64,000 nucleotides of DNA from a virus (Duplodnaviria; Caudoviricetes). Under the pieces are notes generated by a model that worked only from the letters and a program-made list of their open reading frames with translations, was not told the DNA's origin and searched no databases. The stretch lies in IMG/VR virus record IMGVR_UViG_3300035180_001680; one strand, written 5' to 3'. The translations under genes were made by a program, and so were the position numbers. This document shows positions 1 to 64,000 of this stretch, piece after piece (positions within the stretch are counted from its first letter, which is position 1; each line of letters begins with the position of its first letter).

Positions 1-2
1 GA

Positions 3-866
3 GAAGTAGACGTAGAATTAGGTTATTCAGCGTCAGCTACTATTTCATTAAACGATGCAGCAGTACGTAGTTTATTCGGTATTTCAAGTGGTTCAATATC
101 ACTAGCAAATGGATATGGTAAATCACACAATCAAAGTGGTGTGATTAATATTACCATAGCTAGTAATATTAAGAATTATAATATCTTTACTAATAGAGGT
201 AGTAACTATATAGCTGGTAATTCCGTAATTACTTTAACAATCAATAGTGGTGTAGTGGTTGGATCTACTAGTAGAACTACCTATTCATTGGATACTGGTA
301 GTGGCTGGACCACTGGTGACACCATTTCTATTGTAAATAATGGATACATAGCTGGTGCTGGTGGTAATGGTGGTAGAGGTGGGTCGTCAAGCTTAGCTAC
401 TGGTGGTTCTGGTCTAGCCGGCGGACCTGGCATAAACCTCCAATGGCCTGTATCCATCACCAATGCTAATGGATATATTTATAGTGGCGGAGGAGGTGGT
501 GGAGGTGGTGGAGGCTCTAACTGTGGCGGTGGTGGAGGTGCTGGATCTATCGCTGGTGTAGGTGGACGTGGCTCCCATTACGGTGTTAATGGTGGTTTGG
601 TTAGCGGCGGTAGCTGCGGTACCGCCGGTGGCGCTACTGGTGGCGGAGTGCGTATAGGCCATGGCGGCGTGCTTGGACAAAATGGAGATAATGGGGGTGT
701 TTATGGGGGTGGGGGTGGTGGAGGTGGTGCTAGTGGTGGACATGGTGGTGGACATAGTGGTGGACATGGTGGAACTGGTGGAGGCCATGGCCTCGCTATC
801 CATACTAATGGTAAAGCAATTACTTGGGTATCTGGTAATACCCGAGTCTATGGTGGCATCACCTAA
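3..866 (+). CDS. 5'-truncated glycine-rich tail-fibre tip adhesin, T-even gp38-like polyglycine sandwich
   Basis: The frame is open from base 3 (EVDVELGYSASATISLNDAAVRSLFGISSGSISLANGYGKS), so the gene starts before the window. Gly-rich blocks (NNGYIAGAGGNGG, YSGGGGGGGG) and the C-terminus GGHGLAIHTNGKAITWVSGNTRVYGGIT follow the gp38 layout. Confidence 0.7.
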   Translation, partial: EVDVELGYSASATISLNDAAVRSLFGISSGSISLANGYGKSHNQSGVINITIASNIKNYNIFTNRGSNYIAGNSVITLTINSGVVVGSTSRTTYSLDTGSGWTTGDTISIVNNGYIAGAGGNGGRGGSSSLATGGSGLAGGPGINLQWPVSITNANGYIYSGGGGGGGGGGSNCGGGGGAGSIAGVGGRGSHYGVNGGLVSGGSCGTAGGATGGGVRIGHGGVLGQNGDNGGVYGGGGGGGGASGGHGGGHSGGHGGTGGGHGLAIHTNGKAITWVSGNTRVYGGIT

Positions 867-884
867 CTTTAATCTAAATTAATA

Positions 885-1679
885 ATGACCTATCTATTCC
901 TAGCGATTCCTAACTTTTGTGGCAGTACACTACTACATTCACTTCTAGAAACAGTACCACACATAACACCTTTAGTAAGTCCTGAGGAATTTAATGGTAA
1001 AAAGGATTTTGTTGAAGGAAATATCTGTGCACCAGGAGGTTATGTTAAATTAAACGGACCTCATTCAATTGAAGCGAATATGGAACATGTGTATTCTGAT
1101 CCAGCTAACTATAACTGGCCTTGGATTAAATCACGCTGGGAAGAGAATTGGGGAAATACAAACCCATATGCCACTATTAAAATGCAAAAGACACCAGCTG
1201 ATATATTTAGAATTAAATCTATGTTACCTCACTTTAATGATTTAAAATGGATACTATCAGTTCGAAATCCTTACCACTACGTAGAATCTATCTTCCGTAA
1301 AGCTACATTTCAAATGGATCCTATTCGACAATTAGATCAAATTTGTTACCACGTAACACGTACACTTGAGGTGCAAAGAGATAATATCGCACTCTTAGGT
1401 GATACTGCTTATGTGATGACTTATGAGGATTTTATTGCTAGACCGGAATACCATCGAGATCAAATGGCTCTATGGCTCCCTGAACTAAAGTATATTGATT
1501 TCTCATCAGAACTTTGGATAAAAGGACAAAAAGTCAAAGAGCTCAAAAATGATGCAGATGATAAGTTTAAGCGATTTATAGAATACTATCCAGATATCGT
1601 TAGTAGAATTAATGAGTTCTTTGAACCTAAGAAAGAAATCATTGAATATTGGGGCTATCAGTTATTATCGCCTAATTAA
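885..1679 (+). CDS. sulfotransferase-family (P-loop) protein
   Basis: 5'-PSB-like FLAIPNFCGSTLL, 3'-PB-like LSVRNPYHYVES and YEDF motif. Confidence 0.7.
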   Translation: MTYLFLAIPNFCGSTLLHSLLETVPHITPLVSPEEFNGKKDFVEGNICAPGGYVKLNGPHSIEANMEHVYSDPANYNWPWIKSRWEENWGNTNPYATIKMQKTPADIFRIKSMLPHFNDLKWILSVRNPYHYVESIFRKATFQMDPIRQLDQICYHVTRTLEVQRDNIALLGDTAYVMTYEDFIARPEYHRDQMALWLPELKYIDFSSELWIKGQKVKELKNDADDKFKRFIEYYPDIVSRINEFFEPKKEIIEYWGYQLLSPN

Positions 1680-1736
1680 TGTAGAGAATATCAGATATAG
1701 TATGTAATAATTTCAATTAACACGATAGGACTAATT

Positions 1737-1886
1737 ATGGAAGATAATACAGATAGCACCACTGAAGAAGTAGTGAGTAAAAAAAGATGTAGTAAGAATG
1801 GCTTCTTTTTTAATCCTAGCGTTATAATTTTATGGTTTAGCTATTGGATTAGCCAGAAGATAGTTGCCATTGCAAAGCAATTTTAA
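1737..1886 (+). CDS. possible 49-aa small protein with hydrophobic C-terminal half
   Basis: AGGA upstream of ATG 1737; MEDNTDSTTEEVVSKKRCSKNGFFFNPSVIILWFSYWISQKIVAIAKQF; below the ORF-track cutoff. Confidence 0.35.
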   Translation: MEDNTDSTTEEVVSKKRCSKNGFFFNPSVIILWFSYWISQKIVAIAKQF

Positions 1887-1953
1887 AATTATTTTGCAAT
1901 GGTTGTAAACTTTCTTTTGGAAAGATACTGAGACGTAGTCTAAAGTTGGTCAA

Positions 1954-2178
1954 ATGTTTGGATGGTACATAAATACGAAAACAATGGAAAAGAAAAAATT
2001 TAGAAAAGATCAAGTTCCTTGTGAATGGATTTCTGTACACAGCCACAATGAAAGTAAAATGGTAAACTCAAGACGGTGGTACAATGATGGTGAACGAAAT
2101 TATTATATATTGTCGTCTGATTCAAGAGTGCATCAAATGTGTTTAGTGAAAGGAAGATTGAAACAGCGTAAACTTTAG
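1954..2178 (+). pseudogene. C-terminal DNA-binding repeat remnant of a homing endonuclease
   Basis: Two W-x-N-(D/N)-G-type repeats (GWYINTKTMEKKKFRKDQVPCEW; RRWYNDGERNYYIL...LVKGR) with no nuclease domain upstream. Confidence 0.45.
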
Positions 2179-2185
2179 TCATTAA

Positions 2186-2442
2186 GGGTTTTGCGGACGC
2201 GGCTATCGTATGCCGCCGCCTCCACCAGGTGAAAAATGGTATTATTATTTTTATGGGGGCGACAGGATTCGACGTGGAATTATATAGGACGACTAGCGCT
2301 CGGCAAAGCAGAAGCCGTTAGTATTGAGGAGACTCAATTAAAGAAGCAAAGCATATAAATGCAAATGATTCATTCTACGGGGAAACTCGTTTAGCGGCTT
2401 GACCGTTAATGGGGTGCGAAACGCCTTATTACACAACGTTTC
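2186..2442 (+). ncRNA. ssrA: circularly permuted (two-piece) tmRNA
   Basis: The acceptor piece (T arm GCGGC/GCCGC, CGCCTCC-A-CCA ending 2227) precedes a 27-nt spacer and then the coding piece starting GGGGGCG-ACAGGATTCGAC at 2255. The acceptor stem has G3-U70; the tag ORF is at 2361-2402 and a terminator follows. Outer ends are approximate. Confidence 0.9.
2361..2402 (+). CDS. tmRNA proteolysis tag ANDSFYGETRLAA
   Basis: ATAAAT context before resume codon GCA; AND start, LAA end, TGA stop. Confidence 0.88.
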   Translation, partial: ANDSFYGETRLAA

Positions 2443-2470
2443 AAAAAGGGGGACTTCGGTCCCCTTTTTC
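2443..2470 (+). terminator. intrinsic terminator after tmRNA
   Basis: AAAAAGGGGGAC-TTCG-GTCCCCTTTTT hairpin with U tract. Confidence 0.85.
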
Positions 2471-2475
2471 TTTTC

Positions 2476-2505
2476 TTGACTTCTTTTGAAATTATCCTGT
2501 ATAAT
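2476..2505 (+). promoter_or_regulatory. sigma70-like promoter for the clpP-primase unit
   Basis: TTGACT-18 nt-TATAAT. Confidence 0.65.
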
Positions 2506-2538
2506 GAATACTTAATAACCACTCAAGGAATAAATAAG

Positions 2539-3231
2539 ATGAAAAAAATTATAAATCATTCAAGTAGAAATTCCGAACAAGATTTTGATGACCTCCCTTT
2601 ACAAAGCCCACCCGCATTCACGTTATACAGTCATACCCATCAAGCAACCGAATATTGGTTTTACATTAGTTCAACAATTAGAGAGCCTAGCGAATACACA
2701 GACATGATTCACACAATTCGTCATGCGGGAGCTGATGATATGGTGTTTATTTGTTTAAATACTCCGGGTGGAAGATTGGATACAGGCATTCAAATTGTCA
2801 ATGCTTTACGTTCATCAGATGCAACCATCGTAGCAGTATTAGAAGCTGAAGCATCGTCTATGGGAGCAATTATATTTCTTGCAGCAGACCAACATATTGT
2901 TCATGAAAACTGTCGAATGATGTTCCACGATTTTTCAGGTGGTGGTTCTTCAGGTGCAAAAGGGAACGAACAATTCAAAGAACTGACTGCTGCTATCCAA
3001 CTGTACAACAATCTTCTAAAGAATGTCTGTGTTCCTTTTTTAACTCCTGATGAAGTTAATCAAATTATTAAAGGTGAAGATTTTTGGATGGATTCTGATC
3101 AAATCAACAAACGTCTAAAAAATATAGCTAAAGCAAAAGAACTCGCAGATGCTCCTAAACCACCGAAGGTTAAGAAAACCAAGACAGTTGTGGAGTCAAA
3201 AGAAGCAGTTCTAGAAGCTACTACGGTATAG
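2539..3231 (+). CDS. clpP: ClpP-like serine protease
   Basis: LNTPGG, catalytic Ser in ASSMGA, His in MMFHD, Asp in EDFWM. Start moved to ATG 2539 after AAGGA. Confidence 0.85.
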   Translation: MKKIINHSSRNSEQDFDDLPLQSPPAFTLYSHTHQATEYWFYISSTIREPSEYTDMIHTIRHAGADDMVFICLNTPGGRLDTGIQIVNALRSSDATIVAVLEAEASSMGAIIFLAADQHIVHENCRMMFHDFSGGGSSGAKGNEQFKELTAAIQLYNNLLKNVCVPFLTPDEVNQIIKGEDFWMDSDQINKRLKNIAKAKELADAPKPPKVKKTKTVVESKEAVLEATTV

Positions 3232-3246
3232 GAATAGTTCTTCTCT

Positions 3247-4254
3247 ATGAACAGTGTTGAGAGTATAGTTAGGCAATATATCCCATTGCCCAGTAAAACC
3301 TCACCGAAAGGTTGGTATACTCTTCGCTGTCCCGTATGTAATGACCACAAATATAAAAAGCGTGGTGGGTGGAAGTTTGAAGATGTAAAAACTTCATACC
3401 ACTGCTTTAATTGTTCCATAGCAGCTACTTATGATGAAGAGACTGGGTTTTTATCTGATGATATGATAAAAGTTTTAGATTCATTTGGAGTTCCAGAAGA
3501 CGTTATAACAAAACTAAAGTTTGAGTTGTTTAAAAGGAAAAAGTTACAAAAAACTTCATCACCAACCAAAACAACATTTCAAGCAATTAACACGATACCT
3601 CTTCCAAAACATTTCTATAGAGTTATACAAGATGAGGATGATGTGTGGAGCCAAATTGCACAGGAATATCTTCTTACTCGTGGAATAGATATTGATGATT
3701 ATAAGTTTTATTTGTCCAAAGGTGGAACAAAATTGGAAAATATGTGGAAACACAGATTAATTATTCCAATATACAAAGACGACAGATTAGTTTTTTGGCA
3801 AGGCAGAGATTTAACAGATTCAATGAAAACAAAATATTTAAGTTCTGAAAGTGTATCAAAAGGTTCGGTAATTTACGGATTTGATCATTTGTTTTCGAAC
3901 ACCGAACAACCGTTATTTGTAGTAGAAGGGTTTTTTGATGCATTTCATATAGAAGGAGTTGCAGTATTTGGTAATGAAATGTCTACACATCAACTATCAC
4001 TTATAAATGCTTCTCCAAGAAAAAAAGTTGTAATTCCTGACAGGAAAGGTGACGGTGGATTGTTAGCACTTCAGGGAATTCAACATGGTTGGGGTGTTTG
4101 TGTTCTTCCTTTCGATGATTGTAAAGATGTTAACGATGCAATCGTAAAATATGGAAAGTTATTTGTAATGAAGACGTTAATGGAAAATGTTGTATATGGG
4201 TTTGAAGCAGAACTACGTGTGAGTTTGTTATGCGAAAGAAGTAAAAGGAAATGA
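3247..4254 (+). CDS. DNA primase (gp61-like)
   Basis: Zn finger CPVC...HCFNC; TOPRIM motifs VVEGFFDA, IPDRKGDG and KDVND. Confidence 0.9.
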   Translation: MNSVESIVRQYIPLPSKTSPKGWYTLRCPVCNDHKYKKRGGWKFEDVKTSYHCFNCSIAATYDEETGFLSDDMIKVLDSFGVPEDVITKLKFELFKRKKLQKTSSPTKTTFQAINTIPLPKHFYRVIQDEDDVWSQIAQEYLLTRGIDIDDYKFYLSKGGTKLENMWKHRLIIPIYKDDRLVFWQGRDLTDSMKTKYLSSESVSKGSVIYGFDHLFSNTEQPLFVVEGFFDAFHIEGVAVFGNEMSTHQLSLINASPRKKVVIPDRKGDGGLLALQGIQHGWGVCVLPFDDCKDVNDAIVKYGKLFVMKTLMENVVYGFEAELRVSLLCERSKRK

Positions 4255-4436
4255 TTACAGAAGATGAAAAAGCACACATGGATGAAGTGCTCAAACAAAT
4301 ACTCGACCGAATTCAAACGAAAGAGTATCAAGACATGGTCCGTGAACGAATTAAAAAAGAAAACGAAGAGTTTGAAAAGTGGGAAAAGATGCACAAACCC
4401 ACTTGGGAAGACATGCATAAAACATACGATATCTAA
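4251..4436 (+). CDS. hypothetical 61-aa charged protein
   Basis: ATGA overlap with the primase stop. Confidence 0.6.
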   Translation: MITEDEKAHMDEVLKQILDRIQTKEYQDMVRERIKKENEEFEKWEKMHKPTWEDMHKTYDI

Positions 4437-4447
4437 GGTAAAAATAA

Positions 4448-4631
4448 TTAAGACAACGAACTGAAGTTTAAAAGGTTTTGGATATAACAGATATCTTCAT
4501 CTGTTAAATTCAGACACTCGCTGTGTCCTCCAAAACGTTTTTTGAGTTTATATTGTTTACCGTTGAAGGTTTTTAATATTTCCTGTTTTTTACGAAGGCT
4601 TTATAAATTCTTCATGAGTTAAACGTTTCAT
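4448..4631 (-). pseudogene. internally deleted homing-endonuclease remnant
   Basis: MKRLTHEEFIK (typical endonuclease N-terminus) is joined out of frame to KKQEILKTFNGKQYKLKKRFGGHSECL...LS-stop (GIY-YIG/T5orf172-type C-terminus). Confidence 0.65.
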
Positions 4632-4660
4632 TTGATTTTTATTCTAATATATGATATAAT
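4632..4660 (+). promoter_or_regulatory. sigma70-like promoter for the topoisomerase operon
   Basis: TTGATT-17 nt-TATAAT with extended -10 TGn. Confidence 0.7.
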
Positions 4661-4690
4661 TATCATACTATGATTGTAACAGAAAAGTAA

Positions 4691-6577
4691 ATGGAAAAAA
4701 ATAAAACATATACCGAAAAAGATATTGTTGTACTCTCTGACAGAGAGCACGTAAGAATGAGATTACCAATCTATTTTGGTTCTATAGTTCCAACTACAGT
4801 TAGAATTCCAATTTTTGCAGAATCTCTCGTGTTAAGCGAATTTACCTTTATTCCTGCTGCATATAAGGCAGTTGGAGAAATTATAGATAATTGTATAGAT
4901 GAGTTTTCTCATTTGTTAATTAAAAATAAAGAATTGACTATCGTATCTGATACCAAAAACGGTTATTATAGTATAAAAGATAATGGGAGAGGTGTGCCAA
5001 TTGGAAAAATGGAAACTGGGCAACACACACCAGAAGTTGTGTTTGGGTCTTTGAGGTCTGGAAGAAATTTTAAGGATGAAAAAGTTACAGGAGTTATAGG
5101 ACAAAACGGGATTGGAGCCGCAGCGACAGCATATACTTCGACGTTATTTAAAATTGAAATCGTTCGTGATGGAAAAGAATATATTCAAGAATTTAGTAAT
5201 GGTGTTGAAATTATTCATCCCCCCACGATTAAAAAAACAAACAAACGAGAGACGGGAACAACGATTTCATTCAGTCTTGATCCAGAAGTGTATAAAGACG
5301 TCGAACTGCCTTCAGAGGTAATGCGAAATAGAGCGATTGAGGTGGCCTTCAATAATCCCAATACAACAGTTTTTTACAACAACGAAAAGTTTAATTTTAA
5401 AAATGGACTAGAGGATATTGTTAAGAAAATATCTAATGAATATTTCAGATTTGGGATAGAGGGATTTGAATTTTTTGTTATTCTGGATCAATATAAAGGA
5501 CAAGATGAACAAGTGTTTACTTGGGTTAATAGTTCTTTGTTGTATGATGGGGGAATGTGTAATACACAATTCGTAAATGCTTTTGTTGACGCAACAGTTG
5601 AACATTTACGAAAAGACGCAAAGAAGTTGGGTGCTGAAGTCACAAAGAATGACATTCGTCAAAATCTCCTGGTGTTAGGTTCTTTGAAAATTTCGGACCC
5701 AGTGTATGACAGTCAAAGCAAAACTCGTCTGATTGGACCAAATCTTCGTAAAGAATTGGACAATTTAATTTCAAGTGGGTGGTCTTTATTTTCAAAAAGA
5801 AATAAAGAGTGGTTATCTCTAGTTCTTGAGCGTGCCAATGAACGTCATCATACGAATGCGAACAAGAAAGCAAGCGAAGAATTTAAAAAGACGCTCAAGA
5901 AGAAAGTTCCAGGCTTGTTGGATGCTGTTGGACGTGAAAGAATGAAATGTAAATTGTTTATTACAGAAGGTCTATCAGCAGCGAGTAGTTTAGTGGAAGT
6001 GAGAGATCCTGGAACAATCGGAAGTTTTCCACTTGGTGGAAAGATTAACAACGTTTATGGTTCAACAGTTGCTCAAGTTTTACAAATGGGAAAATTGAAA
6101 GATTTGTTGGCTGCAATTGGATTGGTCCCAGGACAAAAAGTTTACAAACAAGAACTTCGATTTGGTAAAGGTGTTGTAATTGCGACTGACGCAGACCCGG
6201 ATGGTTCTGACATTATCACAACTCTCGTTTGTTTGTTTTATGAATTTTGGCCGGAGTTATTTGATCCAAAACAACCACCATATTTTTATAGATTGATTGC
6301 TCCTAACGTTTGTGCTGTTAAAGGAAACAAGCGAGTTCATTTTACAACTAAAAAAGATTACGAAAAACAAAGAGATAAGTATAAAGGTTGGACAATTAGT
6401 TACTTTAAAGGTTTAGGATCAATGGAAAAAGAAGATTGGGAGATGATAATAAACGATGAACGTTTTTATCTTCCAATTATAGGAGATTCAAATATGAAAG
6501 ATGTAATGAAATTATTATTCAGTGAAGATTCCCAAGCGAGAAAAGACTGGTTATCCACCAAAACAGAGGATATTTAA
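4691..6577 (+). CDS. type II DNA topoisomerase large subunit (gp39+gp60/GyrB-like)
   Basis: GHKL motifs EIIDNCIDE, DNGRGVP, GQNGIG; TOPRIM motifs TEGLSA, PLGGK, TDADPDG, YFKGLG. Confidence 0.95.
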   Translation: MEKNKTYTEKDIVVLSDREHVRMRLPIYFGSIVPTTVRIPIFAESLVLSEFTFIPAAYKAVGEIIDNCIDEFSHLLIKNKELTIVSDTKNGYYSIKDNGRGVPIGKMETGQHTPEVVFGSLRSGRNFKDEKVTGVIGQNGIGAAATAYTSTLFKIEIVRDGKEYIQEFSNGVEIIHPPTIKKTNKRETGTTISFSLDPEVYKDVELPSEVMRNRAIEVAFNNPNTTVFYNNEKFNFKNGLEDIVKKISNEYFRFGIEGFEFFVILDQYKGQDEQVFTWVNSSLLYDGGMCNTQFVNAFVDATVEHLRKDAKKLGAEVTKNDIRQNLLVLGSLKISDPVYDSQSKTRLIGPNLRKELDNLISSGWSLFSKRNKEWLSLVLERANERHHTNANKKASEEFKKTLKKKVPGLLDAVGRERMKCKLFITEGLSAASSLVEVRDPGTIGSFPLGGKINNVYGSTVAQVLQMGKLKDLLAAIGLVPGQKVYKQELRFGKGVVIATDADPDGSDIITTLVCLFYEFWPELFDPKQPPYFYRLIAPNVCAVKGNKRVHFTTKKDYEKQRDKYKGWTISYFKGLGSMEKEDWEMIINDERFYLPIIGDSNMKDVMKLLFSEDSQARKDWLSTKTEDI

Positions 6578-6578
6578 A

Positions 6579-6773
6579 ATGAGTGAACCATCGAAATCAG
6601 AATTACTTAAAGAACGGGCGTCTCAAATCGCTCAATCGTTTGAACAGATTAAAAAAAATCCTTTGAATTTAAATTTGGTGATGGCTCACATCGGCGTATT
6701 GTCGTTGACTTTAGATGAATTATTGAGAGATTATTCGTTAATGATTGAGAATACGGAAAATGAAAAAATTTGA
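6579..6773 (+). CDS. hypothetical protein
   Basis: ATG 6579 two bases after the topoisomerase stop, preceded by GAGGA. Confidence 0.6.
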   Translation: MSEPSKSELLKERASQIAQSFEQIKKNPLNLNLVMAHIGVLSLTLDELLRDYSLMIENTENEKI

Positions 6774-7404
6774 ACCACGGACTCATTTACTTGGGCAGTT
6801 AACTAAACAGGACGACACACTCCCGTTTAGTCCTATGGTTAAGAATATAAATCCATACAAAAACCATGAGTCTTTCATTAAGAATACAGAAATAAATCTT
6901 GATGAAGTGGACCCGCGCAAATTAAAATTTTGGAGTGATCCTCACTTCGGACATCAAAACATCATCAAGTATTGTGATCGTCCATTTAACACGGTTGCTG
7001 AAATGGATGTTCGTATGATTAATAATTACGTGAATGGTGTCAAGGAAGACGATATTGTTATTTGGGTTGGTGATGTTGCTATGAGAAACCCAACACGTAT
7101 CAACGATGATATATTATCATCGCTTCCAGGGTATAAAATCTTAATTATGGGAAACCACGATTTTGATTACCACAGCAAAATCCCAATTCGATACAATTTT
7201 GATGAAATCCATCTCATCAAGACTGTAAGAAATTTTGCAATATCTCACCACCCTTGGTGGGATATCCCTACTGGTTGGTTTCAGATTCATGGACACATTC
7301 ATAACAAAAAAACAGAAAACCCGAGACACATTAACGTGAGTGTGGAACATTTAAATTACACTCCAAAATCTTTCCAAGATATTTTAGACGAGAAGGGACT
7401 ATGA
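6760..7404 (+). CDS. calcineurin-like metallophosphoesterase
   Basis: SDPHFGH, VGDV, GNHD and HGHIH motifs. Confidence 0.9.
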   Translation: MKKFEPRTHLLGQLTKQDDTLPFSPMVKNINPYKNHESFIKNTEINLDEVDPRKLKFWSDPHFGHQNIIKYCDRPFNTVAEMDVRMINNYVNGVKEDDIVIWVGDVAMRNPTRINDDILSSLPGYKILIMGNHDFDYHSKIPIRYNFDEIHLIKTVRNFAISHHPWWDIPTGWFQIHGHIHNKKTENPRHINVSVEHLNYTPKSFQDILDEKGL

Positions 7405-7544
7405 AATCACAACTTATGTTAATACTATTGTCTTTGATAGGGATGATAGTAGTATTCCTTGCCTTTGCTGGTTGTAATCCTTTTGCATGTATGCTTATCG
7501 TTGGATCATTACCATATTTCAGTTACATGAGTACGTTATTATGA
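7401..7544 (+). CDS. 47-aa membrane microprotein
   Basis: MKSQLMLILLSLIGMIVVFLAFAGCNPFACMLIVGSLPYFSYMSTLL; ATGA overlaps with both neighbours. Confidence 0.7.
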   Translation: MKSQLMLILLSLIGMIVVFLAFAGCNPFACMLIVGSLPYFSYMSTLL

Positions 7545-8872
7545 TCACCCCAGCAAGTTCTGAATACATTAAAGATCAACGTAAACAATATTTTTTATAT
7601 ACAATTTCTGATAGAGCCATTCCTCATTTGTCTGATGGATTAAAAGCTAGTCAAAGACGGGGATTGTGGATAGGAAGAAATGGGGACAAGATGAAAACAT
7701 CGTCTCTTGCTGGTGCCACTATGCCTCTCCATCCACACTCGGAAATATCTGACGTGTTGAGTAATATGGCTGGGGTTTGGAGTAACAATATCCCATTGCT
7801 TACTGGGTATGGAGCTTTTGGAACCATGTTAGCTCCTGGAAGCTATGGTGCACCTCGGTATACAAGTGTTAAAGTATCGGAGTTTACAAAAGATGTTGTG
7901 TTTAGGGACATTGAAATAATTCCTATGCAACCCAATTACGATGACACTCTGGAAGAACCGTTATACTTTCTTCCTCTGGTTCCTATTGTTTTACTTAATC
8001 CTTCTTTTGGTATGACTGGAGGGTTTAAGTGTAATATCCTTCCTTTTGATTTAAAAGATATAATAAATGCTCAACTTTCTCATTTAAATAAAAAGACAGT
8101 TAATGAAGTTTTACCATTTTTTAAACCGATTGAATGCCGAGCTGTATCAAAAGTTGACGATGTTAAAACAAAAAACTCTCGCTATGTGTTTGAGGGTGAA
8201 TTTAAACAACTAAATTCATCAGAAATCCAAATAACTAAACTTCCATATGGTGTTGTTCATAAAAAATATGTAGAACATTTGGATAGTTTGGAAGAAGATT
8301 TCAAGATTGTTGGATATGATGATTTATCAAAAGACAAGATAGACATTATTGTAAAATTTGCACGCGGTTTTGTAAATAAAACAAGCAATGAAGATATGAT
8401 TAAACTGTTGCAGTTATACAATGCTGAAACAGAAATCATGAATGTAGTTTATTTTGATGGTGAAACAGTTTTAAATACTACCTTTGTTGATGTTATACAA
8501 AAGTTCACAGACTGGAGATTAGCATTTTACACCAAACGGTATCAACGTTTGGTAGATTTACTTGATATTGAAATTCAAAAATTTAGAGATGTGATCACAG
8601 CGATTGAAAAAAACGTTAATGGTGTTGCTACAAAAACAAAATCAAAAAGTGAACTGGAAGAATATCTTGAATATATTGGAATAGTTTATCTTGACTATAT
8701 ATCGTCACTTCCGGTATATCGTTTTACTGAAGATGAGAAACATAAAGTAGAACAAAAGTTACAAAGTGCTTTAGATCAAAGGGAAGAATATGTTAATTTG
8801 TTGACTTTCCCTGAAAAAAGAGTGAATGTTTACATAAACGAACTTAAAGAGGTATTAAAAAAATATGGATAA
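7541..8872 (+). CDS. type II topoisomerase medium subunit (gp52/GyrA-like)
   Basis: RAIPHLSDGLKASQRR, catalytic GAPRYT and EEPLYFLP; start at ATG 7541. Confidence 0.95.
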   Translation: MITPASSEYIKDQRKQYFLYTISDRAIPHLSDGLKASQRRGLWIGRNGDKMKTSSLAGATMPLHPHSEISDVLSNMAGVWSNNIPLLTGYGAFGTMLAPGSYGAPRYTSVKVSEFTKDVVFRDIEIIPMQPNYDDTLEEPLYFLPLVPIVLLNPSFGMTGGFKCNILPFDLKDIINAQLSHLNKKTVNEVLPFFKPIECRAVSKVDDVKTKNSRYVFEGEFKQLNSSEIQITKLPYGVVHKKYVEHLDSLEEDFKIVGYDDLSKDKIDIIVKFARGFVNKTSNEDMIKLLQLYNAETEIMNVVYFDGETVLNTTFVDVIQKFTDWRLAFYTKRYQRLVDLLDIEIQKFRDVITAIEKNVNGVATKTKSKSELEEYLEYIGIVYLDYISSLPVYRFTEDEKHKVEQKLQSALDQREEYVNLLTFPEKRVNVYINELKEVLKKYG

Positions 8873-9069
8873 GTCAATACAAGAAATGATTAATTTGTTC
8901 CGTGAAAATATTCCTAAATATCATAGCGGAAGAACTTGTTAATGTCCAACCCATGCCAAATAATATTGATTTTAAAGCGTTAGCTGAACATCCACTATGG
9001 GTATCATATTGTATTCGACACCGAATTGGTGTCACAAATGAGGCAAACGGAGAAACAAACGATGAATAA
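8865..9069 (+). pseudogene. frameshifted mini-gene with a major-capsid (Gol peptide)-like motif
   Basis: Removing one A of AAA 8916-8918 gives a single 67-aa ORF MDKSIQEMINLFRENIPNIIAEELVNVQPMPNNIDF...NDE that overlaps both flanking genes. Confidence 0.6.
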
Positions 9070-9454
9070 ATTTTTAATGATAGGACTAATCTCTGTGATA
9101 ACGGGATGTTCTGTAGTTGGTGCCAAGTATGATGCTAATGAATATTCTACATTCACTCGCATCGCAGCAGAAGCAATGGAGGCAAAACAAGTTTGTGGTA
9201 ATCAGGAGCAAGTTAGATATTACGCTTCACGACTTCGAGACGATTCTGCATTCGCTGTAATATATACAAAATATGAACCGTATAACGAAGAAACATTTCA
9301 AATGGCCACAGAAATCAAAAAAATGGTAGATGAACTTAATGTGTCCGTGGATAAGGGGAATATGCCCCAAACATTTTGTTCAATTAAACTTGATATCATT
9401 CAACAATCTGCAGAAACGGCGATGAGGTCTTCTACATCTAAAAGGAACCAATAA
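9062..9454 (+). CDS. predicted lipoprotein
   Basis: Signal MNKFLMIGLISVITG-C with a lipobox; GGAG upstream. Confidence 0.7.
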   Translation: MNKFLMIGLISVITGCSVVGAKYDANEYSTFTRIAAEAMEAKQVCGNQEQVRYYASRLRDDSAFAVIYTKYEPYNEETFQMATEIKKMVDELNVSVDKGNMPQTFCSIKLDIIQQSAETAMRSSTSKRNQ

Positions 9455-9456
9455 AC

Positions 9457-9690
9457 ATGAATATCAGCGACATACTTTCTTCAACAGACCAAACGGCTGT
9501 ATTTTTGGGTCAACAAGCCCAAAGAGCCAAAACAGCTCTCGATTCGGGTGCAATTACTCAAGCGGAGTATGATGAGTTAGTTGGTGATTTAACAGACTTA
9601 GAATGGATAGATTCATTAGCCAGAACTGTTGAAGAGAAGGCAAGGCTTTATCAAGTTGTTCAATTTTTAATCGGATTTTTGAAAAAATGA
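9457..9690 (+). CDS. hypothetical helical protein
   Basis: Tightly packed after the lipoprotein gene. Confidence 0.65.
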   Translation: MNISDILSSTDQTAVFLGQQAQRAKTALDSGAITQAEYDELVGDLTDLEWIDSLARTVEEKARLYQVVQFLIGFLKK

Positions 9691-10016
9691 CCGGACGAAT
9701 ACTTACTTGTGTATATTGTGGACACGAATATCCTCAAGACACTCCGGCATTTGGGAGTGATATATTAACTGAACACATCAAAGTATGTGAACAACACCCA
9801 CTCCGAAAAGCCGAACAACAAATCTCTGTGTTACGTTCTGCATTAGTTGGTTTACTGGGGGTTGATGGGAAAAATGATTTGATTCAAATGAAAACACACA
9901 TTCAGAACTTTCCTGACACTGAACCCAACAAAGCCGTTAGTCTTAATGCAATAAACGCATTATTGGACACCACAAATAAAAATCAAAGGACGAAAAATGA
10001 AAACATACAGCGATGA
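9687..10016 (+). CDS. Zn-finger-containing hypothetical protein
   Basis: CVYC...EHIKVCEQHP followed by a coiled segment. Confidence 0.65.
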   Translation: MTGRILTCVYCGHEYPQDTPAFGSDILTEHIKVCEQHPLRKAEQQISVLRSALVGLLGVDGKNDLIQMKTHIQNFPDTEPNKAVSLNAINALLDTTNKNQRTKNENIQR

Positions 10017-10182
10017 TATTATTACCCCTGACGCACACAAACAGTCAATGGAACAAGCCAGTGAACTTATTATTCAACAAACAACAAAACAAATTCAACC
10101 ATTAGCCAATTGGGTATACGCCAGTTTTGTTTTAAATCTTGTATTACTTATTACTTTCGTTTATTTGATTATTAAATTTTAA
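9997..10182 (+). CDS. small protein with C-terminal transmembrane helix
   Basis: WVYASFVLNLVLLITFVYLII hydrophobic tail. Confidence 0.6.
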   Translation: MKTYSDDIITPDAHKQSMEQASELIIQQTTKQIQPLANWVYASFVLNLVLLITFVYLIIKF

Positions 10183-10203
10183 TTTTGGAGAATATTTTTT
10201 AAA

Positions 10204-10440
10204 ATGAAACGCAACAACCATGAAGTTAATCGTTTAGTAAATTATGCAAAAAAAGCAACACCAGAAGAATTAATGGACGATTATGGGATTGAAATATTGG
10301 AAAATGGTAAAATTTATGATCCAGTAGAAGACATGACATTTAATAATTTGGCTGAATGGGCTGAAGATGTTGTTAGTTATGATATCGAAGATGATTATGA
10401 TATCAAAAAATCAAACAAATATGATGAAGAAGATTATTAA
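10204..10440 (+). CDS. acidic hypothetical protein
   Basis: GGAG upstream; D/E-rich sequence. Confidence 0.65.
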   Translation: MKRNNHEVNRLVNYAKKATPEELMDDYGIEILENGKIYDPVEDMTFNNLAEWAEDVVSYDIEDDYDIKKSNKYDEEDY

Positions 10441-10441
10441 A

Positions 10442-10741
10442 ATGAAAAATTCTCAACAATCAGATTTACTTCAAGTTTTAATGGATGCAGATGCATCCAT
10501 TAATAATTCTCTTGGTGATTATCGACGAACGAATGATGTAGACACACTAATCAAACAGACGAATGAAGTCCAGGCGTTTTTACTTGAACAAATTAAACAA
10601 CACAGAAAACCAGAACCGCCATTTTGTTATGGCTTAGATGATTGTTCAACTGCATCTCTCTCTGTGTGTTCCTGGAGAGATAGTTGTGGATCACCTGAAA
10701 GTTTACTTGTTTATATGGAACGAGAGAAACCAAAATCCTAA
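10442..10741 (+). CDS. hypothetical protein with C-terminal Cys cluster
   Basis: ATG 10442 next to the previous stop; PFCYGLDDCSTASLSVCSWRDSC. Confidence 0.55.
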   Translation: MKNSQQSDLLQVLMDADASINNSLGDYRRTNDVDTLIKQTNEVQAFLLEQIKQHRKPEPPFCYGLDDCSTASLSVCSWRDSCGSPESLLVYMEREKPKS

Positions 10742-10941
10742 TAATCTAAAAAAAATTCAATTTCTTTTTTGATTGTGTTCCATTTATCTTTAAGTAGTTG
10801 TTTATCTCCACTATATTCAATAACTTCAGTATTTTTTCCGTCGATTGAATCAAATGTTAATTTGTGGTAATGTTTATCTTCGTCTATAAAAAGAAATTTC
10901 AATTGAATAAATTCTTGCATATATTCCTTAATTATTAACAA
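10738..10941 (-). CDS. hypothetical protein
   Basis: ORF downstream of nrdJ on the same strand; start may be ATG 10920. Confidence 0.45.
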   Translation of the reverse strand: MLIIKEYMQEFIQLKFLFIDEDKHYHKLTFDSIDGKNTEVIEYSGDKQLLKDKWNTIKKEIEFFLDY

Positions 10942-11167
10942 ATTCTCGGTTAAGTAGATTATTTAGATAGATTTTATCATGTCTATCTAATTGACTTTCA
11001 AATGTGTCTAACATCTGTCGAGGACTCATACAATCGTCTTGTATTTGGTTGAGAGGAAACCGAAAGGACAGTTGGTTACACCAACAACTAGAACTCTGGG
11101 TGCAGTGTAACTGTTCTGGTTTTACCTGTAGTGCTTTCATTCTTAAAAACAATTTATCATCACACAT
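10928..11167 (-). CDS. small Cys-rich protein (CWC motif)
   Basis: HCTQSSSCWCNQL...DCMSP. Confidence 0.5.
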   Translation of the reverse strand: MCDDKLFLRMKALQVKPEQLHCTQSSSCWCNQLSFRFPLNQIQDDCMSPRQMLDTFESQLDRHDKIYLNNLLNREFVNN

Positions 11168-11237
11168 TGTATTTTCCTATTTCTTCATTTTATTTACTAA
11201 CAATTTATTTACTCTCACAACATCCACAGAAGTAAAA

Positions 11238-11274
11238 CAGCGGGGAATTTTGTATGGAAGAAAATTCCCCGCTG
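11238..11274 (-). terminator. terminator of nrdJ
   Basis: Perfect 14-bp inverted repeat CAGCGGGGAATTTT/AAAATTCCCCGCTG, followed by a T run on the minus strand. Confidence 0.75.
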
Positions 11275-11283
11275 AAGTTATGA

Positions 11284-13917
11284 TTACCCACAACGGCTAG
11301 ACCCGCAATTGTTGCAGCGTTTACATCCTTCACTGAAAATTATGTTAGTTCCGCCACAATTACTACATTTTTCTCCTTCAACTTTTTCTCCATCTTTGAT
11401 GTATGTTGATAAAAATTTACGAATTTGGAATAAAAATGAGCCAACATAAATGTCTTCAACGTGGTCAAGGACAGCTACGACATTTTTAATAAGTACACCG
11501 TGACGAAGGTTTAAACTAATTGCCCTGGCGATTTTGGTTGGATTGTTATCAATGTCCATTTTTTTCTGGGTATCTTCAATCCACTTACTTGGAATGCCTT
11601 TATCGGTTGCCAACTTTATTAAACGCTCAACAGCATCATGAGTTGTTACTGTTTTTTCATAATGGTTCGTGTGAACAAAGAACGCAATTGGACGAACTCC
11701 AGAATTATCAAGAATAGTAGTTAAATACCACTTCTTCCCATCAGCTTTGATCGTGCTCACCATTGCCGGTGCCTGATTTGGAACTTTAACATCTTCGAGG
11801 ATAATCTCTTCTTCCCCATTTAATGTTTCCTCTTTTGCAGATAACACAGTTGTCATTGTCCCGGAACGATATGTGGTAACACCTTTAACAACTCCACTAT
11901 TAAATGAGTCAAGGTAAATGTTTTGGAAATCTTCAAATGAGTAATCATTTGGAACATTCACTGTTTTAGACATAGCAGAGTCTACCCAACGAGCAAAACC
12001 TTTAAGGTCAGTAACGTGGTCATTCACGCCAAGATTTAGTGTTGTTACTGCCCAATCTGCACTTGGGTCCCATTCATTTCGTTCACTCAACCAACGAACT
12101 CCGTAGTCTTGACACAACACCTCTTTAGTCAATCCTCGGTTTTTGTCAATTTTGTAGACCGTTCCATTTGGACCAACTCCACGAAGAATCTCTTCATCGC
12201 CTTCCAGTGCACTTTTAAACATCTCTGTTTCGTGCCAAGCACCTTCATACCATTTAGGACACACATCAGCAATTTCTTCCGGCATTGTTCCAACAATAAC
12301 AGTTCTAATGTATTCAGGCATGAAAATTGGTTCTAAACCACCCGAAACCACGTTTGCAAGAATGCTTGTATTCCCTGTTGGTTGGATTGATAACAGGGAC
12401 GAATTTCTTATTCCTGTTGTTTGTAGTTTTTTCATATACTCCGCTGGTAAATTTAAACTTTGAATAAATGGACCTTTAGCATGAAGTTCAGGATTACAGT
12501 ATGTAAACATTCCTTTCTCTTCTGCTAAATCAATAGAGGACTTATATGCTTCTTTTGCAATTGTACTCATTATTTGTTCACGAAGTTCAGCTGCTTGTTC
12601 GCTTCCAAAACGAACTTTCAACATAAACAAAGCTGACCCCCAACCAAGAATTCCAATCCCAACCCTACGTTTGTTTTTCATGGAATCTGTGTATTCAGGA
12701 AGAGGGGCATTTGATAATGAACTCACATTATCCAGAAAACGATTTAAGTATTTTGTATATTTTGCAATCTTTTCAAGATCGAAACCAGTTCTGTCTTTGT
12801 TTATAAATTGAGTTAGATTGAGCGAACCCAAATTACAAACACCCCCCGGAGCTAGTGTCTGTTCTCCACAAGGGTTTGTGGCATATATTGTTTCAAGGTA
12901 ATTTAATGGACCAAAATAGTTTGCACGGTCTAAAAATAAAACTCCAGGCTCGGCACGATTGTATGTGCTTTCCATAATTAAATTCCACAACCAAGTAGCA
13001 GAAACAACTCTATGGGTTGTAGTTGGGTATCCTTTTGACTCCCAATCTTTAATATTGCCTTGCCACTCTTCCTTATATTTTGGGTGTTTAGTATCAGGAA
13101 AACGGAGGGACCACTGGTCCAATATTTCTTTTTCGTTTTCTAGTATAGAAATTTGTAAAGCTGAACTGGATGTTACATCTTTATTATCAAGAACCTGAAT
13201 TTCTTTATTTTTAAGATATTCAATATCTCGTTCGATTTCTAAAACCTTAACAACCTTTTCCATAAACTCATCTGTGCAGTTAACTGAAATGTTGAACTTT
13301 GTTAAACGCCCTGGCTGTTGTTTGGCTGTGATAAATTCAATAATATCAGGATGCCAAACGTCCATAACACCCATCATAGCACCTTTACGAATCTTTCCTT
13401 TGGCTTTTTTGTGTTCACTCTTTTTGCCAGAACCTGCTGTAATTACATCAGACGTTTTGTCATAAATTTCCATGTATTTTACAGCACCAGGAGATTCTAC
13501 ACCAATTCCTCCAATGAACGATCCTCTGGGACGAATGAAGGAAAAGTTTTGACCCCACCCACCTTCAGACTTGAGTGTTTGACATTGATTACTAACGTCT
13601 TTTAAAATTGCATCAAGAGAATCAATATCATAATTATCTCTGGGACTCACAAAACAATTCATTAATGTGGTTCCATTCCACTCTGTACCAGCGTTTGAAT
13701 AAATTCTCCCACCAGTAGTACATTTAAACCCAGACAACATATCGTAAAAATTATTTTCCCACAGGTCTTGTTTGTTCTGATCTTCAACGCTTGCTGCAGC
13801 TTTTGCAACTCTACGTATTGTGTCATTTATTGTTATATCATTATGGTCTTTATATGTTGTTCTCCACACTTCCTCGGAAAATGAATCTTCGAAAATGGTT
13901 CCTTGGTTGTCAATCAT
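11284..13917 (-). CDS. nrdJ: class II (adenosylcobalamin-dependent) ribonucleotide reductase
   Basis: GGRIYSNAG, LMNCFV, TNPCGEQ, IQPTG, SAMSKTVN, KGVTTYR; C-terminal CxxC...CxxC ribbon. Confidence 0.9.
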   Translation of the reverse strand: MIDNQGTIFEDSFSEEVWRTTYKDHNDITINDTIRRVAKAAASVEDQNKQDLWENNFYDMLSGFKCTTGGRIYSNAGTEWNGTTLMNCFVSPRDNYDIDSLDAILKDVSNQCQTLKSEGGWGQNFSFIRPRGSFIGGIGVESPGAVKYMEIYDKTSDVITAGSGKKSEHKKAKGKIRKGAMMGVMDVWHPDIIEFITAKQQPGRLTKFNISVNCTDEFMEKVVKVLEIERDIEYLKNKEIQVLDNKDVTSSSALQISILENEKEILDQWSLRFPDTKHPKYKEEWQGNIKDWESKGYPTTTHRVVSATWLWNLIMESTYNRAEPGVLFLDRANYFGPLNYLETIYATNPCGEQTLAPGGVCNLGSLNLTQFINKDRTGFDLEKIAKYTKYLNRFLDNVSSLSNAPLPEYTDSMKNKRRVGIGILGWGSALFMLKVRFGSEQAAELREQIMSTIAKEAYKSSIDLAEEKGMFTYCNPELHAKGPFIQSLNLPAEYMKKLQTTGIRNSSLLSIQPTGNTSILANVVSGGLEPIFMPEYIRTVIVGTMPEEIADVCPKWYEGAWHETEMFKSALEGDEEILRGVGPNGTVYKIDKNRGLTKEVLCQDYGVRWLSERNEWDPSADWAVTTLNLGVNDHVTDLKGFARWVDSAMSKTVNVPNDYSFEDFQNIYLDSFNSGVVKGVTTYRSGTMTTVLSAKEETLNGEEEIILEDVKVPNQAPAMVSTIKADGKKWYLTTILDNSGVRPIAFFVHTNHYEKTVTTHDAVERLIKLATDKGIPSKWIEDTQKKMDIDNNPTKIARAISLNLRHGVLIKNVVAVLDHVEDIYVGSFLFQIRKFLSTYIKDGEKVEGEKCSNCGGTNIIFSEGCKRCNNCGSSRCG

Positions 13918-13937
13918 TTACTGTTCTCCTGTTAAAA

Positions 13938-14351
13938 TTATTGTATTTGTTCAGTATATATTTCGTGTTTCTTGAGATAATCCATTCCCCGATTGTCGTT
14001 AGTTTTGGACGTCTCATTGTAAAAAACTTCTGTTACCCCCTCTTCGACAATCTTTTCAGCACAACGAATACATGGTTGTTTGGTGATGAACATAGATGAA
14101 CCTTTGGCTGTTCGGTGTTCTCGCTTGAGTTTTCTCAAAGCATTGTCTTCTGCATGTATTACATTTGGTTTAGTATTACCATCTTTATCTTCACAACAAT
14201 TGTCTTCACCTGCTTCAGTTCCATTATAACCAAACGATATGATCGAATCGTTTAAAACTATAACACAACCAACTTTTCTTTTTATACAGTGAGACAAGGA
14301 AGCATAAATGAATGCCACCTTCATGTGTGCTTTTTTGTATTTTTCTTTCAT
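13938..14351 (-). CDS. dCMP deaminase
   Basis: RKVGCVIV, GYNG, IHAEDNA and PCIRC Zn motifs. Confidence 0.92.
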   Translation of the reverse strand: MKEKYKKAHMKVAFIYASLSHCIKRKVGCVIVLNDSIISFGYNGTEAGEDNCCEDKDGNTKPNVIHAEDNALRKLKREHRTAKGSSMFITKQPCIRCAEKIVEEGVTEVFYNETSKTNDNRGMDYLKKHEIYTEQIQ

Positions 14352-14474
14352 AAGTGAGTTTTATTTATTGTTGTTTTTATTGTTTTTCTAACCTTTTGTT
14401 TAGAAAAAACTTTTTAGTTAATAGACATAATTATATTGTATTACATGAAATACCTCAACACCATAATTTATTTG

Positions 14475-14503
14475 TTGACTTTTTCTTTGAGTTATTTTAT
14501 CAT
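14475..14503 (+). promoter_or_regulatory. sigma70-like promoter
   Basis: TTGACT-17 nt-TATCAT. Confidence 0.6.
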
Positions 14504-14570
14504 GATCTTGTGGTGTTCACCACAAATGAGCCCCAGAAATGGGAATATTAACCTCACAAAGAGGTATTTT

Positions 14571-14867
14571 ATGGCAGAAAACCGTGAACGTGAAGTACGA
14601 GTGGTTAACGTCCACAAGACTGTTGATTACTTAAACCGTTCCTTTCAAGAAGCTTCTCGTGGTCTTCCATTAGCCCAGTTGGCTAGGTGGAAAGATCCAT
14701 CGGCAAGAGAATTGGAAGGAGAACGTCATTACAATTATCAAGTTGAAATGGCGTACTTTATCGACAACATCAAACGTGGGCCGAGTTACATGGTACCGAA
14801 GTTGATTTCGGACTGTAATAGGTTGATTGAAGATGTAAAAAGTGAAAAAGAACAAAAATCTACATAA
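14571..14867 (+). CDS. hypothetical protein
   Basis: GAGG RBS before ATG 14571 (MAENREREVRVV...). Confidence 0.7.
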   Translation: MAENREREVRVVNVHKTVDYLNRSFQEASRGLPLAQLARWKDPSARELEGERHYNYQVEMAYFIDNIKRGPSYMVPKLISDCNRLIEDVKSEKEQKST

Positions 14868-14886
14868 GTAAAATCATGTAGATAAT

Positions 14887-14916
14887 GAGGGATGTTCCCT
14901 TAAGGGGATATCCCTC
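14887..14916 (+). terminator. hairpin, probable terminator
   Basis: GAGGGATGTTCCC-TTAA-GGGGATATCCCTC 13-bp stem including G-U pairs. Confidence 0.55.
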
Positions 14917-14956
14917 TCTGTGTTTGTATTGTAAATATACAAAAACAATTTTGTAT

Positions 14957-15550
14957 ATGAAAATCCAAGAACTTTTCCAAGAACATAACAGCAAGTTATC
15001 AGCAGAACAAATAATGCTGTTATCTAATAATTGCAATCAATTTTTGTCTATGACAGATAAACCTCTGTTAAAAGGCTTTTTAAATCACACTGAAGATTTT
15101 GTAAAGATGAAGATTCGTTTTCACAAGCGACAGAGTGATTTGATAGATATTTTCAACGAAGCCTTTTTCGATAAATTCAACGTTTCAAATTTTCACCAAC
15201 GATCTATATTTGCAAACGGTGAACGTTCTTTTGTTAAAAACAAACTAACACAACCCTATTATGTTTTTCCAACAAACGAATTTAAATTTGCATATAGCAG
15301 AGAAATAAAAAATTCAAATTCCGAATACCAAAATACCTTCGAGTCTTTATTAGAGAAAATTGAGTTGAATGTAGACAATATAGCTGATATTGTTAAAGAC
15401 TTAATGATTTATTCGTACGTAGAGAACGAACTAGAACGGGGCATTGTTGAGGGTTGTGAAATAATAATATATAATATTCCATATTATTATGCTGTTAATG
15501 CGAACACATTTCCAAATTACAATGAATTATTACAACAAATAAAGAGATAG
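14957..15550 (+). CDS. putative head-packaged protein, possible degenerate ADP-ribosyltransferase-like fold
   Basis: MKIQELFQE leader; PLLKG...RSIFANG...PYYVFP...EIII pattern. Fold call is tentative. Confidence 0.45.
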   Translation: MKIQELFQEHNSKLSAEQIMLLSNNCNQFLSMTDKPLLKGFLNHTEDFVKMKIRFHKRQSDLIDIFNEAFFDKFNVSNFHQRSIFANGERSFVKNKLTQPYYVFPTNEFKFAYSREIKNSNSEYQNTFESLLEKIELNVDNIADIVKDLMIYSYVENELERGIVEGCEIIIYNIPYYYAVNANTFPNYNELLQQIKR

Positions 15551-15552
15551 AT

Positions 15553-15801
15553 ATGGAAACGAAAGAAAAAGAGGGAATCAATTTTGTGTATCACACCTTC
15601 GGGTCAGGAGAAACAATTAGAGCGATTATCCGTAAGTATAACCACAACGACATGTCAGAAGATATGCTAGTTAAATTTACAGAACGTTACAATGAAATAA
15701 ACGGGGGTGGTGTCCCTCATTTAGGACAACAAGTTAAAATTCCGTTATTTTTAGGTTTTGTAGGAATGAAACAACACAAACGTGGGTACGAAAATGATTG
15801 A
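15553..15801 (+). CDS. stand-alone LysM-like protein
   Basis: YHTFGSGETIRAIIRKY...EINGGGVPHLGQQVKIP. Confidence 0.65.
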   Translation: METKEKEGINFVYHTFGSGETIRAIIRKYNHNDMSEDMLVKFTERYNEINGGGVPHLGQQVKIPLFLGFVGMKQHKRGYEND

Positions 15802-16132
15802 TCTTTCCATGTTGTGGTTCTATCTTCAAACGATAACAACAAATCATAAAAAATTATTACAACTTATTGTTGGTTGTTCGTTTATATTTGGAACTACTAC
15901 TCTGTTAAGTCCACAAATTGCCGCACAGTCACCAATCCCTTGGTTATTATTTTTTTCAGGTAATGTGTTGTGGGCCCTTGAATCGTTGCTTCTTGGTTCT
16001 TATGCATACTTTTTTACAGGAACAATTTTCACACTCTATGATTTAATTTTGATTTATTCTCGTATTGTTGGAATAAATGAAATATCATGGAATACATCGT
16101 TCGTCAGTATGATGAACAACTATTTGTTATAG
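15794..16132 (+). CDS. small multi-pass membrane protein
   Basis: Three hydrophobic segments. Confidence 0.65.
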   Translation: MIDLSMLWFYLQTITTNHKKLLQLIVGCSFIFGTTTLLSPQIAAQSPIPWLLFFSGNVLWALESLLLGSYAYFFTGTIFTLYDLILIYSRIVGINEISWNTSFVSMMNNYLL

Positions 16133-16141
16133 GAGTTTTAC

Positions 16142-16426
16142 ATGTCAGTTAGAGGATTTAAATTAATAAACGGTGAAGAAGTTATAGGGGATGTCGATAG
16201 TCCAATAATAGATAATAAATATCATGTCAAGAATCCATATTGTGTTGTTCCACAACAAATGACAGATAGAGTGATTTTAAGTTTGGTTCCATGGACAATG
16301 AGTGGTGGTGAAAAAGCTACAATTGAACTTGAGCGTCATGCTGTTGCTGGTCACTTTAAAGTCTTGGACAGCGTTGAGCGGGAATATATAACTCAAACGA
16401 CTGGGATTCAATTAATAAAAGGATAA
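16142..16426 (+). CDS. Sm-like (LSm fold) protein
   Basis: FKLINGEEVIGDV...VKNP...LVPW...EYITQTTGIQL, typical of T4-like Sm-fold hypotheticals. Confidence 0.6.
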   Translation: MSVRGFKLINGEEVIGDVDSPIIDNKYHVKNPYCVVPQQMTDRVILSLVPWTMSGGEKATIELERHAVAGHFKVLDSVEREYITQTTGIQLIKG

Positions 16427-16430
16427 AACG

Positions 16431-17648
16431 ATGGCTGTTGTTTCTTACACTTGTGATACTTGCAAACGAGATATAGATGTTCCTCAAGTTATAGATGGGT
16501 TGGAAATTATGTCTCGTTGTATTATCACAAACGGGTGTAAAGGAAAATTAGTTCAAACAGGAATTAAGTCTTCTTACATCCAAGGAAAATTGCCAGCTCC
16601 AGATCCTACTGGACTTCAAGATTGGTTACCACGAAGAGTTTATTATAAGTTATATCAAACAGTTGCTTTACGTTTGTGGAAAGTAGTTCACAATCTTGGA
16701 ACGAATCCTTCCCTTCAAGTTCATATAAAACTACCAGATGGAACTCTGATTGAGACAACAGATTATACTGTTCAATATGTAGATCCTTTTGAAGTACATA
16801 TTACATTTACCGAATCAAGGACAGGAGTAGTTCAATGTTTTGCTCGTTCATCAGTTACAGACACTCAAAGAGAAACAATTTTAACTCAACAACCGTCCCA
16901 GATTCCTTTGGTAAATATAACAGGTGGGAAAGTTCTTTCTTTAGCAGTTCCACCAACGTTTGATTTATCTGGAATTAAGATTGGATTTATATCAGGTATT
17001 ACTGGACAATTAATATCTCTTTTTCCAATCACGTTCACCACTGACACTTCTCCACTATCTCCATGGTGGAAACAACAATCGGCAGGTGTGTTACTTAATA
17101 AAGTGTTCTTTGCTGGTAAATCGTGGAATGTTCAAACAACTCGTTTAGATGATGATATTAACGCAAATCCTCTTATCGTTGATGGTTCAACATTCTTTTT
17201 AACTAATACGAAATCGTTTCCCTTACTTGCAGCTGATACTTCTCAACAAACGTTTTTAGTATCTGGTTTTTTAGATATTACTCAGCTTCCAGCAAAAACA
17301 CTCAAGGTTGTTGGTTCAAAGGGGAACGATAAAGAATACCAAGTTATTAATTCAACTCAAACCGCAACTGGAGACACTATCATCAGTGTATCTCCATCTA
17401 TTGAAATTTCTGAAATTTTTGCTAGGAGAAGTAAAATTGTAGTTGATTATCCAATACAACCATCATCAGTATACGTTCTGCTCTCTGATGACCCATACAC
17501 AGCATATGACAAAGATACCACACATATAATTGATGCGTCAAAACTCTCTCTCAAGTCATCTCTCGTTGTTACCACACAAGTAAGTGGAATTCTGTTCGTG
17601 AGAAAGGACCAACAACAAGTCGTTTACCCTGCAATTATGGTCATGTAG
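16431..17648 (+). CDS. virion structural protein with N-terminal Cys motifs and one HNL beta-domain
   Basis: CDTC...C...C; YQTVALRLWKVVHNLGTNPSLQV matches the domain repeated at 45-50 kb. Confidence 0.6.
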   Translation: MAVVSYTCDTCKRDIDVPQVIDGLEIMSRCIITNGCKGKLVQTGIKSSYIQGKLPAPDPTGLQDWLPRRVYYKLYQTVALRLWKVVHNLGTNPSLQVHIKLPDGTLIETTDYTVQYVDPFEVHITFTESRTGVVQCFARSSVTDTQRETILTQQPSQIPLVNITGGKVLSLAVPPTFDLSGIKIGFISGITGQLISLFPITFTTDTSPLSPWWKQQSAGVLLNKVFFAGKSWNVQTTRLDDDINANPLIVDGSTFFLTNTKSFPLLAADTSQQTFLVSGFLDITQLPAKTLKVVGSKGNDKEYQVINSTQTATGDTIISVSPSIEISEIFARRSKIVVDYPIQPSSVYVLLSDDPYTAYDKDTTHIIDASKLSLKSSLVVTTQVSGILFVRKDQQQVVYPAIMVM

Positions 17649-17651
17649 TTG

Positions 17652-17680
17652 TTGAAGGTCAAGGTGTTGTAACGTATAAT
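17652..17680 (+). promoter_or_regulatory. sigma70-like promoter for the helicase
   Basis: TTGAAG-17 nt-TATAAT. Confidence 0.55.
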
Positions 17681-17703
17681 AAATAAATTATCAGAGAAGA
17701 TAT

Positions 17704-19053
17704 ATGGAAATAGAAAATGTAGCAAAGCAAAAATTATTAATTGAATATATGTTATCATCTGTGGATGTTTTTGGGTTATGTGAACCCATTATACATGCGA
17801 AATATTTTGACGTTACTCTGCAAAAAGCTCTCAATTTTATATTGATTTATTACAATCAATATAACTCAATTGCTTCCTTAGAACAAGTTGAAGCCGAATC
17901 AGGAACAAAATTTACCAAACATGAATTAACAACAGACCAAACCAGATATGCATTAACAGAAGTCGAAAGTTTTTGTAAAAAAGCTGCGATTAGACAAGCA
18001 ATCCTCGATTCCGTTGAATTATATAATAAAGGAGATTATGGAAAGATTGAATCCAACCTTCGAGATGCTATCACAACGTCTGTGTTTACCCAAGCTGGTG
18101 TTGGATTGTTCGAAGATAGAAAAGAACTACTTGAACGATTAAAACAACACCCAGCTCTCGCATCCGGATACACAGAATTTGATAATATCCTTGGTGGTGG
18201 TTTACGTCGTAAAGAATTGTTATTGTTTTCAGCAAATTCCGGCGGTGGTAAGTCAATTATGATGGCCAATTTTGGATTAAATTATCTCATTAATCATGGA
18301 CTTCGTGTTTTATATTTAAGTTTTGAACTCCCTGAAGAAATGATAGCAAAACGTTTCTTCAGTATGGTTACAAGTATTGAACAAACAGAGATAACTAACC
18401 GAGAGATTGAAATTGATCATATGATGGAACAAATCCGTCAAAACATTCAAAAACAAACAGGAGTTGAAACAGTTGATATTCACATCGAACGTTTACCTTC
18501 TGGAACTACCCCTAATAGAGTACGAGGGTTTTTACGAGAATATATACTACGTAGGGGATTTCCTCCCGATTTAATAATTCTCGACTATTTGGATTTGATG
18601 AACCCAAATGAAAAGGTATCAGCAGATAATGTACATGAGAAGGATAAACAAGTAACAGAGCAGGTGTGTGAGATTCTTGTTGATTATAATATGATTGGAA
18701 TATCAGCATCACAACAAAACCGTTCAGCGGTTACTACATCTGAATTGAATCATAGTCATATAGCAGGTGGTATTAGTAAAATTAATACAACAGATATATA
18801 CGCTTCTATAATATTTAATAATGTAATGAGAGCAGCAGGAGAAATTCATTTAGAATTCTTGAAAACTCGTTCAGCTGAAGGTGTTGGAAAGCGTGTAGAG
18901 TTGAAATGGGAAAGGAAGGCGTTACGGGTAGAAAATCCTCCAGGAATAAAACCCTTGACGTTTGTAGGTAAATCATCAGATAATAAATCTGGTGAAAAAA
19001 TAAATAATCTCGAACAACGAAGTTCAAGATTATCAGATTTAATTGACATTTAA
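17704..19053 (+). CDS. replicative DNA helicase (DnaB/gp41-like)
   Basis: Walker A SANSGGGKS, SFELPE, ILDYLD, SASQQNR and LKTR. Confidence 0.93.
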   Translation: MEIENVAKQKLLIEYMLSSVDVFGLCEPIIHAKYFDVTLQKALNFILIYYNQYNSIASLEQVEAESGTKFTKHELTTDQTRYALTEVESFCKKAAIRQAILDSVELYNKGDYGKIESNLRDAITTSVFTQAGVGLFEDRKELLERLKQHPALASGYTEFDNILGGGLRRKELLLFSANSGGGKSIMMANFGLNYLINHGLRVLYLSFELPEEMIAKRFFSMVTSIEQTEITNREIEIDHMMEQIRQNIQKQTGVETVDIHIERLPSGTTPNRVRGFLREYILRRGFPPDLIILDYLDLMNPNEKVSADNVHEKDKQVTEQVCEILVDYNMIGISASQQNRSAVTTSELNHSHIAGGISKINTTDIYASIIFNNVMRAAGEIHLEFLKTRSAEGVGKRVELKWERKALRVENPPGIKPLTFVGKSSDNKSGEKINNLEQRSSRLSDLIDI

Positions 19054-19066
19054 AAAGGAGAAAATT

Positions 19067-19342
19067 ATGACAATTGAAACATTAAACATGGACGGAAAAG
19101 AATTAAAGGTAGCAGATCTTTCACAAGAAGTTCAACGGCTTGTAGCTGTTTACGAAAAGGTTTTCGCAGAACGCGCCGACGTTGAAGTTAAGCATATTTC
19201 TTTGTCTGCTGCACTTCGCCAGCTTTCGACAGATATCACTGCCGCAATTCAGGCTTCACAGACTCCCGATGAAGTTACTCCAGAGATCACTACAGAAGCC
19301 CCAGTAGCTGATACACCCGTCGCTGATGGTGGAACTGTTTAA
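19067..19342 (+). CDS. hypothetical coiled-coil protein
   Basis: AAGGAG RBS; LNMDGKELKVADLSQE followed by a helix and acidic tail. Confidence 0.75.
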   Translation: MTIETLNMDGKELKVADLSQEVQRLVAVYEKVFAERADVEVKHISLSAALRQLSTDITAAIQASQTPDEVTPEITTEAPVADTPVADGGTV

Positions 19343-19351
19343 GGAGATTTT

Positions 19352-19657
19352 ATGATTCGTGCGTATGAACCTATCAAAATTAAGTATGAAAAAGACTCTG
19401 GAGAGGTATCTACACGGACAATAATTCCAACAACAACAGTTCCGCATAACATTCGGGCCGTTGATATTTCACAATTCAACGAGGATGAGCAAAATCGATT
19501 AATCGATTTGTTTAAACAATATCAAGAGTATGTTGATTCTGTATATGAAACAATGTTTTCGTTTTCAGATTGGGCAGAACATTCCACTGGGGTAGTTTTC
19601 GAAACTGAACTCCCTTGGCGAACATTCAAACACTCAAATACGACAGTCTTGGATTGA
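19352..19657 (+). CDS. small WYL/SH3-like domain protein
   Basis: IKIKYEKDSGEVSTRTIIP...WRTFK; AAGGAG RBS. Confidence 0.5.
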   Translation: MIRAYEPIKIKYEKDSGEVSTRTIIPTTTVPHNIRAVDISQFNEDEQNRLIDLFKQYQEYVDSVYETMFSFSDWAEHSTGVVFETELPWRTFKHSNTTVLD

Positions 19658-19667
19658 TTTTGTTTTG

Positions 19668-19702
19668 AAAGAAAGGGAGACTTTGTGTCTCCCTTTCTTT
19701 TT
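19668..19702 (+). terminator. intrinsic terminator
   Basis: AAAGAAAGGGAGAC-TTTGT-GTCTCCCTTTCTTT 14-bp stem. Confidence 0.85.
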
Positions 19703-19703
19703 G

Positions 19704-19711
19704 TATAAATA
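19704..19711 (+). promoter_or_regulatory. T4-type late promoter
   Basis: TATAAATA about 30 nt before ATG 19741. Confidence 0.75.
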
Positions 19712-19740
19712 CACCATAATACCCGAAAAAGGATTGGTAT

Positions 19741-20706
19741 ATGAAGCATATTCGTAAATTACTAAAAGAAACAGCTGCAGCTGGTGCAACAACAGCAGGA
19801 GGAATTGCTGGGGTGCGAGGTGTTCTTTTTTCAAAACCTATCAAGCGTCAGAAAGAAAAAAACATAAAGGTTCAACGAATTGTGTTTCATAATGATGCTC
19901 GTGGATTGAGAGAAAGTTTGTTGAATTCTTTTCTCAAAGAAACTGAAGAAGGACAATTCAAAACAATTGATGTTATTTCCAAACTAAACAACGCTCAAAG
20001 AGATTTTAACTTTGAAAAACACACAGTTGCGTTTGGTGTTGAAGATGACAACGGACAAACAGTAAAAGTTTACGTTCGTGCAAATCAAGCAGATCAATTT
20101 GAAAAAACCCTCTCTGAAATTCTTTATGACAAAAATGAAGATCCTCGAGAGGTTGCGGAGATATTGTTTAATTTAAAAGACAAATTTGAAATCGTTCACG
20201 TTGATTGGGGTGAGGTTGAAGAAGACGAAGAAGAAGTTCCAGCTCGAGGTGCTGAAGGAACAGATAATGGTGACCAATCACTATCACTTGATGATACAAC
20301 CGGGGGATCTCCTGGAATGAACGATAATTCTGGAGATCTTGACATGGGTGATGGAGATCAACCACCTGACGAATCTGAAGCAACATCGGTTTTAGATAAA
20401 GTTATTGCGATGTTAAAAGCTGACGCAGAAGCAAGAACAGCAGAAGCAAAAGCGAAAGAAGCAGAATATAATTCCAAAGAAGCAGAGTTTGCTGCAAAGA
20501 CTGCTGAAGCAAAGATTAAGGGTGAGGAAGAAATCCTCAATATGGAAGATTTTTTCAAAAAACAAAACGATGAAAAGAAAGAAGCACAAAAGTTAGCAAA
20601 ATTGGCTCGATATCGTCATGAAAAAGCTGCATCTGTTGACGACGATGAATATGATGATTATAAAAACGATGATTATAGTTATAATGATAGAGGAGCAACA
20701 TTATGA
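19741..20706 (+). CDS. acidic putative head/core protein
   Basis: Late promoter; MKHIRKLLKE leader, ATTAGGIAG motif, long acidic and coiled regions. Confidence 0.55.
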   Translation: MKHIRKLLKETAAAGATTAGGIAGVRGVLFSKPIKRQKEKNIKVQRIVFHNDARGLRESLLNSFLKETEEGQFKTIDVISKLNNAQRDFNFEKHTVAFGVEDDNGQTVKVYVRANQADQFEKTLSEILYDKNEDPREVAEILFNLKDKFEIVHVDWGEVEEDEEEVPARGAEGTDNGDQSLSLDDTTGGSPGMNDNSGDLDMGDGDQPPDESEATSVLDKVIAMLKADAEARTAEAKAKEAEYNSKEAEFAAKTAEAKIKGEEEILNMEDFFKKQNDEKKEAQKLAKLARYRHEKAASVDDDEYDDYKNDDYSYNDRGATL

Positions 20707-20969
20707 AAGTATCATTCTCTGATTTTATATTAAATGAGGATCTTGCTGCTGATGTGTTGAACCTACAACAACAAATTTCTGCTTTGCAAGCTAAAATGAA
20801 TCAATCATCGAAGCCACTCAACGATCAATTAATTCGTTTACAACAACAGTTAGCTCAAAAACAAAAACAGTTGAGTTCTCAAAGACGAACAGAGCCTCCT
20901 CAAGCACCTCAGCCGCCTCCTCAGCCTGGATCTCAACAACCAACTACACAGAATACACCAACCCAATGA
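20703..20969 (+). CDS. Q/P-rich coiled-coil protein, putative internal head protein
   Basis: MKVSFSDFILNE leader; ATGA overlaps on both sides. Confidence 0.55.
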   Translation: MKVSFSDFILNEDLAADVLNLQQQISALQAKMNQSSKPLNDQLIRLQQQLAQKQKQLSSQRRTEPPQAPQPPPQPGSQQPTTQNTPTQ

Positions 20970-21637
20970 GATTTAACCATGTGAACGTTCCTGTTTTCGA
21001 GGAAATGAAAACAAAGACGGTTGATGGGTTGCGGTGGTATAAAACTCCTGAAGGTGATTTGTATCCGTCTATTACGTCTGTTTTAGGAACAAAGGAAAAG
21101 CCACATCTTGAAAATTGGAAGAAGATGCTAGGTCCCGATAAAGCCAAGAAAGAAACTGATCGTTGTGCTGAACGAGGAACAGCAGTTCATTTAATAGCTG
21201 AAAAGTATTTAAATAACGAAGAAGATCCACTTAAGGGTCAGCCAAATGAATATGTTAAGCTGTTCAATCAGATAAGATTCGGGCTTAATAGGATAAACAA
21301 TATACGTGTTCAAGAAGTACCACTGTACAGTAAAGAATTTCAAGTTGCTGGTAGGGTTGATTGTATTGCGGAATTTGATAAAGTGTTGTCGGTTATTGAC
21401 TTTAAAACTTCAAACGGGAATAAGGATGAAAGTATGATTGAAGATTATTTTCTTCAAGAAACTTTTTATGCTCTTGCTTATTTGGAAAACTTTGGAGAAG
21501 AAATTTTACAAATTGTAACTATAATGGCTGTTGAAAAAGGTGCAGTTCCTCTTATATTTAAAAAGAATATTTTACCTTATGTGTCACCTCTCAAAAAACG
21601 TGTGAATGAATTTTATACCAACCGTGTAAAGAAATAA
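20966..21637 (+). CDS. PD-(D/E)XK exonuclease (RecB/Cas4-like family of T4-like phages)
   Basis: YPSITSVLG, RGTAVH, AGRVDC, IDFKTS and YFLQETFYA. Confidence 0.88.
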   Translation: MRFNHVNVPVFEEMKTKTVDGLRWYKTPEGDLYPSITSVLGTKEKPHLENWKKMLGPDKAKKETDRCAERGTAVHLIAEKYLNNEEDPLKGQPNEYVKLFNQIRFGLNRINNIRVQEVPLYSKEFQVAGRVDCIAEFDKVLSVIDFKTSNGNKDESMIEDYFLQETFYALAYLENFGEEILQIVTIMAVEKGAVPLIFKKNILPYVSPLKKRVNEFYTNRVKK

Positions 21638-21701
21638 AACCCTCCTTTGTTTTCTCTACAATGCAGGTTTAATAAATAACCTAAAGTCGGGGATTATTAC
21701 A

Positions 21702-22673
21702 ATGGATACGTTTACTTCAATCGAGCAATTAAATAAAGCATTTAAATCACACGAAATTTCAAAAATTCCAAGTGAAATAACAATTGGTGCAACAGCCTTT
21801 TCTTTTAGAGAAAGTTTAATTCCATCAAGCTTGATTGAATTAAACAATGGAAAGAAAATATTAGCACTTTACAACGAACACCCAAAATCCTCCGGACAAC
21901 GGTTGGTACTGGTTTGGTCTATGAAATCTGGACTTGTCATTTCTCCACTTCTCGTAAAACTTGTTGGTCATTTCAGGGGTGGTTCTGAAGAAAGTATTAT
22001 GAAGACAGAGTCCCAGCAAGCCAGTAAGAACGAAAAACCTGAAGAGCCAGTGATAGGTTCTCACATAGACGTTATATTGAATGGTTTTAATGATAATCAG
22101 ACCATTCGTGGAAAAGTAGACACTGGAGCAACAATAAACTCACTTCATGCTACAAATATTAAAATCCGAAAAGATCCATATGAACCAGAGCAAGAGATCG
22201 TTGATTTTGAATTTAACGGAAAACGATATTCGGTTGGTTTAGCTCAATACCAATCTGTACAATCAGCCGATGGAGGAATCAAATATCGTCCTGTTGTTCA
22301 GTTTACTGTTAAGTATGGAGAAAAGGTTGTTCCAGATGTAATGTTTAACCTGAATGATAGGGAAGATATGGAAGATAAATTATTAATCGGAATGAATTTA
22401 TTAAGTGGTATTGGTTATAAGATCGATCCGACATTAGAATCTATTGATTTGTCTGTTCCGGTTTCTGCTGAAGAATGGGAGTTAATATTGGAAGAGATAG
22501 AAGGTCTTGAAATAGATGAATCTGTTTGTGGAACAGAAGATAGTTTAACAGGAAAAACGTCTGATGTTCATGCATTGTATGAGTACTTGGTAAAACAAGA
22601 AGTCACGTTTTCGACGTTACTAGGACATGTTAAAATGGATACAATAAAAATTATGGAAAACCTGGAGTCATAA
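21702..22673 (+). CDS. retropepsin-like protease (RimK-associated putative ATP-dependent Zn-protease family)
   Basis: KVDTGATINSLHA, RPVV, FNLNDREDMEDKLLIGMN; AATAAATA late promoter at 21671. Confidence 0.75.
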   Translation: MDTFTSIEQLNKAFKSHEISKIPSEITIGATAFSFRESLIPSSLIELNNGKKILALYNEHPKSSGQRLVLVWSMKSGLVISPLLVKLVGHFRGGSEESIMKTESQQASKNEKPEEPVIGSHIDVILNGFNDNQTIRGKVDTGATINSLHATNIKIRKDPYEPEQEIVDFEFNGKRYSVGLAQYQSVQSADGGIKYRPVVQFTVKYGEKVVPDVMFNLNDREDMEDKLLIGMNLLSGIGYKIDPTLESIDLSVPVSAEEWELILEEIEGLEIDESVCGTEDSLTGKTSDVHALYEYLVKQEVTFSTLLGHVKMDTIKIMENLES

Positions 22674-22676
22674 TAT

Positions 22677-23297
22677 ATGGAAGTTAAATCACCTTTTCTT
22701 GTAATTCAAAATTTTGTTTCTCCTTTGTTGTGTGAACAAATTGTGAATGCTGTTGATTTTTTGATGCCAGAAACGAATAAAGAAGGAATTCCTCAAGTAA
22801 CAATTCGACAAAACGATGAAGCTCAAAAAATTCTTTTTAGTAGGTTTGAACAAATCATTCCCCAAATAGAACAACATTATGGTGTATCATATAGAGGAAC
22901 AGAACCAATATTAATAGAGTGGCTCACTGAAGGTGCTGAAGGTTCATTTACTTGTGAAAATAGTTCTCGTTTACACAATAAATGGGTTAAAACAAGAGAT
23001 CGTGACTTTTCTGCAATTTTATTTTTGTCGGATTATCAAGATAATATTCCCTTTGATGATGAGTTTGAAGTTTATGGGGGAAAACTTGAATTCCCTCAAT
23101 GGAATTTTGGTTTCAACCCCCAACGTGGAACATTGATAATTTATCCCAGTGATCCTCATTTTATAAACATATCAACTAAAATTTTAGTAGGGGATTTATT
23201 CCAGGCGCGATTTCACGTAGCCACCCAGGTCCCGTTTTTGTTTAATATAAAGGATTTTCCTGGTGATTATATATCGTGGTTTAGGGATATAACATAA
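22677..23297 (+). CDS. 2OG-Fe(II) oxygenase-fold protein, apparently lacking metal ligands
   Basis: NFVSPLLCEQI, RDFSAILFL, GGKLEF and GTLIIYPS are present; the HxD position reads TCEN. Confidence 0.7.
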   Translation: MEVKSPFLVIQNFVSPLLCEQIVNAVDFLMPETNKEGIPQVTIRQNDEAQKILFSRFEQIIPQIEQHYGVSYRGTEPILIEWLTEGAEGSFTCENSSRLHNKWVKTRDRDFSAILFLSDYQDNIPFDDEFEVYGGKLEFPQWNFGFNPQRGTLIIYPSDPHFINISTKILVGDLFQARFHVATQVPFLFNIKDFPGDYISWFRDIT

Positions 23298-23298
23298 T

Positions 23299-24684
23299 AT
23301 GTCTACTTCTTCTACTTTTAATAATCCAAATTATTCTGGGTTTACAGTAGGTACTGTTGTTGATACAAATGACCCTCAACAAACCGGAAGAGTTCGTGTA
23401 TTGGTTCCAAGTTATGGTGACAGACCTGATATGCCAACTGAAAATCTTCCGTGGGCTGTATGTGTTTCCCCTCTGGGTGGAACTGTTAATAATGAAAAAA
23501 TTAAAAGGGGAACTGAAGAAGCTTCTTCTAATGGTCCAGTTGCTTATGGGTTTTGGAATATTCCCAAGATTGGAACAACGGTGGTTGTTACGTGTATTGA
23601 TGGACATCCAATGTCAAGGTTGTGGATCGGAAGTTTACACACAGAACGTTTGAGTCACACACTCCCACACGGACGTTTCATATTTGGGGACGGAGAACCA
23701 GATGGGCCACTTGATTCATACGAACAACCAATTCAACCTTTATATGATAATCAAACAAACGCTTTTGGTTCAAGAACAGGGAACTATGAATGGAGAACAA
23801 GGGGTGCTGATTATTCTGTTTCAGCGACTTCTGGTGATTTCTATATAACAGATGGAATAAATTCAACACCTGATGACAAAGATCACAAGTTTACATCAGC
23901 TGATGGGAAAACAGTTAATATTAGACAGGGATATGGATTAAGTCAAATTGAACCAACATTAGCATCATCTACTACAAAAGAAAATTTTGACTCACAAGTG
24001 TATTCTTGGACATCACCTGGTTTCCATTCAATATCAATGGATGACAGGAAAGAAAATTGTAGAGTTAAAATCCGAACAACATCTGGCCACCAAATAATTT
24101 TGGATGACACAAATGAAAGAATTTATATTAATACAAGCAACGGAAACAGTTGGATAGAATTTGATGAAGATGGAAACATTGACGTATATTCAGCAACGAA
24201 AGTTAACGTTAGAACAGAAGGTGATATCAATTTTACGGCGAACAAATCAATTCGTATGTATGCTGACGAAGCAATTCATATGTTCACTAAACAAGTAAGA
24301 ATTCAAACGATAGAAGACTTGCATATAAAGGCTGGAACGTATGTTAAAGTTCATTCGGCTTCAGATATGAATTTACAGACAGACACAAATTTAAATATTA
24401 ATGTGGGAACTGAAGGAATGATTAAAACAGGTGGAACACTTCATTTGTTTGCTGGTGGGAACATATTAGGTAAAGGAAGTCAAGTTCATTTTAACGGTCC
24501 TCCACCTTCCGAGGCAGCAGTTGCTGGAGAGGAACCTGCCAAATGGACAAACAGGCTTCCATCTCATGAACCATATGCTCGAACAACAACAAAAACAGAT
24601 TACTCACATGAACCAAAATATTCATATGATGATCCCTCTATTGGTTCTGAAGATAAGACTCGAGGAAAGTATTGGAGAAGGTAA
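23299..24684 (+). CDS. baseplate hub/spike gp5-VgrG-like protein without lysozyme domain
   Basis: OB-fold GTVVDTNDPQQTGRVRV...LPWA; TTSGHQIILDD; beta-helix repeats. Confidence 0.88.
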   Translation: MSTSSTFNNPNYSGFTVGTVVDTNDPQQTGRVRVLVPSYGDRPDMPTENLPWAVCVSPLGGTVNNEKIKRGTEEASSNGPVAYGFWNIPKIGTTVVVTCIDGHPMSRLWIGSLHTERLSHTLPHGRFIFGDGEPDGPLDSYEQPIQPLYDNQTNAFGSRTGNYEWRTRGADYSVSATSGDFYITDGINSTPDDKDHKFTSADGKTVNIRQGYGLSQIEPTLASSTTKENFDSQVYSWTSPGFHSISMDDRKENCRVKIRTTSGHQIILDDTNERIYINTSNGNSWIEFDEDGNIDVYSATKVNVRTEGDINFTANKSIRMYADEAIHMFTKQVRIQTIEDLHIKAGTYVKVHSASDMNLQTDTNLNINVGTEGMIKTGGTLHLFAGGNILGKGSQVHFNGPPPSEAAVAGEEPAKWTNRLPSHEPYARTTTKTDYSHEPKYSYDDPSIGSEDKTRGKYWRR

Positions 24685-24711
24685 ATATATTACCAAACAC
24701 AAGGATTTGAT

Positions 24712-25140
24712 ATGGCTACGTATAAAGGGTTTTCAACTAAATTTTATGGAGTTTGTAATACAGTGGTGAATGCTGGTTCATCTATTGTATACCAATCTTC
24801 TCCTGATAGTGGACCAAATGTCAATTTTTCATTAAAAGACGTAAATTTGGTAAAACAAGATATTTTGAATAACATTTGTACGACCAAAGGGTCTAGAGTC
24901 ATGCAACCATCTCAAGGTACTATTATTCCTGATTTGTTATTTGAACCGCTGGATTCAACTTCCTTGGTTATTTTAGAAGATGAAATAACAAGAGTTATAA
25001 ATGCTGACCCAAGAGTTAGTTTACTGAATTTGTCAATAACCCCAAATTATGATTCAAATTCTGTAAGTGCTAACATCATGCTCCAGTTCATCCAACTTAA
25101 TATGGTTTCGGGGTTTGAACTCAATATTCAATTTGAATAA
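24712..25140 (+). CDS. baseplate wedge gp25-like
   Basis: DVNLVKQDILN, KGSRVMQPSQGT...LFEP and DPRV. Confidence 0.88.
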   Translation: MATYKGFSTKFYGVCNTVVNAGSSIVYQSSPDSGPNVNFSLKDVNLVKQDILNNICTTKGSRVMQPSQGTIIPDLLFEPLDSTSLVILEDEITRVINADPRVSLLNLSITPNYDSNSVSANIMLQFIQLNMVSGFELNIQFE

Positions 25141-26702
25141 TTGGGAGTGTAAATCCATACAGAATTTCCACAATCCCAGATTCTTTCATATCCATGGTTC
25201 TTCATATTTTCATATTCAGTGAGGTTAGGGTCGTATCGTTCCAACAAATTTGTTAATTTATGTTTTTGGAACTTGATTCGAGAGTATACTTGAAACAATC
25301 CCTTGGATTGATTAAAATAAAAATAATTTGGAGATGAATCGTGTGTTCGAACAAATCCCAGTTGATTGTATAAATTTCCAGTATTCCATCTTTTATCGGA
25401 ATAACTAACAATTGAAGCAGTTGGGTGCGATTTAACAAATGCTTTAAATAATTTAGAAGGTCCTCCTACTATTGTGGTAAAGAGTTTAGTACTATATCTA
25501 ATTAATTCAAACTGAGCAGATTTGGTATACCTGGTTTTCGAGAATGACATGCATGCAACAAGTTCTTTGTCGAAGAATAATCCTAAATTTACAGAAGAAC
25601 TCCTGCATCCTCCTTGAATATGAGTTTTTTCAAAAAAACTAAACCCTTCTTTAAAAGATATTTCTCGTAACTCACACTGCCTTCCATATATTCGTTGATT
25701 CTTTCCTAACAATGAACAGATTCTTGATTTTACTTTATCTGGGTGATTTATGAATTCATGTTCAAAAACATGGATTAGTCTAATACCTTGTTTTTCACAT
25801 TCTTTAGTTTTGTTTAAGTGATAATTAGGTTCTTTAAACTGTTCACTGTGCCAATATAAACCGTCACACTCAAACGCGAGTTTTAGTGAAGGAATATAAA
25901 TATCAAGTTCTTGTGGAGGAATGATATTTCTACTTTTTCCGCTAATTACCCCCAAAGATTCAACGTAATCTCTGATGTGTTGTTCGAAAGACGAGTTGTG
26001 TGTTTGGGTTGGAATTGAATGTTTGGCTAGTGTGTTTGATATGTGTGCCTGACTAACTCCTAATTCAGATGCAACTGAAAATGTAGATTTGTGTTTATCA
26101 TATAGTTCTTGGAGTATTTGTTTGTTTGATAATACACGTTTAGATTCTATGGAAATCGTTGATTTGTTAAAATTTATATCTCCATACCGCTCCAGCATTG
26201 TTTTTTCTTTTTTCTCACGAACAGTGTCATCCAGATATGCATACTCAACTCCTCTACGATTCAAGTTTGTTTGTTTTCGTTTTATATTTGAATCTGACAC
26301 ACAAAACGCACACGTTTGACTACAATATGTATTAAATGTTTTTTGTGTGGTTGTATTCCATTTTAAGTCATTTCCACAAAAACATTTGGGTGGTGTTGAT
26401 GTGTTATTTTTAATATAATACAATCTTTCTCTTAATGTACTATTGGGAGATAAAAAAGAAGTCGAATTTATTATTTGTTCCCACAATACCTGCATGTTTT
26501 TGTCTCGTGGAGATATTATTTTTCTTGTATCATCAACAATATCACACCATTTTATAATATCATCAATTGTTTTGATGTTGAGAAAAGATTTAACTCTTTT
26601 TGATAACGTGTTGGTGTATATGCTGTGTTCTGATGCTATCAAAGATATTGACTTGGAGGTATATAAAACTTCTGTTATAAGTTCTTCATAATTTATTTTC
26701 AT
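25128..26702 (-). mobile_element. free-standing homing-endonuclease-like gene 1 (Zn finger, HTH, Vsr/DUF559-like nuclease, C-terminal GNAT-like domain)
   Basis: CFC...YCSQTC; RKQTNLNRRGV repeats; ELDIYIP...FECDGLYWHS; C-terminal RIWDCG. Antisense insertion between gp25 and gp6 with its own TATAAATA at 26726-26733. Confidence 0.75.
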
Positions 26703-26808
26703 TTTTGCGTTCTTTTTGATATGTGTATTTATACCGAAAGAAAAGATTTTAACGCATTTCAACCTTTGTGTAACGAATGATAAATATAAAAAACATATGG
26801 ATAATAGA

Positions 26809-29800
26809 ATGAGTGGACGAATAATTTCAGCAGCAGAAAGTTGGGAAACAGTTTATAAAGCATTTCAAGATATAAACTTTACTGCATTTGATTACCAATC
26901 AATAAAAGAGAGTTTAATTGCTTATGTTCAATTATATTTTCCTGAAACATATAATGATTATATTGAAAGTTCGGAATTCATTGCTATTCTTGAATTATTT
27001 GCGTATGTTGGAGAATTAATAACATATCGTGTTGATATGAATTCACAAGAGAATTTTCTTCCTACTGCACAAAGAAAACAATCAATTTTACGCTTGGCAA
27101 AATTAATCTCTTATAAGGCTTCTCGGAATATACCTGCAAGAGGACTCGTAAAACTGACATCAATCTCTACAACTGAACCGATATATGATTCCAATGGAAC
27201 TAATTTATCAGGGACTAAAATAAATTGGAATGATACCTCAAATACGAATTGGAAAGATCAATTTTTGTTGGTTATGGATCATATTTTAACACAACCGTTT
27301 GGTAGTGTATTACCAGATGATCGAGTTCAAGTACAAGATGTATTATTTGAATTGTATACTCTCAATAACGTCCCAACACCAACTGGTGTGTTCCCATATT
27401 CCGTATCTGTTTCTGGAACATCATATCCTATGGAGTTGGTATCGTCGTCTTTAAACAGTGACGGTCCATACGAAAAGCGTCCAGAAATTAACATCCCAAA
27501 TACTCTATTGTATGGTTCAGACGGTCTGGGAGATGGTTCTTCGGGAACTGGTTTCTTTTTCTTCACTAAACAAGGAACTCTTCAATTAGTCCAAAATACT
27601 TTTGATGGAATTACCCCTAACCAAACTTTTGATATTAACAAAACTAATATAAACGAAACTGATGTTTGGATTAATAACGTTGATCCTGTAACACTTCAGA
27701 CAGTGACAGGGAACGAAATCTATACTCGAAATTCAGTTGAGGGGGAGTGGTTCCCCGTCGATTTAGCACAAGCCCAAAACATCATATACAATACCAACGT
27801 AATTCGAAATAAGTATGAAATCGAAACACTTGAAAATGATAACGTTAGAATTATTTTTGGAGATGGTGAATTTGCAGAAATTCCAAGTGGGTTGTTCCAT
27901 TTTTGGGTTAGAACCTCTGCAAACGAAAATGTAGTCATCCCCCAAAGTTCTATTAATAACGTTTCAACGAGTTTCACGTATGTTGACGTTAACGGAATTG
28001 TAAGAACTTGTACATTCACGTTTTCAGCAACGTCGACACTCCAAAATGCTGCTCAAACAGAAGACATTGAACATATTCGTAGAATGGCTCCATCTGTTTA
28101 TTACACACAAGATCGTATGGTCAATGGTCGGGACTATAACACGTTTATGCTTCAAGACCAAACGATATTAAAAATACGGTCATTCAATAGAACATTTGCT
28201 GGTGAATCAAATTATGTTAAGTACGTAGATTTCGTTGATCCTAGTGGAATGTATGACAATATTAAGATTTTTGGTGACGATTTAGCAGTTTATTTATCCG
28301 ATAACATATTATCACTTCCTCCGATAAGCCCTTCCCTGAATGCTGATGTTGTAATCCGTAATTATGTAGAACCGTTATTATCTAATCCAGGGTTGATGTT
28401 ATACAGAACAATGAAGGGTGATGGTATTGATGCAAAAGCTAGAACGTTTACAATAGATGAGTTTAATCTTATTTCTTCTGTTGATTATTCAAACTCTGAT
28501 GGTTATTTGTCATATGATCTTTCTTCACACTCTTGGATTTTGGGTTCAACTAATGATTGGTATATTAAAATTCAAAAAGGTGCAGATATTAACTCCTGGC
28601 TTGTGTCGTACAAAAGTGCTACAATGGTTGCTGAAAGTCCAACAACGAAGTTTTGGTTTAATAATGAAAATCAGGTTATAAATTACGATTCGTTAAATCC
28701 TGGAAATGATGTGTTAGTTTTATTGAAAGCGAATGAGAATAGGGACCGAACAGGAACGATGTTAAACAATACAAACTTAATCATTTTAGATTCTGTTTAT
28801 GTTGAAACAGGAACAGGGCCAACGACTGATATTGGTCTTCCAAACATTAACCAGTTTAGTGTAATCTATGCTGATAACAACGGTGATTTGTTTCCAGACT
28901 TTCCGAGTCCAACCTATGTTCCATTGAGTGATTTTATAAATCCAACTATACAGATAAATGGTGTTTTACCTTTCGCAGCGCTCGCAAGAGATATTAGTCC
29001 AAATTTACTCGGAAGTGATTTATTATATGATGCTGGAACTGTAAACAATTCAGGTAGTTCTTTAACTGTAAACGAATATGTTTATTTTACACGAGCTTCG
29101 TCGGATGATTACTGGACTATTCTTCCAACAAATTATCAAACAGTTGAGTTATTTTCTACTTTTGATGTTGTAGTTGATAATGGTGTTTATATGGACCCAT
29201 TAACTTTTGTTGAATACACGAGAAAAACTGGAAGAAATATGTTGAACTTTATGTGGATGCACAGAACTCCTAATAATCAGTTGGTAGACCCAGCTGCGAT
29301 GAATATAATTGATACGTACATCATTTCAAGAGGATATTATACAAGTATTCGTCGTTGGTTGGATGGGTATCTACAAAGCCAACCAACGGCCCCAACACCA
29401 TTTGATTTAAGAACGTCTTATGCATACTTGATCGACAATAGAATGATTTCAGATAGTATGATTCTCCATTCAGGAAATTTTAAAATTTTATTTGGTAAAC
29501 ATGCTCCTCAAAATCTACAAGCTGTAATAAAAGTAATTCGGTCTCCTCATTCCACGTTAACTGATAATCAAATAAAACTAAAAATTATTGGAACAGTTAA
29601 TACGTTCTTTGATATTTCTCAATGGGATTTTGGTGAAACGTTCTATTTTACGGAATTGGCTGCTGCCATTCATGCCGCATTACCAGTTGATATTGACTCT
29701 GTTGTATTGGTTCCTCTATATTCCACGAATTTCTTTGGAGATTTATTCCAGGTGAACGCGAAACAAGACGAGTTGTTTATTGCTGATGTGACTGTGAACG

Positions 29801-29856
29801 ATATTGAACTTATTAGCTCTATTAGCAGACTCACTATTAAGCAAGGAACAAACTAG
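26809..29856 (+). CDS. baseplate wedge gp6-like (baseplate J family)
   Basis: INFTAFDYQSIK, DYIESSEFIAILELFAY, IIFGDG, EDIEHIRRMAP...QDRMVNGRDY; start at 26797 or 26809. Confidence 0.88.
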   Translation: MSGRIISAAESWETVYKAFQDINFTAFDYQSIKESLIAYVQLYFPETYNDYIESSEFIAILELFAYVGELITYRVDMNSQENFLPTAQRKQSILRLAKLISYKASRNIPARGLVKLTSISTTEPIYDSNGTNLSGTKINWNDTSNTNWKDQFLLVMDHILTQPFGSVLPDDRVQVQDVLFELYTLNNVPTPTGVFPYSVSVSGTSYPMELVSSSLNSDGPYEKRPEINIPNTLLYGSDGLGDGSSGTGFFFFTKQGTLQLVQNTFDGITPNQTFDINKTNINETDVWINNVDPVTLQTVTGNEIYTRNSVEGEWFPVDLAQAQNIIYNTNVIRNKYEIETLENDNVRIIFGDGEFAEIPSGLFHFWVRTSANENVVIPQSSINNVSTSFTYVDVNGIVRTCTFTFSATSTLQNAAQTEDIEHIRRMAPSVYYTQDRMVNGRDYNTFMLQDQTILKIRSFNRTFAGESNYVKYVDFVDPSGMYDNIKIFGDDLAVYLSDNILSLPPISPSLNADVVIRNYVEPLLSNPGLMLYRTMKGDGIDAKARTFTIDEFNLISSVDYSNSDGYLSYDLSSHSWILGSTNDWYIKIQKGADINSWLVSYKSATMVAESPTTKFWFNNENQVINYDSLNPGNDVLVLLKANENRDRTGTMLNNTNLIILDSVYVETGTGPTTDIGLPNINQFSVIYADNNGDLFPDFPSPTYVPLSDFINPTIQINGVLPFAALARDISPNLLGSDLLYDAGTVNNSGSSLTVNEYVYFTRASSDDYWTILPTNYQTVELFSTFDVVVDNGVYMDPLTFVEYTRKTGRNMLNFMWMHRTPNNQLVDPAAMNIIDTYIISRGYYTSIRRWLDGYLQSQPTAPTPFDLRTSYAYLIDNRMISDSMILHSGNFKILFGKHAPQNLQAVIKVIRSPHSTLTDNQIKLKIIGTVNTFFDISQWDFGETFYFTELAAAIHAALPVDIDSVVLVPLYSTNFFGDLFQVNAKQDELFIADVTVNDIELISSISRLTIKQGTN

Positions 29857-29942
29857 TTACCTTTTTATAATGTTTCACTAAACTCCCTTTATAGTGTATA
29901 AATATGGATACAGAGGGAGAGTGTGTTGTGTTGAAACAAATA

Positions 29943-31559
29943 ATGAAATACCATATTGAAACAGGGGGAACAAAAAAATTAACATCTTTGTTAGAAAATA
30001 GACCATTGATACGACAAAGAATTTTAAGTGAAACTTCCTTTTTACCACCAAACTCCCCTCCTGCAGCAAGATTTTTTTGTTTTATCAATAACATTTCACA
30101 ACTCCCCTCCTGTAAAATTTGTGGAAGGCCAACAAAATGGGGACGATTATTTTCCTCCGGTTTTAACACTTACTGTAGCGTTTCTTGTAAAAACAAAGAC
30201 CCCATCCAACAACAGTTGTGTAAAGATGGGGTGATAGCCACATTCGGAGTATCAAATATTAGTAAGGTTCCTTCTATAATTCAAAAGAAACGAGACAATT
30301 CAGTGTTACTCTATGGAGTGTCCAACCCAAACCAATTAGACAGCATAAAGTCTAAAGCGATAAACACAAACTTGCAAAGATATGGTGTTATTCATCCCAT
30401 GTTATTACCAAAGTTTCAACAAAAAGTAAGAAGAACAAACGTTGAACGGTATGGGGTGGATTATATACAACAGGAAGAAAATTTCAAACAAAAAACAAAA
30501 GCGACAAATTTACAAAAATTTTCTCGGGAACATCCTACACAAACACATATTACAGAAGACGCACTAAACAAATTAAATGATCCAGAATGGTTATTTCACC
30601 AACACGTTGAACTTAAACAACCTTTAACACAAATCGCGGAAAGGGTTGGAGTTAATGATACCACAGTGGGGAGATATTTAACAAAATTTGGAATAGAAAC
30701 GAAACACTTTCGTGAGTCTGTTGGACAAAACCAAATATCCCAATTTTTAATTAGTAATGGATTGAAGGTCGAGACGAATGTTAGAAATATTATTGCTCCA
30801 CTGGAATTAGACATATATTTACCCGAGTATAAAATTGCAATAGAATATTGTGGATTGTATTGGCATAGTGAGCAACTTGGAAAAAATTCAACATACCACT
30901 ATAACAAGTATAAATTGTGTTTGGATAAAAACATTCGTCTTTTTACAATATACGAGGATGAATGGTTCACAAAACAAACCACAATACAAGATATGTTGTT
31001 ACATAATCTAAATCGATCCACAAAATCGAGAGTGTTTGCAAGAAAATTATCTATTAAAATGGTTGGAGTGAACGAAAAGAAGAGGTTTTTTGAGCAATAT
31101 CATTTACAGGGGGATGGTCCTGGAAGTATAAATATTGGACTGTTTGAAGACAATTCTTTGGTCGCATGTATATCTGTGATACAAAACAAAGGTGGGGTGC
31201 TGTTGATTAATAGGTATGCAACATCGAAGATTGTTGTTGGGGGATTTTCACGGTTACTGTCTGCTCTGAAAAAACAATACGAGTGGAATGTTATTGAAAC
31301 ATTCGCTGATTTGCGGTATAGTCAAGGACAGTTATATTTGTCTGTTGGGTTTAAAAATGTGAAACAACTAAAACCAGACTATTATTATATAAAAAATAAT
31401 ATACGATATCATAAATTTAATTTTAGACGAAAATATCTGCCACTTCGGTTAGACAATTTTGATTCTTCTTTAAGTGAAAAACAGAACTGTGATGCTGATG
31501 GAATTCTTCGATTGTGGGATTGTGGAAAAATCAAATTCCAAACTTTTAAAAATTGGTAA
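29943..31559 (+). mobile_element. homing-endonuclease-like gene 2 (same family)
   Basis: CKIC...YCSVSC; TNLQRYGV repeats; ELDIYLPEYKIAIEYCGLYWHS; RLWDCG; TATAAATA at 29897. Confidence 0.75.
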
Positions 31560-31605
31560 TATAAATTACTATAACCCTCCCAGTTTTTCTGAAAACATAA
31601 TGCAC

Positions 31606-31613
31606 TATAAATA
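31606..31613 (+). promoter_or_regulatory. T4-type late promoter
   Basis: TATAAATA before ATG 31645. Confidence 0.75.
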
Positions 31614-31644
31614 ACCTAAACAGTTGTTATTTTTGGTGTGGTAT

Positions 31645-34600
31645 ATGACAGATAATTCAGATTACAAAAAACCAAGGACTAACCTTGTAGAGCTTTTACC
31701 AGACACGTTTAGAACAGACGTTAATAATTCATTTTTAGAAAATGGCCCAAATCGTTATTTAACGAAGTCCGAGTTAACACCTACGTTTGGAACTATTGGA
31801 AAAAAATCAACACGTTATAGTAAAAGCACAAGAATACCTGAACCATCTGTTCAACGTCAGGCCTACCAACTTCAACCACTTTTAAACTCAACGATCGCAA
31901 CTGTTAATTATCTATCTTCTTATGCTGACATTTTAACAAAAGCTTCTGATTTGGGAGTTGATCCAGAACGTTTACCGTTGTGGGGGAACACAACACAGTT
32001 TAATTTTGCACCACCTGTTGATTTTGATAAACTTGTTAATTGGGGAAAATATTATTGGTATGATCCTGCCGGTTCAGCACCTCAATATATAACAATAAAA
32101 AACACTTGCGCGAGTGCTGTGGCTCGGGTTAATGTTTTAACATCGAGTATAGCAAGCTATATTGCTGGAGGACCGGCACCAGGAGTATCTCAATCAGAAT
32201 TTGACACCACTGTTGCTCAAATGCAATCCGAACTCTCACGGCTTCAAATTATTAGAGATTGCGCTTGTTATAATGGAAGGGTTGGTTGGGATATGACACA
32301 GTGGGATGACAATTCTCTCAATTGGTGGCACATAAATGAATTTACTGCAGAACCACCTACTGGTCCTATAAATACAGCACCATCATCTCCTCCACTATAT
32401 TCATTGTGGTTTGATACTGATGCCAAGCAATTTAAACGATGGATGGGAAGTAGTTGGGTTAGTTATGATAATATATCTGAACTTACTGTTGGTTCTACTG
32501 TTTATACTTTTAACCCATTTTTTTGGTATGATATTAACGACGTTGATAAAATTAACGACTCAGATCCGATTGGAACGCCACCCCGTCCAAAACTAAGAGC
32601 ATGGGATGGAGAAAAATGGGTTCTCTTTGCTCCTTCTGATTTATCTTCGGGAATTTTTCCATGGGACTCTGTTGAATCTTCTCTCTGTGTAACCCAAACA
32701 GATGATTGGTCTGCCCAAAATAAGTGGTACCACCAAGCGGATGTTCCAAATATTTCATTGGCAATTAGAGCAACAATGCCAATTATTGAGTATAATCCGA
32801 ATATTGAATTAAACCAGTGGTCATATACAAAATATAAATGGTCGTACAGAGGAAGTTATCTACAAGATTGGATAAGCGTAGATAGTGAACCAACACTTTA
32901 TGAAATGGGTATAAAATTTAAAGTTTTAGGTATATCGACTTCTACAATATCAAACCCTGGAACAATTACTGTTGATGGTGATCATAGAAGTATGCTTCAA
33001 CCTGGGAACAAAATCCACGTCAATGAAGTACCTTCCTCTGTATTCACATTAACGATATATCAAGCAGATACGACTCACGGTCCAGGTAGTGATGGTTATG
33101 ATCCTGAAACAAACACTACTAAATTTTTAGTAGTAGAAGATACAGCACAAGTCATATTGGGATTAACAACTGATACAACAGTCGATTTTGTTCTTACCAC
33201 AACGAGTCTTGGTGACACTTGGGTAAGTTTCTTCTCACAATGGGCTTTAACAGAAACACCAACTCCGGTTCCTGTGAATCTTCAAACCCGTCCAACAGTA
33301 ATTCCTCAATTGTCATTTGGACCTTTACCTACTGCTGGATATAACACTTTTGTACTCCCTGATCTTTTCTTGGTTGGTAGAGATACTATTCGTGTTTATG
33401 TTGACGGAAAACGTCAATACGGAACGTATATTGAAGGATGGAGTACAAACATCCCCGGGGAGTACATTTCTGGGAACTTTACTGGGGCCAACGATCCATC
33501 GTATTCCAATATTGCTGAAACGGCAGTCGTTTCGTCTACTGGACATTCATATCCTGGAACACACGGGAATACAATTCAGTTCTTTGATCCTGTTTCTCAA
33601 TTTTCAAATGTATCGATAGAAACAATTCCAGCGGCACTGAGCGATCAATATCTATCTGAGATAGAAGTAAGAACTTCTACAGATGCAAATTTTTATACAA
33701 CAAACTTTAGTTCAATTTTTACAACTCTAATTAAATATCGTCTTGTTGAACAAATCAAAACCGAACAAACACAATATCCATTATTTGATATTTTTAATGT
33801 TGATGGAACAACAACCTATACAGCCAACAATATCTTTGGGTTTCAGGAAGGATCAACATATTCTGTGGATCCTAGAGTTGGTCGAAGAATTGCGGTCACC
33901 AATAATGGAAAAGAATTTGGTTTTGAACAACAATTACTTAATACTGACACAGGTGCAATAACTTGTTATAAAGATTCTTGGGCTATTGAAACTTCAAACC
34001 CCGCTGGGCTTCAAAGTATTTGGAGACGTGGAATTCCTGAATCAGATTCTCAATATGTTCCAAAACAAAGAAATGAGTATCAATTAGCTTATGGAGATTC
34101 ATATGTTGATTCTAATGGAGTAAAACGGATTGCTGGAATTGATACACCTTTGGGTCCAACAGATTGGGAAATTCCAAGTCAGATGATGTTTAACATTCAT
34201 CATGAAAACCGAAAGGTTGTGTTATTTTCAGAGATATATACTCACTTTACGTCTATTATTAATGCTCAAACCCCTCCTGTTGAGTTTAGTTCTGCAACTT
34301 CTGATTTTTATAGATTGTTAAATATACCAAACTTTGGTGTTGGTGGGACTATAAAAGAATTTAATGATAGTTATGACACATTCTTATCTGCAATGTTTCA
34401 AACGTCAACGAATCCAAGAGCTATTATTGATTTTGCTCGTTCTCGATATGATTACAATCTAACACTTCTACAAGAATACTTTTTACAGAATGCCATTTTG
34501 TTACTTACAAATATGAGCGATCCTTTCTATCAGGATATTAATAAAGCTATTTCTGATTACGTTATAACATTGTTTGAACAGAATGAATTCCTCGATAATT

Positions 34601-37600
34601 CATTTGGTGATTCAACTACACACAACACGTTAACAGGACTTGGTATTAAAAATTGGATAACAACTCTTCCATATTTAAAACTATCACGTCCAGTTGTTCC
34701 AGCAATATTATTTGATGTAGATTTGGGAATTAAACAGGTTCTTCATCATGATGGACATATTTCCAATATCTCTGTTCCGTCGTCAACATCAAAATCGATT
34801 TATACGAAACTGTTACAGTCAACAAACGGAGTTCAAGGTCCAATAACAACGCGCCCTGTTTGGCCGACGGTACAAAAAGGACAATATTGGATGGACACGG
34901 GTGGGGTGTTGTACAGATTTAATGTTATTAGTACATCTGGTGGAGCACCTTCGATTTTTAATCCAGTAGGAACATATTGGTTAGATGGAACAAGTGGACT
35001 TTTATATGTTAGAACGAACTCAGTACCACTTGGCTGGGAGATCGTTAAAGACAAAAATGGCCATATAACTCCAGGATATATTGAACCAGCTTGGAAACCA
35101 ATTGTATTGGAAGAAATTATAGCGAATGTGATTTATCAAGCTGAACTTAAATTATATGAAGCTGTTCCAGATTTTGATTCCACAGTGTTTGATTTTTCAA
35201 CACTACTATCATCAACATCTGAACAAGATGTATTCGTTACATATTTAAAAGAACAATACTTTGATTATATTCAACAGACTAACAGTAATCCATCTGTTAA
35301 CAATTTTGATATAAGCAATCCGTTTACATGGAACTATAACTCTATTTCTCCGAGTTATATTCCAGCTGTTAAAGTCGGTTCACCAACTATATGGGATGCG
35401 AGCTACCAAGGAATATATGAGAAAAACTTTGGAACGCAGTATCCACATCTTTTGCCTTGGAAATTACAAGGATATTATAACAAACCAACTTGGTGGGATA
35501 GTCAATACAAAGACACCTCTGGTCTCCGCCGTTGGACGAATTCGATGTGGAATAATATTAAAAATGGAATAATTCCCGTTGGAGCTTTACTTCCGGACAA
35601 CATCACAGTTGGAACTGGGTTAGTCGAATCTCCTACACAAGCACCGGTATACAATTTTATGTGTGTTGACACATCAACCGATACATTGCTTGCTCCATAT
35701 GTTCAAGGGAATACTAACACTTTCCTTAATAGTGTTAGTATTATCAACCAATATATCCCATCATTCTCTGACCCATTCTCTTTTGGTCAACAGGGTGTTA
35801 CGGAATATACCTGGAGAAATTCTTCTTATTTCCTATATGGATTGTTACATATTGCATTTAGAATGCAACCCGTGAGATTCCTACATGATGTGTTTGGACC
35901 AACATTTATCAACGTTGCTGGATTGCAAATTGATAACAGAACTAAAAAGGTTTACTCACACAAAGACGCAATATTCCACGGAGATTTGAATTCCGCTGAT
36001 CAGAATATTGTATTAAACGGATTAAATCAGTGGTATGTAAACTTTATTAGATTCAACAATCTTGATATAAACACTTCTGATTTTAAAGAGAAATGGATTA
36101 ATTGGAATGCAAACTTAACATACCAAACTGGCTCTTTTATTAATTCCAAATCTTTGGATGTTGCTGCAGATTATTTTTCTATTATACCTCAAGATTATCA
36201 AGTTCTTATTAAGAAAACTCCTGATATGAAAAATTTCTGGGTAGATGCTTTATTAGTAACGACAGAATCTGTAGGAACGGATTGGACTTTAAATCATAAC
36301 AACAAAGTTCCAAAATACTATGGTTCAGATTGGGTGTTTAGGTTGAGTACACCATCACCAATTGGACACACGATTAATTATTATGGTATTAAGAGTTATC
36401 CGTGTTCGTTTAATACAATTAACGACGTTGGTTCCACTATTGGTGCTATTGTGCTTCCATGGGCAAACGTTGCTGGAACACCAATCCCAGGAGAAGATAT
36501 TCTTTATGTTCAAGACGATACGTTGACATGGTTTACTGGTTCACCAGTTCAGGTAACTTCGGCAGAACTTTATCCAACTCCTCTTGCACCAAACACAACA
36601 TATTACATTATAAAAGTTGCTGATAACCAATTCAAACTTGCATCTTCGTATAATAACGCTGTTAATGGAATTTCAATTGATATAACCAGTCCTGGTTCAG
36701 CGGTATACATTGAAGAGTTAGTTGGAACATTTGTTGCTTTAGACGGAACACAAACATCAAATATATGGAAACACATTGCACTCGACAAGAGAACAACGAA
36801 TACAAGTCTTGTTCCAATGTATGTTACTGGAGTCCAATCGGTTATCAATTTAATTGATGGGTATTCAAATTGGTTAATGGACCAAGGGTGGGCTTTCAAT
36901 GAACCAGAAGCAGTAGAAGTTGATATCCAAACTGGAAAAATTTTGAATTGGCAAACAGAAATTGAACGTTTAATTGGAAGAATTTATTCTGGTTTAGGTT
37001 TGGTTACTATTCAAGGCAACCCAACGTCACCAGGTAGTATTTCAGTATTAGGTAATTTGATTCAAGGGGTGGGTTACTCGTCAGGAAAATATATTAATAT
37101 TCAAACTGAAACCATTACCGGAACAGGTTCAGGGGCAACTGTTAATATTGTGGTACAAGACAATAAGGTATTTTCTGTAAATATTAACAAAATTGGAATG
37201 CAGTATAATACGGGTGATACTATCTCTGTCCTTGGAGCTAACTTTGGAGGTGGAGACGATATAATACTTACAGTACTAAACGTTTTCCCAGTGTCGCTCA
37301 ATCAACCAATTTCAGGAGAAGTCTTACATGAAGTTAATCCTTTCAGAAACAATATATGGTTTAAAACACCACGAGGAATAATATCGAATATATATTCACA
37401 ATCTTATTCAGATGTTCGTGTTGATTCCACAGTATATGATCAGTTTGGAGATACTCTTCCAAGTTCATCTGTTTTCATATTTCGAGAAGACACGAAGAGT
37501 CGTATCAGAGAATGCTTTCTTTGTGGAAGTGTGTATTCGCAGTCAGGGGCGGTAAATTCAAACCAAGATGCAGCTATTAATCCGTATACCACTCCTCATT

Positions 37601-40341
37601 TAGGTGGTGCACACTTGTTCCTGGATGGGTATGAACATGCAATTGTTTTTAATGATTATACAACCGATGGTTTCTTAATATTTGATCCATTTATCGGATT
37701 GAGTACAAGTAAATTCACTCTTGCCTTTGAAAAAGGTGCTGCTTATACGTTTAGACCAAACATAGGTGGTTATTTCTTAAATGGTGAACAAACAGTTCAA
37801 AACATTGAAAATACTGTTGACAATATGCAATTGTATTATGATACGTTTAAAGTAAATGAAACTGCTGACTTTCTTGATTACGCTCGTGCTGCTTTAGGAT
37901 ACGAATCACCAGATTACCTTGACAATATCGGTATTAATTCAAAATCTAAATTTATATTTTGGAGAGGTATGATTCACAACAAAGGATCAATTAACGCAGT
38001 TAAAGCTTTTATTAATGCAAGATTGTTTGTTGACGCAAAAATCGACGATTTTTGGGCTTACAAAGTTGGTGAGTTTGGAAATCTAACAAGAAAATATTTT
38101 AATGACATTAACATTGAACCTGAAGATATTAAGAAAAATGAATTAAGGTTAGAATTCGCTTCTTCAAATATCGATCCAACCTTCATAACGATTACACCAA
38201 CAGATGATGTTCGTTGGGAATATTTTCCTGATCAGCGTTCTACGATAAATCCAACATTAGATTTTTATTTTAGTGCTGGTGTGATTGGTGTTATTACTGG
38301 AACATGCAATGGAAGTCCTGTTGACGTAATACTACCAAACAATGATGGTTATCAAGTTGTGAAATTTGATCCAGTTACAAAAATCTCTTCTGTTTTGGTA
38401 AGTGGCGTTTCTCAACTTAACAACAACCATATTACTATTACAAGTTCTGATAACTTTAATTATTCTGTTTATGTGTTTTCTGTTTCAAAACAAAAACACA
38501 ATCCAGCAAAGTTAATAGATAAACAATCCAAGGATGTGATATCGTCTATTATGATTTGGCATCCAGCTGTTGGATTCCATTATCAAGTTCCTATAAGTTT
38601 AATCGATATACAACGTGATAATGATCCAGCAACGTATAACAATACCATTTCATCTGGATTAACAGGAACTATGTATTATCAAGAAGAATTTGTTCCAAGA
38701 ACAAATTGGAATTCACAGGAAGTTGGAAAGATTTGGTTGCGAACTAGCTCATTTGGATATACACCATACTATGATCCAATAGTTTATCCTAACGTTAGTG
38801 ATAGAATTACAAACTGGGGCAAACCTACAGATTGGAGTTCTTTTGATGTCTTACAATGGACTGAATCTCCTGTAACTCCTGAAAATTGGGACGCGTATGT
38901 AATATCACAAGCATCTAATACAGAATTAGACCAGTATTCATTACCTTCTGGAACTCCGATGAAAGTAATTTATAGACGTGTCAATATTAACACAGATTCT
39001 ACTTTACCACCAACTTATTCAGATTATCAAAGAATAGACACAAATCCAAGAATTCAGGTTTTATATGATACTATTAGTAGTGTTTCAGTATTCCCAGTTC
39101 AATTTTTAGAACAAATTGATTTAAGGTTGGATCATAACATTGATAATGGTCAAGTTGTAAACGTTTATGTTAATGGAATATTAAAAACGACCACACACAC
39201 AACTTCTATAATAAGTACGATTTTAAATGAACCACCAACGAATCCTATGGACAAAGATTCGTATAAGGTTGGAACAATTCCGACTGGAGATTGGACACCA
39301 TTCGCAATTGGTGATATCGTTCAGTGGAATGAAACAACCTCGAGTTGGGATGTGTTAACCACTGGTGCTGAGTTTGATGCTCTTTCCAGTGTGGGTGCTT
39401 ATGTTACTTTTGATCCAACAACATTAAACGTTGGTGACACGATTACATTTGAATATCCTTTATTTAATGTTGATGTTTCAACTCTTCCGAACACGATGAT
39501 TGAATATACTTTATTTACACCATACACCAGTGTTAATACAATAGACAATCAAGGAAACATAGTAGACACAAAGTATTACTTCTGGGTTATGAATAAGAAC
39601 GTTAGACCAACGGCAACCACACTTTCATTATCTGAAATTAAATCCTTGTTGAAAGTTCCGTCAGTACCATATATGTTTATGTTGGGTATTGATGGAACAC
39701 TCCAACGTTTCAATAGTGTTGTAATCAGAGGAATTTCAAGATTTATTTCACAAAACGACAGATTTAAAGTTCGTTTCCAAACAGACGCATCTCTCCGTGA
39801 TGATAGTGATATTTCTTCCAGTCTAACAAAGAAAAATGTTCATACACAATGGGAATTGTTTAGACAAGAACAGAACGTTGTAATATCCAGAACGTTGTGG
39901 AATAAATTAACAGAGTCTGTCGTAGGATATAAGTTACATGACGATAATACTCCTGTTCCATCTTTGGATAGGGTTTTATATGATCAATTAAATGGTAGTG
40001 CAACGAGAATTGGTATGGGAGAAGGTCAAAGTTTTGTAGATAAAGATTTGGCTCTAAATACAATTATTAATGAAATTGAAAATCCAAATTATGATTTATC
40101 TCCTATTGACAAATCAGCATTTCTCGATACATACAGTTTCGATACACCAGAGAATATTTTGACTGCTATGGATTACATTTATAACACTTTTGCATACTCT
40201 GATACCAATAGAATATTTTTCTCATGTCTCCACGATGCAATGTCACTAAAAAGTGAATATGGAGACATATTTAAAACTTCAGCCATTGCGTTGCATGGAA
40301 TAAAAATATTAGAAACTTCAAAAGAGGCAATGAATGGCTAA
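31645..40341 (+). CDS. very large baseplate wedge/structural protein (~2900 aa)
   Basis: Late promoter, position after gp6, FNFAPPVDFDKLVNW and WRGMIHNKGS motifs, internal fibre-like modules. Confidence 0.75.
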   Translation: MTDNSDYKKPRTNLVELLPDTFRTDVNNSFLENGPNRYLTKSELTPTFGTIGKKSTRYSKSTRIPEPSVQRQAYQLQPLLNSTIATVNYLSSYADILTKASDLGVDPERLPLWGNTTQFNFAPPVDFDKLVNWGKYYWYDPAGSAPQYITIKNTCASAVARVNVLTSSIASYIAGGPAPGVSQSEFDTTVAQMQSELSRLQIIRDCACYNGRVGWDMTQWDDNSLNWWHINEFTAEPPTGPINTAPSSPPLYSLWFDTDAKQFKRWMGSSWVSYDNISELTVGSTVYTFNPFFWYDINDVDKINDSDPIGTPPRPKLRAWDGEKWVLFAPSDLSSGIFPWDSVESSLCVTQTDDWSAQNKWYHQADVPNISLAIRATMPIIEYNPNIELNQWSYTKYKWSYRGSYLQDWISVDSEPTLYEMGIKFKVLGISTSTISNPGTITVDGDHRSMLQPGNKIHVNEVPSSVFTLTIYQADTTHGPGSDGYDPETNTTKFLVVEDTAQVILGLTTDTTVDFVLTTTSLGDTWVSFFSQWALTETPTPVPVNLQTRPTVIPQLSFGPLPTAGYNTFVLPDLFLVGRDTIRVYVDGKRQYGTYIEGWSTNIPGEYISGNFTGANDPSYSNIAETAVVSSTGHSYPGTHGNTIQFFDPVSQFSNVSIETIPAALSDQYLSEIEVRTSTDANFYTTNFSSIFTTLIKYRLVEQIKTEQTQYPLFDIFNVDGTTTYTANNIFGFQEGSTYSVDPRVGRRIAVTNNGKEFGFEQQLLNTDTGAITCYKDSWAIETSNPAGLQSIWRRGIPESDSQYVPKQRNEYQLAYGDSYVDSNGVKRIAGIDTPLGPTDWEIPSQMMFNIHHENRKVVLFSEIYTHFTSIINAQTPPVEFSSATSDFYRLLNIPNFGVGGTIKEFNDSYDTFLSAMFQTSTNPRAIIDFARSRYDYNLTLLQEYFLQNAILLLTNMSDPFYQDINKAISDYVITLFEQNEFLDNSFGDSTTHNTLTGLGIKNWITTLPYLKLSRPVVPAILFDVDLGIKQVLHHDGHISNISVPSSTSKSIYTKLLQSTNGVQGPITTRPVWPTVQKGQYWMDTGGVLYRFNVISTSGGAPSIFNPVGTYWLDGTSGLLYVRTNSVPLGWEIVKDKNGHITPGYIEPAWKPIVLEEIIANVIYQAELKLYEAVPDFDSTVFDFSTLLSSTSEQDVFVTYLKEQYFDYIQQTNSNPSVNNFDISNPFTWNYNSISPSYIPAVKVGSPTIWDASYQGIYEKNFGTQYPHLLPWKLQGYYNKPTWWDSQYKDTSGLRRWTNSMWNNIKNGIIPVGALLPDNITVGTGLVESPTQAPVYNFMCVDTSTDTLLAPYVQGNTNTFLNSVSIINQYIPSFSDPFSFGQQGVTEYTWRNSSYFLYGLLHIAFRMQPVRFLHDVFGPTFINVAGLQIDNRTKKVYSHKDAIFHGDLNSADQNIVLNGLNQWYVNFIRFNNLDINTSDFKEKWINWNANLTYQTGSFINSKSLDVAADYFSIIPQDYQVLIKKTPDMKNFWVDALLVTTESVGTDWTLNHNNKVPKYYGSDWVFRLSTPSPIGHTINYYGIKSYPCSFNTINDVGSTIGAIVLPWANVAGTPIPGEDILYVQDDTLTWFTGSPVQVTSAELYPTPLAPNTTYYIIKVADNQFKLASSYNNAVNGISIDITSPGSAVYIEELVGTFVALDGTQTSNIWKHIALDKRTTNTSLVPMYVTGVQSVINLIDGYSNWLMDQGWAFNEPEAVEVDIQTGKILNWQTEIERLIGRIYSGLGLVTIQGNPTSPGSISVLGNLIQGVGYSSGKYINIQTETITGTGSGATVNIVVQDNKVFSVNINKIGMQYNTGDTISVLGANFGGGDDIILTVLNVFPVSLNQPISGEVLHEVNPFRNNIWFKTPRGIISNIYSQSYSDVRVDSTVYDQFGDTLPSSSVFIFREDTKSRIRECFLCGSVYSQSGAVNSNQDAAINPYTTPHLGGAHLFLDGYEHAIVFNDYTTDGFLIFDPFIGLSTSKFTLAFEKGAAYTFRPNIGGYFLNGEQTVQNIENTVDNMQLYYDTFKVNETADFLDYARAALGYESPDYLDNIGINSKSKFIFWRGMIHNKGSINAVKAFINARLFVDAKIDDFWAYKVGEFGNLTRKYFNDINIEPEDIKKNELRLEFASSNIDPTFITITPTDDVRWEYFPDQRSTINPTLDFYFSAGVIGVITGTCNGSPVDVILPNNDGYQVVKFDPVTKISSVLVSGVSQLNNNHITITSSDNFNYSVYVFSVSKQKHNPAKLIDKQSKDVISSIMIWHPAVGFHYQVPISLIDIQRDNDPATYNNTISSGLTGTMYYQEEFVPRTNWNSQEVGKIWLRTSSFGYTPYYDPIVYPNVSDRITNWGKPTDWSSFDVLQWTESPVTPENWDAYVISQASNTELDQYSLPSGTPMKVIYRRVNINTDSTLPPTYSDYQRIDTNPRIQVLYDTISSVSVFPVQFLEQIDLRLDHNIDNGQVVNVYVNGILKTTTHTTSIISTILNEPPTNPMDKDSYKVGTIPTGDWTPFAIGDIVQWNETTSSWDVLTTGAEFDALSSVGAYVTFDPTTLNVGDTITFEYPLFNVDVSTLPNTMIEYTLFTPYTSVNTIDNQGNIVDTKYYFWVMNKNVRPTATTLSLSEIKSLLKVPSVPYMFMLGIDGTLQRFNSVVIRGISRFISQNDRFKVRFQTDASLRDDSDISSSLTKKNVHTQWELFRQEQNVVISRTLWNKLTESVVGYKLHDDNTPVPSLDRVLYDQLNGSATRIGMGEGQSFVDKDLALNTIINEIENPNYDLSPIDKSAFLDTYSFDTPENILTAMDYIYNTFAYSDTNRIFFSCLHDAMSLKSEYGDIFKTSAIALHGIKILETSKEAMNG

Positions 40342-42688
40342 CACTATCAGTAATCTTGATCCGATCCTCGCTCTTGTAAATTTTACACAAGATATTAAAC
40401 CATTCCATTCGAAACTTATTGAAGTTTTAGTCGAATACGTTTATTCTGAAAACATTAAAGTTTCTGTAACAGAACTGTTTGATATGAAAATTGACTCTGT
40501 ATACGATTTTAGTAATGTTGGGTGTATGGAAGGTTATGGAACTCAACCCTGGGGTGAAACGTATGTTCGGAAACTAAATTCTACAGTTGATATGAATCAG
40601 TGTTCTTTTGAACCAATTAATGAGCGCCCGGGGACATTGATAACAAGTTCTGGACAATCTATTTGTGTAATTAATATTGAATATCCTAACATTTTATATG
40701 TGGCTGGTGATCAAACATCTACCTTTCCCATTGGAACTAAATTTACAATTGCAAATACTTTTTCCAATGACGGAGAGTGGAGAGTAATAGAAATTCCTGT
40801 TACAACAACACAACCTCAACGAAACGAAAATCATATTTTAACCGAAATTCCTGTTACAAAATTAATTGTTGAATGTATCTCGGATAAAATAACTCTCCGA
40901 CTGTTTGCAGCATATTCTACGGATAGTGCTATCGGTGCTTCTCCGGTAAACCTTCGTTCTATGAAGAATGTTATGTATGTTACAGGTGATGTGTCCCAAT
41001 ATTTTTCAGTCGGAAATTCTTTTACAATTACTAACTCAAATAATCATCACAACGGTTCTTGGTTAATTAATAAAATATGTAATGATATAACCTTTTCAGA
41101 ATTAACAGTTCAACACGTAACTGATACCACAGCGGATGGTATAATTTATTCAAGTGTAATTCCAGATCCAACAGTCCACTGGGCAACCGGGACATTGTGG
41201 TATGCTCCTACACCAAATGAATTATCTGAATGGGATGGTAGTAATTGGATCTTGGTTACTCCACCAGTTGTAGCAAACACCCCTCCTGTATCCCCTGTAA
41301 TTGGAGAATACTGGTATAAAACGTCATCACAAACATTATTCCAATATTCTGTTAATTCTGTATGGATTACAATTGATAGTCAATATTTTGTATTAAGTGA
41401 AACCGTTCCAGTTAATGATCTTGATCCAATGTATAATCATCCTATTATTGATCCACTTTCACCGACATTTAACATAATAAACGTAGAATCTTTAACTCAA
41501 CCATTAATTCCATTCGTCGAAGGTTTCAATGGGAACACTGGGTGTTCGGTTGCGTCTACAGTGTTTGATTCATCTTTTCCAAGTGCAACATTTTCTGTTG
41601 CTGGACAACAGACGGCGAGTTTTAGTGTCGGTTCAACATTTATAATTAAAGATTCAACTGGAAACGATGGTGTGTGGAATGTTAGTTCTGTTCAATATAA
41701 ATTATTAACGAACACAACTGAAGTTACTGCACTTTTTGCCCAAATTTCTACAGTTGTTGATGCAACAAACGGGAATCCTTCAGAATTGTTTATGACTTGG
41801 GATCCGATATATGGATATGGTGTTGCTGGTTTAGATCTTAATATTCCGTTGATTAGTGGAGATGTTGAAATATTAAACGTTTCCAATTTTGATCTCCCAA
41901 ATGTTTGTTCGCGGATTCCATCAACGACAGCATTAACAAAAATCAAAGAAACCGTTGATTTTGAAATTGGATTCCCAACTCAATCTGTTCCTGTAGATAT
42001 TGTTTCGGTTACACTTCCTGTTGGTGAAAATCCTGGAACATTCGTGGTTGTTGATCCTTCTGGGCCAAACGACTTAACTCATTATTTCGTTCCAGGTTCT
42101 ATATTTATTATTGAAGGTTCTGGAAACAATGATGGAGAATGGACTGTTGCTCAATCAACATATGATCCAATTTCTACTCAAACTACTATTGTTCCCGTGG
42201 AGCCACTTCCTGGAATTCCTTCGCGTATAGAAGGGCAACCTCAAGAAATAGTATTACCGTATGGACAAATTGTGGAAGAGGTTGCTGTTTTCTCTGAAAG
42301 AATAAATGTAGATATAGACGAGAATGTAAATCCTGCTGGTTGGGGATACATGTATTATTCAGCACCAACAACTCCAATTATTGGAATTGATATAATCAAC
42401 AATACGGTTACTGTAAAAGGTGATTTAAGAAGAATGTTCAGTGTTGGTTCACAAGTTACTATTCAACAATCGGTTAATGATATTGGAGCTTGGAACTGGG
42501 TTGTAACTAACATTCAAGTGGATACTGTTAACTATGCATATACAACAATCACTCTTTCTGGTGGAACATTAATATCAACTTTACAAATGGGGACACTTTC
42601 TGGACAACCAACTTGGTTATCAGGACGTGGGTGGGGTCAAGGGTGGTCTTCGGAATTGGATCCTTGGTTAGTTGTTACGACTACGTAA
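40334..42688 (+). CDS. baseplate-associated structural protein with five internal beta-domain repeats
   Basis: KPFHSKLIEV N-terminus; repeated V-x-GD...F-x-VG-x-x-F-x-I...NDG-x-W units. Confidence 0.65.
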   Translation: MANTISNLDPILALVNFTQDIKPFHSKLIEVLVEYVYSENIKVSVTELFDMKIDSVYDFSNVGCMEGYGTQPWGETYVRKLNSTVDMNQCSFEPINERPGTLITSSGQSICVINIEYPNILYVAGDQTSTFPIGTKFTIANTFSNDGEWRVIEIPVTTTQPQRNENHILTEIPVTKLIVECISDKITLRLFAAYSTDSAIGASPVNLRSMKNVMYVTGDVSQYFSVGNSFTITNSNNHHNGSWLINKICNDITFSELTVQHVTDTTADGIIYSSVIPDPTVHWATGTLWYAPTPNELSEWDGSNWILVTPPVVANTPPVSPVIGEYWYKTSSQTLFQYSVNSVWITIDSQYFVLSETVPVNDLDPMYNHPIIDPLSPTFNIINVESLTQPLIPFVEGFNGNTGCSVASTVFDSSFPSATFSVAGQQTASFSVGSTFIIKDSTGNDGVWNVSSVQYKLLTNTTEVTALFAQISTVVDATNGNPSELFMTWDPIYGYGVAGLDLNIPLISGDVEILNVSNFDLPNVCSRIPSTTALTKIKETVDFEIGFPTQSVPVDIVSVTLPVGENPGTFVVVDPSGPNDLTHYFVPGSIFIIEGSGNNDGEWTVAQSTYDPISTQTTIVPVEPLPGIPSRIEGQPQEIVLPYGQIVEEVAVFSERINVDIDENVNPAGWGYMYYSAPTTPIIGIDIINNTVTVKGDLRRMFSVGSQVTIQQSVNDIGAWNWVVTNIQVDTVNYAYTTITLSGGTLISTLQMGTLSGQPTWLSGRGWGQGWSSELDPWLVVTTT

Positions 42689-42760
42689 ACGGGGAACAAA
42701 ACCCCTCCTAAATAAATATAAACATAACAATATAAATATTAATAATAAAAAGGAAAAACT

Positions 42761-43729
42761 ATGTATGTGCCTTTCAGACAAGGATTAGTTCGTTTGCAGG
42801 TTGATAGTAATTCAAACCCTGCGGCATTACAAAAAGTAAGTGGTGGACAATTTATCAATCTTGTAGTATCTCCCACTCCCACTATCATAAATTTTGCCTT
42901 TAATGATACAGATTATTTGTTTGAAGAAACAGTAACAGTGACACATGCATGGGGTCCTTTCACAGGTTCTAACGATCAATGGTTATATTGGGACATTGAT
43001 CCCGTAACTGCAGTTAGAACATTTGGATATACTTCACACGAACCGAAATACCTTTATTCAGCACCTACAAATCCTGCTACAAATCAACACTGGTTTGACT
43101 TGACAAACACATTAATGAATTACTGGAATGGATCCAGGTGGGTTCCTTGTATCCGGTGTTTTGCTGCAAAATATGATAATAGTTCAGTAATCATTCCATA
43201 CCTTCCAGGTTCACAAGCAGGTATAAATGTTGGAGTAAACTCTGGATTTATTTTGTTTGATGATGACGAAAAACCGATAAAAAAGTGGCAACGTGATAAT
43301 AAGGGTCAATACCTAACGACAGAATCACCAATCATCTCACATCTTTCGAGAGTTTCAAATGTTGTGTTGGAAGGTGCAACCGATTTATGCATTGCGAAAG
43401 AAGCAATTCCCCAGTGGTCTGTTGTTGCTTACCAAGATTATAACACTCTTGTTTTAGCATCTTACTTGGATCAAACCAAACCAGCGGCTGGGATTGTAAA
43501 GTGGAATATGAATATTGGTGATCAAGGAATAATTCATTCTGGCGGATATATAACAAACAATAATTGGAATTGGACGGTTCCAGCCTCTACTCCTTTATTT
43601 GTTGGAGCATCAGGACAAATTACAACTGTTGTTCCTCAAACAGGTTCAATACAACGAATAGGGATGGTGGTTGATTCTGATACAATTTATGTTAGTATCG
43701 AAGAACAAGTCATTCTTGATCAATCATAA
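42761..43729 (+). CDS. virion structural protein
   Basis: Late promoters at 42711 and 42731; HWFD/YWNG fibre-type motifs; C-terminal LFVGASGQI...QRIG. Confidence 0.6.
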   Translation: MYVPFRQGLVRLQVDSNSNPAALQKVSGGQFINLVVSPTPTIINFAFNDTDYLFEETVTVTHAWGPFTGSNDQWLYWDIDPVTAVRTFGYTSHEPKYLYSAPTNPATNQHWFDLTNTLMNYWNGSRWVPCIRCFAAKYDNSSVIIPYLPGSQAGINVGVNSGFILFDDDEKPIKKWQRDNKGQYLTTESPIISHLSRVSNVVLEGATDLCIAKEAIPQWSVVAYQDYNTLVLASYLDQTKPAAGIVKWNMNIGDQGIIHSGGYITNNNWNWTVPASTPLFVGASGQITTVVPQTGSIQRIGMVVDSDTIYVSIEEQVILDQS

Positions 43730-43742
43730 GGAGGAATTATAG

Positions 43743-45038
43743 ATGTCTAATTTGGTTCCATTATATATTGACAAGGACACAGGTAAGTGGGTTGCAAAAA
43801 GTAATCCGAGTAGTGGAGGTGGAAGTAGTGGAGGTGTTGATCCACTTGTGTGGACTGAAAACAACAACTTACGAACATTAACAGGGTTTATCGATAAAGG
43901 TGTGTTACAGTTAGTTCGGTCTGCGAGTTTTAATCCGAATAATTTACTAGAATTAGTTCTTGCAACTTTTTCACCGACACTGTCGGCTTCACCACTTCCA
44001 TCAACCTCACTTAATTGGGACGTTCCTGCTAATGGTTTTAATATTTCAGTTGCTAATCCGCCGGATTTTACAACAGAATATATTAGTTCTGTTAGAAGTA
44101 TTACAGCTACAACAGGTTCAATAAGTCCTTTGGAAAATTTTACAGCTGGGTCTATGCTCCCAACACCAAGCGGTGGAATAAGCTGGACACAACAATTTAC
44201 AACTCCACCATCTGGGTATATTCGTCCTATTTCTACTACAATTAACGGAGGCAGTGTTAACGGAGTTATTAGTTTTAATTACTCAACAGGTTCCGGAGAG
44301 CTACCGTTTACAGATAACGCTGCCCAAGTAAACATTACATGGGTAACACCAACCTTAACACTGTTGTTGGGAAATTTAACCGGTCAAACATTCTTATCAT
44401 CATATACTTCTACTCCATATACAATTACTGTTTCAGGTATAAATAATGTTGCTGCTGTATGTTCTAGTTCTGTTACTCCTGTTGGAGGAAATGTTAACAA
44501 TCCAACATCCAACGGAACGTTTACATTTACAGTTCCAATCACCAAAGACAACATTAGTATAACAAGAACTTTAACTTGTTTAACAACGTTTACAAGACCT
44601 GTATCAGTTACTGGGACATCCTATACAGCTCAACTGTCGTCGTCGGCATCTATTTTATCTGCAGCATTCACGTATCCATCTCTTTATTTGTGGACAGCAT
44701 CTGTTGCAGTTGTTCCAACAGTTAGTAATATCGTTAATGGAACAGGCTTCGCTGCTGGAGTAACACAGTTGGGAGATCAAGTAAAAGCACTTTCTGGGTA
44801 TATCATGAATAATGCAGTTGTTCCTCAAGCATTCTGGTTTGCAGTCAAAACTTCGGCAACTCAACCAACAACGTTTAAAACTGGTGCTTCACCATCATTA
44901 TTATCAGATGTCTCCGTTACAACAGGAAATTCTGTATCGTTACAACCAACCCCGCTACCTTCTGGTTATGTTCCTGTTAGCTACAATTTATATGGAATTA
45001 TTCTACAGCCTGGTAATACATATGTGAGTATATCATGA
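43743..45038 (+). CDS. S/T-rich structural protein
   Basis: AAGGAGG RBS; beta-rich composition within the late operon. Confidence 0.6.
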   Translation: MSNLVPLYIDKDTGKWVAKSNPSSGGGSSGGVDPLVWTENNNLRTLTGFIDKGVLQLVRSASFNPNNLLELVLATFSPTLSASPLPSTSLNWDVPANGFNISVANPPDFTTEYISSVRSITATTGSISPLENFTAGSMLPTPSGGISWTQQFTTPPSGYIRPISTTINGGSVNGVISFNYSTGSGELPFTDNAAQVNITWVTPTLTLLLGNLTGQTFLSSYTSTPYTITVSGINNVAAVCSSSVTPVGGNVNNPTSNGTFTFTVPITKDNISITRTLTCLTTFTRPVSVTGTSYTAQLSSSASILSAAFTYPSLYLWTASVAVVPTVSNIVNGTGFAAGVTQLGDQVKALSGYIMNNAVVPQAFWFAVKTSATQPTTFKTGASPSLLSDVSVTTGNSVSLQPTPLPSGYVPVSYNLYGIILQPGNTYVSIS

Positions 45039-45601
45039 GTGGAAATTATAACGGACTAACCAAAAATACATGGCCTGGAACTTGGGCACCAAACTCCAAT
45101 GCTCCTATTGCAATTGATACTGACCTTCGTGGAACTTTGCAAAGTATTTCAGGAACTGTTGGAGATTATTTAACAAACATTTCAGGTCAACGTTTAACAG
45201 AAGGTATGTTAGTATATCTTCAAAATGGATATACAGCTGGATCTTTTGTTCGCTCTGGAGATACGTATTATAAATATGTCAGTCAGACTGGAGAAGTAAG
45301 AGATTTCGCTACTGGTGCTTTACCAAATAGTGAAATTAATTGGATAGAAACAAATTTAGGAAGTGGTCAAATTATTTCCTTTCCAGCGTTTGGGTATGTT
45401 CATACACAAATATCTTCTGTGAACCAATGGGTAATTCAACACAATCAAAATACTACATCATTAATTTGTCAAATATACACAACAGCCAGGGAACACATCT
45501 TTCCTGACTCAACCATAATTGATGACGCAAACCAAATTACTGTAACATTTACAACCCCAATGAGTGGTTTCGCCCATTTAATATTGTTCAAACCAGCATA
45601 A
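45035..45601 (+). CDS. structural protein with C-terminal HNL domain
   Basis: YVHTQISSVNQWVIQHNQN...ITVTF. Confidence 0.6.
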   Translation: MSGNYNGLTKNTWPGTWAPNSNAPIAIDTDLRGTLQSISGTVGDYLTNISGQRLTEGMLVYLQNGYTAGSFVRSGDTYYKYVSQTGEVRDFATGALPNSEINWIETNLGSGQIISFPAFGYVHTQISSVNQWVIQHNQNTTSLICQIYTTAREHIFPDSTIIDDANQITVTFTTPMSGFAHLILFKPA

Positions 45602-45622
45602 ATAACATAAAAGGATATTAGA

Positions 45623-45862
45623 ATGCAATATAAAACGAGTGATATAGTTTTGGCTGCTTGCTTAAAAATTAATAGTTATGAACTTGATACTATTACAGTT
45701 GAAACTAATGGAAAAGGAACGTTTGTTTTTAATAACGTCAGTGATGATTTTTTACAAAATTTTGATTTTGGAAAGATTTTAGTTGAACCAATCACATTCA
45801 ACAATACAATTAAACAATTAACGACATCAGTGCGTAGATTAAATAAGAGTTCCACAGAATAA
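45623..45862 (+). CDS. small conserved phage protein (DUF5659-like)
   Basis: YKTSDIVLAACL...FVF; CATAAATA at 45597. Confidence 0.55.
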   Translation: MQYKTSDIVLAACLKINSYELDTITVETNGKGTFVFNNVSDDFLQNFDFGKILVEPITFNNTIKQLTTSVRRLNKSSTE

Positions 45863-45991
45863 CGTAGGGAATCAACGAAGTTTTTGAATGTAACTTTATA
45901 ACCATAAATATAAACATGATAGAAATATCTTTTGGTATGTTTTTGCAAAAACACACAGGTTTAAACAACAAAAAATTTTCAGGAGAATAAA

Positions 45992-48838
45992 ATGCAAGTT
46001 AATGGTAATTTAAAATTTTCTACACTAGGCGCTGGTGAACTTCAGAATGCAGTGATGGAACGGGTATCCGATTTGACCTCTTTGGCGGCAACAACAGCGG
46101 GTCGTATTGCTTTCCAAACAGGTGCTGGAACGACATATCCTGGAATTGGTTATTACTACGCTGATGGTGCAGCTTGGGTGCGCTTAGCAACAGGTGGAAA
46201 CGCCACAGCTCTTCAAACAGAAGTTGATAACATTGAGACTGCTGTTGGTTTAAAAGCTGACGGAACGTTTAATGCTGGCTCATATACAGGTGCATGGTAT
46301 ATTACGGCGCCAGCTTCTGTTGCAGATGCAATTATGCAATTGGACGCAGCAATTAATTCTGCTAATGAGTTGTCAGAATTGTTAGACGTTAACACAGGTT
46401 TACACAATGCTAATGCAACGAATGGACAATTCCTTCAATATCAAGCCATTGATCCATATGATCCATATGGAACCGGTGATGCAAAGTGGCATAATCATAC
46501 ATTAGTTCTTGCTGATGTAACCGATGTTACAACAACAGCAACAGAAGTTAATCAACTTTATTCTGCTGGTGCAGTAAATGCAGACTTCGTTAAGCTTCAT
46601 GCAATTACAGAAACAGCTGCTAACATCAATGGTTTTGATGCACGTATTACAAACAACGAAGGTGATGTTCTAAATCTAGAAACATTCACAGGTATGACTG
46701 ACGGTTCAGCTGCTCATAGCTATTCTTCAACAACAATTGTTGGTTCGACTGACAGTCTTCAAGTTGCTATCGGTAAGTTGGATGCAGCCACAGGTGCAGT
46801 TGCTACAGGCGGTACCGGAATTCTTGCTTCTAATGGTACAACAATTTCCTATCGTACATTAACAGCTCCTACAGCTGGTATTACAGTCACAAACGGGAAT
46901 GGTGCTTCTGGTAACCCAACACTTGCTCTTGCGAATGACTTGGCTGCTTATGAAGGTTTGACAACAACTGGTTATGTCGTCCGTACGGGTAATGGTACAG
47001 CAACAACACGTTCACTCGCAGTTAATTCTGGTCAGTTAGTTATTACTGGTGATGCTTCTGGTGTTACTACAGATACAACATTTGGTCTTGCAACTGTTAC
47101 AGATTCAGGTTCAGGTACATTCTTGAAGTTAGCTACAGACACATTTGGTCGTGTAACAGGAACTACAGCAGTTGTTACTGCAGACATTACAGCTCTTGTT
47201 GATGCAACTTATGTTAACGTTGCTGGTGACACAATGACTGGTAATTTGGTCATGTCCTCTGGTACATATATCACTCTTCCAGATGCCCCAACAGCAAACA
47301 CACAAGCAGCTAACAAGGCATATGTTGATTCAGCAGTTAATGGTCTTTCATGGAAGCCTGCAGTTGTAGTTGCAACCACAGGAAATGTAACAATTACTGC
47401 TCCTGGTGCCGCGATTGATGGTATTACTCTTACAGCGGGTGACCGTGTATTGGTAAAAGATCAAACAACTGCTTCCGAAAATGGTATCTATGTGTTCAAT
47501 GGTGCAGCTACAGCAATGACTCGTGCAGCAGATATGAATACAGCAGCAGAATTTGATGGATCAGCTACATTCGTTCAGCAAGGTACAGTCAACGAAGGTA
47601 CAGGTTGGACAGAAACAGCTACAGTTACTACAGTTGGAACCGACAGTGTTGCATTCAGCCAGTTCTCTGGTGGTCAAGCATTCGTTTGGGGTACAGGTTT
47701 GGCTAACACTGGTAACACAGTTTACATTAACATGGGTGCTGGTATTGTTCAATTACCTACTGATGAAGTTGGTGTTGACGTTGTATCTGGTAAGGCTGTT
47801 CAGCTTACAAGTACAGCTACAGGTGGTCAGTTAACATTCGTTCTTGATTCAGGTTCTGGAATGGAACAGTCTGCTACAGGCTTGAAGATCAGTGCTGCTG
47901 GTGTTACAAATGCAATGTTAGCACATCCTTCATTCACAATTAACGGTGATACAGCTACCGATACATTAGTTCTTGGTGATACGTTACAAATCAAGGGTGA
48001 CTCCGTACAAGGTATCGCTTCTGATGTTGTTGAATCCCCAGCAGGAACTTCTACATTCACAATCACAGCTGCTAATGCTTCTTCTTCACAGAAGGGTGTT
48101 GCTAAGTTTGATGCAACTGAATTTACAGTAACTTCTGGTAGTGTTGTTCTTGGAACAATTGGTAACAGTAAGCTTGCAAACAGTTCCATCACAATGGCTG
48201 CTGATACAGGTACTGCTGATCCAGTCGCTCTTGGTGAAACATTCTCAGTATTAGGAACTTCAGGTCAAGGTATCACAACTGCAGTTACAGCTAACACAAT
48301 CACAATCAATGCTTCTGATGCTTCTTCTTCACAGAAGGGTGTTGCTAGTTTCGGTACAGACTTCACAGTTACAACCGGTGCAGTTGCGTTATCACACAAC
48401 ACCATTACAGTTGCTGGTGATACAGGTTCTAGTACAGTAGCTCTTGGTGCAACATTGACGATTGCTGGTAGTTCAACAGTTACTACAACTGAAAGCGCTG
48501 GAACAGTTACTGTTTCTGTGAACACAGCAGGTATTAACCTTGGTGATTTGCATGATGTTGGCACAGCTCCTGCAACAGCTTCTGGAACAGCTCTTATTGC
48601 TGATGGTACTGCATGGCAAGCACAGAAGATTTATCACCAAGGAACAGTTGGAACAGCTGCTACATCATGGACGATCACACACAATATTGGTCAGAAATAT
48701 GTTGTTGTTACAATCGTTGATAATTTAGATGAAGTTATTATTCCACAAAGCATCACATTTACAGATGCAAACACAGTTACAGTTACTTTTAACACAGCTG
48801 TCGCTGGAACCTGTATTGTTATGGGTGTTAAGGGTTAA
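45992..48838 (+). CDS. abundant fibre-like virion protein (948 aa)
   Basis: CATAAATA at 45903; strong ACA/GGT/GCT codon bias; YVNVAGDTMTG, AANKAYVD, two ASSSQKGVA fibre repeats; C-terminal HNI domain. Confidence 0.75.
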   Translation: MQVNGNLKFSTLGAGELQNAVMERVSDLTSLAATTAGRIAFQTGAGTTYPGIGYYYADGAAWVRLATGGNATALQTEVDNIETAVGLKADGTFNAGSYTGAWYITAPASVADAIMQLDAAINSANELSELLDVNTGLHNANATNGQFLQYQAIDPYDPYGTGDAKWHNHTLVLADVTDVTTTATEVNQLYSAGAVNADFVKLHAITETAANINGFDARITNNEGDVLNLETFTGMTDGSAAHSYSSTTIVGSTDSLQVAIGKLDAATGAVATGGTGILASNGTTISYRTLTAPTAGITVTNGNGASGNPTLALANDLAAYEGLTTTGYVVRTGNGTATTRSLAVNSGQLVITGDASGVTTDTTFGLATVTDSGSGTFLKLATDTFGRVTGTTAVVTADITALVDATYVNVAGDTMTGNLVMSSGTYITLPDAPTANTQAANKAYVDSAVNGLSWKPAVVVATTGNVTITAPGAAIDGITLTAGDRVLVKDQTTASENGIYVFNGAATAMTRAADMNTAAEFDGSATFVQQGTVNEGTGWTETATVTTVGTDSVAFSQFSGGQAFVWGTGLANTGNTVYINMGAGIVQLPTDEVGVDVVSGKAVQLTSTATGGQLTFVLDSGSGMEQSATGLKISAAGVTNAMLAHPSFTINGDTATDTLVLGDTLQIKGDSVQGIASDVVESPAGTSTFTITAANASSSQKGVAKFDATEFTVTSGSVVLGTIGNSKLANSSITMAADTGTADPVALGETFSVLGTSGQGITTAVTANTITINASDASSSQKGVASFGTDFTVTTGAVALSHNTITVAGDTGSSTVALGATLTIAGSSTVTTTESAGTVTVSVNTAGINLGDLHDVGTAPATASGTALIADGTAWQAQKIYHQGTVGTAATSWTITHNIGQKYVVVTIVDNLDEVIIPQSITFTDANTVTVTFNTAVAGTCIVMGVKG

Positions 48839-48853
48839 TTTTAAAACTCTTAC

Positions 48854-48880
48854 AAAAAAGCCTCTTCGGAGGCTTTTTTT
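48854..48880 (+). terminator. intrinsic terminator
   Basis: AAAAAAGCCTC-TTCG-GAGGCTTTTTTT. Confidence 0.9.
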
Positions 48881-48932
48881 GTTTCTCCTAAATCATAAAT
48901 ACTACTATGACACAAACTACGGAGAATAAAAA

Positions 48933-49343
48933 ATGAAATCTTATGGAGATATTGACCTTAACAACAACCAAATGCAGCGCATGGCTCTTCAAGAAGAAGC
49001 AAATCTCCCAAACCCCCCCGTAGTTGGTAGAATTGCTTACACAGGAAAGAGAGTTTGGATTTGTGCTGAAATTACTCTTGGAGTTCCAGCTTGGATTCCT
49101 TTAACAGGAACAACAAATACATATACGCATGATCAAACTACTGCTTCCTCATCTTGGACTGTCGTTCACAATCTGAATGCAGGTAGTCCATTAGTTCAGG
49201 TTTATGATAATACAGGAAACATGTTAATTCCTAATTCGGTTGTCCCAATTAACAATAATAGTCTTACGATAACCTTTGGAACTAGTATTACAGGTCGTGC
49301 AGTTGTTATGTTTGGTGATACCACAGTTTATCCAACAGTTTAA
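48933..49343 (+). CDS. structural protein (shared N-module plus one HNL domain)
   Basis: MKSYGDIDLNNNQ...; YTHDQTTASSSWTVVHNLN; CATAAATA at 48894. Confidence 0.7.
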   Translation: MKSYGDIDLNNNQMQRMALQEEANLPNPPVVGRIAYTGKRVWICAEITLGVPAWIPLTGTTNTYTHDQTTASSSWTVVHNLNAGSPLVQVYDNTGNMLIPNSVVPINNNSLTITFGTSITGRAVVMFGDTTVYPTV

Positions 49344-49359
49344 TTTAAGGAGGCATGTT

Positions 49360-49995
49360 GTGAAATTTTATGGTGACTTAAATTTAAACGATAACCAAGC
49401 TCAACAAATGGCTTTGCAAGTTGAAGCAGATTTTCCCTTAACACCTGTTGTAGGAAGAATTACCTTTAAAGGTAAACGAGTTTGGATTTGTATTCAGGCT
49501 GGTGTAAACACTATTTGGGTTCCATTAGGACCAAAACATGACACATTTGTGTTAACACAGTCTACGCCAAGCACTTCTTGGACAATTCAACACAATTTCA
49601 ACACAACAACTGCAATAACAACAACTCCAATATATCCTCTTGTTCAAATATTTGATGATACGAACAATCAAATTATTCCAGATGCAATACATTATGTGGA
49701 CGATTCCTCTATTATGGTTACATTCAATACAGCTGCATCGGGAACTGCTGTTTGTATGTATGGAGATGATAATTTGTATGGAGGTTTAATTACTCCACAA
49801 TATGCATACGAATATACACAATCAACACCATCAGCCACTTGGGTTGTTCGTCATTGGTTAGGTTATGTTCCTAATGTTCGTGTATTCAATGGTACTGGAG
49901 AAGAAATTCAACCTTATTCCATTAAAGTTGATGATGCTTTTCAGGTCACAATAACATTTACCAGTGCAATTACTGGTGTTGCTAAACTGGTTTAA
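49360..49995 (+). CDS. structural protein (shared N-module plus two HNL domains)
   Basis: AAGGAGG then GTG 49360; WTIQHNFN and WVVRHWLG domains. Confidence 0.7.
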   Translation: MKFYGDLNLNDNQAQQMALQVEADFPLTPVVGRITFKGKRVWICIQAGVNTIWVPLGPKHDTFVLTQSTPSTSWTIQHNFNTTTAITTTPIYPLVQIFDDTNNQIIPDAIHYVDDSSIMVTFNTAASGTAVCMYGDDNLYGGLITPQYAYEYTQSTPSATWVVRHWLGYVPNVRVFNGTGEEIQPYSIKVDDAFQVTITFTSAITGVAKLV

Positions 49996-50006
49996 TGGAG
50001 AAAATC

Positions 50007-50234
50007 ATGGGAATGAAAACAATTTCAAATAAGTTTTATTTTGAACAATCTACAGCATCAACAACTTGGACAATTACACATAATCTTCAAACGAATATGC
50101 CTTGTGTAGATTTTTGGGTTATGGATGGAGGAACATATACAAAGATTATGCCTTCATCAATGATTGTTTCTAATGCTAATACGTTAGTTGCCACATTTTC
50201 GTCAGCACAAGCTGGTCGTGCTACAGTAGTTTAA
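50007..50234 (+). CDS. single HNL-domain protein
   Basis: FEQSTASTTWTITHNLQ; GGAG before ATG 50007. Confidence 0.7.
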   Translation: MGMKTISNKFYFEQSTASTTWTITHNLQTNMPCVDFWVMDGGTYTKIMPSSMIVSNANTLVATFSSAQAGRATVV

Positions 50235-50244
50235 GGAGAAACTC

Positions 50245-50457
50245 ATGGCTCAATATAATCACATTCAATCAACGAGTTCGTCTTCTTGGACAATTGCTCA
50301 TAACTTAGGAACAAACGCTGAAGTTATAGACGTGTATGTTGTCAATTCTGGAAATCTGGAGAAAATCCTCCCATTAAGTGTTCAACATACAGACATTAAC
50401 ACAATAACAGTCACATTTACTACAGGATTTACAGGAAATGTAAGGGTTGTTGGTTAA
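50245..50457 (+). CDS. single HNL-domain protein
   Basis: YNHIQSTSSSSWTIAHNLG; AAGGAG RBS. Confidence 0.75.
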   Translation: MAQYNHIQSTSSSSWTIAHNLGTNAEVIDVYVVNSGNLEKILPLSVQHTDINTITVTFTTGFTGNVRVVG

Positions 50458-50491
50458 AGTATAAATAGATAAAATTAATTGGAGAAAACAA

Positions 50492-51094
50492 ATGAAATTA
50501 CGTGGAACACTTGAAAATAAAAAATATAGTACCTTAACAGAATGGGAAGACGATGAAGATGATTTGTCCCCATCCGAAAAAGCACTGGTTGCAAAGGCAG
50601 ATAAAGATTTATCTAAACGTGGTGTTAAGGTTAAAGATTTTGACCCTGATAAAGTTGTTGGGAATAAAAGTTCAAAAGACGAAGACGATGATGAGGCACC
50701 AAGTGGTAAATCAACACCAAAGCCCGCAAATAAAACAGCCAAATCAACAGAACATAACGGTGGTGAAGCTTCTACAAAGTCACGCGGAGAAAAGGTTGCA
50801 CAAGCTCGTAAATTTCTACAAGACCATCCAAATGCAACCAGAAAAGAGTTTACCGTGTTCGTTGCAAATCATGGAGTTTCTCCTGCCTACGCAAATACGA
50901 TGTTCTACTTGATGAAAAACAAACTTCGAGAAGTGTTTTATATTATGAATGATAACGGAGAAGTTTTAGCAGAAGGTGATGAATGGACCGTATTTGAAGA
51001 TTATGGAAAACGTTTGCAGATGTTTAAGAGTGAATGGACTGCGAAAAGCAAAACTCTTAAAAAGGGTGGAAAAGTTAAACAGTTTAAACTTTAA
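50492..51094 (+). CDS. putative internal head protein with basic/acidic N-region and HTH-like core
   Basis: TATAAATA at 50460; leader ending ...STLTE; HPNATRKEF...GVSPAYANTMFY. Confidence 0.55.
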   Translation: MKLRGTLENKKYSTLTEWEDDEDDLSPSEKALVAKADKDLSKRGVKVKDFDPDKVVGNKSSKDEDDDEAPSGKSTPKPANKTAKSTEHNGGEASTKSRGEKVAQARKFLQDHPNATRKEFTVFVANHGVSPAYANTMFYLMKNKLREVFYIMNDNGEVLAEGDEWTVFEDYGKRLQMFKSEWTAKSKTLKKGGKVKQFKL

Positions 51095-51118
51095 AATTCT
51101 CAAGGGAAGGGAAGATTT

Positions 51119-51144
51119 GGGGGCGAAGAAATTCGCCCCTTTTT
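51119..51144 (+). terminator. intrinsic terminator
   Basis: GGGGCGAA-GAAA-TTCGCCCC-TTTTT. Confidence 0.85.
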
Positions 51145-51200
51145 ATGTTTAACTCTATTTTAATTGAATCATAAATACTTTCACTATTATCTTGTAACCA

Positions 51201-52721
51201 ATGTTAAAAAGTATTTTAAAACAAAATGGTATTCTAACTGAAAAAGGAATTTCTAATAATTATAAAAGAATATTAGTTAAACATCCTTCGATTGAACAAC
51301 AAATAATTGATTTTACTAAATTTCTTGATATAGAAGATTATTTACCTTCTATGAAAGAACGGTTATTGTGTATTTTCAAAGACATAACTTCGGTTCCTAG
51401 ATGTCCACAATGTGGGAAGATTTCATCATTTGTTCAATCTTCGTATAGAACTTTTTGTTCCTCAATATGTGCTCAATCCAATATTCAAACAAGAAATAAA
51501 CACAAACAAACTATGTTAAAAACATATGGTGTGGAATATGGGGGACAAACAGATGAACAAAAACAAAAAAGAAAAAATACTTGTTTGTTTCGTTACGGAG
51601 TTGATCATCATTGGAAAAATTCATCCATTCAACAAAAACGCATCAATACATTTGCTTCAAATTATGGAGTAATAAACCCTCAACAACAATACTTTAGTGA
51701 TGAAACTTTGTCGTTGTTAAATGATATAAATTGGTTGACGCATGAACACCATGTTTTACAAAAATCGTGTGCAGAAATATCCAACAATCTACAAGTAAAT
51801 CCTACCACAGTTTCGAATTACTTACACAAGTACAATATTCCTATTAAACATTTTAATACATCACTTGCTCAACGAGAAATTGGTTCATTTCTTCAAAATT
51901 TCACCTCCGTGGAACTCAACAATAGAACAATCTTAACTTCTGGTAAAGAAATTGATGTTTTTTTACCAGATTATAATATTGCTATAGAATATTGTGGATT
52001 GTATTGGCATAGTGATTATTTTGAACGTAACACCAAAAATTCACATTTAAATAAATTAAACGAATTGTTACTTAAAGACATTAGATTAATAACAATTTTT
52101 GAAGATGAGTGGACACTAAAACAGGATATAGTAAAATTGAAATTGCTTGCGATATTAGGAAAAGACCCTCGTAAACGGGTATTTGCTAGACAAACATATA
52201 TATCTAATGTTTCAACACAAGAAAAACAAATATTTTTTGAAAATACTCATATTCAAGGTAATGGTCCAAGTTCTATTAATATTGGTTTGTATGATACACA
52301 CGAACTAGTTGCTTGTATGGGATTAATCAAACAAAAAAATAATAGATATATAATTAATAGATATTCTACTTCTGCACAAGTTGTGGGAGGTTTTAGTAAA
52401 CTACTAACATATTTTATTAAAAACTATAATCCCACGCAACTTGTATCTTTTGCTGACAGAAGATGGGGAGAAGGGAATTTGTATCACAAAACTGGTTTTA
52501 GTTTGGAGTATATCATTACTCCTGATTATCATTATGTTGTTAATCACAAACGAATACACAAATTTAATTTTAGACACAACAATCTTAAAAAAATTCTTAC
52601 TAAGTATGATGAACACTCGAGTGAAGTTGTTAACTGTAAAAATAATGGAATTTTTAGAATATGGGATTGTGGGTTAATAAAGTTCACCATAAATACAGCA
52701 CAACGTGGAGAAACACAATGA
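51201..52721 (+). mobile_element. homing-endonuclease-like gene 3 (same family)
   Basis: CPQC...FCSSIC; KQTMLKTYGV; EIDVFLPDYNIAIEYCGLYWHS; RIWDCG; CATAAATA at 51170. Confidence 0.75.
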
Positions 52722-53809
52722 ATTTTAATAATAAAGACTTCCTTCCTGTTAGTGTAAAAGGACATGTACGCATTACAGACGATTTAAATAATGTCTTATT
52801 AGATAAGACAAACGCTATACACCCTGAAAATATGGCACGTGTTTTTGCACGAGCACTCTCAAATGAAAATAATTTTTACATTTATCGTATGGCATTTGGT
52901 AATGGTGGAACAATCGTTGATGCTGCATACACGATTACATACAAAACACCAAATGACGGACAAGCGCCAGACACAGCAGGGTGGAAATCATCTCTCTATA
53001 ACGAGACATACAGTGAGATTGTCGATGACTCATCTGCTTTGGATGACACGGGACCTGGAGCATCTCCCATAAATGATGTTGCAAAAAATTCTGTTGTTAG
53101 TTCAGAGAGTGGATTAATTTCATCTGTTACAGTTTCTGTTACACTAAATCCATTTGAGCCTGCTGGACAATCTACTACTGATATTCTTCCACCTTCCGAA
53201 TCTACAGGGGATGCATTTGTTTTTGATGAAATCGGGTTATATACAACAGGAGCACCACACAACGCAACTCTTGGTTATCAGGAAGTGAATGTAAGTAACA
53301 AACTAGATACTGATTCTTCGGGTTTGGCTGTTAATACAAATTATACATTTACTATTTCCGTCGATGGTGGAACAGCACAGGTTATAACAATTGACACAGG
53401 TATAGGTAGTGGTGCAGGTGGTGATATTTTATTTAGTGATTTAACAAATATCATTAACTCCGTGTTAGTTGGTGCAACTGTTGCTATATCTAATGCATCT
53501 GGGACTGTGAACACCTTTGGAAATCTTCGCTTTGTATCTAATTCAAGTGGTAGCACTTCATCTATTAACATCACGACGCCCTCAACGATTCCATCTAATT
53601 GGTTGTTTTCTAATTTGACAGGTTTTGGGGGGAGCGTGAGTCCTGCTGTTGCTGGTCAAGATCAAGGTTTTCAAAATGATCCAACCAATCCTGCTTTGGA
53701 GGGTGAACGATTATTAACACATTTAATTTTCAGTCCCGTGAGAAAGAGTGCCAATAGAACATTGACTATTAAGTACGTTTTATCGATTCAGGTAGCACGA
53801 AGTACATAA
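52718..53809 (+). CDS. tail/baseplate structural protein
   Basis: CATAAATA at 52688, GGAG RBS, ATG 52718; KGHVRI...MAFGNGG...FDEIGLY...LLTHLIFSPVRKSANR. Confidence 0.65.
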   Translation: MNFNNKDFLPVSVKGHVRITDDLNNVLLDKTNAIHPENMARVFARALSNENNFYIYRMAFGNGGTIVDAAYTITYKTPNDGQAPDTAGWKSSLYNETYSEIVDDSSALDDTGPGASPINDVAKNSVVSSESGLISSVTVSVTLNPFEPAGQSTTDILPPSESTGDAFVFDEIGLYTTGAPHNATLGYQEVNVSNKLDTDSSGLAVNTNYTFTISVDGGTAQVITIDTGIGSGAGGDILFSDLTNIINSVLVGATVAISNASGTVNTFGNLRFVSNSSGSTSSINITTPSTIPSNWLFSNLTGFGGSVSPAVAGQDQGFQNDPTNPALEGERLLTHLIFSPVRKSANRTLTIKYVLSIQVARST

Positions 53810-53820
53810 TTCTTCTGAAA

Positions 53821-53851
53821 AAATAAAAGGCCCCTTTGGGGCCTTTTATTT
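53821..53851. terminator. bidirectional terminator
   Basis: AAATAAAAGGCCCC-TTT-GGGGCCTTTTATTT between convergent genes. Confidence 0.9.
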
Positions 53852-53865
53852 TGTGTGGCTTCATA

Positions 53866-54321
53866 TTATCTTGTTCGACCTCGAGCAGGTGCTTTAGCAG
53901 TTTCAACAGCGGCTTGTAATTGACTTGAATCTGTCATTGGTGCCATTGGTTCTGATTGGTTGTTTGCAAACGTGGTTTGGTTTGAATATGGGCCTTGTGC
54001 TTGAACAGGTGTTCCGTATTGTCCACTTCCAAATGGTAGAACTTGTCCTGATGGAGTTCTAACTTTAACAAGTTGGTTAAAATACGTCAAAGCATTAACG
54101 CCGTTACCAAGTGTGATTTGAGACATCAAATCCCAGAGTTCGTAAAGTTCAGCATTACGGTTACGAAGAATCTTCAATAACCGTTGTTTATCAACCATAT
54201 CAAGTGGTTTAATTGGGAAAAACCAAACATGACCATCATTCGAACGTTTCATGATTGCACATTCAGTTAAAATTCCACCTTCCAATTCCAGCCATTCAAT
54301 GTTTCTATATTTTCCTTGCAT
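53866..54321 (-). CDS. conserved hypothetical phage protein
   Basis: AAGGAG before ATG 54321; globular N-terminal part with a low-complexity tail. Confidence 0.75.
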   Translation of the reverse strand: MQGKYRNIEWLELEGGILTECAIMKRSNDGHVWFFPIKPLDMVDKQRLLKILRNRNAELYELWDLMSQITLGNGVNALTYFNQLVKVRTPSGQVLPFGSGQYGTPVQAQGPYSNQTTFANNQSEPMAPMTDSSQLQAAVETAKAPARGRTR

Positions 54322-54395
54322 TTGTTTCTCCTTAAATGTGTTATGCATATGCATGACAAATATTTACACTAAGAAAAAAAGAAGGAACCAATCGT

Positions 54396-55883
54396 TTATG
54401 GTTTCCAAGTCCACACATCATTGCCACAATCCCATATACGATCATAACCACTATTGATCATATTATTCCATTCAGTTTTAAGTGGATCGAATAAATCCAA
54501 TTTTTCACTCAATTTGTGTTTCTGAAATACGTTCCTTGAGTATAGTTGATATGGATTGTTTCTGTGAAAATACCAATAATTGGGTGAACTTGTGTGGGAT
54601 AATGTAAACCCCAAATTTAAATATACTCCTCCTGTGTTATATCGTTTATCGCTATAGGATATTACAGACGTGGGAGATTTTTCTAAAATGAAGTGTTTAA
54701 ATAATTTAGATGCACCCCCCACAACAGTGGTGTTAAGTTTTGAAGCAAATCGGATTAATTCGTACTCTTCTTTTCCATATCGCGGTTTTCCAAAAGTCAT
54801 AACACTTACTAATTTATTTTCAAACGTAAGACCTATGTTATAAGAACTACCAACATCACCTTGAATATGATACGCATTCATAAAATTTCTTCTTTCTGAA
54901 AAATTAACATTTACGATATTACATTTTCGGGCGTATATTTTTTCAGTATTTTTATTTAATAATGATAAAATTCTCGATTTTACAATATCTTTTTTATTAA
55001 TCCACTCAACGTCTATAATGTGAATTAATCTAATACCATGTAAATTTAACATATTTGTTTTGGATATATGATATGTTCTGTTTTTTCCATTCAATTCACT
55101 ATGCCAGTATACTCCATCAATTTCTATAGCAATTGAGTATTCTGGAAGATAAACATCTACTTCTGGTCCAAACTTTTTTACTCTCGTTTGTACTTCGATT
55201 CCAAGTGAAGCAATAAAATCGCAAACTTCACGTTCTGGTTGAGATTGGAAATGTTGTTGAACGGCGATATCAAACAAATTGAATCGTTTTTGGATTAATG
55301 ACGGACTTACGTTAAGTTCTGTTGCAATCTGAATTAAGGATTTATTTTTATTCTCTTCAGTTAACCAACCTGGGTCATCAATTTTGTGTAAAATGTCTTT
55401 AATTTTAAATGTGTTTGGATAAAGACCATCTCGTAATAAATTATTTTTTTCTATTTGATCATTCTTGTGTTTATCTGATCCCAAGTAGCTTGATGTTCCG
55501 TATCTTTCAACCATTGTAGATTGAATCTGGTGCTGAATAGATGGAACTTTTGCTGGGATTTTTTCCCCATATTTATCTTCCATTTTTTGGTAATATTTTT
55601 CTCTTATTTCAGGAACTTTTTGAACACACGAGCGACAATATGTTGCATAGTGTTTTTTGCCTTGACTAAATTGAATTAAGTTAGAACAATACCCACACGT
55701 TGGAGATTCACTTATATTATGTAATATGCAATAAAGTCGTTCATATGTTGAAACGTGTTCAGGTAAAAATTTTGTTAATTCTCTGATTCGGTTAAATAAA
55801 AATTCATGTTTGTTTATAATTTTATTATACGACGGAGATATAGTTAATTTACCATTCCGTTGTATAAAAAGGTTATATTCCAT
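54396..55883 (-). mobile_element. homing-endonuclease-like gene 4 (same family)
   Basis: CGYC...YCRSC; TMVERYGT; EVDVYLPEYSIAIEIDGVYWHS; RIWDCG. Confidence 0.75.
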
Positions 55884-55973
55884 TAATTGTGATTTCACTA
55901 TATTTCATTCAACCGTTTTGTATATTATATACGAAAACCAACAAAAAGTGTATAGAAATTTACGTATAGAAAT

Positions 55974-56783
55974 TTACGTGATTGTGATTCTATTCAGCGC
56001 AGCAATCGCAGTTGGACTTATTTGGTCTTTGTTGATTGTTTGATTGTGTATATCCTGAACACAAGGATTTGTGGTATTCAAAGAACTTAAAAAATGAAAA
56101 TTTAAAAGATCTTTCATTGCCTTTCCGAGTTCTGCTGTTTCTTTTTGAACTAATGTTGTGAAGTCTCCAATTGCTTTTTTTACAGCTGTTACTATATCAC
56201 TAACAGCACTACCTATTTTTGTTGTAAAATCTGACAAACCTTGAAGAAATGATTTGACAACAGGGTTTCCGACAACATCTTTAGCTAAATCTTTTATTGA
56301 GTTATAAATCTTTCCTGTAAATGCAGAAATATCATCAAATACACTCTGGAATGCTGATTTTATACTTGTTAAAGCATCTCCGATAACTGAAGAAATCTTT
56401 TTTATGGTTCCAAAAATATCATCAAACAAACTTGGGCAACCAGAAGAGTTTGTTGTTGGTCCTGGTTGGGTGGGTTCAGCTTGGCTTATTATATTTCTAA
56501 CAGCAGATACTGATTGTGTCAATGCAAGCTCTTGGGGCATTTTATCTATCTTCCCGGGAGAACCATTTGAACCAAGGAAATGATTTGATACGATAGTATC
56601 AAAATTATCAAAAGCACTAACGGTTGGGTGTGGTAAACCCAAATAATCATGAATATCAAGTAGAGAAGTTTTTTCATCCAATAACACATTTCGTCCTTCT
56701 GCTGAAGGATCTTTATATAAACTTCCAATTGTTCCCACTGGTTGTTGACCAGCAGCTAATAAACCTGTAACTGTATCAATCAT
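55974..56783 (-). CDS. helical hypothetical protein downstream of the PAAR gene
   Basis: GGAG before ATG 56783; amphipathic helical middle region. Confidence 0.65.
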   Translation of the reverse strand: MIDTVTGLLAAGQQPVGTIGSLYKDPSAEGRNVLLDEKTSLLDIHDYLGLPHPTVSAFDNFDTIVSNHFLGSNGSPGKIDKMPQELALTQSVSAVRNIISQAEPTQPGPTTNSSGCPSLFDDIFGTIKKISSVIGDALTSIKSAFQSVFDDISAFTGKIYNSIKDLAKDVVGNPVVKSFLQGLSDFTTKIGSAVSDIVTAVKKAIGDFTTLVQKETAELGKAMKDLLNFHFLSSLNTTNPCVQDIHNQTINKDQISPTAIAALNRITIT

Positions 56784-56793
56784 TTTATCTCCA

Positions 56794-57093
56794 TTATAAA
56801 TTATCAAACACGTCTGGGGAACCTGTTACAACTGAATATGGTCCACAGTTAGAACCTGTGTCTCCAATTCTATGTGCTGGCTGATTTTCAAGAAATACAT
56901 CTGGAGAACCTGTAAAAGCAGTAGTCATGTGTCCACAACTGGAAATCCCTAGTGTTCCAACAATACAAGAAATTTGACCATTTGCAAATGTTGAATTGGC
57001 TCCAGTTACGAACGTAGTAACATATGTAACTGGAGAATCATGACAAGGACACACTCCAATTCCTATGTCTCCTACTCTTGTTTGTGCTGGCAT
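56794..57093 (-). CDS. PAAR-like spike tip protein (T4 gp5.4-like)
   Basis: TRVGD...TGANSTFANG...CGH...GSPDVFLENQPAHRIGD. Confidence 0.88.
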   Translation of the reverse strand: MPAQTRVGDIGIGVCPCHDSPVTYVTTFVTGANSTFANGQISCIVGTLGISSCGHMTTAFTGSPDVFLENQPAHRIGDTGSNCGPYSVVTGSPDVFDNL

Positions 57094-57142
57094 TTTTTAC
57101 CTTTTTAATAAATACGTATATACAATATTTATGAGAGATAAT

Positions 57143-57592
57143 ATGGTAACGACATTTATATCCACACTGGGTGAAATTGCAACTGTGATTGGTAATTTTT
57201 TTACTTTTATAGCTACAAGTCTTCCTTTTTCTACAGCATCGTGGTTCGTAATTTCAATCATGGGTTTCTTTGTTTGGTTATTTGTTAAAGCAGACAAAAA
57301 TCCAAATAGTCCCATTCGGTGGGAACAATTAATAGTAGACAGCGCCACAAGCAAAACATCTCCATATAAGATGGGATACTTAATTGGTGTAATCATATCA
57401 ACGTGGGTAATTATAACATTTGCAGATAAAGGACATCTAGAAGTTGATGTATTGGGTGTTTACTTGACATATCTCGTCGGTGGTGCAGGTTTTAATGAGT
57501 GGTTGAAACACGGAAAAATTCCAAACCGAGACGATGATTCATCTGATTCGGGTGGAACTAAAGCTCCACCACCCCCAAAAGATGGGACTTAA
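57143..57592 (+). CDS. membrane protein, holin-like
   Basis: About three hydrophobic segments; own AATAAATA late promoter at 57107; charged C-terminal tail. Confidence 0.5.
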   Translation: MVTTFISTLGEIATVIGNFFTFIATSLPFSTASWFVISIMGFFVWLFVKADKNPNSPIRWEQLIVDSATSKTSPYKMGYLIGVIISTWVIITFADKGHLEVDVLGVYLTYLVGGAGFNEWLKHGKIPNRDDDSSDSGGTKAPPPPKDGT

Positions 57593-58509
57593 CCCATTAA
57601 TAGTGGAACAAATAAGTCCAGCTGACTTACAACTTTTTTGAGTTGATATTTTCCAAGGAATTTAATGAAATGGAAATGAGAATATTTGCCTGGATTGTTA
57701 ATTTCATGTTCAATAACTTCAAAAATTTTCCTACGAATACAAGCTGGTTGGTTTGTTAAACTCATCAATAATTGATTTTCTTCAAACAAATCCCCAACTA
57801 CCATCGTTCTGTTATTTTGATCTGTCCATGTTTCTTTCATCATATTTAAACGTTTATATGGGTCTGTGTATGTTTCTTTGATTCGTGTTTTGCGAATCCT
57901 TGGATATGCAGACTGAACATTATCACCAATATCTCCACGAAGACACTTGGTATACATAAAGTAATCAACATCATTATCCCATTCTTCAAGAGTTCTATTT
58001 TTTCCAGTTGCTGGATCAATTAATTGAACGTTAGGATACTTCAGTAACTGAATCATGTCTTTATCTGCTGATAGAATGATAACTGTATCTTGGTCAGAAT
58101 ATATTTCCGCAACACCTGCGATTAAATCATCTGCTTCCAACATATCACCTGCTAAACACACAATTCCGGTATGTTCTCTCATTAATGTTTCAAAATCACT
58201 AATAAACGTTAAGAAAATTTCATAACGTTTTCTTTCACTTGGAGTCATATTTTGACGACGTTGACCCTTATATAATTTTTGGGAATAACAATCCTCAGAC
58301 TTTGTGTAGTATTTTCTCCAATTATCACGATCAAAAACAAAAATGGTTTTTGTTGGCTTATATAATTTATGATATTTGTTGAGTGTAGTCAATGATGAAT
58401 GATATGCAAGTGCTGCAAGTGTTTCACTATCTTCGCGGGCGTTTACATAAAAAGTTTTATGTAGTATATTTGACATATCAACGCAGAGGAAAGTTTCTGA
58501 ATTATTCAT
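57589..58509 (-). CDS. rnh: T4 RNase H-like 5'-3' exonuclease (FEN family)
   Basis: VDMSN, FVFD, LEADDLIA, SADKDMIQL and LRGDIGDNV. Confidence 0.9.
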   Translation of the reverse strand: MNNSETFLCVDMSNILHKTFYVNAREDSETLAALAYHSSLTTLNKYHKLYKPTKTIFVFDRDNWRKYYTKSEDCYSQKLYKGQRRQNMTPSERKRYEIFLTFISDFETLMREHTGIVCLAGDMLEADDLIAGVAEIYSDQDTVIILSADKDMIQLLKYPNVQLIDPATGKNRTLEEWDNDVDYFMYTKCLRGDIGDNVQSAYPRIRKTRIKETYTDPYKRLNMMKETWTDQNNRTMVVGDLFEENQLLMSLTNQPACIRRKIFEVIEHEINNPGKYSHFHFIKFLGKYQLKKVVSQLDLFVPLLMG

Positions 58510-58771
58510 ATTTTGAAGTTTGTGTATCGTTCATATTTTCCATTACATGCTTATACATATGTGCAACCCATTTTTGAACAATGGTTTCATCATCCACACC
58601 TGAATATCCATTGTTTTTTAAATAAGTAACAAAAGCATCATTCCAATCCAATTCTATTTTAATCCCTTTTGCATCAACGTGATCACCAACAACCTGAACC
58701 CAAGGTTCGTTGCTGTCTTTTTTATTATCTTCGTTGGATTGATTATTCTTCTTTTTGAATAGGCCAAACAT
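58502..58771 (-). CDS. conserved hypothetical protein
   Basis: EPWVQV...ELDWNDAF...GYSGVDDETIVQKW; GAGGA RBS. Confidence 0.75.
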   Translation of the reverse strand: MFGLFKKKNNQSNEDNKKDSNEPWVQVVGDHVDAKGIKIELDWNDAFVTYLKNNGYSGVDDETIVQKWVAHMYKHVMENMNDTQTSKYE

Positions 58772-59090
58772 GGATTGAATCCTCTTTAAAAATTAATTCG
58801 TTTACAACATCAATTTGTTTTTGAAAACTAATTTGATAATTTCTGTCACTTTGTGTGATAATCACATCATATTTAGGAATGGTTTGTCCAGGGTAAACAA
58901 TATCAAACAGGGGTGATGCAATAAGATATTTTATGTTATCGATTCCAAGGATTGAGTTCTCAACACCAATAACTATACCATAACTTAATACTCTTTGAAT
59001 TAGTTCCGGATTATTCCTCACATTATGCCATGCAACCATGACTATACCTATACGATCTTCTGTTACAAAATTAGATGGCTGGGAAGACAT
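58743..59090 (-). CDS. hypothetical protein
   Basis: AGGAG RBS; packed between neighbouring genes. Confidence 0.55.
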   Translation of the reverse strand: MSSQPSNFVTEDRIGIVMVAWHNVRNNPELIQRVLSYGIVIGVENSILGIDNIKYLIASPLFDIVYPGQTIPKYDVIITQSDRNYQISFQKQIDVVNELIFKEDSIHVWPIQKEE

Positions 59091-59781
59091 ATACATCAAC
59101 TCCTAAAATACGAACTTTCATTATACCACTCAAATTTAATTCGACAGTCTGTTCGGGGTCTTGTTTAAACAATGCAATAAGTGTTTTAACAGGATAACGA
59201 TGAACAAACATTACATCTTCGCGTTCTTCTATCGAAATAGCTTGGGCTGAAAAATCATGCGAAAATACATCATTGTTGGTGTCAACTAATTCAAAGCGCA
59301 TTCCGTCTGCGTTACTAATAAGCGTTAAGTGTTCAACACCCATCGCACTTTGTGCTTTAACTAGTGTTTCCACGGCATCTTGATTTATCGAAAACTGATA
59401 AATCATAGGATTTTTAACATTTTTTGGAGATTTGAATATTGTTGCGTTTGCACAACGATAATCAACTTTAAGATTTTTAGCTTTGAATGTTAATTGTGTA
59501 ACCTGATTTGTCCCATCTTTTGTAGAAATTTCACCTTCTATGGAGACATCTGGACGACCATCGACTAAAGCGTATCGTGATGAAAACAAATCAAGTCGCC
59601 CAAGACCCATTCCATCAAATGGAAATTCAGGAACATCGTCTTTATGTAGAATAAACACTGTTTTGTTTTCATCTAAACCACGAACAAGGTCTTTCTCAAA
59701 AACTGCTGAATCAATTCCTGCTATTTTTGCTACTTTGATTACATTCCGAATATAATCTATTATTGATTTGTTAATCTTCAT
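59071..59781 (-). CDS. DNA polymerase sliding clamp (gp45-like)
   Basis: Size, beta-rich acidic composition, LKVDYRCA motif and position near rnh; start at ATG 59781. Confidence 0.65.
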   Translation of the reverse strand: MKINKSIIDYIRNVIKVAKIAGIDSAVFEKDLVRGLDENKTVFILHKDDVPEFPFDGMGLGRLDLFSSRYALVDGRPDVSIEGEISTKDGTNQVTQLTFKAKNLKVDYRCANATIFKSPKNVKNPMIYQFSINQDAVETLVKAQSAMGVEHLTLISNADGMRFELVDTNNDVFSHDFSAQAISIEEREDVMFVHRYPVKTLIALFKQDPEQTVELNLSGIMKVRILGVDVYVFPAI

Positions 59782-60085
59782 ATTGCACATCCAGTATGTG
59801 TTGTTCGCTTTGAGTGTATACATATTGATCTAAATTCATAATAAATCTCATAGCCATTGCTGCTGTTTGAATTGCCTCACTTCGAATTTCTTCCAGGCTC
59901 GTTTTGTGGGGTTCATGTGAATACTGAAGAACAGCTTTATTCAATTCTCCGTATTCTTCACCTAAAACAGCAAGAGCATGAAGTGGGTCTGTAGGCCAAT
60001 TTGGAAATTTCGCTTTTGCTTTTTTGAGTTCAAGAACAATGTTATAAATCGCGTCTGATAGTGAATAGTCTGGTACCAATGACAT
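59771..60085 (-). CDS. MazG-like all-alpha NTP pyrophosphatase
   Basis: AVLGEEYGELNKAV...EIRSEAIQTAAM. Confidence 0.75.
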   Translation of the reverse strand: MSLVPDYSLSDAIYNIVLELKKAKAKFPNWPTDPLHALAVLGEEYGELNKAVLQYSHEPHKTSLEEIRSEAIQTAAMAMRFIMNLDQYVYTQSEQHILDVQYED

Positions 60086-60225
60086 AGTGCGTCCTTTGTT
60101 ATAATTATTATTGTTTATTATTCTAATAATTATACACCGAGAAGATAAAGAAAAACAACATTTTAATGTTCAATTGACTACTTTCTTATTGTTGCTACAC
60201 CAGAAACATTTTCCAGTGTGCAGTT

Positions 60226-60768
60226 TCATTTCGAAAGTCCTTTAATAAATTCGTTGTATGGTTTAGCCCGTTCTGTATCTTTTGCAATAGCAGGTTCTGC
60301 TTCAGGCCATCTTCCCTTGATGATATAACGAGCATACCAATAAGCCCACCGTGGATCTTTTGTAATAACATGTTCTGCTTTAGGAAATCTTCCTTTGATG
60401 ACATCACGAGCATACCAATAAGCCCAACGTGGATCTTTTGCAATAGCAGGTTCTCCTTCAGGCCATCTTCCTTCAATGACATCACGAGCATACAAAAAAG
60501 CCCATTCTGGATCTTTTGCAATAGCAGGTTCTCCTTCAGGCCACTTTCCCTTGATGACATCACGATCATAACTATAAGCCCACTGTGGATCTGTTGCAAC
60601 AACAGATTCTGCTTCTTTTTTCTGTTGTGCGTTTAATTTTCCACTTTTTAGTGCCTCATATGCCATCTGTGGAGTAGCCATGTGCTTTTTATCAAACCCA
60701 TGCAATTTTTCTGGGTTTGAATGATATTTGTATAAATCCATTGCTTCAAACAAGTCGCGTAATTTCAT
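60226..60768 (-). CDS. 26-aa repeat protein, copy A (4 repeats)
   Basis: 62-aa N-module + 4x26 + 14-aa cap = 180 aa. Confidence 0.9.
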   Translation of the reverse strand: MKLRDLFEAMDLYKYHSNPEKLHGFDKKHMATPQMAYEALKSGKLNAQQKKEAESVVATDPQWAYSYDRDVIKGKWPEGEPAIAKDPEWAFLYARDVIEGRWPEGEPAIAKDPRWAYWYARDVIKGRFPKAEHVITKDPRWAYWYARYIIKGRWPEAEPAIAKDTERAKPYNEFIKGLSK

Positions 60769-61385
60769 TTCGAAAGTCCTTTGATGAATTCGTTGTAATT
60801 TTTAGCCCACTTTGGATCTTTTGCAATAGCAGGTTCTCCTTCAGGCCATCTTTCTTTGATGACATCACGAGCATACCCATAAGCCCACTTTGGATCTTTT
60901 GCAATGACAGATTCTGCTTCAGGCCATCTTCCTTTGATGACATCACGAGCATACCCATAAGCCAACTCTGGATCTTTTGCAATAGCAGGTTCTCCTTTAG
61001 GAAACCTTCCTTTGATGACCTCACGAGCATACCAATAAGCCAAACGTGGATCTTTTGCAACAGTAGGTTCTGCTTCAGGAAATCTTTCCTTGATGACATC
61101 ACGAGCATAAATATAAGCCAAACGTGGATCTTTTGCAATGACAGATTCTCCTTTAGGCCATCTTCCCTTGATGACATCATGAGCATACTCATAAGCCCAC
61201 TTTGTGTCTGTTGCAACAACAGATTCTGCTTCTTTCTTTTGTTGTGCATTCAGTTTTCCACTCTCCAGTGCCTCATATGCCATCTCAGGCGTAGCCATGT
61301 GCTTTTTATCAAACCCATGCAATTTTTCTGGGTTTGAATGATATTTGTATAAATCCATTGCTTCGAGTAAGTCACGTAGTTTCAT
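60765..61385 (-). CDS. 26-aa repeat protein, copy B (5 repeats)
   Basis: 62 + 5x26 + 14 = 206 aa; ATGA overlap. Confidence 0.9.
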   Translation of the reverse strand: MKLRDLLEAMDLYKYHSNPEKLHGFDKKHMATPEMAYEALESGKLNAQQKKEAESVVATDTKWAYEYAHDVIKGRWPKGESVIAKDPRLAYIYARDVIKERFPEAEPTVAKDPRLAYWYAREVIKGRFPKGEPAIAKDPELAYGYARDVIKGRWPEAESVIAKDPKWAYGYARDVIKERWPEGEPAIAKDPKWAKNYNEFIKGLSK

Positions 61386-62080
61386 TTCGAAAGTCCTTTG
61401 ATGTCTTGTTTATACCGTTTAGCATATGTTGGATCTTTTGCAATAGCAGGTTCTTATTCAGGCCATCTTCCTTTGATGACAGAACGAGCATAATTATAAG
61501 TCCAACGTGGGTCTTTTGCAATAGCAGGTTCTGCTTCAGGCCATCTTCCTTTGACGGCATCACGAGCATACAAAAAAGCCCATTCTGGATCTTTTGCAAT
61601 AGCAGGTTCTCCTTTAGGAAATCTTTCTTTGATAACATTACTAGCATACCAATAAGCCCACCGTGGATCTTTTGCAATAGCAGGTTCTCCTTCAAACCAT
61701 CTTCCTTTGATGACATCACGAGCATACAAAAAAGCCCATTCTGGGTCTTTTGCAATAGCAGGTTCTGCTTCAGACCATCTTCCTTTGATGACATCACGAG
61801 CATACAAAAAAGCCCATTCTGGGTCTTTTGCAATAGCAGGTTCTGCTTCAGACCATCTTCCTTTGATGACATTACGAGCATAACTATAAGCCCACTGTGG
61901 ATCTGTTGCAACAACAGACTCTGCTTCTTTTTTCTGTTGTGTGTTTAATTTTCCACCTTTTAATGCAAAAAAAGCCATCTCAGGAGTAGCCATGTGTTTT
62001 TTATCAAACCCATGCAATTTTTCTGGATTCGAGTGATATTTGTATAAATCCATTGCTTCAAACAAGTCGCGTAATTTCAT
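61382..62080 (-). pseudogene. 26-aa repeat protein, copy C (6 repeats) with in-frame TAA
   Basis: TAA at 61454-61456 replaces the G/A codon of WPE(G/A)EP. The frame continues 23 codons to KGLSK-TGA, which overlaps the ATG of copy B. Confidence 0.85.
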
Positions 62081-62775
62081 TTCGAAAGTCCTTTGATGTC
62101 TTGTTTATACCGTTTAGCATATGTCGGATCTTTTGCAATAACAGGTTCTGCTTCAGGAAATCTTCCTTTGATGACATTACGAGCATAATACGAAGCCCAC
62201 TGTGGATCTTTTGCAATAACAGATTCTGCTTCAGGAAATCTTCCTTTGATGACATTACGAGCATACCAATAAGCATACTGTGGATCTTTTGCAATAGCAG
62301 GTTCTCCTTCAGGCCATCTTCCTTTGATGGCACCACGAGCATACTCATAAGCCCATTCTGGATGTTTTGCAATAGCAGGTTCTCCTTCAGGCCATCTTCC
62401 TTTAATGACATCATGAGTATACCAATAAGCATACTCTGGATGTTTTGCAATAGCAGGTTCTCCTTCAGGCCATCTTCCTTTAGTGACATCATGAGTATAC
62501 CAATAAGCATACTTTGGATCTTTTGCAATAGCAGGTTCTCCTTCAGGCCATCTTCCTTTGATGGCATCACGAGCGTACTCATAAGCCCACCGTGGATCTG
62601 TTGCAACAACAGACTCTGCTTCTTTTTTCTGTTGTGCGTTTAATTTTCCACCTTTTAATGATTCAAAAGCCATCTCAGGCGTAGCCATGTGCTTTTTATC
62701 ATATCCATGCAATTTCTCTGGATTTGAGTGGTATTTGTATAAGTCCATTGCTTCGAATAAGTCACGTAATTTCAT
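62077..62775 (-). CDS. 26-aa repeat protein, copy D (6 repeats)
   Basis: 62 + 6x26 + 14 = 232 aa. Confidence 0.9.
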   Translation of the reverse strand: MKLRDLFEAMDLYKYHSNPEKLHGYDKKHMATPEMAFESLKGGKLNAQQKKEAESVVATDPRWAYEYARDAIKGRWPEGEPAIAKDPKYAYWYTHDVTKGRWPEGEPAIAKHPEYAYWYTHDVIKGRWPEGEPAIAKHPEWAYEYARGAIKGRWPEGEPAIAKDPQYAYWYARNVIKGRFPEAESVIAKDPQWASYYARNVIKGRFPEAEPVIAKDPTYAKRYKQDIKGLSK

Positions 62776-63314
62776 TTTGAAAGTCCTTTAATAAATTCGT
62801 TGTATGGTTTAGCCCACTCTGGATGTTTTGCAATAACAGGTTCTGCTTCAGGAAATCTTTCTTTGATGACATCACGAGCATACCCATAAGCCCACTCTGG
62901 ATCTTTTGCAATAACAGATTCTGCTTCAGGAAATCTTCCTTTGATGACATTACGAGCATACTCATAAGCCCAATCTGCTTTTTTTGCAATAGCAGGTTCT
63001 CCTTCAGGCCATCTTCCTTTGATGACATAACGAGCATACAAACAAGCCCAACGTGTATCTTTTGCAATGACAGATTCTCCTTTAGGAAATCTTTCTTTGA
63101 TGACATTACGAGCATACAAACAAGCCCATCTTGGATCTGTTGCAACAACAGACTCTGCTTCTTTTTTCTGTTGTGCGTTTAATTTTTCACCTTTTAATGC
63201 TTCAAAAGCCATCTCAGGCGTAGCCATGTGCTTTTTATCATATCCATGTAACTTCTCTGGATTTGAATGATATTTATATAAATCCATTGCTTCGAACAGA
63301 TCACGTAATTTCAT
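62772..63314 (-). CDS. 26-aa repeat protein, copy E (4 repeats)
   Basis: 180 aa, same architecture. Confidence 0.9.
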   Translation of the reverse strand: MKLRDLFEAMDLYKYHSNPEKLHGYDKKHMATPEMAFEALKGEKLNAQQKKEAESVVATDPRWACLYARNVIKERFPKGESVIAKDTRWACLYARYVIKGRWPEGEPAIAKKADWAYEYARNVIKGRFPEAESVIAKDPEWAYGYARDVIKERFPEAEPVIAKHPEWAKPYNEFIKGLSK

Positions 63315-63931
63315 TTCGAAAGTCCTTTAACAAATTCTTTGTATTTTTTAGCCCATTCTGGATCTTTTGCAATAACAGGTTCTGCTTCAGGAAATCTTCT
63401 TTTAATGACATCACGAGCATACCCATAAGCCCACTGTGGATCTTTTGCAATAGCAGGTTCTCCTTTAGGAAATCTTCTTTCGATGACTTGTTGAGCATAC
63501 ACATAAGCCCAATCTGCTTTTTTTGCAATAGCAGGTTCTCCTTTAGGAAATCTTTCCTTGATGACATTACGAGCATACAAACAAGCCCACTTTGGATCTT
63601 TTGCAATAGCAGGTTCTCCTTCAGGCCATCTTCCTTTAGTGACATCATGAGTATACCAATAAGCATACTCTGGATCTTTTGCAATAGCAGGTTCTGCTTC
63701 AGGAAATCTTCCTTTGATGATATCATCAGCATAATTATAAGCCCAACGTGGATCTTTTGCAATAACAGACTCTGCTTCTTTTTTCTGTTGTGCGTTTAAT
63801 TTTCCACTCTTTAGTGCTTCAAAAGCCATCTCAGGAGTAGCCATGTGTTTTTTATCATATCCATGTAACTTCTCTGGATTTGAGTGGTATTTGTATAAAT
63901 CCATTGCTTCGAATAAGTCACGTAATTTCAT
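63311..63931 (-). CDS. 26-aa repeat protein, copy F (5 repeats)
   Basis: 206 aa, same architecture. Confidence 0.9.
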   Translation of the reverse strand: MKLRDLFEAMDLYKYHSNPEKLHGYDKKHMATPEMAFEALKSGKLNAQQKKEAESVIAKDPRWAYNYADDIIKGRFPEAEPAIAKDPEYAYWYTHDVTKGRWPEGEPAIAKDPKWACLYARNVIKERFPKGEPAIAKKADWAYVYAQQVIERRFPKGEPAIAKDPQWAYGYARDVIKRRFPEAEPVIAKDPEWAKKYKEFVKGLSK

Positions 63932-64000
63932 TTTGAAAGTCCTTTGATGAATTCGTTGTATGGCTTAGCCCATTCTGGAACTTTTGCAATAACAGGTTCT
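63928..64000 (-). CDS. 26-aa repeat protein, copy G (3' end only)
   Basis: EPVIAKVPEWAKPYNEFIKGLSK-TGA overlapping the ATG of copy F; truncated by the window edge. Confidence 0.85.
   Translation of the reverse strand, partial: EPVIAKVPEWAKPYNEFIKGLSK

Follow-up and report, generated by a model that had tools for sequence, protein, structure and literature searches.

Tandem genes of a giant T4-like phage encode predicted alpha-solenoids with a fast-changing helix face, probably a repertoire of binding surfaces and most likely for proteins

A 78-nt period spans positions 60277-63778 of the window, which is a stretch of 64,000 nucleotides from the IMG/VR virus record IMGVR_UViG_3300035180_001680, and the 26-residue unit that it encodes varies strongly at a few positions. 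The question raised by this locus is what those positions recognize, if they recognize anything. In a preliminary description of the DNA they were taken for a recognition code of the TALE or PPR kind, with each repeat contributing a set of specificity residues for a nucleic acid or a peptide. The record is an 85-kb fragment (about 25% of the phage genome), and the array, with its highly similar repeats, was assembled from a metagenome. The array is carried by a giant T4-like phage, in whose record genes for baseplate, clamp and RNase H were found.

Positions 60226-63931 of the minus strand hold six tandem genes and not one long repeat protein (Table 1). They form the end of an array of 27 genes over 18.3 kb, the genes of which share one architecture, a conserved head of 57 residues, 4-11 copies of the 26-residue repeat and a C-terminal cap. 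The array has 153 repeats in total, 152 of them distinct. The six genes in the window contain 29 complete repeats, and an in-frame TAA interrupts one more, in agreement with the earlier survey 'over 30 repeats'. Adjacent genes in the window are coupled through ATGA stop/start overlaps. Reading frames are intact in 25 of the 27 genes, the two broken ones having a frameshift and a TAA, respectively; the premature stop of gene 25 is an in-frame TAA at 61454-61456, beyond which the frame runs on. Pfam and NCBIfam searches with the product of the first gene downstream of the array gave no match.

Table 1. Array genes in the window and the neighboring downstream gene
Feature	Position	Strand	Length	Content	Evidence
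Array gene 22 of 27	63311..63931	-	206 aa	57-residue head, 5 repeats (63371-63760), cap	ORF and translation
Array gene 23	62772..63314	-	180 aa	Head, 4 repeats (62832-63143), cap; ATGA overlap with neighbors	
Array gene 24	62077..62775	-	232 aa	Head, 6 repeats (62137-62604), cap; protein modeled by AlphaFold2	
Array gene 25	61454..62080	-	208 aa as read	Head, 5 full repeats; TAA inside repeat 6	
Remainder of gene 25 past the stop	61382..61453	-		End of repeat 6 and intact cap, in frame, usual ATGA junction	
Array gene 26	60765..61385	-	206 aa	Head, 5 repeats (60825-61214), cap	
Array gene 27 (last of the array)	60226..60768	-	180 aa	Head, 4 repeats (60286-60597), cap	
First gene downstream of the array	59771..60085	-	104 aa	Outside the repeat family	Matches phage families of unknown function (PHROG, E 9e-18)

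Within the window, positions 2 (A), 5 (Y) and 18 (E) of the repeat are invariant (29/29 each), and positions 22 (A, 28/29), 11 (K, 27/29), 10 (I, 26/29), 25 (P, 25/29) and 23 (K, 24/29) are nearly fixed. The preliminary list of near-fixed positions thus holds for these eight; its ninth entry, position 14, is a W/F dimorphism (16/13), and positions 13 (R) and 21 (I), equally fixed at 28/29 each, were absent from it. The clusters of variation that it reported at positions 26/1, 3-4 and 7-8 were recovered across all 153 repeats as the highest entropies: 3.25 bits at position 4, 2.59 at 26, 2.23 at 8, 1.82 at 7, 1.72 at 1 and 1.51 at 3, with 1.51 also at position 24 and 1.2 bits or less at most scaffold positions. 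The identical positions are the most variable in metagenomic relatives (477 repeats from 116 homologues). Twelve or more kinds of residue occur at position 4 (W, L, G, A, V and M among them), and position 1 is mostly aromatic. The scaffold has balanced two-state sites of its own (W/F, E/K, G/A, P/S and V/A). Covariation among the variable positions peaks at adjacent codons (3-4, 24-26 and 7-8), and these couplings probably reflect linkage within short shared tracts, not a functional code.

The protein of gene 24 was modeled by AlphaFold2 with 130 sequences at a pLDDT of 94.4 and a pTM of 0.85, superseding an earlier attempt with 12 paralogues (pLDDT 62.5). Each modeled repeat consists of a helix A of 12-13 residues followed by a helix B of 4, and the array genes are accordingly predicted to encode small capped alpha-solenoids. 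On the long helix the variable positions are spaced i, i+1, i+4, i+7 and i+8, and the entropy profile has a helical moment of 0.46, a value reached by 1.3% of permutations (p = 0.013), in support of the earlier proposal that variation falls on one face. The conserved residues A2, Y5, A6, V9 and I10 of this helix are predicted to face inward and the opposite face bears the variable positions 26, 1, 4, 7, 8 and partly 3; their exposure to solvent is suggested by the helical periodicity together with the chemistry of the residues. Structural searches with Foldseek and VIA-align returned only generic or designed helical repeats and no close solved relative, and a PDB sequence search with the repeat proteins gave no match. 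The best Foldseek matches were designed armadillo repeat proteins with bound peptides, at a weak level (E 0.13-0.32, TM 0.21-0.28); HEAT/armadillo alpha-solenoids had no Pfam match and did not score better than E 0.08 and TM 0.28, and HEAT-type chains reached a Z of at most 6 in VIA-align. PUF domains were matched weakly, at Z 5.2 and 4.7, as were PPR-like mitoribosomal proteins at Z 5.2-5.5; the rmsd was 5-6 Å, and the Z scores lie within the background that any helical repeat reaches.

The repeats have a pN of 0.19 against a pS of 0.125, and the ratio of per-site pN to global pS is 4.8 at position 4, 4.1 at 26, 2.8 at 8, 2.6 at 7 and 2.5 at 1, where all dN/dS values, here and below, are counting estimates on recombining paralogues and not the result of a codon model on a tree. 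When nearest-neighbor repeats were compared with those of a second phage, omega was 2.27 at the variable codons (95% CI 1.56-3.49) and 1.14 in the scaffold. The per-site dN/dS check named in the preliminary description therefore gave values above 1 at the variable codons both within the array and against the second phage. Scaffold values of about 1.1-1.3 are explained by the balanced two-state sites, and they mean that fast change is not wholly confined to the proposed face. The head has the opposite pattern to the variable codons (pS 0.42, pN 0.038, ratio 0.09) and is under strong purifying selection. At four-fold sites the repeats have a diversity of 0.02 and the head one of 0.22, while nucleotide diversity at the variable codons of the same repeats is 0.6-0.7 (up to 0.69). 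In one near-orthologous gene pair, the head differs by 8 synonymous and 4 nonsynonymous changes and the repeats by 1 synonymous and 10 nonsynonymous changes. The variable stripe thus changes faster than silent sites, which would mark it as a diversified binding surface. Buried or scattered variable residues, or a dN/dS at or below 1, had been named beforehand as outcomes speaking against recognition; in place of scatter the variation lies on one helix face, and the dN/dS is above 1.

Two explanations of this pattern do without selection for recognition. Under relaxed constraint, the protein would have a structural or DNA-condensing role, as a basic internal head protein might, and its exposed residues would undergo neutral drift and recognize nothing. 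The basic proteins, the T4-like genes of the phage, a gp21-type L-x-E motif in the head (see below) and the usual tendency of solenoids to vary most on their exposed helix faces are all in line with this, but neutral drift predicts an omega of about 1, where 2.3-4.8 was found, and the contrast between variable codons and four-fold sites as well as the intact frames of 25 of the 27 genes make it improbable. Still less credible is targeted mutagenesis, in which local hypermutation, of the kind exerted by a diversity-generating retroelement (DGR) or otherwise, and not selection, would produce the variable codons. Such a process would account for variation sharply limited to a few codons amid near-identical DNA, and some DGR target genes bear PcfJ-like domains (PMC5758913). 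Variation is, however, present at all four bases and at all three codon positions, with no adenine-specific pattern; no RVT_1 reverse transcriptase was found in the 85-kb record, a fragment of the genome; a related array shared by two samples differs at 1 of 5,007 nt; and a system of 153 targets that lacks any visible template repeat would have no precedent. Classification as a DGR variable protein was rejected on the first three of these observations.

Under the preferred reading, that the stripe is a binding surface, the target may be a nucleic acid or, more probably, a protein or peptide. Several features favor a nucleic-acid code of the TALE, PPR or PUF kind, under which the variable residues of each repeat would recognize a single base of RNA or single-stranded DNA. 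The proteins are alpha-solenoids with one specificity stripe per repeat, positions 26, 1 and 4 follow the i, i+1, i+4 pattern of PUF helices, with a mostly aromatic position 1, the repeat DNA is homogenized at silent sites as in TALE genes, and whole proteins are basic (pI about 9, net charge +3 to +19 in 26 of 27), with the conserved residues K11 and R13 beside the stripe. The variable face itself is roughly uncharged (-5 to +4 per protein) and lacks a net positive charge. Its residues are moreover not drawn from a small alphabet: 130 distinct six-residue sets occur in the 153 repeats, the four commonest of 77 different (26,1,4) triples cover 22% of repeats, the four commonest of 48 different (4,8) pairs cover 31%, and W, L, G, A, V or M are frequent at position 4. 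There are only 4-11 repeats per protein, the PUF and PPR-like structural matches do not rise above those of other helical repeats, Pfam gave no match to PPR, PUF or TAL families (neither PPR nor PUF at E<=1), and matches to the helix-turn-helix profile HTH_35 are partial. A nucleic-acid code is for these reasons considered unlikely. What stands of the comparison with TALE and PPR proteins is the homogenized repeat DNA and the one-face variation; a code of one letter per repeat is not supported.

TALE proteins (Xanthomonas and Ralstonia, with their RVD code) resemble the array in that their repeat DNA is near-identical and variation sits in few codons, the corresponding figures here being a silent-site diversity of 0.02 against up to 0.69 at variable codons. 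TALE repeats, however, are 33-35 residues long with two variable loop residues (12-13) and few RVD types, and they read one base per repeat with at least 15 repeats in one protein, whereas the array has a unit of 26 residues (78 nt), four to six variable positions on a helix face, no reused small alphabet, and its repeats spread over 27 genes; TALE membership was rejected accordingly. PUF and PPR proteins are likewise alpha-solenoids with specificity residues at fixed helix positions, but with a unit of 35-36 residues and with alphabets that are small and polar. Given the 26-residue unit and the lack of a Pfam match, membership by profile was rejected here too; the structural Z scores of 4.7-5.5 are at the level of the helical-repeat background.

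The residues at the variable positions are chiefly Y (18.7%), W (16.1%), R (15.5%), D (10.5%) and E (8.8%). A composition rich in Tyr, Trp and Arg is typical of interface hot spots and points to protein or peptide binding. Because the face is rich in these residues, uncharged and without a small residue alphabet, the target is most likely a protein or peptide, so that the peptide alternative of the preliminary description would now be the favored one. The array resembles DARPins, alphaRep and designed armadillo repeat proteins, which are likewise capped solenoids with a constant scaffold and varied surface positions. It differs from these engineered binders in being natural, phage-encoded and diversified by evolution, and no solved structure comes close to its 26-residue unit of a long helix and a one-turn helix.

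No family model for the repeat was found in Pfam, NCBIfam or PHROG, and blastn and tblastn searches against 50,697 records of cultured phages gave no match. The family, unnamed but widespread, comprises 5,321 clusters at E<=1e-3, and in some relatives at least 13 head-repeat-cap modules are fused within a single chain with a length of up to 2,253 residues. Domain fusions in the large relatives were limited to ankyrin repeats, seen once, and included no enzyme. Contigs encoding the homologue P0004 were not on record, and searches for related loci with single proteins returned one locus each. Matches to HTH_35 (PF13693) cover only profile positions 20-49 or 33-49 of 75, their totals of 16-27 bits being summed from repeated partial matches of which no single stretch passes alone; these matches are the source of the automatic 'winged helix DNA-binding' names on relatives. 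HTH_35, FF and Phage_FRD3 were rejected as partial-profile artefacts.

A GTxWCT domain is present at the N-terminus of 44 of 120 homologues, and the ORF just upstream of the array, truncated where the record ends, encodes a homologue of this domain (E 1e-14 and 8e-8). The fused phage and metagenomic proteins are true homologues with the same 26-residue repeat and the same variable positions. In the phage with the array, by contrast, domain and repeats are encoded apart, and the portion with the repeats has been multiplied into 27 tandem copies. The domain weakly resembles PcfJ (PF14284, E 8e-5, below the Pfam cut-off); the homologue P0017 scored 22.9 bits against a gathering threshold of 25, and nothing was found in the PF14284 search for homologue P0049 or for the upstream ORF, so the resemblance may serve as a lead only. 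A literature search on jumbo-phage repeat families and PcfJ yielded nothing useful. In some DGR target genes, too, PcfJ-like motifs stand ahead of the variable region (PMC5758913). The solenoids might accordingly be interchangeable targeting subunits, docking through their heads onto the upstream PcfJ-like protein to give one effector with 27 specificities, as a modified form of the best explanation given below. The fusion in relatives of the two parts that are adjacent but split here, the strong purifying selection on the head and the order of PcfJ-like domain and variable module in DGR targets would fit such a system. It is nevertheless judged rather doubtful, given that PcfJ-like domains have no assigned function, that the domain is absent from many homologues and that polyprotein relatives chain head-repeat-cap modules with no such domain between them; a complex prediction of a solenoid with the upstream ORF had a median score of 0.01, which with a truncated partner gives no verdict.

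Alternatively, the head may be a leader. L6-F7-E8 followed by A9 is conserved in 27 of 27 array proteins and fits the cleavage motif of T4 gp21, L/I-X-E (PMC9026906), as L6-x-E8|A9; the match is weak evidence because the motif is short. In the 85-kb record, which covers about 25% of the genome, a search for a gp21-type protease (PF03420) gave no match, but its controls went unmatched too. T-even internal proteins are described as diverse defence proteins with only a targeting leader in common (PMC3012670). Like the array products, these proteins (IPI*, IPII and IPIII) occur in T4-like phages and are small and basic, with a conserved short leader ending in L/I-X-E before a diverse body; unlike them, they have unrelated non-repeat folds and are encoded by three genes.

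Taken as capped solenoids with a fast-evolving stripe, the array products are probably 27 diversified binding surfaces, with proteins or peptides as the most likely targets, a reading held at somewhat better than even confidence. The stripes of 4-11 stacked repeats would join into one long surface, and the 27 translationally coupled genes would supply 27 different surfaces together. Near-identical repeat DNA would let recombination reshuffle repeat cassettes, among which selection would retain amino-acid novelty. The targets, if proteins or peptides, may be variable host proteins, for example defence factors. As a more speculative step, the conserved head might dock a constant partner in the form of the upstream, weakly PcfJ-like protein or, alternatively, be a leader with a cleavage site behind Glu8, after the manner of the T4 internal proteins.

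The array is probably a germline repertoire of binding surfaces, most likely for proteins. The fuller proposal, of a phage-encoded germline binder repertoire in which 27 co-expressed solenoids, shaped by recombination and positive selection, act as a cocktail against variable host proteins, is more tentative and has clearly less than an even chance of being correct. This proposal leaves room both for exchangeable PcfJ-like targeting subunits and for leader-processed proteins co-delivered with the DNA. Diversified repeat surfaces are already known from eukaryotic immunity, bacterial effectors and engineered binders; no description of a phage with dozens of co-expressed, positively selected solenoid variants was found in the literature. 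If true, such a repertoire would be a viral counterpart of diversified recognition by repeats as in variable lymphocyte receptors and NLR/LRR clusters, and an array directed at host defence proteins would directly read out the conflicts faced by the phage. Naming the family, which has more than 5,000 clusters and some very large polyproteins, would annotate thousands of proteins now called 'hypothetical' or misnamed 'HTH'. The repeat, short, apparently very regular and tolerant of variation at known positions, may furthermore offer a natural scaffold for binder engineering.

The window corresponds to the minus strand of G000:C1:14880-78879, that is, of contig C1 of an 84,887-bp viral record (G000) with an estimated completeness of 25%. 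The record is from a large T4-like phage, as judged by the genes neighbouring the array (sliding clamp, RNase H-type exonuclease, baseplate wedge and hub, ribonucleotide reductase and homing endonucleases). Tandem Repeats Finder reported a 78-nt period across 60277-63778; a single long repeat protein over this interval was ruled out by the ORF list and the translations, which resolved it into six genes of 180-232 codons, neighbours overlapping by ATGA. Each consists of a 57-residue head, nearly identical from copy to copy, four to six repeats of 26 residues and a 19-residue C-terminal cap. Over the full array (see the table below) 25 genes are intact, gene 10 is frameshifted, and gene 25 carries an in-frame stop codon, past which the frame stays intact up to the usual junction. 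At such junctions the stop of one gene overlaps the start of the next, and an AGGA in the last cap codons (K-G-L-S-K) lies about 8 nt 5' of the following ATG, so that the conserved cap tail probably also provides the ribosome-binding site for the gene that follows. Protein P0004 (154 aa, from a 211,186-bp contig) has three repeats and the same head and is absent from the 27 genes of the record, which suggests another assembly, or a close phage variant differing in repeat or copy number, and calls for caution over how the array was assembled. Scattered over the window are three large homing/HNH endonuclease genes, paralogous to one another (PHROG 3339, E 1e-105 to 1e-116), and a very long ORF is located between baseplate-type genes.

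Features of the repeat array and of other genes in the record (window positions unless prefixed G000 or L006)
Feature	Position	Strand	Basis or remark
Full array, 27 tandem genes, 153 complete repeats	G000:C1:359-18654 (18.3 kb)		record search; extends past window end
Six array genes within the window	60226-63931	minus	ORFs, translations
Array gene 25	61454-62080	minus	translation
In-frame TAA in sixth repeat of gene 25	61454-61456	minus	translation
Junctions between array genes (examples)	61382-61400, 62077-62095	minus	
Upstream ORF with GTxWCT motif	G000:C1:2-349 (L006:2-349)		outside window; ends just upstream of array gene 1; cut by record end
Homing/HNH endonuclease genes	29904-31559, 51201-52721, 54396-55898		
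Very long ORF, 2,905 codons	31624-40341	plus	

Repeat positions were numbered with the W of the motif W-A-Y-x-Y-A as position 1. Among the 29 complete repeats of the window, positions 2, 5 and 18 are invariant and positions 10, 11, 13, 21, 22, 23 and 25 nearly so. A preliminary description had listed positions 2, 5, 10, 11, 14, 18, 22, 23 and 25 as nearly fixed, and this is correct except for position 14, which is dimorphic (W/F). The same description had placed the variation at 26/1, 3-4 and 7-8, which agrees with the entropies over all 153 repeats: 3.25 bits at position 4, 2.59 at 26, 2.23 at 8, 1.82 at 7, 1.72 at 1 and 1.51 at both 3 and 24. The remaining scaffold is fixed or two-state (W/F at 14, E/K at 16, G/A at 17, P/S at 19 and V/A at 20), the two-state sites being balanced and found in many combinations; they may represent packing variants or subtypes of the repeat that are old. 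In 477 repeats drawn from 116 metagenomic homologues, variation is greatest at the same high-entropy positions; the pattern thus characterises the family as a whole rather than just this array.

Modelling by AlphaFold2 with 12 paralogues was poor (pLDDT 62.5), whereas with a 130-sequence alignment a pLDDT of 94.4 and a pTM of 0.85 were reached. In the model, helix A of each repeat has 12-13 residues (positions 25 to 10) and is joined by the loop G-R-W/F-P-E-G/A-E to helix B, which makes a single turn; the latter half of the head, like the C-terminal cap, is a helical cap. The variable positions 26, 1, 4, 7 and 8 are spaced i, i+1, i+4, i+7 and i+8 on helix A, with the conserved A2, Y5, A6, V9 and I10 on the opposite side. 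The helical moment of the entropy profile is 0.46, a value reached by 1.3% of permutations, and together with the predicted spacing this upholds the earlier assignment of the variable residues to a single helix face. Charged or polar residues predominate at positions 26, 7 and 8, which would therefore be exposed; at positions 1 and 3 most residues are aromatic, and these may be half buried. No close solved structure was found by Foldseek (best E 0.08, TM 0.28), and in an exhaustive structural comparison a designed helical hairpin ranked first (Z 7.3), ahead of generic solenoids.

Synonymous and nonsynonymous differences were counted by the Nei-Gojobori method for all repeat pairs, with pN 0.190 versus pS 0.125. 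Relative to the global pS, pN is 4.8 at position 4, 4.1 at 26, 2.8 at 8, 2.6 at 7 and 2.5 at 1, and 0 at positions 5 and 18. In the head the relation is reversed (pN 0.038, pS 0.42, ratio 0.09). Four-fold third-position diversity is 0.02 in the repeats; in the head it is 0.22, rising to about 0.36 over codons 1-36. Nucleotide diversity at the variable codons is up to 0.6-0.7. The near-invariant silent sites indicate that the repeat DNA is either homogenised or under constraint at the nucleotide level.

An independent comparison was made with a related phage locus, L009 (JGI 3300037010), which differs at one position in 5,007 nt from L010 (JGI 3300035181, another sample). The phage of L009/L010 has at least 12 tandem paralogues without one-to-one orthologues in the present array (83-94% nucleotide identity); downstream of its array there are different genes, including a papain-like peptidase. 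Each of the 54 L009 repeats was paired with its nearest repeat in the present phage, giving an omega of 2.27 (bootstrap 95% CI 1.56-3.49) at the six variable codons and of 1.14 (CI 0.83-1.68) in the scaffold, these and the other dN/dS values being counting estimates on recombining paralogues and not the result of a codon model. The sole near-orthologous gene pair (94% identical) differs in the head by 8 synonymous and 4 nonsynonymous changes and in the repeats by 1 and 10, respectively. The direction of dN/dS agrees across the three separate comparisons. At the variable positions dN/dS is therefore not at or below 1, the outcome that would have told against a recognition surface; the scaffold values of about 1.1-1.3 are due to the balanced two-state sites.

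Local hypermutation as the source of this diversity is disfavoured on several grounds. Changes in the variable codons affect all four bases and every codon position, leaving no adenine signature, and a reverse transcriptase was not found in the 84,887-bp fragment (about 25% complete). The L009/L010 array stays stable from one sample to the other. The W/F alternatives at position 14 are encoded by TGG versus TTT, without intermediates, which points to old repeat types that were reshuffled. From these sequence patterns we conclude that diversification is probably germline: recombination and mutation would generate repeat variants, and positive selection would act at the variable stripe of repeat DNA that is otherwise homogenised.

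The repeats belong to a very large family: in a 90%-identity collection, matches exceed 1,652 among 8,000 scored candidates, and an exhaustive search of 50%-identity clusters gave 5,321 matches at E<=1e-3 and 475 at E<=1e-30; neighbouring clusters in the ESM Atlas are almost all from tailed phages. No covering model was found in Pfam, PHROG or NCBIfam. Other large phage records are also multi-copy; one of 190 kb, for example, has 21 matches, grouped in several clusters. The repeats of 44 among 120 homologues follow an N-terminal domain with the motif GTxWCT. This domain scores 22.9 bits against PcfJ, below the cut-off of 25. The ORF upstream of the array is homologous to this domain (E 1e-14 and 8e-8), so that what is a fusion partner in relatives forms a separate adjoining gene in this phage. 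PcfJ-like motifs have also been listed ahead of the variable region of certain DGR target genes (PMC5758913), a second instance of the domain preceding a diversified module.

All 27 array proteins have L6-x-E8 followed by A9 in the leader. The T4 prohead protease (gp21) cleaves after L/I-X-E, and for T4 internal protein III the N-terminal 10 residues are enough for packaging into the head (PMC9026906); the T-even internal proteins are described as diverse defence proteins with only that leader in common (PMC3012670). In the large metagenomic relatives P0121, P0124, P0128 and P0133 (819-2,253 residues), the head-repeat-cap module is chained up to about 13 times per protein, and every junction (35 internal sites) retains (V/T/L/I)-x-E before A/S/T. 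These relatives may be polyproteins cut after Glu, although the junction motif is equally compatible with a conserved structural N-cap. A homologue of gp21 was not found in the available fragment (84,887 bp, about 25% of the genome), and processing of the leader and delivery of the array proteins are put forward as a lead only.

The preliminary description had proposed a per-repeat specificity code for a nucleic acid or peptide target, in the manner of TALE and PPR proteins. A code of one repeat per letter would predict few residue combinations, much reused. Instead, 130 different six-residue sets occur among the 153 repeats, together with 48 different (4,8) pairs (the commonest four making up 31%) and 77 different (26,1,4) triples (the commonest four, 22%). 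The strongest couplings are between adjacent codons, and the sharing of short tracts accounts for the residue sets that recur (one of them seven times). There is thus no sign of a letter code; what stands of the proposal is that one face of the helix bears a putative specificity stripe under positive selection, encoded by repeat DNA that is homogenised at silent sites as in TALEs.

Residues at the variable positions include Y (18.7%), W (16.1%), R (15.5%), D (10.5%) and E (8.8%), a composition typical of protein recognition in protein interfaces and antibody binding sites. Because this composition is Tyr/Trp/Arg-rich and nearly uncharged, the target is more likely a protein or peptide than a nucleic acid. 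Recognition of a nucleic acid is kept as an improbable alternative since the proteins are basic overall (pI about 9), K11 and R13 lie beside the stripe, and the spacing of 26/1/4 resembles the recognition triplet of PUF proteins; the numerous, little reused residue sets and a net charge of the variable face of only -5 to +4 per protein speak against it. The "winged helix DNA-binding" names given to relatives by automatic pipelines stem from repeated partial matches to HTH_35 (positions 20-49), none of which passes singly, and such automatic names are no evidence for DNA binding. The array can best be viewed as a germline repertoire of putative binding surfaces on a new, unnamed 26-residue alpha-solenoid repeat.
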